Source of the DNA: Okeania sp.
GTDB lineage: Bacteria > Cyanobacteriota > Cyanobacteriia > Cyanobacteriales > Microcoleaceae
Reading direction: 5' to 3'
DNA: 32,000 nt
NCBI RefSeq assembly: GCF_035285525.1
Contig: NZ_JAYKGW010000210.1
Span: forward strand, 88,361 to 120,360
In this document: piece after piece, positions 1 to 32,000 of the stretch
How the letters are laid out: every line of letters starts with the position of its first letter
How positions within the stretch are numbered: position 1 is the stretch's first letter
Translations under genes and position numbers: made by a program
Notes under the pieces: generated by a model
What the model saw: the letters and a program-made list of their open reading frames with translations, nothing else
Told to the model about the DNA's origin: nothing
The model's database searches: none

Positions 1-805
1 CATTTTTAAACCTAGTTTCTAAAGCTTTTATGATTAATTATTTAGTAGATTTAATTTCTCCTTCTACTAAACCAATCTATTCCCCTTTTTCTATACCAAT
101 CTATTCCCCTTTTTCTATACCAATCTCTTCAATGGAAGCAACAAAAGGCATCTTTTTTTCCTCCTTATAATTATATACTTCTGTTTGAAATTGTCTTTTG
201 AGTTCCTCTGGCAATATCATCATCAAGTCGATTAATCTGAACAACTGAATTACCATTTATTTACTATAACCTCTCTCATATAGTAACCGCACTAGAGTCA
301 ACTTACTTTCTAGTCTAATGAGATAATTTTTTCGAGTTTCCTTACTTTTTAAGTAAGACATAATCACCACGGCAAATGGATTATTATTTTCTGCTAATAA
401 TTCCCAATTTTGCTCATAGTCTAATAGTTTAACTACGGGAAATTTTAGAGTTAATTGACAACCTTGGTATTTTTCAAACGATATTTATCATAAATGCGGT
501 AATGATAAACATACATTCTTTCGGCAAAATCACTTTCATATTGACCTTGAATTTTTGTATGAATCAAAATTACTGTTTCTTGGCTATTTTTGAGCAAAAC
601 TTTAACTAATTTATCAGCTAAACGTTTGCTCAAACTAGCATCTTGAAAATTTTTTTTAAACTCTTTATCCAAAGCTTCATAACCTTTTTTCCAATCAATT
701 TCTTAGTAAGCACGAGGAAAAAAGAAAGCCATAAATTCGGGAAAGTAAACATAATCATGCTTCTTTCCCAGGGCTATCATATTCTTCTGTAGTTTGTTGT
801 TTCAT
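1..805 (-). pseudogene. Decayed gene of the cyanobacterial DUF4351 / PD-(D/E)XK (Rpn/YhgA-like) putative nuclease-transposase family; its 3' end runs off the window
   Basis: Minus-strand reading from the ATG at 803-805 gives MKQQTTEEYDSPGKEA-stop (the family N-terminus is normally ..DSPWKE..). It continues in another frame as HDYVYFPEFMAFFFPRAY-stop-EIDWKKGYEALDKEFKK... (the 451..672 track ORF). A third frame gives LKFPVVKLLDYEQNWELLAENNNPFAVVIMSYLKSKETRKNYLIRLESKLTLVRLLYERGYSK-stop-MVIQLFRLIDLMMILPEELKRQFQTEVYNYKEEKKMPFVASIEEIGIEKGE-stop... That is at least 2 frame changes and 5 in-frame stops. Confidence 0.7.
71..128. repeat. 24-bp tandem duplication (ACCAATCTATTCCCCTTTTTCTAT x2 plus a partial third copy) inside the pseudogene
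   Basis: Identical 24-mers at 71-94 and 95-118, partial copy from 119. On the minus strand this repeats the peptide IGIEKGE-stop. Confidence 0.85.
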
Positions 806-1003
806 ATATAAAATAAAAGTTGCATTTTTCAAGTTATAATTATTAATCATAAGTTGAAAAATTGTAAATTATCACCCCGTTATACTTATAGTTTATAGCC
901 AGTTAAAATTGTTTATTTCTCAGATAATACTTGCTTGGGAAAAATTTTCTAGAGTTTAACCTTATCATAGACCTAAAAAGTAAGCATTTAGCAATAATAT
1001 GTC

Positions 1004-1189
1004 GTAAGCATTCAGCTATTAGCACCTCAGCTATCAGCAATAAAAAACTCTGTTTGAAGGAGGATATTTAAACGAATAAAGAAAGTGAAAACTGAATTTT
1101 GTAGTCAGAAAAATTTCTGATTTATCGGCAACTGTATCATACATCTTTTTTCTGAAAATAAAATCAATAGCTGAGTTCTAAATGCTGAC
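1004..1189. mobile_element. MITE-like element, family A (termini GTAAGCATTCAGCTATTAGC ... GCTGAATGCTTAC)
   Basis: The left end GTAAGCATTCAGCTATTAGCACCTCAGCTATCAGCAATAA closely matches the left end of the 10002 copy. The right end is degenerate (ATAGCTGAGTTCTAAATGCTGAC). A solo left-end fragment lies at 980-1000. Confidence 0.5.
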
Positions 1190-1230
1190 AATATGTCAAC
1201 TTTAGAAGAGGATATTCAGTAATTATTAAT

Positions 1231-1268
1231 TATTCATTATTCATTATTCATTATTCATTATTCATTAT
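1231..1268. repeat. Heptamer tandem repeat (TATTCAT)x5, STRR-type
   Basis: Exact 7-nt period read directly at 1231-1265, plus a partial unit. Confidence 0.9.
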
Positions 1269-1397
1269 CCACATATCCACACCAAAAGTTGTAGGGACGA
1301 ATAGCCATTCGCTCCTACAACTTGTTTAGCCAAATAAAAGTTACTCTTAGTATCTTGTCCGCAAGTAGTCTACCTGACTTAAATAAAATCTGTTGTA

Positions 1398-1519
1398 ATT
1401 AATAGACATCTCCAGAAAAGAGGGAACACTTAACTGGGAACAGGGAACAGGGAAAAAGAATTGATGATTTATGGATAATAATTGATTCTATTTTTTATTT
1501 TTGGAGATGTCTAATAATT
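1398..1519. repeat. Small inverted-repeat element (arms ATTAATAGACATCTCCAGAAAA / ATTTTTGGAGATGTCTAATAAT) enclosing (GGGAACA)x3
   Basis: Arms at 1398-1419 and 1497-1519 are near-perfect reverse complements. The same TGGAGATG(T/C)CTA motif recurs at about 15987 and 22404. Confidence 0.5.
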
Positions 1520-1663
1520 AAATAATATCAAATCCGCTTAATTCAGTAGAAAAAAATGTTTTATTTTCAACCATTATCAAAACTCCCCACAACTCCCACC
1601 CTTCCTAAACTCTTTTTACACCGATACTACCGGACATAATATAATATGGGTTTAGAACTCGAT

Positions 1664-1819
1664 CTAGTCTGCATCTGCCCAACGGGAACCGTGATAAGGG
1701 TCTCCTTCAAAAGGATGCACACCAATCATTGGATACATATCATCACTAGGACTAAAAATGCGACCAATAGCTTCAGAAATATAAACTATAGCTTCTTCTA
1801 TTGATTTGAAAATATCCAT
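1664..1819 (-). CDS. Small conserved-looking hypothetical protein (51 aa), below the ORF-track length cutoff
   Basis: ATG at 1817-1819 with GAGG 9 nt upstream. Translation is MDIFKSIEEAIVYISEAIGRIFSPSDDMYPMIGVHPFEGDPYHGSRWADAD, stop at 1664-1666. It is co-oriented with and downstream of the radical SAM gene. The sequence looks like a small cyanobacterial protein family, but I cannot verify that. Confidence 0.45.
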   Translation of the reverse strand: MDIFKSIEEAIVYISEAIGRIFSPSDDMYPMIGVHPFEGDPYHGSRWADAD

Positions 1820-2283
1820 AAACTTTACCTCTTTTGTTAGCGATAAAACTTTTTTATTGACACTTTTACTCTAGCTTATTCTTACCTTACTTGCCTATAG
1901 TTGTAACATTTATTTGAAGCTCGTATTATTTAGTAATTATTTTTAGAGGGATCGAGATAAAATGTAAACTTTTTAGGTTATTTATTTACAATAATTTACT
2001 AGAAAGCTATATGTTAGCTAAAGTTACTTTAATATCGTTCTAGATAAAAATTCACGAAAATTCTCACCTTACCTTAAAATTGTAGCACAACACATTGACT
2101 TAAAAAAATCATCTTTAGATAATCAACTATAAACAAAATCAGGATTTACGCAAGTGAACCTAGAAACCGGGTTTCTGTGCGCAAGTCCTAAAAATATTTT
2201 TGTAGAGATGTTCAATGGAACACCCCTACAGCAGTCTACTCATCAAAAAAACACCATATTTACAGAAGTCGCAGCAAGAACTT

Positions 2284-2339
2284 AACCTCTAACCTCTAAC
2301 CTCTAACTTCTGAGTTTTGACTTCTGACTTTTGAGTTCT
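2284..2339. repeat. Degenerating heptamer array (AACCTCT x3, AACTTCT, GAGTTTT, GACTTCT, GACTTTT, GAGTTCT)
   Basis: A 7-nt period holds over 8 units. The array overlaps the last 17 codons and the stop of the 2289..3875 CDS. Confidence 0.85.
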
Positions 2340-3875
2340 AATAGGCGCACTTAAAGCTGTATTCAGTTCAGCACAACCTAATTTTTCCTCTAAAATAGCC
2401 ATAACTTCACGACCAAAATCATTAGGGTTTCTTCCCCAAGCTTCCAGACAAACTTGACCAAAAAATGCACCTAAAGGTTCTGGGTTCCATAACAACTTTC
2501 TCGCAGTCCAAGGCATTAAACTCATCGGATCATATCCAGGTTTCAAGATGTCTTTTGAGAAAGCATAATCTTCTAAATGAGTGTGAGGTTGTAACCCAAT
2601 AAAAAAGATAGCAGGTTCTACCTTATCAACTCCAAAAATTTTCTCTAGTTCTCGATGATAAGCAATAGTTTGCCTAATAGTTTCATAGGTCTCATCAATT
2701 ACATTAAACGAGTAATTAACTGAAACTAAATCATTAAAACCAGCAGCTTTTAAATCCCGACAATTTTCCAATACTACCCGTAAGTTATAACCCATTCGCA
2801 TTTTCCTGACCAACTCTTGAGAACCACTGGTAATACCAATCTCGAAATAATTCATCCCAGTCTTTACCATCAACTCGCACAACTGAGGAGTAAGGTTATC
2901 CGCACGAATATATGCTGCCCAATGAATATCATCCATCCCTGCATCCAGAATTTTTTGCAATAACTCCACGGCATCATTAATATACATCCTAGCAGGAATA
3001 AATTGAGCATCAGTAAACCAGAAATTACGAATACCGAGATCGTATAGTTGCTTCATTTCTGCAACTACTTCATCAGCAGGATTAATACGAACTTGTTTGC
3101 CCTCAATAACTGTATAGACACAATAACAACAATTATGAGGACAACCCCGTTTTGTTTGTACCCCAATGTAGAAATCTTGATCTTGCAGGTAATATACAAA
3201 TTCCGGCCAGATAGTATTAATATATTTATAGTTGCAGGCAGTTTTTTCAATAGGAGCAGGTTTTTCGTGAACCAGGCGATCGCGCGGTGATGTTTCTCCT
3301 ACCACATAGCATCGTTCATCACTAAAATTTTCCCCTCGAATTAGTCTTTCTAACAAGACTTCTCCTTCTCCGACAGATACAATAGTACCATTAGGCAAAC
3401 TACGACCTAGTTGTTCATAAAAAACACTTACTGCTCCACCCCCAACTATTGCACGAGTTTCTGGTCGATAAATTTTAGCTCTCTTTAGACCATGTTTAAT
3501 TAGTCCTATGTTACGCCAGAGTTCTGTGTAATAAGAAGTTGCTAACCGTAGACCTCCCACTGCACCCCTCAGTTTAATCAGAGGGTTGTTCCCATAATAA
3601 AACTCGAAAGCATTTTGCAGAGGGTTGCCTCCACGGCCTCCGACAGGTGCATATATCTGAATATCTCTCCAGGAAAAGACTAATAGGTTTGGTCTAAATT
3701 TATCAATACAGTTATCTAAAGCTGTTCTGTAGTCTAGAGGTGGTACTGCTCCCAAGTCAAATATCCTTTGCTCTACTTCCGGGAAGAGTTTATGGACATG
3801 ATCTGCTAAATAAACTACTCCGATAGGGAAAATAGGGTTACATGGGAGACGAACATAAAGAACTTTGTTTTCCAT
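2289..3875 (-). CDS. B12-binding-like domain / radical SAM protein; resembles the cyanobacterial family annotated as photosystem II high-light acclimation radical SAM protein
   Basis: 528-aa ORF. CxxxCxxC cluster motif in TKRGCPHNCCYCVY, an N-terminal Rossmann-like region, and a long conserved C-terminal region. The family name is from memory, not a search. Confidence 0.85.
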   Translation of the reverse strand: MENKVLYVRLPCNPIFPIGVVYLADHVHKLFPEVEQRIFDLGAVPPLDYRTALDNCIDKFRPNLLVFSWRDIQIYAPVGGRGGNPLQNAFEFYYGNNPLIKLRGAVGGLRLATSYYTELWRNIGLIKHGLKRAKIYRPETRAIVGGGAVSVFYEQLGRSLPNGTIVSVGEGEVLLERLIRGENFSDERCYVVGETSPRDRLVHEKPAPIEKTACNYKYINTIWPEFVYYLQDQDFYIGVQTKRGCPHNCCYCVYTVIEGKQVRINPADEVVAEMKQLYDLGIRNFWFTDAQFIPARMYINDAVELLQKILDAGMDDIHWAAYIRADNLTPQLCELMVKTGMNYFEIGITSGSQELVRKMRMGYNLRVVLENCRDLKAAGFNDLVSVNYSFNVIDETYETIRQTIAYHRELEKIFGVDKVEPAIFFIGLQPHTHLEDYAFSKDILKPGYDPMSLMPWTARKLLWNPEPLGAFFGQVCLEAWGRNPNDFGREVMAILEEKLGCAELNTALSAPIRTQKSEVKTQKLEVRG

Positions 3876-3976
3876 AATTTTTTTGGATCAAATGTACAAG
3901 GTTTATAAATGATTTATTAAGAAAGATTGCTTTCATAATTTTAATATTAAATTTTCTGAAAATCTTGATATTCTAA

Positions 3977-4232
3977 GATAGGGTTTGCTGAAAAATTCTT
4001 TTTGTCAAGGCAGGGACTAGGGAATAGAGAATAGGGAGTAGTTAAGAGTAAGGAGAAGCGCGAAGTTGCAGAGGAAGTTGAAAAATAGTTTCTTAATTTT
4101 TCTTTCTGCTAGTGAATGTAAAATGCTCAGGTTTTGAACCCGATCCGCCTAAAAATTTCCACTTTTTCCGACCCTAAAAAGACTGAAATCTTTATCTATG
4201 AATACTTTTAGATTTAATCAGCCAGCCCTAAG
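3977..4232. mobile_element. MITE-like element, family C (termini AGGGTTTGCTGAAAAA ... TTAATCAGCCAGCCCTAA)
   Basis: Ends are imperfect inverted repeats. The internal purine-rich tract and the ...TATCTATGAATACTTTTAGATTTAATCAGC end parallel the 13294-13569 copy. Confidence 0.5.
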
Positions 4233-4842
4233 TAATCATGGAAAATAAATTTCCTAGTTGCAAGAGCAAACCAGGTAACTTTGCTTTACCTGTTGGAAAA
4301 ATGTCATAGCATTTCTCAAGCAATATAAAAACTCAGGTAAAGTTGTTTTTTTCTTTTCTATTCTTTACTCTCTACTCAAAAACTTGGTGTCTTAGCACAA
4401 ATTCAAAGAAAAGTTAAAAATCCGCGACAATCTTAATTATTTATTAATAACTTATGATGTAGAAAGTAGCTAGGAAATATGTGGAAAAAATATCCCTTCA
4501 TTTTTCTGCTATTGTTTATTCTCTCCAAAATACCAATTTTTTTAGCTTGACCAACCGAAAAGCTGGTAAGTTAATCAGCAAAATCAATTACACATCTGAT
4601 TCTTCCCTGTTCCTTGATCCCTCTCTTGACTAGAAAATTTCAAAAGCACAACTACTTAATTTTTTGACTCTAAAAATGCTTTAGCCCTTATATTTCTGGG
4701 TTTTAATACTTAATTTAGTCAGCCTTAATTAAAAAATCTAAAAGTCGGTATTCAAGATTACAACCAATAGGGATCAATTAGTGTTAACTTGTTATTATAA
4801 ATAAAAACTGTATAAATCGAAAACTTTTGCAAGACTCAAACT

Positions 4843-5211
4843 ATGGCACAAATTCTTGATCCCTTACCATCCAATAGCTCAAATAAAATCTTCTGTTGCT
4901 ACGTCAATACCACAAGTCAAATCCAGATAACCAAAATTAGTAATGTACCAAATTGGTATTTTGAAAGAGTTGTTTTTCCAGGACAACGTTTAGTCTTTGA
5001 AGCAGTTGTTGGTGCTTGTATGGAAATTCACACAGGTATGTTGGCCAGTTCTATCCTAGAGGATACAGTACCTTGCGATCGCCTGCAAATCAATGAAGGC
5101 CCATATTCTGCAATTCCTAAAACTGAACAATCTGTGGTCAAGTCTGCTAGTCTCTCTCAAAAACCAAAGTCTTCTTCAAAGTCAGAACCAGTTTTGAGTT
5201 TAGCAGATTAA
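4843..5211 (+). CDS. DUF1830 domain-containing protein (cyanobacteria-specific)
   Basis: 122-aa ORF with the hallmark CCYVNTTSQIQITKISNVPNWYFERVVFPGQRLVFEA segment typical of DUF1830, then a low-complexity Ser/Lys tail. Confidence 0.75.
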   Translation: MAQILDPLPSNSSNKIFCCYVNTTSQIQITKISNVPNWYFERVVFPGQRLVFEAVVGACMEIHTGMLASSILEDTVPCDRLQINEGPYSAIPKTEQSVVKSASLSQKPKSSSKSEPVLSLAD

Positions 5212-6345
5212 TTAATTTTGGCTTCCAGGGAGTGAAATTAAATTAGAGGTGTAAAAATAAATCTACTTAATCATTATCATCATTTATTTTTTTCATAGAA
5301 AAGAAAGTTGATGTTCTGGATAATAAATGCTCCCAACAAATGTAGTTATCTTTGTTTTTTGTATTCAAAAAGGTGTTGTGGCGGAAATGAGTAGTCGCTC
5401 ATTTCCCCTACATCCTAATAGGTTCAAAATCTTAACGACATGAACAAGCTAGACTAAGACTTGCTAAATGTTTTCTAGGGAATGCTACGCAAATATGCTA
5501 AATTCAAAGATATCAAGAATAGATTTTATGCATCAATTATCTACTGAAATAATTGGTAAAAACTAAACAATTATTTTAAAAGTATGACAATGTTTTTGGT
5601 ATGATTAATAGTTGATTTTAATACGAAAATTTGTCAAGAAACTGTAGCAATTATCAATAGGTTACAACAAATCAAAAAGTATATAAGAAAACTAAAACTC
5701 TTAAGGATTTGCAACTTAATAAAGTACCAATAATTATTAGTAAAAAAACTGTGCTTGTCCGCAGCTAGGCAGTAATACAGCAGCGGATTCCATCTTAAAG
5801 TGTGGTAAAGCTATGACAGTCTAGAAGGCTGAACTGCAAAAGTTTGGTCATTAATATTTGTACACCATAAACTGGGAATCCGCTCTATTAGGCTCAAGCT
5901 TAATTAGCAAAACAACTTAGTCATAGGCGAAGCCTTATCCCAGATTAGCAATCTCTACTCTGGATAGAGTGCTGGTAGTCTATTTTTTTTGTACTCCCTT
6001 ACCAAACAATTAATAATTAATAATCAACAGTTTATAGTCAATAATTATTCATTCAACGATTCAGGCTTAAAGCCTCCCCGTTGAAGGGGATAAATAAAAG
6101 AAATCATGATTAGTAAATCCCCTTGTTTCTTTTAAGAATGGGTAATTATTAATTTTTCATTGTTAATTGTTGAACTGTTGCCTGTTCCCTAAAAGTAGTA
6201 AGATTTTTATACACAAATAAAACAGGATAGCTATATTTATTGAGATCAAAGAAATGTCAAAATTTTAATTTAATACAATAATTTTAAAACTAAATAATTA
6301 TTCATTATATAGCAATTTTAATATGCTTAATTAACTAGACAAAGT

Positions 6346-6900
6346 ATGATTGAAAATAAAAATTCAGAAACCTCTATATTTAGAATTTCTCCTCTGATTA
6401 AATTAACTCTTTTAAGTTTATATATCGCATTGACTGTACCTTTGCCTTTTTTATCTCAAGCTACAAATGCACCAGTACCTCCTATTATTTTAGAAGTAGG
6501 ACTAATACTAGGAGCAATAGCATTATATGCAGCTTTAACAGAACGAGTAATAACTAACGAGAAAGGTATTCAAGTATCCTATCCAGTTTGGGTTCCAGAT
6601 TTATTTCGCAAAGGTTGGTACTTACCTTGGACAGAAATAAGAGCGCTTAAACCTAGAACTACAGGTCAAGGTGGTTTAGTATACTACTTTCTTAGTAATT
6701 CTGGAGATGGTTATTTATTACCAATGCGAGTAGTAGGTTTTGCCAAACTGGTTCGGATAGTAGAAGCAAAGACAGGTATAGATACAACTGATGTACGTCC
6801 TTTATCACAACCTTGGATGTATTTGATTTTATTCGGTTGTACCATACTTTTACTCTTAGTAGATGCTTGGACGATTTCTAATGCGATGGCTATTTCTTAG
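6346..6900 (+). CDS. Hypothetical integral membrane protein
   Basis: 184-aa ORF with two N-terminal hydrophobic helices, one C-terminal hydrophobic helix and a soluble middle domain. It ends 8 nt before the ABC ATPase gene. Confidence 0.65.
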   Translation: MIENKNSETSIFRISPLIKLTLLSLYIALTVPLPFLSQATNAPVPPIILEVGLILGAIALYAALTERVITNEKGIQVSYPVWVPDLFRKGWYLPWTEIRALKPRTTGQGGLVYYFLSNSGDGYLLPMRVVGFAKLVRIVEAKTGIDTTDVRPLSQPWMYLILFGCTILLLLVDAWTISNAMAIS

Positions 6901-6907
6901 CTGAAAA

Positions 6908-7657
6908 ATGAAACAGGAACAGTATCAACTATATTTAGACCAAGTAAGTTTAACTACCCCAGTTACCTCTCACTACTTACTAAAAGATATTTCTTTTGGT
7001 GTAGAAAAAGGTACTAGGGTTGCTATCGTAGGTACTTCTGGTTCTGGTAAGACCTCTTTGTTAAGACTTTTAAATAAATTAAGTTCTCCCACTTCTGGTT
7101 ATATTTATTTAAATAATCAGAAGTACGAAAAAATTCCTGTTATTCAACTCCGAAAAGAAGTAACAATGGTATTACAGGATTCAAAACTTTTGGGAATGTC
7201 TGTAGCAGAAGCGATCGCTTACCCTTTAAAAGTTAGAGGACTAAGGCAACCGGAAATTCAGGAAAGGTGCGAATATTGGATACAGCAGTTAAATATTCCC
7301 GAATCTTGGTTATCTAGGTCAGAATTACAACTTTCTATGGGGCAAAAACAGCTAGTGGCGATCGCTCGTGGTGCTGTAGTTCAACCTAAAATTATTTTAT
7401 TGGATGAACCTACTTCAGCTCTAGATATTGGTATTGCTAATCGAGTTATACAGGTATTAGAAACTTTAGCAAAAACTGGAGTCACAGTAATTATGGTGAC
7501 TCATCAAATAGATTTAGCTGAAAAGTTTTGTACAAAGTTACTACATTTAGAGCAAGGAGAATTAATTGAAGATTCTCCTAATAGTAAAGTTGATTGGGTG
7601 AAGTTACGTCATAATATTATTCAGGCACAAACTCAAGAAACTGAAGAATGGAATTAA
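6908..7657 (+). CDS. ABC transporter ATP-binding protein
   Basis: Walker A GTSGSGKTS, signature LSMGQKQ, Walker B IILLDEPTSALD, H-loop VTHQ. Confidence 0.9.
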   Translation: MKQEQYQLYLDQVSLTTPVTSHYLLKDISFGVEKGTRVAIVGTSGSGKTSLLRLLNKLSSPTSGYIYLNNQKYEKIPVIQLRKEVTMVLQDSKLLGMSVAEAIAYPLKVRGLRQPEIQERCEYWIQQLNIPESWLSRSELQLSMGQKQLVAIARGAVVQPKIILLDEPTSALDIGIANRVIQVLETLAKTGVTVIMVTHQIDLAEKFCTKLLHLEQGELIEDSPNSKVDWVKLRHNIIQAQTQETEEWN

Positions 7658-7747
7658 TTTCACAAAAATAATGTCAGTCTAATTTTAGTTAGGTCTTCCT
7701 AATTAAATCAGAAAAACCAAATTTGGTCCCTATAATTTACTTCTTAC

Positions 7748-7775
7748 TTTTGAATTTTGAATTTTGAATTTTGAC
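7748..7775. repeat. Heptamer tandem repeat (TTTTGAA)x3 plus TTTTGAC
   Basis: Exact 7-nt period, ending 5 nt from the response-regulator stop codon. Confidence 0.85.
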
Positions 7776-7780
7776 TTGAT

Positions 7781-8539
7781 TCAAGCTGGTGCAACTTCTT
7801 GAGGTTGTTTGTAAGTTTGTTGATAATTATTTTGCCATTTACCCATAGTTAAAATTTCTTGATTAAATCTATAACCAACATTTCTAACTGTCTGGATTAG
7901 ACTAGGTTGACGGGGGTCAATTTCAATTTTTTTCCGCAAAGATAATACATGAGTATCTATAGTACGAGGATTATCAATAGAATCTGGCCATCCTCTATGT
8001 AGTAATTCTGAACGAGTAAGCGGCATTCCTTCTGCTTGAGCTAAAACATAAAGAAGATTAAATTCTTGTGGAGTTAAATCAATGAGATTACCCTTGAAGA
8101 TAACTCTACGGTGTACTAAATCTATAATTAAATCACCATAATTTAAACTAATAGGTGGGGTACAACTAATAGTTCTGCGACGACGTAGTAGTGCTTCGAC
8201 TCTAGCCATAAATTCTTGCATACCAAAGGGTTTAGAAAGATAATCATCTGCTCCTGACTTTAACCCGGCAACAATATCTGCTTCATTTGTGCGTGAGGAT
8301 AACATTAAAATTAAGCACTGTTGCTGTTGCTGAAGCCATTGACAAAATTCTAAACTATTTCCATCTGGTAGATCGTTTTCCAAAATTACCAGACTTGGGC
8401 AATGAGTGTATATTAATTTTTTGGCATGATCAACATTTGCTGACTGATATACCAAGTGTTTTGATTGCTGTAAATGCCAAGCAATCAGGGAACGCAGATG
8501 TTGATTCCCTTCTATAATTAAGATACAAGCATCTCCCAC
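7781..8539 (-). CDS. OmpR/PhoB-family response regulator (winged-helix output) with an atypical receiver domain
   Basis: C-terminal LTPQEFNLLYVLAQ...VRNVGYRF winged helix. The receiver keeps S/T (LSSRT) and K (YLSKPF), but the acidic pocket is ILIIEGN and the acceptor position reads LVILENDLP. Confidence 0.9.
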   Translation of the reverse strand: MGDACILIIEGNQHLRSLIAWHLQQSKHLVYQSANVDHAKKLIYTHCPSLVILENDLPDGNSLEFCQWLQQQQQCLILMLSSRTNEADIVAGLKSGADDYLSKPFGMQEFMARVEALLRRRRTISCTPPISLNYGDLIIDLVHRRVIFKGNLIDLTPQEFNLLYVLAQAEGMPLTRSELLHRGWPDSIDNPRTIDTHVLSLRKKIEIDPRQPSLIQTVRNVGYRFNQEILTMGKWQNNYQQTYKQPQEVAPA

Positions 8540-8883
8540 TTAAAGAACTTCCTATATAATAATTTAGACTTTTCTTTATAATTTCGTAGACTTAGGTTAA
8601 CATAAGTTATTGTTGTGTGTTTGTAACATCTGTTACTACCCTGAAAAAAGACTTTTGAGGGTAATATCAAATCTGCTGGCTACGGTTCCCGAAAAATTGG
8701 AGAATAAAATTCTACCATCAGAAAAGAGGGAAAAGTATGGTTCTGTAGAGGGTACAGTTCCCGAAAAATTGGAGACCAAACCCCTACAGTTCTTTAATTA
8801 TACCGATACTACCAGATTTGATATAAATCCTAACTATGGTTGGCTGAAAAAGTCTTTTGGTTAAGATAGGGAGTAGGGAGTAG

Positions 8884-9060
8884 TTAGGGCTTGCTGAAAA
8901 AGTCTTTTTTAAGGAGTAGGGGAGCAAAAAAATAATTTTTTTAGCCCAACGATGCGCCGAAAATTATAACTTTTTGACCGTTAAGAGCTGAAAACTATGT
9001 ACTTTTTAGGTAGTGATTTTTCGGGAACCGTAAAAGTATCAGACTTTTGCTTGCTCAAGG
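8884..9060. mobile_element. MITE-like element, family C (left end TTAGGGCTTGCTGAAAAAGTC), approximate right boundary
   Basis: The left terminus is almost identical to 13294 and 3977. A second solo left end sits at 8836-8860. The right end is degenerate (AGACTTTTGCTTGCTCAAGG). Confidence 0.4.
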
Positions 9061-9746
9061 TGAAAAAGTGAGTATTTGTGTAAGAGTTAGGCAGAGTTGG
9101 CAAGGGATAATTTTTACAACTACATCCTCTAAAACTTCTGATTCCTTTTGACTTCCCCTCCAGGGAGGGTTTAGGGGTGGGTTGACTCCCTACTTCACTA
9201 CTCCCTACTCCCTACTTTCAAAAATTTATAGAAAATTTTTTGCCAATTGTTAATACACACAGATTAATCATTGTATCACATACTTTATATCTTTTCGACA
9301 TCGAGATTTTGGTATTTTTCCCTAAAATTGATGAAAAATATAAGGAATATATTGTAGAGAGAACAGAAACTGGGAATGAATCCATTTTTAACTATACTAG
9401 AGATTTGAAAAGCCTCCGGAAATTGTTTTAAAATATAGGTAGTTAAACTTCAACGTGATATAAAATGCTGATGTACAACATTAAAATGTTTTTGTAATTG
9501 GTAAGACCAACACTCACTCAAGTTGTGTCAAACTAATCTTAAAAACAAATGGTACAAGTGGCATTGAAGGAAAAATGGTAGTTCTGTAGATGTAGTGATA
9601 TTGATAACTAAACTCCTTTAACTGTTAGGAGCGTAACTTCAAAGATGACTACTTGTAGACTACTACCCAGAAAATAACATTAACCTAGAACTTAGGTTCT
9701 AATAAATAAAAAAAGATAACCATCAATCCATATAAAACAAAAGCTA

Positions 9747-9998
9747 ATGTTAACTGACGCTCTCACAATTCGCCACTATCAAAAACTAACCGACGCCCTC
9801 GTCGAAATGTGGAACCGTGGTTATCGCTACGAGGAAATGCGTATATATTTAGATGGATATCTAACATCCTTGAGAATCTCTAAAGCGATCGAACCATTTC
9901 TAATCAATAGATTGGAAGAAGAAACGACTCGCTATATATATGATCCTTCAAATTTTGAAATGCAATTACAAACTCAGGCAACAGTAGATTACTATTAG
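9747..9998 (+). CDS. Small conserved cyanobacterial hypothetical protein (83 aa)
   Basis: Clean ORF with non-repetitive sequence (…RHYQKLTDALVEMWNRGYRYEEMRIYLDGYL…RLEEETTRYIYDPSNF). It resembles a widespread cyanobacterial DUF family from memory. Confidence 0.6.
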   Translation: MLTDALTIRHYQKLTDALVEMWNRGYRYEEMRIYLDGYLTSLRISKAIEPFLINRLEEETTRYIYDPSNFEMQLQTQATVDYY

Positions 9999-10001
9999 AC
10001 T

Positions 10002-10163
10002 GTAAGCATTCAGCTATTAGCACCTCAGCTATAAGTAATAAAGTCGGAGTTAGTGTAGTAAGCTCTTGGCATCAATAATAATAGTAATACTGTTATTTAA
10101 AACTAGGAACAATAGCTGTCTTCGGCTCCTAGATAGGATACTAGCTGAGGGCTGAATGCTTAC
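10002..10163. mobile_element. MITE-like element, family A, complete copy
   Basis: GTAAGCATTCAGC at 10002 and its complement GCTGAATGCTTAC ending at 10163. The element is 162 bp and starts 4 nt after the stop of the 9747..9998 CDS. Confidence 0.7.
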
Positions 10164-10198
10164 ATGAAACTACAAGTCTGAATCATAAAAATATAAAC

Positions 10199-10300
10199 AG
10201 GACTAAAGCCACGGGAACCCAGAAACCCGGTACGAGCGTGGATATTTCTTGTCAAAAACAATGATTTACCGTAGAAACCGGGTTTCTTTGCATAAGTCCT
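10199..10300. mobile_element. MITE-like element, family B (AGGACT...CCAGAAACCCGGT ... AGAAACCGGGTTTCTTTGC...AGTCCT)
   Basis: Termini AGGACT/AGTCCT with an internal inverted AGAAACCCGG / CCGGGTTTCT pair. Related copies lie at 2141-2193 (partial), 20920-21005 and 22441-22543. Confidence 0.6.
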
Positions 10301-10304
10301 GATC

Positions 10305-10552
10305 AAAATAAAAGATGTGAAAATGAAGGGTATTTGACAGTACACTTCATTTTTTTTGTTTAAGCTAAATTGCGAATTTATTTTACATCAAATATGTTGA
10401 TTTTAGATAATCAGATTTTACCTTAAAATATAAAAATAAAAGATGTGAAAATGAAGGGTATTTGACAGTACACTTCATTTTTTTTGTTTAAGCTAAATTG
10501 CGAATTTATTTTACATCAAATATGTTGATTTTAGATAATCAGATTTTACCTT
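10305..10552. repeat. Perfect 120-bp direct duplication (10305-10424 and 10433-10552) separated by AAAATATA
   Basis: I compared the two copies base by base and they are identical. Each contains the AT-rich hairpin AATGAAG-N16-CTTCATT followed by T7. Confidence 0.95.
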
Positions 10553-10658
10553 TAGTATTGGTAATAACTCCAAGTTTAGGGGTTTGCTTTTCAAACCCCT
10601 ACAATATTAAATTGTACTGCTCCTCACAGATTTGATATTTTTAATAATACCAATATTT

Positions 10659-10994
10659 CTAGGAAGCTGAAGCAATAACTAACTTTTGTTGTAGCTCTTC
10701 TTTCTTGTTATTGAACATTTCAATCATTACATCTGAGCCTCCAAGAAATTCTCCATCGACGTAAACCTGGGGAATAGTCGGCCAATTAGAATATTCCTTA
10801 ATTCCTTGCCTAATTTCTGGATCTTCTAATACATCATAAGTTTCATAAGTTGCCCCTAAAATATTCAATATTTGAACTACGTTATTAGAGAAACCACACT
10901 GAGGCATCAACTTATTACCCTTCATAAAAACCATAATTTTATTCTCAGTAACTAAGTCATCAATTTTTGCTTTTAATTCTGGAGTTAGAGTCAT
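10659..10994 (-). CDS. grxD: Monothiol (Grx4-family, CGFS-type) glutaredoxin
   Basis: 111 aa with active site PQCGFS and the [16 protein letters not shown] motif. It lies immediately downstream of a BolA-family gene. Confidence 0.9.
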
Positions 10995-11056
10995 GTTTAT
11001 TTCCTCAATTTTATAGATGTTTATTTCAGTTTTGGTTGGTATTTAAAAAGTAGAAA

Positions 11057-11314
11057 TTAAGCAGTTTGTCCTGCTGCTTTCCACTCTTCAGGAGTATAAG
11101 TTTTCAAAGCTAAAGCATGGATAGCTTCGGAAGCCATAGGTTCTTTTACCGCAGCGTAAACCATTTGATGTTGTTTGACCAGAGTTTTCCCTTCAAACTC
11201 AGAGGAAACAACAATAGCTTGTAGGTGGTCTCCACCTCCAGTTAAGTCTTGGACTTGTACTTGAGCATCTGGCAACTTAGCTTTAATCATTAACTCAACT
11301 TGCTCTAGATTCAT
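11057..11314 (-). CDS. BolA family protein
   Basis: 85 aa with the [28 protein letters not shown] and [14 protein letters not shown] motifs typical of BolA/IbaG. Pairing with a monothiol Grx gene is a well-known association. Confidence 0.85.
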
Positions 11315-11614
11315 AATTTTTCCCCTGTCATTTCAGTTATGAGTTATCAGTACAGTACCTCGCAGCTATTGCCGGAGGCTAAAATACTGATCAGCCGTTT
11401 GAGAGGCTTTTTCTTCAGAAAAGTATATTGAAAAATACGTTTTTTTGAAGATTCTTACTCCCCATACCCCCCAGATTCTCGACTTTCCCCAGAAGGTTTT
11501 CAGGAGTTACTTATAAAGGATAGCCTTGAAAGGGGGGAGGCTTTAGACCCAATATTTCTGTAAAAGTTACTGTTATTTTACATTTTAATTAAGAGATTAG
11601 GATATAGTAGGGAA

Positions 11615-12328
11615 TTAGTTATTTCCAGAAGACCGAGGATAGGGAACATCTACAAACCCCAACTCTAGTAACTGTTGGTAAGCTTTTTTTCCTAAATCAC
11701 GAGTAGGTTGCTGAGAAGTAATGATTTGAACTAATAATGGTACTGCTAGTTCAGGTTGGTTTTGTGCCCGGTGGACGAGAGCTAACTGATAAGTAGCTTG
11801 GTCTCTCATCTGAGCAGTTTCTAGAGCTTTGCCCCGTTGGCCACTCGATACGCGATTATCAATACCCGAAAAACTACCAGCTAATTGACTATAGAAATTT
11901 GAAAGTTGATTAAATATTTGACGAGCTTCTTGCAACTTCTGGCTGGCTAAATCATAATTCTCTTCAGCAATAGCATTTTCAGCTTCGGTCATTAAGTTTT
12001 GGCCTCCCTGAATACTTAGCAGACTATTCTGTGGCTCTAAGGGACGAATATTTTCAGGTTGGGTGAGTTCTGCTGGTTGGACTGGAATAGGGGTAGAGTT
12101 TTCTGACTCTATTTCAGGTTGGGTGGGTTGTACTTCAACGGGAATAGGAATAGAATTTTCTGGCTCTACAGTTTCTTCAGATTGAGCATTAAGTGGTTGT
12201 TGTACAAGTGTTAAACTTAACACAATTAAAAGAGTCAAGTTGAATGTGGAGTAAACAAAACGAATAGGTTTGGCAAATACCATAATTCTTTTGGTAGATT
12301 TGTATAAATCAGAAACTATTTTTAACAT
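11615..12328 (-). CDS. Hypothetical exported/anchored protein with an internal proline-rich duplication and a helical (TPR-like) C-terminal half
   Basis: 237 aa. N-terminal hydrophobic segment FNLTLLIVLSLTLV, duplicated ENS(I/T)PIPV..QPTQPE units, and a C-terminal helical repeat-like region. Confidence 0.6.
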   Translation of the reverse strand: MLKIVSDLYKSTKRIMVFAKPIRFVYSTFNLTLLIVLSLTLVQQPLNAQSEETVEPENSIPIPVEVQPTQPEIESENSTPIPVQPAELTQPENIRPLEPQNSLLSIQGGQNLMTEAENAIAEENYDLASQKLQEARQIFNQLSNFYSQLAGSFSGIDNRVSSGQRGKALETAQMRDQATYQLALVHRAQNQPELAVPLLVQIITSQQPTRDLGKKAYQQLLELGFVDVPYPRSSGNN

Positions 12329-12565
12329 ATATTTAGTGATTATGCAGAAACCAGATTTATCAAGGAATTTCGTAATTTAAAAAACAATAATCAGGTTGAT
12401 TACCTAATTTTTTGTTTTGATGCTTTATTTGGCAAGTTCTGATATTATCACTATTTTCAAAATATATATTTTAGGGTTGGCGCTCAAAGTCTGATGGTTA
12501 GGGTAGGAGTAGGGAGTAGGGAGTAGGGAGTATGTAGAGACCTTCTATGGAAGGTCTTTATATAG

Positions 12566-12824
12566 TTGAGCATTTAGCTATCAGCTTGCCTCCTTGGTCG
12601 TAGCTGTCATGTCCCGCAGCGTTTGATGTCAGCTCAAAGGCCGAAAACAGCTATTAACTTTAGAGAATAAATTTAATAAATAATATCAAATCGAGTAGTA
12701 TTGGTACAATCTAATTTTGTATAGGTTTGGTCTTCAAGAATTAGAAAGATTGGAGTTTTTGCTAATATTAGTTTTATCCTCCAAAGGTGTATTTGATATT
12801 AATAGCTAATAGCTGAATGCTTAC
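12566..12824. mobile_element. MITE-like element, family A (divergent left end GAGCATTTAGCTATCAGC; right end AGCTGAATGCTTAC)
   Basis: Terminal motifs are shared with the 10002, 13043 and 20832 copies. The interior carries other dispersed motifs. Confidence 0.45.
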
Positions 12825-13042
12825 TTACAGAGTTAGGATTTAGGGGTGTTGTAAAAGAGATAGTCATTCATAATTATCCTTTAGTTTTTCTATCATAATT
12901 ACCCCGTTTAGGTTCAATTTTTCTGCTCCATCAATCAATCGAAAATTTGGTACTTTTACGGTTCCCGATACATCAGTATCTAAAATTTTTCAAACCTTTA
13001 TATCTAAATGCTGTGATATTTAATTAAGAAGCCCTACTTTAG

Positions 13043-13186
13043 GTAGGCATTCAGCTATTAGCAATAATACCTTATTTTTCATGAATATGAAGCCGACTTT
13101 TCGACTTTTGTAGTCAGGTTGAATTCTAGTTTAATAATATGGTTTTTATCACAAATCAAAATCATAGCTGATAGCTGAATGCTTAC
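13043..13186. mobile_element. MITE-like element, family A
   Basis: GTAGGCATTCAGCTATTAGCAATAATA at the left and ATAGCTGATAGCTGAATGCTTAC at the right; 144 bp. Confidence 0.65.
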
Positions 13187-13293
13187 TACTTTAGAGCTTT
13201 GGCAAAAGTAAAAGTCAAAAATTTTTTCGTACATTTTTCTGAAAAATATTTTGTACGTTTTTAGCTTTGAGCTATTTACCGAATAATTAATAA

Positions 13294-13569
13294 TTAGGGC
13301 TTGGTGATTTATTGGGAACCGTAACAGTCTTTTAGTAGCAGGGAGAAGCGAAAATCGGTGAATCCAGAATCCAGAAGGAACAAGGAATTACAGAAGAGGT
13401 AGGAGGAAGAATTATCCCTTGATTTTCTATCACAATTAGCCGATTTTTAGGGAACCGTAAATCCTAGAATTTTTAGCTTTCAAGACTTAAAAGCTGGTAC
13501 TTTTTCACAACCTAAAAAAGCGCAAATATTTATCTATAAAGACTTTTCTATTTAATCAGCAAGACCTAA
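13294..13569. mobile_element. MITE-like element, family C
   Basis: Left end TTAGGGCTTGGTGA, right end TTTAATCAGCAAGACCTAA (imperfect inverted repeat). Internal GGGAACCGTAA motifs and a purine-rich tract are shared with 3977-4232. Confidence 0.55.
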
Positions 13570-13747
13570 TTAAATAATTAAATAATTCGCGCCTTGAAGC
13601 CTCCCCTTTAAAGAGGAAAAAGCAGTCATCAGCGGAGCTTCCCGTAGGGTGAGATTGATAAGTTCCCTAACCATTTATAATCTCCCCTTGAGAAATAAAT
13701 TTTTTCCTTTTATTTAATCCTCTTCCTTCTAGGGAGAGGTAATTATC
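13570..13747. mobile_element. MITE-like element, family D (TTAAATAATTAAATAATT ... GGTAATTATC)
   Basis: The reverse complement of 13681-13747 matches 19007-19075 closely. The CCTTGAAGCCTCCCCTTTAAAGAGG hairpin motif is shared with 6064-6095, 11521-11550 and 19085-19120. Confidence 0.5.
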
Positions 13748-13853
13748 AATTATCCATTATTGAATTTAGCTTGAGATAAAAGCTTTATTAATTGAAGTAA
13801 ATAGACAGCTACCTCTTTGCTATTCATGACTTCTGGAATAGTTATTTAATAAA

Positions 13854-14540
13854 CTATTTTTTTGATAAAAATGGTGGTAATTTCCATAAATGGGGTTCAA
13901 ATTCTGTGAGAGAATTAAGAATTTGATGAGCAGAATCAAATTCTTTTTTATCCATATCAGGATCGGGAACAATAACTACGGACATTCCGGCTGCTAAAGC
14001 AGCTTCCATTCCTGCTAAAGAGTCTTCAAATACTAAACATTTTTCTGGGGAAACATTTAATCTTTCAGCAGCTATTAAAAAAATATCTGGCGCTGGTTTT
14101 CCTTGTTTAATACTTGGATCGTCTCCTCTAACAATATAATCAAATAATTGGAACCATTCTTGATGATTTTTGGTTTTTAAATTGAATGGTTCATGGGAGG
14201 AACTGGTGGCTACTGCTTGAGGAATTTTATGTTGATATAAATGTTGAGTAAGACGAACTGCACCTGGCATTGGTTTAGCATTAGGAAAGCGTTGATATGT
14301 GAGATTATTTCTTTGTTGAAGATAATTTTCGGGAGTAACAGGTAGTTCTAATAGTTCTACAATTTTTCTGGCAGAATCTATAGATTTTCTACCAGTAATT
14401 TGACATTTTATATGTTTGTCGAAAATTTTGCCGTAACGGCTAGTTAATTCTTGGTTTACTTCAGCATGAATTGATTCTGTATCTAAAAGTAAACCATCTA
14501 AATCATAGATAATATGGCTAATGTTTGGAAAATTATTCAT
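13854..14540 (-). CDS. HAD-IA family hydrolase (phosphatase / beta-phosphoglucomutase-like)
   Basis: Motif I IYDLDGLLLDTE, motif II VATSS, motif III/IV KPAPDIF...FEDSLAGMEAALAAGM. I place the start at the ATG at 14538-14540 (MNNFPNISHIIYDLDG). The 17-codon extension in the ORF track is translated heptamer repeat. Confidence 0.85.
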   Translation of the reverse strand: MNNFPNISHIIYDLDGLLLDTESIHAEVNQELTSRYGKIFDKHIKCQITGRKSIDSARKIVELLELPVTPENYLQQRNNLTYQRFPNAKPMPGAVRLTQHLYQHKIPQAVATSSSHEPFNLKTKNHQEWFQLFDYIVRGDDPSIKQGKPAPDIFLIAAERLNVSPEKCLVFEDSLAGMEAALAAGMSVVIVPDPDMDKKEFDSAHQILNSLTEFEPHLWKLPPFLSKK

Positions 14541-14552
14541 TTTTTTTAGTGA

Positions 14553-14588
14553 ATAGGGAATAGGGAGTAGGGAGTAGGGAGTAGGGAG
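14553..14588. repeat. Heptamer tandem repeat (AGTAGGG / CCCTACT type)
   Basis: AATAGGGAATAGGGAGTAGGGAGTAGGGAGTAGGGAG. The same heptamer arrays occur at 8866-8885, 9186-9217 (complement), 12503-12536 and 22321-22357. Confidence 0.85.
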
Positions 14589-14644
14589 CATAAGTTATAG
14601 TTCTGAAAATAGAAAATAAGAAAAATAACTGTACATCTATCATA

Positions 14645-15226
14645 ATAATAATTCAGCTATTAGCCGTCAACTAGCCTCCTGGGTCTGAACTTCGTTAACA
14701 GCAATAATATCCAAACCTTAAGGAGAGGTTTTAAATAAAAATAACCTTTAAAGTAACCTTTGATAATAATATTTAATTCGCCTCAATTAAATATTGCTTT
14801 TATCTAAAACTAAAATAAATAGAGTTTGCTGAAAAAGTCTTTTTGCCAATATCTAGAGTAGGGAGATTGTATACAACTTCCTTACATAGTGAAGCTTTAT
14901 GGGTTTATTTTTCAGGAAGATTTTTATACACAAATCAAATAGGAAATAGGATTACTATATTTGCAGAGGATAACCTAGAAAAACCTGACAAATAAAACCT
15001 AATATCTAATAGTTATCTAGTAAGTATTCAGTCGTGAACAAACAGCATTCAGCTATTTATTTTAGTTTTAAATAAAAGCTTTATTAGTTGAGGCAAATAG
15101 AATCTTAATATCAAAGTCAACTTTAAAGGCTATATTCATTTAAAGCTATTTTAAGGTTTAGATAGGATTTGCTGAATGCGAACCCATTCCGCAGGAAGAG
15201 CTGACGGCTAATAGCTGAATACTTAC
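14645..15226. mobile_element. Foldback-type composite element (about 580 bp) with family-A termini and long imperfect inverted arms
   Basis: Outer ends ATTCAGCTATTAGCCGTCA (14651) and TGACGGCTAATAGCTGAATACTTAC (to 15226). Inner arms 14708-14822 and 15053-15165 are reverse complements at roughly three-quarters identity by eye. Confidence 0.55.
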
Positions 15227-15231
15227 TCTAG

Positions 15232-15782
15232 TTAACTAACAATAATAGTTTCATAGATTATTTTAGTAAAGTGTTTTAAATCAGGAGTTTTCATACCAAC
15301 AATTTTAGCTTGGTCATCCCAAATTATTAATTTTACAGCATCTTCTACATAAGGTTGCTGAATAAATTCGGTTGCAGTTTCATTAGAAAATATTCCACTT
15401 TGTAATTATAAACTTATTTTAGAAGCTGGAGATAAGGTTGCAAAATAATCAGGTTTTGTTGCACAAAGATAATGTTTAGCATCAACATGAAGTCTAATTG
15501 CTTCTGTTACAGTTTCTCCAAATAAATGTTTTAATATTTTATACTATGATATTCGTGATGGTTATTAATTACTTTATTTTCTGCATCTTCTCCTAAGTCG
15601 AGAATTAGATGTCCGAGGTCGTGAAATAAGCAAGATATTATTAGTTCATTATTTGCTTTTGTTTGTTCTGCTAAAGTTGCATATTGGAGGGCGTGTTCTA
15701 GTTGAGTAACTCCTTCTTGACTATATTGGGAATGATCTTTAGAAGAGAGAGTTGTCAGCATTGTTTCAATATCTCGTTTCAT
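15232..15782 (-). pseudogene. Phosphonate-degradation-associated HD-domain protein (PhnZ-like, TIGR03276-type), inactivated
   Basis: The N-terminal part is intact (LEHALQYATLAEQTKANNELIISCLFHDLGH). A frame change lies near 15531-15545. The sequence continues in another frame as YKILKHLFGETVTEAIRLHVDAKHYLCATKPDYFATLSPASKISL-stop(15406-15408)-LQSGIFSNETATEFIQQPYVEDAVKLIIWDDQAKIVGMKTPDLKHF..., with the native stop at 15232-15234. Confidence 0.7.
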
Positions 15783-16074
15783 GTTGATTTTGTGTTAGGG
15801 AATTACTAAAAAATTAATTCTTAGGAGTTGGTTCAATAGATTGATTACTCATTTAATTTGTGTCAGAGCCAATCAAAATTATACTGTGATTTTTAGATTA
15901 TTTTTAGTAGTTCATAAAGATAAAGTAGAGGGAAAGAATTGAGCAGTTCTTTGGGATGATTAATTTTATTTTTTATTATTGGAGATGCCTAATGATTGAC
16001 TAAAACTATTGTGCAGTAGTTAATTTTTTAGATTTTAGATAAAGTTAGTAGGTTAGCGATCGCTTCATTTCGAC

Positions 16075-16435
16075 TTAATTGATAATTAATTTAATAGGAA
16101 TTAGGCAAAGCTACTATATATAGAGTTAAAAAACTATTGCACCATAGTTTTAAGCACCATATATATGGTTGCTGCTTAAGTCCTAATTAATTGATAGTTA
16201 ATTTAATAATAATTAGGCAAAGGTACTATATATAGAGTTAAAAAACGATTGTACAATAGTTTTAAGCACCATATATATGGTTACTGCTTAAGTCCTATGA
16301 TAATTATTTCAACTGTTGTACAATAGTTAATTTTTTAGATTTTACAGGACTTACGCAACGACCCTGGATATGGTGCTTAAAACCCCATGCGCAATAGTTT
16401 TTTTTAACTCTATATTAGTACCTTTTCGTAAGTTC
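16075..16435. repeat. Complex repeat: two direct 110-bp units (16075-16184, 16187-16296; 112-bp period) plus one partial inverted unit (16346-16435)
   Basis: Units share TTAATTGATA.TTAATTTAATA..AATTAGGCAAAG.TACTATATATAGAGTTAAAAAAC.ATTG.AC.ATAGTTTTAAGCACCATATATATGGTT.CTGCTTAAGTCCT. The reverse complement of 16346-16435 aligns to the same unit. Confidence 0.8.
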
Positions 16436-16506
16436 TGTTTTAGATAAAATCAAGTGGGGTATTGAACCTCTCTCTACCTCTAACTTCTAACTTCTACTGT
16501 AAAAGT

Positions 16507-17629
16507 TCAAGCAACACGAAAACCATTAACAACTACCGAAGTTAAATGAGGAACAATTCCATCATCATAAACTGTAATTAAATCAGCACATTTACCAACT
16601 TCCAAACTTCCTCTATCCTCAAACAAATTAATAGTTTTAGCCGGATTAGTTGTCACTAACTTCATAGTTTCATAAACAGGTTTATTAGTTTTATGACTAA
16701 TCAAAAAAACAGACTGTAATAAACTCCGAGGCACATAATCTGAAGAAATTACATCAACTAAATTTTGCTCTACTAATTCTATAGCTGATACATTACCAGA
16801 ATGGGAACCACCTAAAACTAAAGTAGGCGCACCCATCAAAACTTTTAATCCATAATTATGAGCCGCTTTTGCAGCAGTTAAAGTTGTGGGAAATTCCGAT
16901 AATACTGCACCATTTTCGACAGCTTCTTCCACATGATTTATTGTCGCATCATCGTGAGAAGCTAAAGATATTTTGTGTTCTTTTGCTATATCAACTAAAC
17001 CTTGACGATTTTTAGCAGCATATTGTTTTTGAATATCCTGACGATAACCAATAAAATTCTTCATTTCTGCCTCACTAATTCCATATTTCCCCATATAATA
17101 TTCTTTATATTTTTCTATACTCACAAATTGTCTTTGACCAGGAGTATGATCCATTAAAGACATGAGAGAAAGAAGAGGATTAGCTGCATATTGTTCGGCA
17201 AAATTACAGATACCTTCAAAAGAAATTTCACAACGTAAATGTAGACGATGATTTGTCAAAAGTTTGCCAGATTTTTGCCTCTCAAAAATAGTTTCAATCA
17301 TACTACCAAAATCTTTAAGTCTAACAGAATTTGGTTTAATATCTCCAATAGCAATTGCATCACAAACTGTAGTAATTCCAGAACTAATTAAGTCACGGTC
17401 GTGATAGGATACTGCTGCGGTTAAAGGCCATTTAATTCCAGGGCGAGGAGAAACACATCTTTCTAAATTGTCTGTATGAAGTTCTATCAATCCAGGCATT
17501 AAATATTCTCCTCCACCATTTTGACCAGTATTAACAATTCCTGGTTGAATTTCGGCAATTTTACCATCACGAACTAATTTCTTGGTCTGGTAATTGTAGT
17601 CGGTAGTTTGTGTAAATTTGTTCGTTCAT
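16507..17629 (-). pseudogene. phnM: phnM (alpha-D-ribose 1-methylphosphonate 5-triphosphate diphosphatase, amidohydrolase superfamily), frameshifted near the N-terminus
   Basis: The 330-aa ORF aligns along its length to E. coli PhnM from LPGLIELHTDNL (…GITTV.DA.AIGD…HRLHLRCE…SLMDH.PGQRQF…LASHDDAT…EFPTT…LMGAP..V.GGSHSGN…SSDY.P.SLL). The ATG at 17627-17629 reads MNEQIYTNYRLQLPDQEISS-stop. The main frame is open upstream to 17626 (…KLVRDGKIAEIQPGIVNTGQNGGGEYLMPGL) but has no start codon there, which implies a frameshift near 17575-17582. Confidence 0.7.
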
Positions 17630-17778
17630 GGTTATTTAATTAATAGTTAATTTTGAGTTAACAGATTAGAACTTTCAGTTTTTCTATAGTATATCTCTGA
17701 GGATTAGAATATCAACTTTTTGCCAGAGAAGAAATAGTCATAGAAATAATAAATAATCAAATGAATAAATCGTAGGTG

Positions 17779-18125
17779 GTTTGGTTTCCCAACCCAAGTT
17801 AAAATTAGTAGAAAATATCTCATCCCTAAAATTTTTTCAGAAGTTATTTACGATTATCATAGCCATCCTAAATAGGTAACAATATTTGAGATAACGGTTT
17901 CTAAATAAAACCCATTTATTCTTTTGGTTTAGAGATTAGAGTTTGGTTTCCCAACCCAAGTTAAAATTAGTAGAAAATATCTCATCCCTAAAATTTTTTC
18001 AGAAGTTATTTACGATTATCATAGCCATCCTAAATAGGTAGCAATATTTCCTCTAACAGTTTCCAAATAAAACCCATTTATTCCTTTGGTTTAGAGATTA
18101 GAGTTTGGAGACCAAACCCCTACAG
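17779..18125. repeat. Tandem duplication of a 162-bp MITE-like unit (17779-17940, 17941-18102) followed by a related hairpin end (18103-18125)
   Basis: The first 100 nt or so of both units are identical (GTTTGGTTTCCCAACCCAAGTTAAAATTAGTAGAAAATATCTCATCCC...). A roughly 30-nt patch in the second half has diverged. Confidence 0.85.
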
Positions 18126-18274
18126 TTTTATATCACAAATCACTGACGATTATTATAGCTAAATGCTTACCCGATAGATTTCATAACTTACTAACAAATT
18201 AATAACTTGAATTTTCAATATTTGTACCTCAATATATGTTAAAATTTAGCAGATGTTTTGATGTATTTATTTAG

Positions 18275-18568
18275 ATGATAGTACATATTGTTTTATTCAA
18301 GTGGCAACCAGATACTTCACCAGAAACTATTGCTTCAGTTATGTCAGCGATAAGAGGAATGAAAGGAAAAGTTCCAGAAATAATTGATTTATCTTGTGGG
18401 GATAATTTTTCCGAACTTTCTCAAGGATTTCAAAATGGTTTAGTAGTTCAAGTTAAGGATAAAGCTGCTCTTGATGGTTATGCTAAAAATCCTGTTCATC
18501 AAGCAATTATTAAGACTTTAATTAAGCCAATTTTGGCAGATAAAATTACTGTTGATTATGAAATTTAA
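18275..18568 (+). CDS. Dabb (stress-responsive alpha/beta-barrel) family protein
   Basis: 97 aa; MIVHIVLFKW…, …HQAIIKTLIKPILADKITVDYEI; size and pattern are typical of the Dabb domain. Confidence 0.8.
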   Translation: MIVHIVLFKWQPDTSPETIASVMSAIRGMKGKVPEIIDLSCGDNFSELSQGFQNGLVVQVKDKAALDGYAKNPVHQAIIKTLIKPILADKITVDYEI

Positions 18569-19006
18569 GAAATAAGACATAAACTCAATAAATTCTTAGA
18601 GGGTACCTTTTCTGGCGGATACCATTTCTCAAAAGTAATGCTATACTTGGAAGGTGGTAAAAATAACTAAAAAAACCACAAAAGCTAGTTAACAATACAA
18701 TTACGTCAATAAATAGTATTTAGAGATAGAAAACCCAAGCATAGCAAAGTTTTTGAGAATAGGTATTACAGGGGTATGTTTTTGGGAATTAAGGGATAAT
18801 AGGGATCGGAGAAAGTAGACAAGGAGGCATTAAATTAGAAACATTAAAACTTAATATCTGCCTTTTTTTTCTCTGGTCTCGTTGATTTTTTTTAGAAAAA
18901 AGGTTTGCGGAAAAGCTTACTCCTCAATAAGGTTTTTATGTAACTTGTCACCCCTTCAGGTTCCAAAAGTAAACCTATTTCAATAATGTATAATTGATCA
19001 TGTATA

Positions 19007-19140
19007 ACTGATAATTACCTTTCCCTAAAAGATTGAATAAAAGGAAAAAATTTATTTCTCAAGGGGAGATTAGATATGTGGTTTTCGGCGCTTTTTCCCC
19101 TTGAAAGGGAAGGCTTAAAGGGGGTAATTATTTAATTATT
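19007..19140. mobile_element. MITE-like element, family D (opposite orientation to 13570-13747)
   Basis: GATAATTACCTTTCCCTAAAAGATTGAATAAAAGGAAAAAATTTATTTCTCAAGGGGAGA matches the reverse complement of 13681-13747. It ends in AATTATTTAATTATTTAA. Confidence 0.55.
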
Positions 19141-19352
19141 TAATGTATTAATTCTTTTGAAAAAAATAGAGATTTCATATAGTTATAAAAAATAAAAATT
19201 TTACGCAGTATATATATATTTATATACTATCTATAGTAACAAGCTTATCCATAGTTGCTTTATTCAATTTAATTGTCGATCCACTATACATATTTAGATT
19301 AGTAGAAATTGAAGGGTTTAATGCTTATAAACCCAAGATAGATACTTCCGGA

Positions 19353-20384
19353 ATGCGGGTGACAAAATCCATTGATGTTGCTAAAAAAGATTATAATACA
19401 TTAATATTAGGAACTTCTAGAGCTTTTAATGGATTAGATCCTTTAGCCGATATCTTAACTGAAAAATCTGCATACAATGCTAGTTTTAATTCTTCTAATA
19501 TATATGAAATGCACAAAGTTTTTCAGCTATCTTTGCATAATAAAAATCTGAAAACAATTATTATTTCTCTGGATTTTTTTGCTTTTTCAGATCATAAACA
19601 AGTGTCTGGAGATTTTAGAATTTCTAGATTTGCTACAAAATACTTTTTGCTACTCAATTTACATCAACTAATATCTCTTCAAAATTTCCAATATTCCCTA
19701 GAAACAATTAAATTTAACTTGAAAGGTATTTATACAAGACAATTTTATACAAAACAAGGATTTAGACAAGTTAAAGATGAGTATATTCCTCATCGAGAGC
19801 TTTTTATCAAACAAAGTAATGAGTATTTTAATACCTATTCAATTTTTTCCTATAGTCAAGAAAGATTTATTTTATTTAAAGAAATACTTGAAAAATGTCA
19901 TCAAAATAATATTCAAGTTTATCTATTTATCTCTCCTATTCATGCTCGTCAGTTAGAAATTCTAAGAGTTATGAATAAATATGTTCTTTTTGAACAATGG
20001 AAAAGAGATTTAGTAGATATTGTTGAGGAGGCAAATCAAGAATATTCTAATCAAGCTCCATTCTTGCTTTTTGATTTTACAGGTTATAACAGTATCACAA
20101 CTGAATCAATTCCTGTTAAAGATAGTCAAGAACAAATGAAATGGTACACAGAGTCATCTCATTATAAAAAAGAACTTGGTAATTTAGTATTAGATATTAT
20201 TTTAAATTATCCATCAATAAATAATGATATTTATGATAATTTTGGAATAGTAATAAACAATAATAATATTGAATCTCATTTAGCTAATATTCGTATTCAG
20301 CAAAGAAAATATCACAAAAATTTTCCTAATGAATTGATAGAAATTGAGAACTTATCAAATCAAAAAAAAAAGATTAGTAAATAA
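19353..20384 (+). CDS. Hypothetical protein, very AT-rich; the reading frame is open upstream to 19170 and encodes a transmembrane-like segment with no canonical start
   Basis: 343-aa ORF from the first ATG. Upstream in frame (19170-19352): RFHIVIKNKNFTQYIYIYILSIVTSLSIVALFNLIVDPLYIFRLVEIEGFNAYKPKIDTSG, with no ATG/GTG/TTG. I recognise no family motif with confidence. Confidence 0.55.
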   Translation: MRVTKSIDVAKKDYNTLILGTSRAFNGLDPLADILTEKSAYNASFNSSNIYEMHKVFQLSLHNKNLKTIIISLDFFAFSDHKQVSGDFRISRFATKYFLLLNLHQLISLQNFQYSLETIKFNLKGIYTRQFYTKQGFRQVKDEYIPHRELFIKQSNEYFNTYSIFSYSQERFILFKEILEKCHQNNIQVYLFISPIHARQLEILRVMNKYVLFEQWKRDLVDIVEEANQEYSNQAPFLLFDFTGYNSITTESIPVKDSQEQMKWYTESSHYKKELGNLVLDIILNYPSINNDIYDNFGIVINNNNIESHLANIRIQQRKYHKNFPNELIEIENLSNQKKKISK

Positions 20385-20831
20385 ATAAATAGTCGTCATG
20401 CAAAGCTTCCCTTTATTCTGAGGTATATAGCTAGTAGGGAAGATGCTCACAATACAATGATGAAGCAGCTTTATAGGAAAACTGTATGGGATAAATTTCC
20501 TCAATGTTGTGATTTGTAAGACAGCAATATTACTACTCTAAAAATTTAGCAATTAATTTTTGCTTAGCCTCTAACTTTTTGCTATTAACTTCTTCTCATT
20601 CCTTTTAAATATCAGACTTCAAATAATTTTTGATTTCTAGCAATATACTTGTATCACTATCATCACCACTTTCTAAGTCCCCTAATATAACTCAATCTTC
20701 CTAGTCTAAAAATTACAGATTTATGGTATTCATAATTCATTTTTAGACTGCCAAAGAATAATGGTATTAAAATTAAAAAAATTAGTAAAGGTAAAATAGC
20801 TAACATTGTGATATTTTGAGTTAGTTTTATT

Positions 20832-21097
20832 GTTAAGTATTCAGCTATTAGCTATCAGCAATAATATCATGTCCGTTTAAATAGTTATCATTAGGAACAA
20901 AAAATATTTATTCCATCCCAGGCAAACCCAGAAACCCGTTACGAGCGTAGATGTTTATTGTTAAAAAAAATGATTTTAGAAACCGGGTTTCTTTGCGTAA
21001 ATCCTAATAATATTAAGACCATGTTTTTTGAAGAAGATTTAACTTTTGCTTGACGAAACAAAAGCTGATTGCTAACACTTGAATGCTGAATGCTTAC
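20832..21097. mobile_element. Nested MITEs: a family-B element (20920-21005) inside a family-A element
   Basis: Outer ends GTTAAGTATTCAGCTATTAGC and GAATGCTGAATGCTTAC. The inner element runs AGGCAAACCCAGAAACCCGTT ... AGAAACCGGGTTTCTTTGCGTAAATCCT. Confidence 0.65.
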
Positions 21098-21256
21098 GAA
21101 AAGACTTTTGACTTTTAAATATTGACTAACGTGATTATCTAAAGTTCATATTAAAGTTAAGCACCCTCTACCTAAAGTCTCAATAAAATAAAAGTTAGGC
21201 ATATTCAGAATAAAAGTAAAGTTACCTTTGCAACTTAGCCTATTGAGGAATTAAAT

Positions 21257-22330
21257 ATGGTAAACGCCCAAACTGGGGAAGACCTCCACATTCGTCTGGA
21301 GGAAACACAGTTATTAGACCGTGATTGTACAACCCTATCACGTCATGTCCTTCAGCAACTTCACAGTTTCTCAGGAGACGCTCAAGATATTAGCGCTTTG
21401 ATGAATCGAATTGCTTTAGCAGGCAAATTAATCGCTCGTCGCTTAACTCGCGCTGGATTAGTCGAAGATGCTTTAGGATTTACTGGCACAGTTAATGTCC
21501 AGGGAGAATCCGTCAAAAAGATGGATATCTATGCCAATGATGTATTTATCTCCGTATTTAAGGAAAGTGGCCTTGTTTGTCGCTTGGCATCCGAGGAGAT
21601 GCAAAAACCCTATTATATTCCCGAAAATTGTCCAATTGGTCGCTATACCCTACTTTACGATCCCTTAGATGGTTCTTCCAATCTTGACATAAATCTCAAT
21701 GTAGGGTCTATTTTTTCAATTCGCCAACAAGAAGGCAATGATGAAGATGGTACTGCCCAAGATTTACTCCAAAGTGGACGTAAACAGATTGCTGCTGGTT
21801 ATATTTTGTATGGCCCTAGCACAATGTTGGTATATTCAATCGGCCAAGGAGTCCACGCATTTACTCTAGACCCTAGTTTGGGTGAGTTTATTCTGACTAA
21901 TGAGAATATTAAAATTCCCGACCACGGTCCAGTCTATAGTGTGAATGAAGGTAACTTTTGGCAGTGGGATGATTCTATCCGGGAGTATATTCGCTATGTT
22001 CATCGCCATGAAGGTTATACTGCTCGTTATGGTGGAGCCTTGGTTGGGGATTTCCATCGAATTTTATACCAAGGTGGGGTGTTTTTATATCCAGGTACGG
22101 TGAAAAAGCCTAGTGGAAAATTACGTTTACTATATGAATCAGCACCGATGGCTTTTTTAATCGAACAAGCAGGTGGGAGAGCTAGTACAGGAAAAGAAGA
22201 AATATTGGATGTAGTGGCAGGAGAACTGCATCAACGCACACCTTTGATTATTGGTAGTAAGGAAGATGTGGCACTTGTTCAGTCTTTTATTAAAGAACAA
22301 GAACGCATTTCTCAAGAAAAGAGGGAGTAA
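21257..22330 (+). CDS. fbp: Class 1 fructose-1,6-bisphosphatase
   Basis: 357 aa; [48 protein letters not shown] motifs; GAGGA 8 nt upstream of the ATG. First gene of the fbp-tal-zwf-opcA arrangement. Confidence 0.93.
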
Positions 22331-22440
22331 GTAGGGAGTAGGGGAGTAGGGAAGAGTAAATGATAATTTCGTATGGGAGAATTGATTTCCTGTTAAAATT
22401 TTTGGAGATGTCTATTGAAATTAGGTTATGGGCAAGATTT

Positions 22441-22543
22441 ATGTACGCGAATCCAGAAACCAGGTTTTTCCTGGGTGTTGATTCTCAAAAACAATGACTT
22501 ACTGTAGAAACTGGGTTTCTTTGCCTAAACCCCGATAAAATTT
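22441..22543. mobile_element. MITE-like element, family B, in the fbp-tal spacer
   Basis: …CCAGAAACCAGGTTTTTCCTGGGTGTTGATTCTCAAAAACAATGACTTACTGTAGAAACTGGGTTTCTTTGCCTAAACC aligns with 10199-10300. A further degenerate copy lies at about 22600-22680. Confidence 0.55.
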
Positions 22544-23173
22544 AAAGTTGTTGTAAGCAACATAAAGATTTCATAAAGATCTACATATCTAGATGAGAAA
22601 CTGTGTTTATTGCTCTGTTGTGATTGAAACTACAAAACTTTTCTCATAAACTCGGTTTCTGCCTAAGTCTACTGAAGACAATACTAAAGAAATTTTGAAT
22701 ACTTGCAGTAGTACGCAACAGCTTAGTTATCCTTGAAGAGGTAACGTTATATGTAACTTTTCCTAAGTTGCGAAATTTAGGGAATTCTGAAAATCATCTG
22801 TTCAGCTTTATGGTTATGAGCCATTATATTTTCGTAGAAAGTTGCACATCCCTTGAGGTAGTTAACAAGCAACAGAAAAGATTTTAAGTTCTCGGTTTCA
22901 AAGGAATGCTCTTTGCTTTTCTTGTTGATTTTTTCTCGAAATATCCCTATTTGTATAGCACTACTGCATTGTTTCATCTTAAATGGTGCATTACTTTTTG
23001 GCTGTGTCTAGACAAGGAAAACAAGGAAGACAAGGAGGCAAGGAAGACAAGGAGGCAAGAGAGAAAATCACTCTGCACAGTTTTAGATGCAACGGTCTAC
23101 TACCATTCTTTAGAACTATCTAAAGGTACAAAAAACTCTAACAGAAAATACTAGAAATTAAGGTAAAATAACT

Positions 23174-24322
23174 ATGACAACTAATCATTTGCTAGAAATA
23201 GAAGACTTAGGTCAAAGTATTTGGATGGATAATCTAAGTCGCAATATTATTGAGTCGGGAGAACTCAAAAGCATGATTACTGACAAAGGTATTCGTGGTA
23301 TTACTTCTAACCCCGCAATCTTTGAAAAGGCGATCGCTGGTAATGCTATTTATGATGCGGATATTGAAGCTGGTATTAGTGCTGGTAAGTCAGTGATGGA
23401 AATATATGAGTCTCTTGTGTTTAAGGATATTCGTGATGCTTGTGATATTTTCATGCCAGTTTATGAAAAGACTGAAGGTTTAGATGGTTATATTAGTATA
23501 GAAGTTCCACCAACTATTGCTAAAGATACAGAAAGTACCATTAGTGAAGCACTTCGTTATTATACTGCTATTGGTCGTGAAAACCTAATGATTAAAATTC
23601 CTGGTACACCAGAAGGTTTACCAGCAGTAACGCGAGTTATTAGTGAGGGTATCAATGTCAACGTTACTTTGTTGTTCTCCGTAGAAAGTTATATAAATAC
23701 AGCTTGGGCATATATTGAAGGTTTAGAAGCTAGAGCTGCTAAAGGAGAAGATATTAGTAAAATAGCTTCTGTGGCAAGTTTCTTCCTAAGTCGAATTGAT
23801 AGTAATATTGATGGTACTATTACTAGCAAACTTAAGGATGTCACAGATGAAACTGTTAAGGCAAAACTAGAAGCAGTAAAAGGAAAAGTAGCGATCGCTA
23901 ATGCTAAAATTGCTTATCAAGAATACAAAAACATTATTCAAAGCGAGCGTTGGAAAGCTTTATCAGCAAAAGGGGCAAAAGTACAACGACTATTATGGGC
24001 AAGCACTAGCACTAAAGACCCAAGCTATAGTGATGTCATGTATGTTGATGAATTAATAGGACTTAATACAGTTAATACTTTGCCTCCCCAAACTATTGAT
24101 GCTTGTTTCGATCATTGTGATGTTGACAACCGAGTTGAGACAAACATTGAAGCAGCAAGGGAAGTTATAGAAAGTCTCAAAGACCCAGATATTGATATCA
24201 ATATTGACCAGGTGATGGAGCAACTTCTAGGAGAAGGAATTGATAAATTTGTCAAACCTTTCACTTCTTTAATTAATTCTCTAGAAGAGAAAGTTAAAAA
24301 ATTAGCACCTGTTTCCAACTAA
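23174..24322 (+). CDS. tal: Transaldolase (long cyanobacterial type)
   Basis: 382 aa; GQSIWMDNLSR, GITSNPAIFEKAI, LMIKIPGT (Schiff-base Lys context), NVTLLFS, SFFLSRID, LLWASTSTKDP. Confidence 0.93.
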   Translation: MTTNHLLEIEDLGQSIWMDNLSRNIIESGELKSMITDKGIRGITSNPAIFEKAIAGNAIYDADIEAGISAGKSVMEIYESLVFKDIRDACDIFMPVYEKTEGLDGYISIEVPPTIAKDTESTISEALRYYTAIGRENLMIKIPGTPEGLPAVTRVISEGINVNVTLLFSVESYINTAWAYIEGLEARAAKGEDISKIASVASFFLSRIDSNIDGTITSKLKDVTDETVKAKLEAVKGKVAIANAKIAYQEYKNIIQSERWKALSAKGAKVQRLLWASTSTKDPSYSDVMYVDELIGLNTVNTLPPQTIDACFDHCDVDNRVETNIEAAREVIESLKDPDIDINIDQVMEQLLGEGIDKFVKPFTSLINSLEEKVKKLAPVSN

Positions 24323-24808
24323 TTAAATTTAGAAATTTGTAGTAGGAAATTTGTAGGGTGCGTTTCTGCGCTTGAGCGGACATAAAAAGACGGCTTAACT
24401 ATAAACTATGAAAAAGATTTAGGAATCCGTCGTTACGCACCATCTTAAGTTTTTCAATATATATTAAGATGGTGCGTTAAACTTAGTTTTTTCCTTTCCT
24501 CCGGAATGCTTAGCAAACGGAATGCTGCCTCTTGTAGAGGAGCTGCGCTAACGCAAACATTTCCCGCAGCGTTTTCCTGACGGAATGCTACGCAAATATG
24601 TCGGCTCTTAGCGGAAAATACACTCTACTGGACTGTTTCATCTTAAGATGTAGGTTGGGTTGTAGCTTGCTTCCACGCAGCGGTTCAGAGTGAAACAAAA
24701 AAAACCTTACTAATGTTGGGTCTCGTACCATGCTACGCAACCCTAACAAGAACAACCCAACCTACGGCTAAATCTTGAAACTCATCCAGAAATTATCAAC
24801 TCTTTCTT

Positions 24809-24846
24809 CCTGTTCCCTGTTCCCTGTTCCCTGTTCCCTGTTCCCT
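24809..24846. repeat. Heptamer tandem repeat (CCTGTTC)x5, ending 16 nt before the zwf ATG
   Basis: Exact 7-nt period. The complementary GGGAACA heptamer occurs at 1435-1456. Confidence 0.9.
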
Positions 24847-24862
24847 CTTTATAACTGAATAA

Positions 24863-26392
24863 ATGGTAGCATTATTAGAAAATCCTTTACGGGTTGGATT
24901 ACAACAAGACCGGGTTCCCGAACCACAAATTCTGATTATTTTTGGTGCATCCGGTGACTTAACCCAAAGAAAACTGGTTCCTGCATTATATCAAATGAAG
25001 CTCGAACGGAGACTCCCCCCCGAACTAACAATAGTCGGAGTCGCCCGCAGAGAATGGAGCCATGATTATTTCCGCGAACAAATGCGGACTGGTATACAAG
25101 ACTTTGGGGGTGGTTTACAATCTGAAGATATCTGGAATGATTTTGCCAAAGGACTTTTTTACTGCTCTGGAAACATAGACAAACCAGAAGATTATCAGAA
25201 ACTCAAAGAATTTTTAGCTGAACTGGATGAAGAGAGGGGTACGCGAGGTAATCGTGTATTTTACTTATCGGTAGCACCCCGCTTTTTTGGGGAAGCTACT
25301 CAACAGTTAGGGGCAGCCGGAATGTTAGCTGACCCCAAAAAGCAAAGATTAGTTATTGAAAAACCTTTTGGTAGAGACCTTAGTTCTGCTCAGGTACTGA
25401 ATAAAGTTGTCCGTCAAGTTTGCCCGGAAGAGCAAATATATCGCATTGACCATTATCTGGGTAAAGAAACTGTGCAAAACTTAATGGTATTTAGATTTGC
25501 TAATGCCATTTTTGAACCTTTGTGGAATCGTCAATTTGTCGATAACGTGCAAATTACTGTGGCAGAAACAGTAGGATTAGAAGGACGTGCTGGATATTAT
25601 GAAACATCTGGCGCTCTGCGGGATATGGTACAAAACCACCTGATGCAGTTATTTTCTTTGACAGCAATGGAACCTCCTAACTCCCTAGATGCTGACAGTA
25701 TTCGCAACGAAAAAGTGAAAGTAGTTCAGGCAACTCACTTGGCAGATTTAGAACGGTTAGAATATTCAGCAACTCGTGGTCAGTATACAGAGGGTTGGAT
25801 GAAAGGTAAAAATGTTCCAGCTTATCGGGAAGAGGGTGGAGCAGATTCTAATTCAACAACACCTACTTATGCAGCACTGAAACTGAATATTGATAACTGG
25901 CGTTGGAAAGGAGTACCATTCTATTTGCGGACTGGGAAGCGAATGCCAAAAAAAGTCTCGGAAATTGCGATTCAGTTTAAAGAAGTTCCATATTTGATGT
26001 TCCAGTCCGCAGCTAAACAAGCAAACCCCAATGTTTTGGCTTTGCGCATCCAACCTAATGAGGGGATATCTATGCGTTTTGAAGTGAAAACACCAGGTAG
26101 TTCTTTGCGGACTCGCTCGGTAGATATGGATTTCCGTTACGATACTGCTTTTGGTAAACCAAGTACAGATGCTTATAGTCGTTTATTGATTGATTGTATG
26201 TTAGCAGATCAAACTTTGTTTACTCGTGGTGATGAAGTGGAAGCATCTTGGCGAGCATTAACACCAATACTTAGTATTTGGGATGCTCCGGCTCCACCAG
26301 ATGCAATACCTCTTTATGAAGCAGGTAGTTGGGGACCAGTTGAGGCAGAACTTTTGTTGAATCGAGATGGTCGTCGTTGGCGCAGACTTTAA
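24863..26392 (+). CDS. zwf: Glucose-6-phosphate 1-dehydrogenase
   Basis: 509 aa; NADP site [13 protein letters not shown], active-site [17 protein letters not shown]. Confidence 0.95.
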
Positions 26393-26429
26393 AGCAGTTA
26401 TTCAGTGAACAGTTATCAGTTATCCGCTA

Positions 26430-26835
26430 AAACCTGTAGCACAGGTATCTTGCCTCTAATAACCGTAACTGTAGCACAGGTGTCTTGCCTGTAATCAAGG
26501 TAAATATAGCACAGGGTCTTGACCTGTAAAAACGTAAATGTAGTACAGGCATCTTGCCTGTAATCAAGGTAAATGTAACACAGGCATCTTGCCTGTAATC
26601 AAGGTAAATATAGCACAGGCATCTTGCCTGTAATTAAGGTAAATGTAATACAGGCATCTTGCCTGTAATTAAGGTAAATGTAACACAGGCATCTTGCCTG
26701 TAATTAAGGTAAATATAGCACAGGGTCTTGACCTGTAAAAACGTAAATGTAACACAGGCATCTTGCCTGTAATCAAGGTAAATACAACACAGGGTCTTGA
26801 CCTGTAAAAACGTAAATGTAGCACAGGCATCTTGC
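26430..26835. repeat. Tandem array module 1: 12 units with a 34-35 bp period, each carrying a short hairpin (consensus GTAAATGTAACACAGGCATCTTGCCTGTAATCAAG)
   Basis: ACAGG anchors at 26441, 26476, 26511, 26545, 26580, 26615, 26650, 26685, 26720, 26754, 26789 and 26823. The hairpin is ACAGGCA-TCT-TGCCTGT. Units 3, 9 and 11 carry the variant ACAGGGTCTTGACCTGTAAAAACG. Confidence 0.9.
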
Positions 26836-27122
26836 TGGTTACAGCCGAGAAGGCTGTGTTACAATAAATTGGTGACACGGGTATCTTGCTGGTTACAGCC
26901 TAGAAGGCTTACAATAAATTGGTGACACGGGTATCTTCCTGGTTACAGCCTAGAAGGCTTACAATAAATTGGTGACACGGGTATCTTCCTGGTTACAGCC
27001 TAGAAAGCTTACAATAAATTGGTGACACGGGTATCTTCCTGGTTACAGCCTAGAAAGCTTACAATAAATTGGTGACACAGGTATCTTGCTGGTTAGAGCC
27101 TGGAAGGATGTGTTACAATAAA
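26823..27122. repeat. Tandem array module 2: a hybrid junction unit plus 5 units with an exact 50-bp period (GACACGGGTATCTTCCTGGTTACAGCCTAGAAGGCTTACAATAAATTGGT)
   Basis: ACACGG/ACACAG anchors at 26875, 26925, 26975, 27025 and 27075. The 5' part is homologous to module-1 units, and the added segment has the hairpin AGCCT-AGA-AGGCT. The unit at 26823 starts like module 1 and ends like module 2. Confidence 0.9.
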
Positions 27123-27137
27123 TGAAAACCACTTTAG

Positions 27138-27186
27138 CTGATAACTTATAACTGATAACTGATAACTGATAACTAATAACTGATAT
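27138..27186. repeat. Heptamer tandem repeat (CTGATAA)x7 with two variant units, ending 1 nt before the opcA ATG
   Basis: Exact 7-nt period. The reverse-complement heptamer (CAGTTAT) occurs at 26395-26424 just after the zwf stop. The same CTGATAA array recurs at 31846-31870. Confidence 0.9.
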
Positions 27187-27187
27187 T

Positions 27188-28510
27188 ATGATGACAACAC
27201 TTGTTGCCTTACAACAACCAAAAGATATTTCTCTCAGTGAAATTGAAGCAGAACTCAATAAAATCTGGCTTAGTCAAGGTGGAGGCAAAGCTGCTCCCAT
27301 TGCTACCAGAGCTGCAACTTTTAGTATGGTCATCTATGCACCCGAAGAATGCCAACAACTTTTAGCTGGTTTGGGATTCTACAAAGGTGAAATAGATGGT
27401 TTTAATGGAAGAAGAAGTCGTGAAGCTATCAAAGAGGCTCAAAAAACTTATAAATTACCAATCACAGGTAGACTAGACTCCGAAACCCTCAGTAAGTTAC
27501 GTTCCGAGTGGGCAGCAAAATTACCCGAAGACCAACAATTCTCCAATCTGGATATTAGGGGTTCTGATATTAGTGAAGCGATCGCTAGTCAAAATCCCTG
27601 TAGAATTATCATATTATGTCCTACCTTTGGAGAGGATACAGGGGTAACAGCTCAAGTTTCTGCTTATTGCCCCATTCAGAAAAAGGAGTCTTCCTTAATT
27701 TGTTGTGAATATATTGCCTTACGGGGAACCAAAGAAGCACTGGAACGGATGGGAGACGTAGTTACATCATTAATGGTTCCCGATTTACCTAAATTTGTTT
27801 GGTGGAAAGCTACTCCTAACCCAGAACAAGAACTTTTCCGTCGCCTGTCTGAAAATAGCAATTGCATTATTGTGGATTCATCTTATTTTAGCAATCCAGA
27901 ATCAGAATTTCTGAAAATGGAGGAGTTGATTGAAAATGAAACTTATATTGCTGACTTAAACTGGCATCGAATATCTGCATGGCAAGAGTTAACCGCTGCT
28001 ACTTTTGACCCACCAGAACGTCGGGCTTCTCTGGGTGAAATTGACATAATTACTCTTGATTATGAAAAAGGGAACCCCGCTCAAGCATTAATGTTTTTAG
28101 GTTGGTTCGCTAGTCGTCTTAATTGGCAACCTCAAACTTATACTGCAAATGGTGGTGATTATGATATTACCCATATTAAGTTTATCGGTCCTAATGGTAA
28201 GGAGATTTTAGCAGAGTTAGCAGCTATTCCCACTGCTGACTATGGGGAAATTCCTGGAGATTTAGTGGGTGTACGTTTAGATTCGAGTAATCCGAATACA
28301 GATTGTTGTACTATTTTGTGTTCTGAAACTACTGGTTGTATGAGATTAGAAGCGGGTGGTAGTGCCCAGTCTTGTCGGACAGAGCAGGTAAGTGCTTTAA
28401 GCGATCAGAAGGCGGAATATTTGATGGCTCAACAGTTACAACGTTGGGGAAGAGAGGTTTTGTATGAAGAGAGTTTAGCTGTAACTACTGAAATTATCAA
28501 GTTGCGTTAA
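27188..28510 (+). CDS. opcA: Glucose-6-phosphate dehydrogenase assembly/activator protein OpcA
   Basis: 440 aa; N-terminal LQQPKDISLSEIEAELNKIW…ATRAATFSMVIY, …DLPKFVWWKATP…, and its position directly after zwf. It contains an embedded peptidoglycan-binding-like motif (see findings). Confidence 0.9.
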   Translation: MMTTLVALQQPKDISLSEIEAELNKIWLSQGGGKAAPIATRAATFSMVIYAPEECQQLLAGLGFYKGEIDGFNGRRSREAIKEAQKTYKLPITGRLDSETLSKLRSEWAAKLPEDQQFSNLDIRGSDISEAIASQNPCRIIILCPTFGEDTGVTAQVSAYCPIQKKESSLICCEYIALRGTKEALERMGDVVTSLMVPDLPKFVWWKATPNPEQELFRRLSENSNCIIVDSSYFSNPESEFLKMEELIENETYIADLNWHRISAWQELTAATFDPPERRASLGEIDIITLDYEKGNPAQALMFLGWFASRLNWQPQTYTANGGDYDITHIKFIGPNGKEILAELAAIPTADYGEIPGDLVGVRLDSSNPNTDCCTILCSETTGCMRLEAGGSAQSCRTEQVSALSDQKAEYLMAQQLQRWGREVLYEESLAVTTEIIKLR

Positions 28511-28541
28511 TTTTGGTAGTATAGAGCAGATTTGATGGGTA

Positions 28542-28567
28542 GGGGTTTGGTCTCCAAACCCCCTTTT
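28542..28567 (+). terminator. Candidate intrinsic terminator after opcA (the hairpin is a member of the dispersed GGGGTTTGG..CCAAACCCC repeat)
   Basis: GGGGTTTGG-TCT-CCAAACCCC (28542-28562) followed by CTTTT, 32 nt after the opcA stop. The T-tract is short. Confidence 0.4.
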
Positions 28568-28812
28568 AGTCAGCAGGACTAATATCATGTCCAGATAATT
28601 AGTGAGAAAAAAACTTGGTCCTCCTACCTCCTAGCAGGGGTTGGGGTTGGGTTGATATCAAATCCACTAGCTTTAGACAATAAGTTTGTAGAGGGTTTGG
28701 AGACCAAACCCCTACGGTCTTGAATTCTACCGATACTACCGGATTTGATATTAGGGGTGGGTTCCACATTCCCTACCCTCCCGACACTCTACTTTTTTCA
28801 GCAAACCATAAC

Positions 28813-28928
28813 TAGGGGTTTGGAGACCAAAACACTACAGTTTTGATCACAAATCATTATACTTAAACATTAGGGGTTTGGAGACCAAAACACTACAGTT
28901 TTGATCACAAATCATTATACTTAAACAA
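28813..28928. repeat. Tandem duplication of a 58-bp unit (28813-28870, 28871-28928); 57 nt identical
   Basis: TAGGGGTTTGGAGACCAAAACACTACAGTTTTGATCACAAATCATTATACTTAAACA occurs twice. The second copy contains the stop codon and last two codons of the 28921..31620 gene. Confidence 0.85.
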
Positions 28929-31620
28929 TATTAGCGATTAATCTATAACCAGTGGCACTGCTACCTACTGGAAATACTTCTAAATAATAAATGCCAGGAT
29001 CTAAAGAAGTTTGAATCACCTCTGGTTGAATATCATCCGCATTTGATTGGTTAATCAGTTCTTCATTTTCTCCATACAATTTAATTCCCAAGTTTTGCAC
29101 GAAACCATCTACAAAAATACTCACTAAACCTTCTTTCTTGACTCGGAAACGATAAAAATCTTCTGTATCTCGGTCGTTCGTTCCTGTGAGTAAGCCAATA
29201 TTATCAACTCTGGAAGTTTGCTCTAGGGAAAGAAATCCTAGATTAGTAGCATCTGCAAACTCCTCTGATGTATCTCCTTGTCCTGGATTTTGTGAATTTT
29301 GAGTTTGTGTATCATTATCGCGAATAGTTCCTATTCCCTTTCTGTCTGACAACTGAGCATTTCTGGGTTTGCTGAGATTTACCTGAAACTTCTCATTATT
29401 TTCATCATTGGTATCTCCTAGGATAGGAATACTGACTGTCTTTTTCTTTTGCCCTGGTTTAAATGTCAGAACTCCGTTTTGCTTCTGATAATCTTTTCCC
29501 GATCTAGCACTGCCATCTTTTGTGGCATAATTAACTTTGACTGTTTGACTGCTGGAGTTGTCTAATTTTACTTCAAATTCCATATTTTTCCGACCTCTGT
29601 TTCCTTCGGTTACTTTGGCGTCGCCGATGGATATTTTGGGAGTGGGAGGTTCGTCGTTATCAATGATGGTTCCTATAGCTTGTTTATCCTGGAGTTCCGC
29701 ATTTCGAGGTTTGCTGAGATTGACTTTAAATTTTTCGTTCTTTTCGTCGCGCTTATCTCCAATGATGGGAACTGGGATAGTTTTTTCGGTTTGTCCTGGT
29801 TGGAAGGTAAGGGTTCCTTTTGTCTGTTTGTAGTCTTGGTTAACTTTTGCGGTTTGGTTAGCTGTGGTGTAGTTGACTTTTACTATTTCGTCACTGGGGT
29901 TGTCTAGGGTGACTATGAATCTTGCGGTTTTGTTTTTGTTGCCTTCAGTTATTTTGGCGTCAGAGATGCTAATGTTGGGAGTGAAGTTTACGGGAGTTGT
30001 GTTGATGAGGATAGATACATCGTCTGAATATTCGTTTCCCACAGCTAGATCGGGAATGCCGTCTCCATTAAAATCTTCTGATGCTAATGGGTATGGTCCG
30101 TCTCCCACAGCAAAATTAATAGCTTGACTAAAACTACCATCACCTATTCCAGGTAATACTGATACATTGTCTGAACGCTGGTTCGCTACAGCTAGATCGG
30201 CAATGCCATCTTGATTAAAATCTTCTACTGCTACTGAGTATGGTCCGTCTCCCACATCAAAATTAATAGCTGTACCAAAACCACCAAAGCTTGTTCCTAA
30301 TAATACTGATATGTTGTCTGAACTCCAGTTTCCTACAGCAAAATCAGCAATGCCATCTTGATTAAAATCCTCTACTGCTATAGATATTGGTCTGCTTCCC
30401 ACATTATAGTTAGTAAGTTGACCAAAACTACCGTCACCTACTCCGGTTAACACTGATATGTTGTTTGAATTATTGTTTGCCACAACCAGATCGAAAATGC
30501 CATCTCTATTAAAGTCTCCTACTCCTATTGAGCGGGGGAAGGCTCCCACACGAAAGCTAGTAGCTCCACCAAAATTACCGTTACCTTCTCCCAGTAACAC
30601 TTCTATTTCACCTCTAAAACTGCTACTATTGCCTGAACTCACAGCCAAATCAACAAAGCCATCTCGATTAAAATCTTCTGCTACTATTGAGTCAGTGCGG
30701 CCTCCTACATCAAAATTAGTAGCTGCACCAAAACTACCGTCAGCTATTCCGATTAACACTGATATTTCCTCTGACAACCTGTTTGCCACAGCCAAATCAG
30801 GAATGCCATCTCCATTAAAATCCTCTACTGCTAGTGAGTCAGGATCGCCTGCAACGTCAAAATTAATAGCTGCACCAAAACTACCAAAGCTGGTTCCTAA
30901 TAATACTGATATGTTGCTGTTTGCCACAGCCAAATCGGCAATGCCATCTTGATTAAAATCTTCGACTGCTACCGCTGTAGGTGAGCTTCCCACGGTAAGA
31001 CTACCAGCTAAATCGAAATCAATCGCCTGACTCGCCTCCACCTGAAACAACAAACTCCCATCCAAAATCTCTACCACATCATCCTCATCCCGAATTCGCA
31101 AAAGCTCCCATTCGCTCAAAGGCTCACCACTCACCAACCGTTCAAATATCTTACCCTCATCTCCAGCAGAATCTTCCTCATTGAGCAACCCATCCAAATA
31201 ATGCCCAACCTCCTCCAACACCACATCCACCAAAATTCCATCTTCCGTTCCAGCCAATAAAGAATCAGCCAAATAAACCGTACCAGTCAAAACATCAAAA
31301 CCACCAAGCGCCGGATTCATGTCCGCCGTCGGCAGAACCCGAAAATCGGGCAACCTTTCCCCAGCCAAAATATCTTCAATATAATCTCTAGCAGATTCTA
31401 GATTAACCTCTGAGCCAAAAGCCGTCTGCATATCCGTAGCGAAATCTGGGGCTAAGAGAAAATCCGCCAATTCATCGCGAACCTCAGTCCAGGCATCTTG
31501 AATAACGAGGTCTGTAGTTTCCGGACTTAGGTAACTTCCTGGCCAATACTCAATTTCCGGGAAGATGGAAATTGGCTCTACCAGGAGGCTTGGGTTGTCT
31601 TCAGGTAGGGGGTTGTCCAT
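28921..31620 (-). CDS. Large extracellular-type protein: conserved cyanobacterial N-terminal domain, seven FG-GAP/VCBS repeats (beta-propeller), two Calx-beta domains and a C-terminal PPC (pre-peptidase C-terminal) domain
   Basis: 899 aa. Seven (V/A/S)(E/G)DFN.DG..D.AV.. units spaced about 50 aa apart. Two ISI.DAK.TEGN…V.V.Y.T….A….DY….G.L.F.PGQ..K…P..GD…E..E.F.V.LS.P.NA.L domains. The tail is DTEDFYRFRV…GIYYLEVFP…GYRL. No N-terminal signal peptide is evident. Confidence 0.85.
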   Translation of the reverse strand: MDNPLPEDNPSLLVEPISIFPEIEYWPGSYLSPETTDLVIQDAWTEVRDELADFLLAPDFATDMQTAFGSEVNLESARDYIEDILAGERLPDFRVLPTADMNPALGGFDVLTGTVYLADSLLAGTEDGILVDVVLEEVGHYLDGLLNEEDSAGDEGKIFERLVSGEPLSEWELLRIRDEDDVVEILDGSLLFQVEASQAIDFDLAGSLTVGSSPTAVAVEDFNQDGIADLAVANSNISVLLGTSFGSFGAAINFDVAGDPDSLAVEDFNGDGIPDLAVANRLSEEISVLIGIADGSFGAATNFDVGGRTDSIVAEDFNRDGFVDLAVSSGNSSSFRGEIEVLLGEGNGNFGGATSFRVGAFPRSIGVGDFNRDGIFDLVVANNNSNNISVLTGVGDGSFGQLTNYNVGSRPISIAVEDFNQDGIADFAVGNWSSDNISVLLGTSFGGFGTAINFDVGDGPYSVAVEDFNQDGIADLAVANQRSDNVSVLPGIGDGSFSQAINFAVGDGPYPLASEDFNGDGIPDLAVGNEYSDDVSILINTTPVNFTPNISISDAKITEGNKNKTARFIVTLDNPSDEIVKVNYTTANQTAKVNQDYKQTKGTLTFQPGQTEKTIPVPIIGDKRDEKNEKFKVNLSKPRNAELQDKQAIGTIIDNDEPPTPKISIGDAKVTEGNRGRKNMEFEVKLDNSSSQTVKVNYATKDGSARSGKDYQKQNGVLTFKPGQKKKTVSIPILGDTNDENNEKFQVNLSKPRNAQLSDRKGIGTIRDNDTQTQNSQNPGQGDTSEEFADATNLGFLSLEQTSRVDNIGLLTGTNDRDTEDFYRFRVKKEGLVSIFVDGFVQNLGIKLYGENEELINQSNADDIQPEVIQTSLDPGIYYLEVFPVGSSATGYRLIANIV

Positions 31621-31845
31621 TTTGCCTTTGGGGGTTGATGTATTTTTTGTCAGTAATTATAGCAGCTTTATTTGGATTTTGTCTAGTATTAAACCCCTTT
31701 TTTTATCAATTTACAGTTTTAGATTTTAGATTAACTGGACGAGGACTCAGGGAAATTCTGAATAATACCCCTATCTGTAGAGGGCAAATGCCATTTGCCC
31801 CTACAAAAAATGGTCGTTATGGACTTGATACGCTAAAGCTTTATG

Positions 31846-31870
31846 CTGATAACTGATAACTGATAACTGA
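31846..31870. repeat. Heptamer tandem repeat (CTGATAA)x3 plus a partial unit
   Basis: The same heptamer as upstream of opcA, adjacent to a HIP1 site (GCGATCGC) at about 31876. Confidence 0.85.
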
Positions 31871-31908
31871 AATTGGCGATCGCTTCACAATTCAGTTTGG
31901 TTGACTAT

Positions 31909-31938
31909 AAAATAAACTATTGTACAATAGTTTATTTT
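31909..31938. repeat. Perfect 30-bp palindrome AAAATAAACTATTGT|ACAATAGTTTATTTT
   Basis: The two halves are exact reverse complements. The core CTATTGTACAATAG is shared with the 16000-16440 repeat cluster. Confidence 0.9.
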
Positions 31939-32000
31939 GAGAATCGAGACTGACGCAGAATATGAAAAATATGGTTATTTTTAGGGGTTAACGGCGATTC

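Follow-up and report, generated by a model that had tools for sequence, protein, structure and literature searches.

A tandem hairpin array between zwf and opcA in a Microcoleaceae cyanobacterium is probably a cluster of GTAG-tagged REP-type elements

Introduction

What fills the spacer between zwf and opcA in this cyanobacterium, and is it a dedicated regulator of the two genes that it separates? The genes encode glucose-6-phosphate dehydrogenase and its assembly/activator protein and lie in the order fbp-tal-zwf-opcA; within the 795 bp between them (positions 26393-27187 of the window, as we call the whole 32,000-nucleotide stretch of DNA analysed), about 700 bp are taken up by an array of tandem hairpins. 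Here we argue, with a probability of roughly 0.75, that this array is a cluster of GTAG-tagged REP-type elements, comparable to enterobacterial and pseudomonad REP/BIME clusters.

The closest OpcA matches, at 85-87% identity, come from Dapis, Trichodesmium, Hydrocoleum and Okeania; by this measure the source organism is a Trichodesmium/Okeania/Dapis-like member of the Microcoleaceae, and an earlier placement near Nostocales was wrong. The opcA start at 27188 is backed by alignment with 10 orthologues, and its lack of a Shine-Dalgarno sequence, which had been singled out as a special feature, is unremarkable because the orthologues have none either. When the window's Zwf and OpcA were looked up by exact protein match, the only records were short Logan contigs of the source organism that end inside the array, illustrating how tandem hairpin arrays break short-read assemblies.

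Results

Two modules of tagged hairpins

Tandem Repeats Finder (TRF) resolved the array into a 35-bp period (11.5 copies, 26435-26835, score 509) and a 50-bp period (5.6 copies, 26822-27107, score 459). The two modules, their hairpins and the inverted heptamers described in the initial annotation were all present, although the unit counts and the perfection of the repeats were not as claimed (Table 1). Module 1, previously counted as 12 units carrying ACAGGCA-TCT-TGCCTGT, does consist of 34/35-bp hairpin units, but there are 11 of them plus a junction unit, and the hairpin is perfect in only six of the 11 (-9.6 to -10.9 kcal/mol each); two are degenerate (at 26441 and 26476), and the three 34-bp units beginning at 26505, 26714 and 26783 carry the variant ACAGG(G)TC-TT-GACCTGT (at 26510, 26719 and 26788). 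In each unit a tag (GTAG, GTAA, ATAG or ACAA) is followed by one nucleotide, a 7-bp stem closed by its 3-nt loop, and ~13 nt of linker; in single-stranded form the tagged monomer reads GTAGC-ACAGGCATCTTGCCTGT.

Module 2 had been taken for five units of exactly 50 bp; four are indeed of that length, within a set of six two-hairpin units, copies of an inverted REP dimer with a linker, whose first member is 54 bp long and whose last is degenerate. The first unit folds as one long hairpin (-26.5 kcal/mol), and both it and the last keep the full dimer, while the inner four are without the GTGT that completes the dimer's right end. The second hairpin, AGCCT-AGA-AGGCT, is present as reported but intact in only two of the 50-bp units, and the two arms have diverged, one being ACAGGCA with loop TCT and the other ACAGCCT with loop TCT or TCC. 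Changes in the stems are compensatory: in the 34-bp variant the sixth pair has gone from C-G to T-A and the seventh from A-T to C-G, and in the right arm of module 2 the fifth pair has gone from G-C to C-G.

Table 1. Features of the zwf-opcA locus (positions in the window).
Feature	Position	Strand	Details
zwf (glucose-6-phosphate dehydrogenase), upstream gene	24863..26392	+	TIGR00871, E 2e-202; stop TAA 26390-26392
5' heptamer run, CAGTTAT	26395..26424	+	~4 copies (3 perfect; TRF 4.1)
Predicted long-range stem, 5' arm	26395..26431	+	pairs with 27133-27168
Module 1, 11 head-to-tail REP monomers	26435..26816	+	TRF, sequence inspection
First module-2 unit, complete inverted REP dimer (REPIN-like)	26817..26870	+	TGTAGCACAGGCATCTTGCTGG-TTAC-AGCCGAGAAGGCTGTGTTACA
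Four exact 50-bp dimer-derived units	26871..27070	+	mutual identity 93-98%
Last, degenerate dimer unit and tail	27071..27137	+	keeps GTGTTAC inverted tag
Predicted long-range stem, 3' arm	27133..27168	+	pairs with 26395-26431
3' heptamer run, CTGATAA	27138..27186	+	~7 copies (4 perfect; TRF 6.9); TRF 27138-27185
opcA (G6PDH assembly/activator protein), downstream gene	27188..28510	+	TIGR00534, E 8e-101
GTAG-tagged palindrome, second family	28539..28572	+	GTAGG-GGTTTGG-TCT-CCAAACC + T tract; directly after opcA stop

Regularly spaced, tandem, hairpin-forming units could also be a minisatellite peculiar to this locus or a CRISPR/LTRR-like array, with no relation to dispersed elements, a reading that we regard as extremely improbable. 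The CRISPR/LTRR reading was rejected because the array has no unique spacers (its units adjoin directly, and the ~13-nt linker recurs with them); a search of positions 24000-29000 on both strands against Rfam 15 (E <= 1) returned no match, CRISPR or other. A minisatellite confined to this locus is refuted by the abutting units together with the occurrence of the same tagged hairpin at more than 100 loci in other genomes.

The core hairpin is dispersed among cyanobacteria

Within the window, the core 17-mer (<=3 mismatches) occurs 16 times against a chance expectation of 0.06, and all 16 occurrences fall within the array; dispersal is thus a property seen in relatives and other cyanobacteria. 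There, a scan for ACAGGYRTCTTGCCTGTAA through one genome per species found at least 117 loci, with ~17 chance matches expected for the whole collection. Among the matches listed, most were cyanobacterial and came from many orders, including the genera Symploca, Caldora, Okeania, Dapis, Trichodesmium, Microcoleus, Geminocystis, Microcystis, Prochloron, Dolichospermum, Nostoc and Planktothrix, and each of several genomes held at least 6-8 loci.

On the 5' side of the stem, an unpaired GT[AG][AG] tag at -5..-2 was found in 123 of 152 distinct core copies; the tag, a hallmark of REPs, was absent from the search pattern and is hence an unsearched feature. Tags of the window units are GTAG, GTAA, ATAG or GTGA, with GTAA and GTGA looser than the canonical GT[AG]G. 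Most tagged copies are extragenic, 75% lying outside long ORFs versus 28% of random positions; put the other way, ORFs of 150 aa or longer contained 25% of them, compared with 72% of random positions and 64% of the chance-like matches that have no tag. The same REP also forms tandem arrays with other linkers and with periods of 24, 29, 30, 31 and 41 bp, and several of these arrays occupy the gap between co-directional ORFs.

Dimers with an inverted tag occur at three further loci, and the right arm of module 2 with its inverted tag is found as a solitary element at 11 metagenome loci. Because the inverted REP dimer exists elsewhere as a solitary dispersed element, the earlier suggestion that module 2 arose in situ from module 1 is unlikely. 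The metagenome scan had no match to the exact module-1 unit with its linker, so that the monomer-linker combination, in contrast to the bare REP, looks specific to this locus. Two REP loci within 8 kb of zwf come from REP-rich genomes and neither lies in the spacer, and we treat this association as coincidental. A full-text literature search for the hairpin sequence found no paper.

The initial annotation had itself stated that its functional idea would fail if the units were scattered over many unrelated loci, which is what we found, in many genomes. Given that the hairpin is scattered through many cyanobacterial genomes, the array is therefore probably an ordinary kind of repeat DNA and not a purpose-built regulator. 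Nucleotide-identical across many cyanobacterial orders and repeatedly found in tandem, the 17-nt tagged hairpin is a handy marker as well as a candidate substrate for a Y1 transposase.

The spacer differs between close relatives

The array is absent from the zwf-opcA spacers of relatives with 84-87% OpcA identity, namely T. erythraeum IMS101 (374 bp), Dapis M126 (219 bp), Dapis M172 (519 bp), Trichodesmium MO_231 (595 bp), Okeania (453 bp) and a Microcoleaceae MAG (179 bp); Dapis M172 and Okeania SIO2B3 carry the REP elsewhere, at five loci between them, with an array-free spacer. In a closer relative, whose OpcA is 98% identical (locus L127), three differently linked dimer units and heptamers lie upstream of opcA, and further REP copies lie downstream. 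The array is thus lineage-specific, fast-evolving repeat DNA, since distant relatives are without it and that of the 98% relative differs.

An opcA leader of ~70 nt, conserved in the more distant relatives, is absent from the window's spacer; its probable loss in the source lineage would let the effect of repeat invasion on expression within an operon be studied as a natural experiment. TnpB element ends adjoining zwf in relatives have no similarity to the REP. In the Trichodesmium/Okeania clade, the zwf-opcA spacer is a hot spot for small insertions.

Heptamer runs and the predicted fold of the spacer

The heptamer runs on either side of the array are indeed inverted relative to each other, the 3' run being the reverse complement of the 5' run and abutting the opcA ATG, although perfect copies are fewer than the (CTGATAA)7 and CAGTTAT repeats first described (Table 1). 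As reported, the 15-mer at 26410-26424 is exactly complementary to 27154-27168, and the long-range stem proposed from it was recovered in the spacer's MFE fold and in its centroid fold (z = -6.6 versus shuffles). The array might then be a dedicated RNA element, in which the heptamers pair, loop out the array, bring the zwf stop beside the opcA start and, by way of stability, processing or translational coupling, determine the Zwf:OpcA ratio. In keeping with this, the 3' arm of the stem ends 19 nt before the opcA ATG, and for four orthologous spacers that carry different inserts (two from Dapis strains, one from Trichodesmium sp. MO_231 and one from Okeania) folding predicts a similar stem between (CAGUUAU)n and CUGAUAA-type sequence further downstream.

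We nevertheless consider a dedicated RNA element unlikely. The relatives' heptamer pair counts only once because they share ancestry, making it one inherited feature and not independent support; their 3' arm lies 137-368 nt from the ATG, and T. erythraeum IMS101 lacks the inverted pair. The same heptamer occurs at four sites in the window, in both orientations, and the material to be looped out is dispersed REP whose content differs between 98%-identical relatives and which has no Rfam match. A loop of 740 nt is, moreover, unlikely to close during co-transcriptional folding.

The 5' run directly after the zwf stop is shared with Dapis, Okeania and Trichodesmium MO_231, and, on this comparison, the inverted heptamer pair is older than the array. 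That these heptamers are retained in several relatives and predicted to pair is left unexplained by the REP reading. Period 7 accounts for 31 of the 62 TRF rows in the window. Heptamer arrays (at least three copies) lay within ~70 nt of 8 of 128 REP sites as against 1.9% of random positions, an association that is unconvincing because the random-position control includes coding DNA.

Transcription signals in and around the spacer

No terminator-like site, meaning a GC-rich hairpin followed by a U tract, was found on the sense strand of 26393-27187, which speaks against an intrinsic terminator or attenuator between zwf and opcA; matches in this region were on the minus strand only. At the operon end, the palindrome of the second GTAG-tagged family is the only sense-strand terminator-like site.

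Eight minus-strand terminator-like sites coincide with module-1 units, as might be expected if the array were a barrier to antisense transcription or, at the DNA level, a platform for nucleoid proteins or gyrase, such as E. coli BIMEs provide by binding IHF and gyrase. The T tails of the minus-strand sites are weak, however (TTACATTTAC), the more distant relatives do without the array, and no protein partner is known in cyanobacteria. Both roles are, in our judgement, very unlikely.

The array might instead have donated a promoter, the right end of the last REP dimer and its AT-rich flank forming an extended -10 that gave opcA its own transcription start after loss of the conserved leader. A match of this kind, TGTTACAAT (27111-27119; TGnTACAAT), lies in the tail of the last dimer unit, 69 nt upstream of the opcA ATG; a promoter scan also flagged the same junction in the first dimer unit (26838-26865), L127 has TGTTATAAA at a similar distance from opcA, and the leader of the more distant relatives is missing here. 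Promoter-like matches in the region, however, numbered 17 against 10.1 +/- 3.1 in shuffled sequence, barely above expectation, and there is no -35 element. We rate a donated promoter as quite improbable.

Search for a cognate transposase

No Y1 transposase was found in the 32-kb window or in ~1.1 Mb of fetched loci, whether by HMM, phmmer and regex searches seeded with 11 published RAYT/IS200 sequences or by tblastn from two cyanobacterial ones. Four inverted REP pairs, 0.4-3.6 kb apart, enclosed no transposase. Two candidates from elsewhere were rejected as the cognate enzyme: the class-2.1-like Y1 genes of Nostoc and Cylindrospermopsis plasmids lack the ACAGGCA REP at their flanks, and a pan-cyanobacterial RAYT family of 183 aa is accompanied by another GTAG-tagged REP, of the GTAGGGTGCGTTAC type, which borders RayT-like genes in Kovacikia, Gloeocapsa, Okeania and Floridaenema. 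Further RAYT subclasses occur in cyanobacteria, namely 2.4, 2.7 and 2.8 (PMC6006769).

Discussion

Of the roles first listed for the array, an expanding satellite came closest, and a REP cluster is the more precise description. We envisage that a REP or REP dimer landed between pre-existing inverted heptamer runs in the zwf-opcA spacer and was amplified in place, either through strand slippage during replication or unequal recombination among the hairpin units or, alternatively, through the action of a RAYT-type Y1 transposase on the hairpins in single-stranded form, with the conserved ~70-nt opcA leader being lost in the source lineage. The result would be primarily selfish or neutral repeat DNA.

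Such an array could still affect the message. Transcription from zwf probably reads through it, because the sense-strand hairpins have no U tracts, and by analogy we infer RNA-level effects on the zwf/opcA mRNA: the ~17 hairpins on a co-transcript would block 3'-to-5' exonucleases like E. coli REPs, which stabilise RNA 3' ends (PMC12642595), and would stabilise the zwf segment relative to opcA, perhaps with some pausing or processing. A bolder version, which we hold to be a long shot, has the heptamer-closed array co-opted as an RNA device whose exonuclease-blocking hairpins, enclosed by the long-range stem, replace the lost leader and set the Zwf:OpcA ratio; if true, repeat copy number would be a fast-evolving tuning knob of that ratio.

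How does the array, read as a REP cluster, compare with known systems? STRR heptamer repeats have reportedly been described in filamentous cyanobacteria; like them, the CAGTTAT and CTGATAA runs are intergenic tandem heptamers, but their sequence differs from STRR1-3, and here two inverted runs flank the spacer. CRISPR/LTRR arrays share with module 1 the ~35-bp hairpin-forming direct repeats and differ in the points given above, to which the absence of cas genes from the window can be added.

There is a close likeness to the REP/BIME clusters of E. coli, Salmonella and Pseudomonas (Stern 1984; Newbury 1987; Ton-Hoang 2012), whose imperfect palindromes are likewise short, carry a 5' GT[AG]G-type tag, are extragenic and multi-copy, often lie between co-transcribed genes, form hairpins without U tracts and are arranged as singles, inverted dimers and clusters. 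Compared with the E. coli type, the stem here is shorter and more AT-rich, and 17 units at one locus is a very high number. BIMEs alternate REP orientation, whereas module 1 is purely head-to-tail and only module 2 alternates, within each unit; and, unlike in REP/BIME systems, no cognate RAYT for the ACAGGCA REP was found in the window or the ~1.1 Mb of loci.

Within the phylum, the GTAG-tagged families GTAG-12, -15 and -16 (Di Nocera et al. 2013, PMC3733652) are also stem-loops shared between distant genera, and occur as singletons, as head-to-head (HH), tail-to-tail (TT) and head-to-tail (HT) dimers and as tandem clusters with flanking DNA; our core may belong to one of them, the comparison being by description and not by consensus, and Microcoleaceae were not among the genomes of that survey. 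REPINs (Bertels and Rainey 2011, PMC3116915) consist of two inverted REPs that form one long hairpin and occur as solitary copies, as does the module-2 unit, which is both a long hairpin and a dispersed element; they are defined by mobilisation by a single-copy RAYT, so that the module-2 dimer is REPIN-like by structure, and, unlike REPINs, it is tandemly amplified with diverged arms. What looked like a unique regulatory array would thus be one instance of a widespread cyanobacterial REP family.

Architecture of the zwf–opcA spacer

Tandem Repeats Finder bore out the 795-bp zwf–opcA spacer with a two-module array and inverted heptamers that the initial annotation had described, and the 15-mer complementarity between the flanking heptamer runs is exact (see table). 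The unit counts stood only in part: there are two modules, but module 1, built of 34/35-bp single-hairpin units, has 11 units plus a junction unit rather than 12, and its hairpin, thought to recur in every unit, is perfect in six, degenerate in two and replaced in three by a 34-bp variant, ACAGG(G)TC-TT-GACCTGT. Similarly, four of the supposedly five exact 50-bp units of module 2 are exact; a 54-bp unit precedes them and a degenerate one follows. All 16 occurrences of the 17-nt core hairpin in the window (up to three mismatches allowed) lie within the array, where 0.06 would be expected in the window by chance. A higher-order period of 209 bp shows that blocks of units have also been duplicated, and the first and last module-2 units retain the full two-hairpin dimer whereas the four inner ones are nearly identical and lack its right-end GTGT, a pattern consistent with the recent expansion of a copy derived from an older dimer.

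Stem pairs 6 and 7 change from C-G and A-T to T-A and C-G in the 34-bp variant, and pair 5 from G-C to C-G in the module-2 right arm. These compensatory changes between unit types indicate that the hairpin has been maintained, as expected for a single-stranded DNA transposase substrate and an RNA structure alike; maintenance therefore does not discriminate between them.

Features of the window (TRF, Tandem Repeats Finder)
Feature	Position	Strand	Remark
fbp	21257-22330	+	
tal	23174-24322	+	
zwf	24863-26392	+	
opcA	27188-28510	+	start confirmed by alignment to ten orthologues
CAGTTAT x4.1	26395-26424		TRF
35-bp array, 11.5 copies	26435-26835		TRF
50-bp array, 5.6 copies	26822-27107		TRF
CTGATAA x6.9	27138-27185		TRF
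Second tagged family	10579, 17776, 18100, 28542, 28692, 28815, 28873		~21 nt each
Second-family palindrome + T tract	28539-28572		just after opcA stop; only sense-strand terminator-like site near operon end
Tandem duplication, 162 bp x2	17779-18108		second-family copies at edges
Tandem duplication, 58 bp x2	28813-28927		100% identical; second-family copies at edges
Intergenic tandem duplication, 128 bp, 1.9 copies	10305-10552		exact, 100%
Intergenic duplication, 112 bp x2	16075-16297		92%
(CCTGTTC)5.4	24809-24846		perfect; ends 17 nt upstream of zwf ATG
GTAGGGTGCGTTAC-type REP, one weak match	24353-24365		tal–zwf spacer
899-aa protein	28921-31620	-	147-bp (49-aa) tandem coding repeats x6.4 at 30034-30971

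The core hairpin is a dispersed, tagged palindrome of probable REP type

A pattern scan for ACAGGYRTCTTGCCTGTAA over one genome per species returned at least 117 loci, against about 17 chance matches expected across the whole collection (596 Gb, both strands). The matches listed are mostly cyanobacterial and span many orders (Symploca, Caldora, Okeania, Dapis, Trichodesmium, Microcoleus, Planktothrix, Geminocystis, Microcystis, Prochloron, Dolichospermum, Sphaerospermopsis and Nostoc), several genomes holding at least 6–8 loci apiece; a few tagged copies lie in metagenome-assembled genomes (MAGs) of Verrucomicrobiota, Chloroflexota, Nitrospirota and delta-proteobacteria. Among the 152 distinct copies listed, 123 have GT[AG][AG] at −5 to −2, a stretch that lay outside the search pattern, most commonly as GTGGA, GTAGC, GTAAA, GTGGC or GTAAC 5′ of the hairpin, and the window's unit tags (GTAG-C, GTAA-C and ATAG-C, with GTGA-C in module 2) match those of dispersed copies. 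Tagged copies are mostly extragenic, 25% being located within ORFs of 150 aa or more, compared with 64% of untagged copies and 72% of random positions, which the untagged copies resemble.

A short, multi-copy, extragenic palindrome with an unpaired 5′ GT[AG]G tag is by definition a GTAG-tagged repetitive extragenic palindrome (REP). By structure, tag, dispersal and extragenic position, rather than through a demonstrated pairing with a REP-associated Y1 transposase (RAYT), the zwf–opcA array is classed as a REP-type cluster, a known kind of repeat. Cyanobacterial GTAG-tagged REP families are among the elements described by Di Nocera et al. (PMC3733652), and Quentin et al. distinguish TnpA_REP subclasses in cyanobacteria with genes bordered by 5′ GT[AG]G REPs (PMC6006769). 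At four loci of Microcoleus and a Microcoleaceae MAG (L013, L080, L043 and L046), some REP copies or arrays lie within stop-to-stop ORFs of about 400–550 aa and more, and are possibly intragenic.

The regulatory role first proposed for the array had been made to depend beforehand on its units not being scattered over many unrelated loci; the hairpin is so scattered, and the reading fails on this count. The initial interpretation as a whole is supported in part on its structural side and not on its functional one.

We found no Y1 transposase gene in the window, nor in the other loci examined (about 1.1 Mb). A highly conserved 183-aa RAYT family (RAYT loci L150, L152, L147 and L148), 60–80% identical across cyanobacterial orders, occurs throughout the cyanobacteria, among them Okeania, Symploca, Microcystis, Dolichospermum and Floridaenema. 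It gave no cognate for the ACAGGCA hairpin: the REP that flanks it in Kovacikia, Gloeocapsa, Okeania and Floridaenema is likewise GTAG-tagged but of another type, GTAGGGTGCGTTAC.

Module 2 consists of inverted REP dimers

The right half of the module-2 unit is 82–84% complementary to a module-1 unit, which identifies it as an inverted REP with the inverted tag GTGTTAC, and the first module-2 unit is predicted to form a single long REPIN-like hairpin (−26.5 kcal/mol). Module 2 had appeared to be a local invention from module 1, which is unlikely: when metagenomes were scanned for the right arm with inverted tag, 11 solitary copies turned up, one in the left-arm/right-arm layout of module 2 (e.g. 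GTAACACAAGCATCTTGCTTG-TTACAGCCTAGAAGGCTGTGTTAC), and strict dimers with the inverted tag are present in several genomes, Microcystis among them. With its linker included, the exact module-1 unit had no match in the metagenome scan, and linkers of REP arrays in other genomes differ from the window's; the dispersed element is the bare REP, and the linker looks local.

Locus history

Besides a 98% identical metagenome protein, the best OpcA matches are from Dapis, Trichodesmium, Hydrocoleum and Okeania (85–87% identity), which places the window in Microcoleaceae of the Trichodesmium/Okeania clade rather than in the Nostocales that were first suggested. Two short Logan contigs carrying the window's Zwf/OpcA end in the array or its flanking heptamers; such repeat arrays typically break short-read assemblies.

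No REP array occurs in the orthologous zwf–opcA spacers of the six relatives compared: T. erythraeum IMS101 (374 bp), Dapis M126 (219 bp), Dapis M172 (519 bp), Trichodesmium sp. MO_231 (595 bp), Okeania SIO2B3 (453 bp) and a Microcoleaceae MAG (179 bp). Two of these, Dapis M172 and Okeania SIO2B3, nevertheless have REP copies elsewhere, and the orthologous spacers differ by other small insertions, which marks the spacer as an insertion hot spot. In L127, the locus encoding the 98% identical OpcA, the 232 bp at hand upstream of opcA hold the last part of a module-1 unit, three differently linked dimer units and a CTGATAA run, and further REP copies form an array of about 100-bp period downstream of opcA (1556–1786). 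The array-free orthologues and the different L127 array together indicate that the array is lineage-specific and fast-evolving. In the downstream L127 array, GTGGA-ACAGGCA-(GGA/TCC)-TGCCTGT occurs alongside runs of heptamers and one further hairpin, GGGACGGGCAGGATGCCCATCCC.

Most relatives (IMS101, Dapis, MO_231 and the Microcoleaceae MAG) have in common a conserved leader, some 70 nt long, that immediately precedes opcA (TAGGAAAAAGAAGCC...GGTTTAACGCAAGCATCACCAAAGAACTAAGCATTTAC); when window 27100–27187 was compared with loci L003, L007, L128, L129 and L131, this leader was absent from the window, as it is from L127, and in both the repeats reach the ATG. Between tal and zwf, relatives carry a TnpB (OrfB_IS605/Cas12f-like) gene (L128 1–239, L129 1–1192, L131 1–740), and the 540-bp tal–zwf spacer of the window is without one.

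Elsewhere in the window, seven copies, against 0 expected, belong to a second family of GTAG-tagged palindromes, GTAGG-GGGTTTGG-NNN-CCAAACCCC. Tandem duplications and runs of heptamers are generally abundant in the window (period 7 in 31 of 62 TRF rows); the (CCTGTTC)5.4 run resembles the REP 3′ stem end (GCCTGT), and L127 has the heptamers TACTGTT and TTCTGTT immediately after REP copies. The 899-aa protein has weak Calx-beta/SVAGG-type matches and probably belongs to the large surface proteins with internal repeats.

The heptamer pair and the transcript

Heptamer pairing is the sole feature that the REP reading leaves unexplained. (CAGTTAT)3–5 right after the zwf stop is common to the window, both Dapis strains, MO_231 and Okeania, and a downstream AACTGATAACTAATAAG-like tract to the window, Dapis and MO_231; the inverted pair is therefore older than the REP array positioned between its arms. 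The arms pair in the MFE and centroid structures predicted for the window spacer RNA (z = −6.6) and in predicted folds of four orthologues. For the Microcoleaceae MAG (L129), the MFE prediction likewise joins a different heptamer run, located after the zwf stop, to sequence further downstream. As evidence for function, this predicted pairing is weak, because the relatives share ancestry, IMS101 is without the pair, the distance from 3′ arm to ATG varies from 19 to 368 nt, and the same heptamer occurs at four sites in the 32-kb window in both orientations. The L129 run, (AAAGTYA)6 (within 2822–3000), looks complementary to the conserved downstream CAACTTTTGAC, a second, distinct way to pair the spacer start with its downstream part.

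Within the spacer there is no sense-strand terminator-like site; on the minus strand, eight module-1 units are terminator-like. As a minor alternative, the dimer end may create an extended −10-like TGTTACAAT, 69 nt upstream of the opcA ATG. Summers and Meeks are said to have found in 1996 that fbp-tal-zwf-opcA is co-transcribed in Nostoc punctiforme; were the same true here, about 17 hairpins lacking U tracts would lie on the transcript.

Arrays of the same REP occur in Symploca (period 24 bp, at least 10 copies, L063; 29 bp, L049), Microcoleus (30 bp, L043; 31 bp, L058) and Dapis M172 (41 bp, L098), and several of them, like that of the window, fill spacers between co-directional ORFs. In E. 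coli, REP hairpins stabilise upstream mRNA 3′ ends and do not terminate transcription (PMC12642595; Newbury 1987); by analogy, the array hairpins may favour zwf mRNA over opcA.
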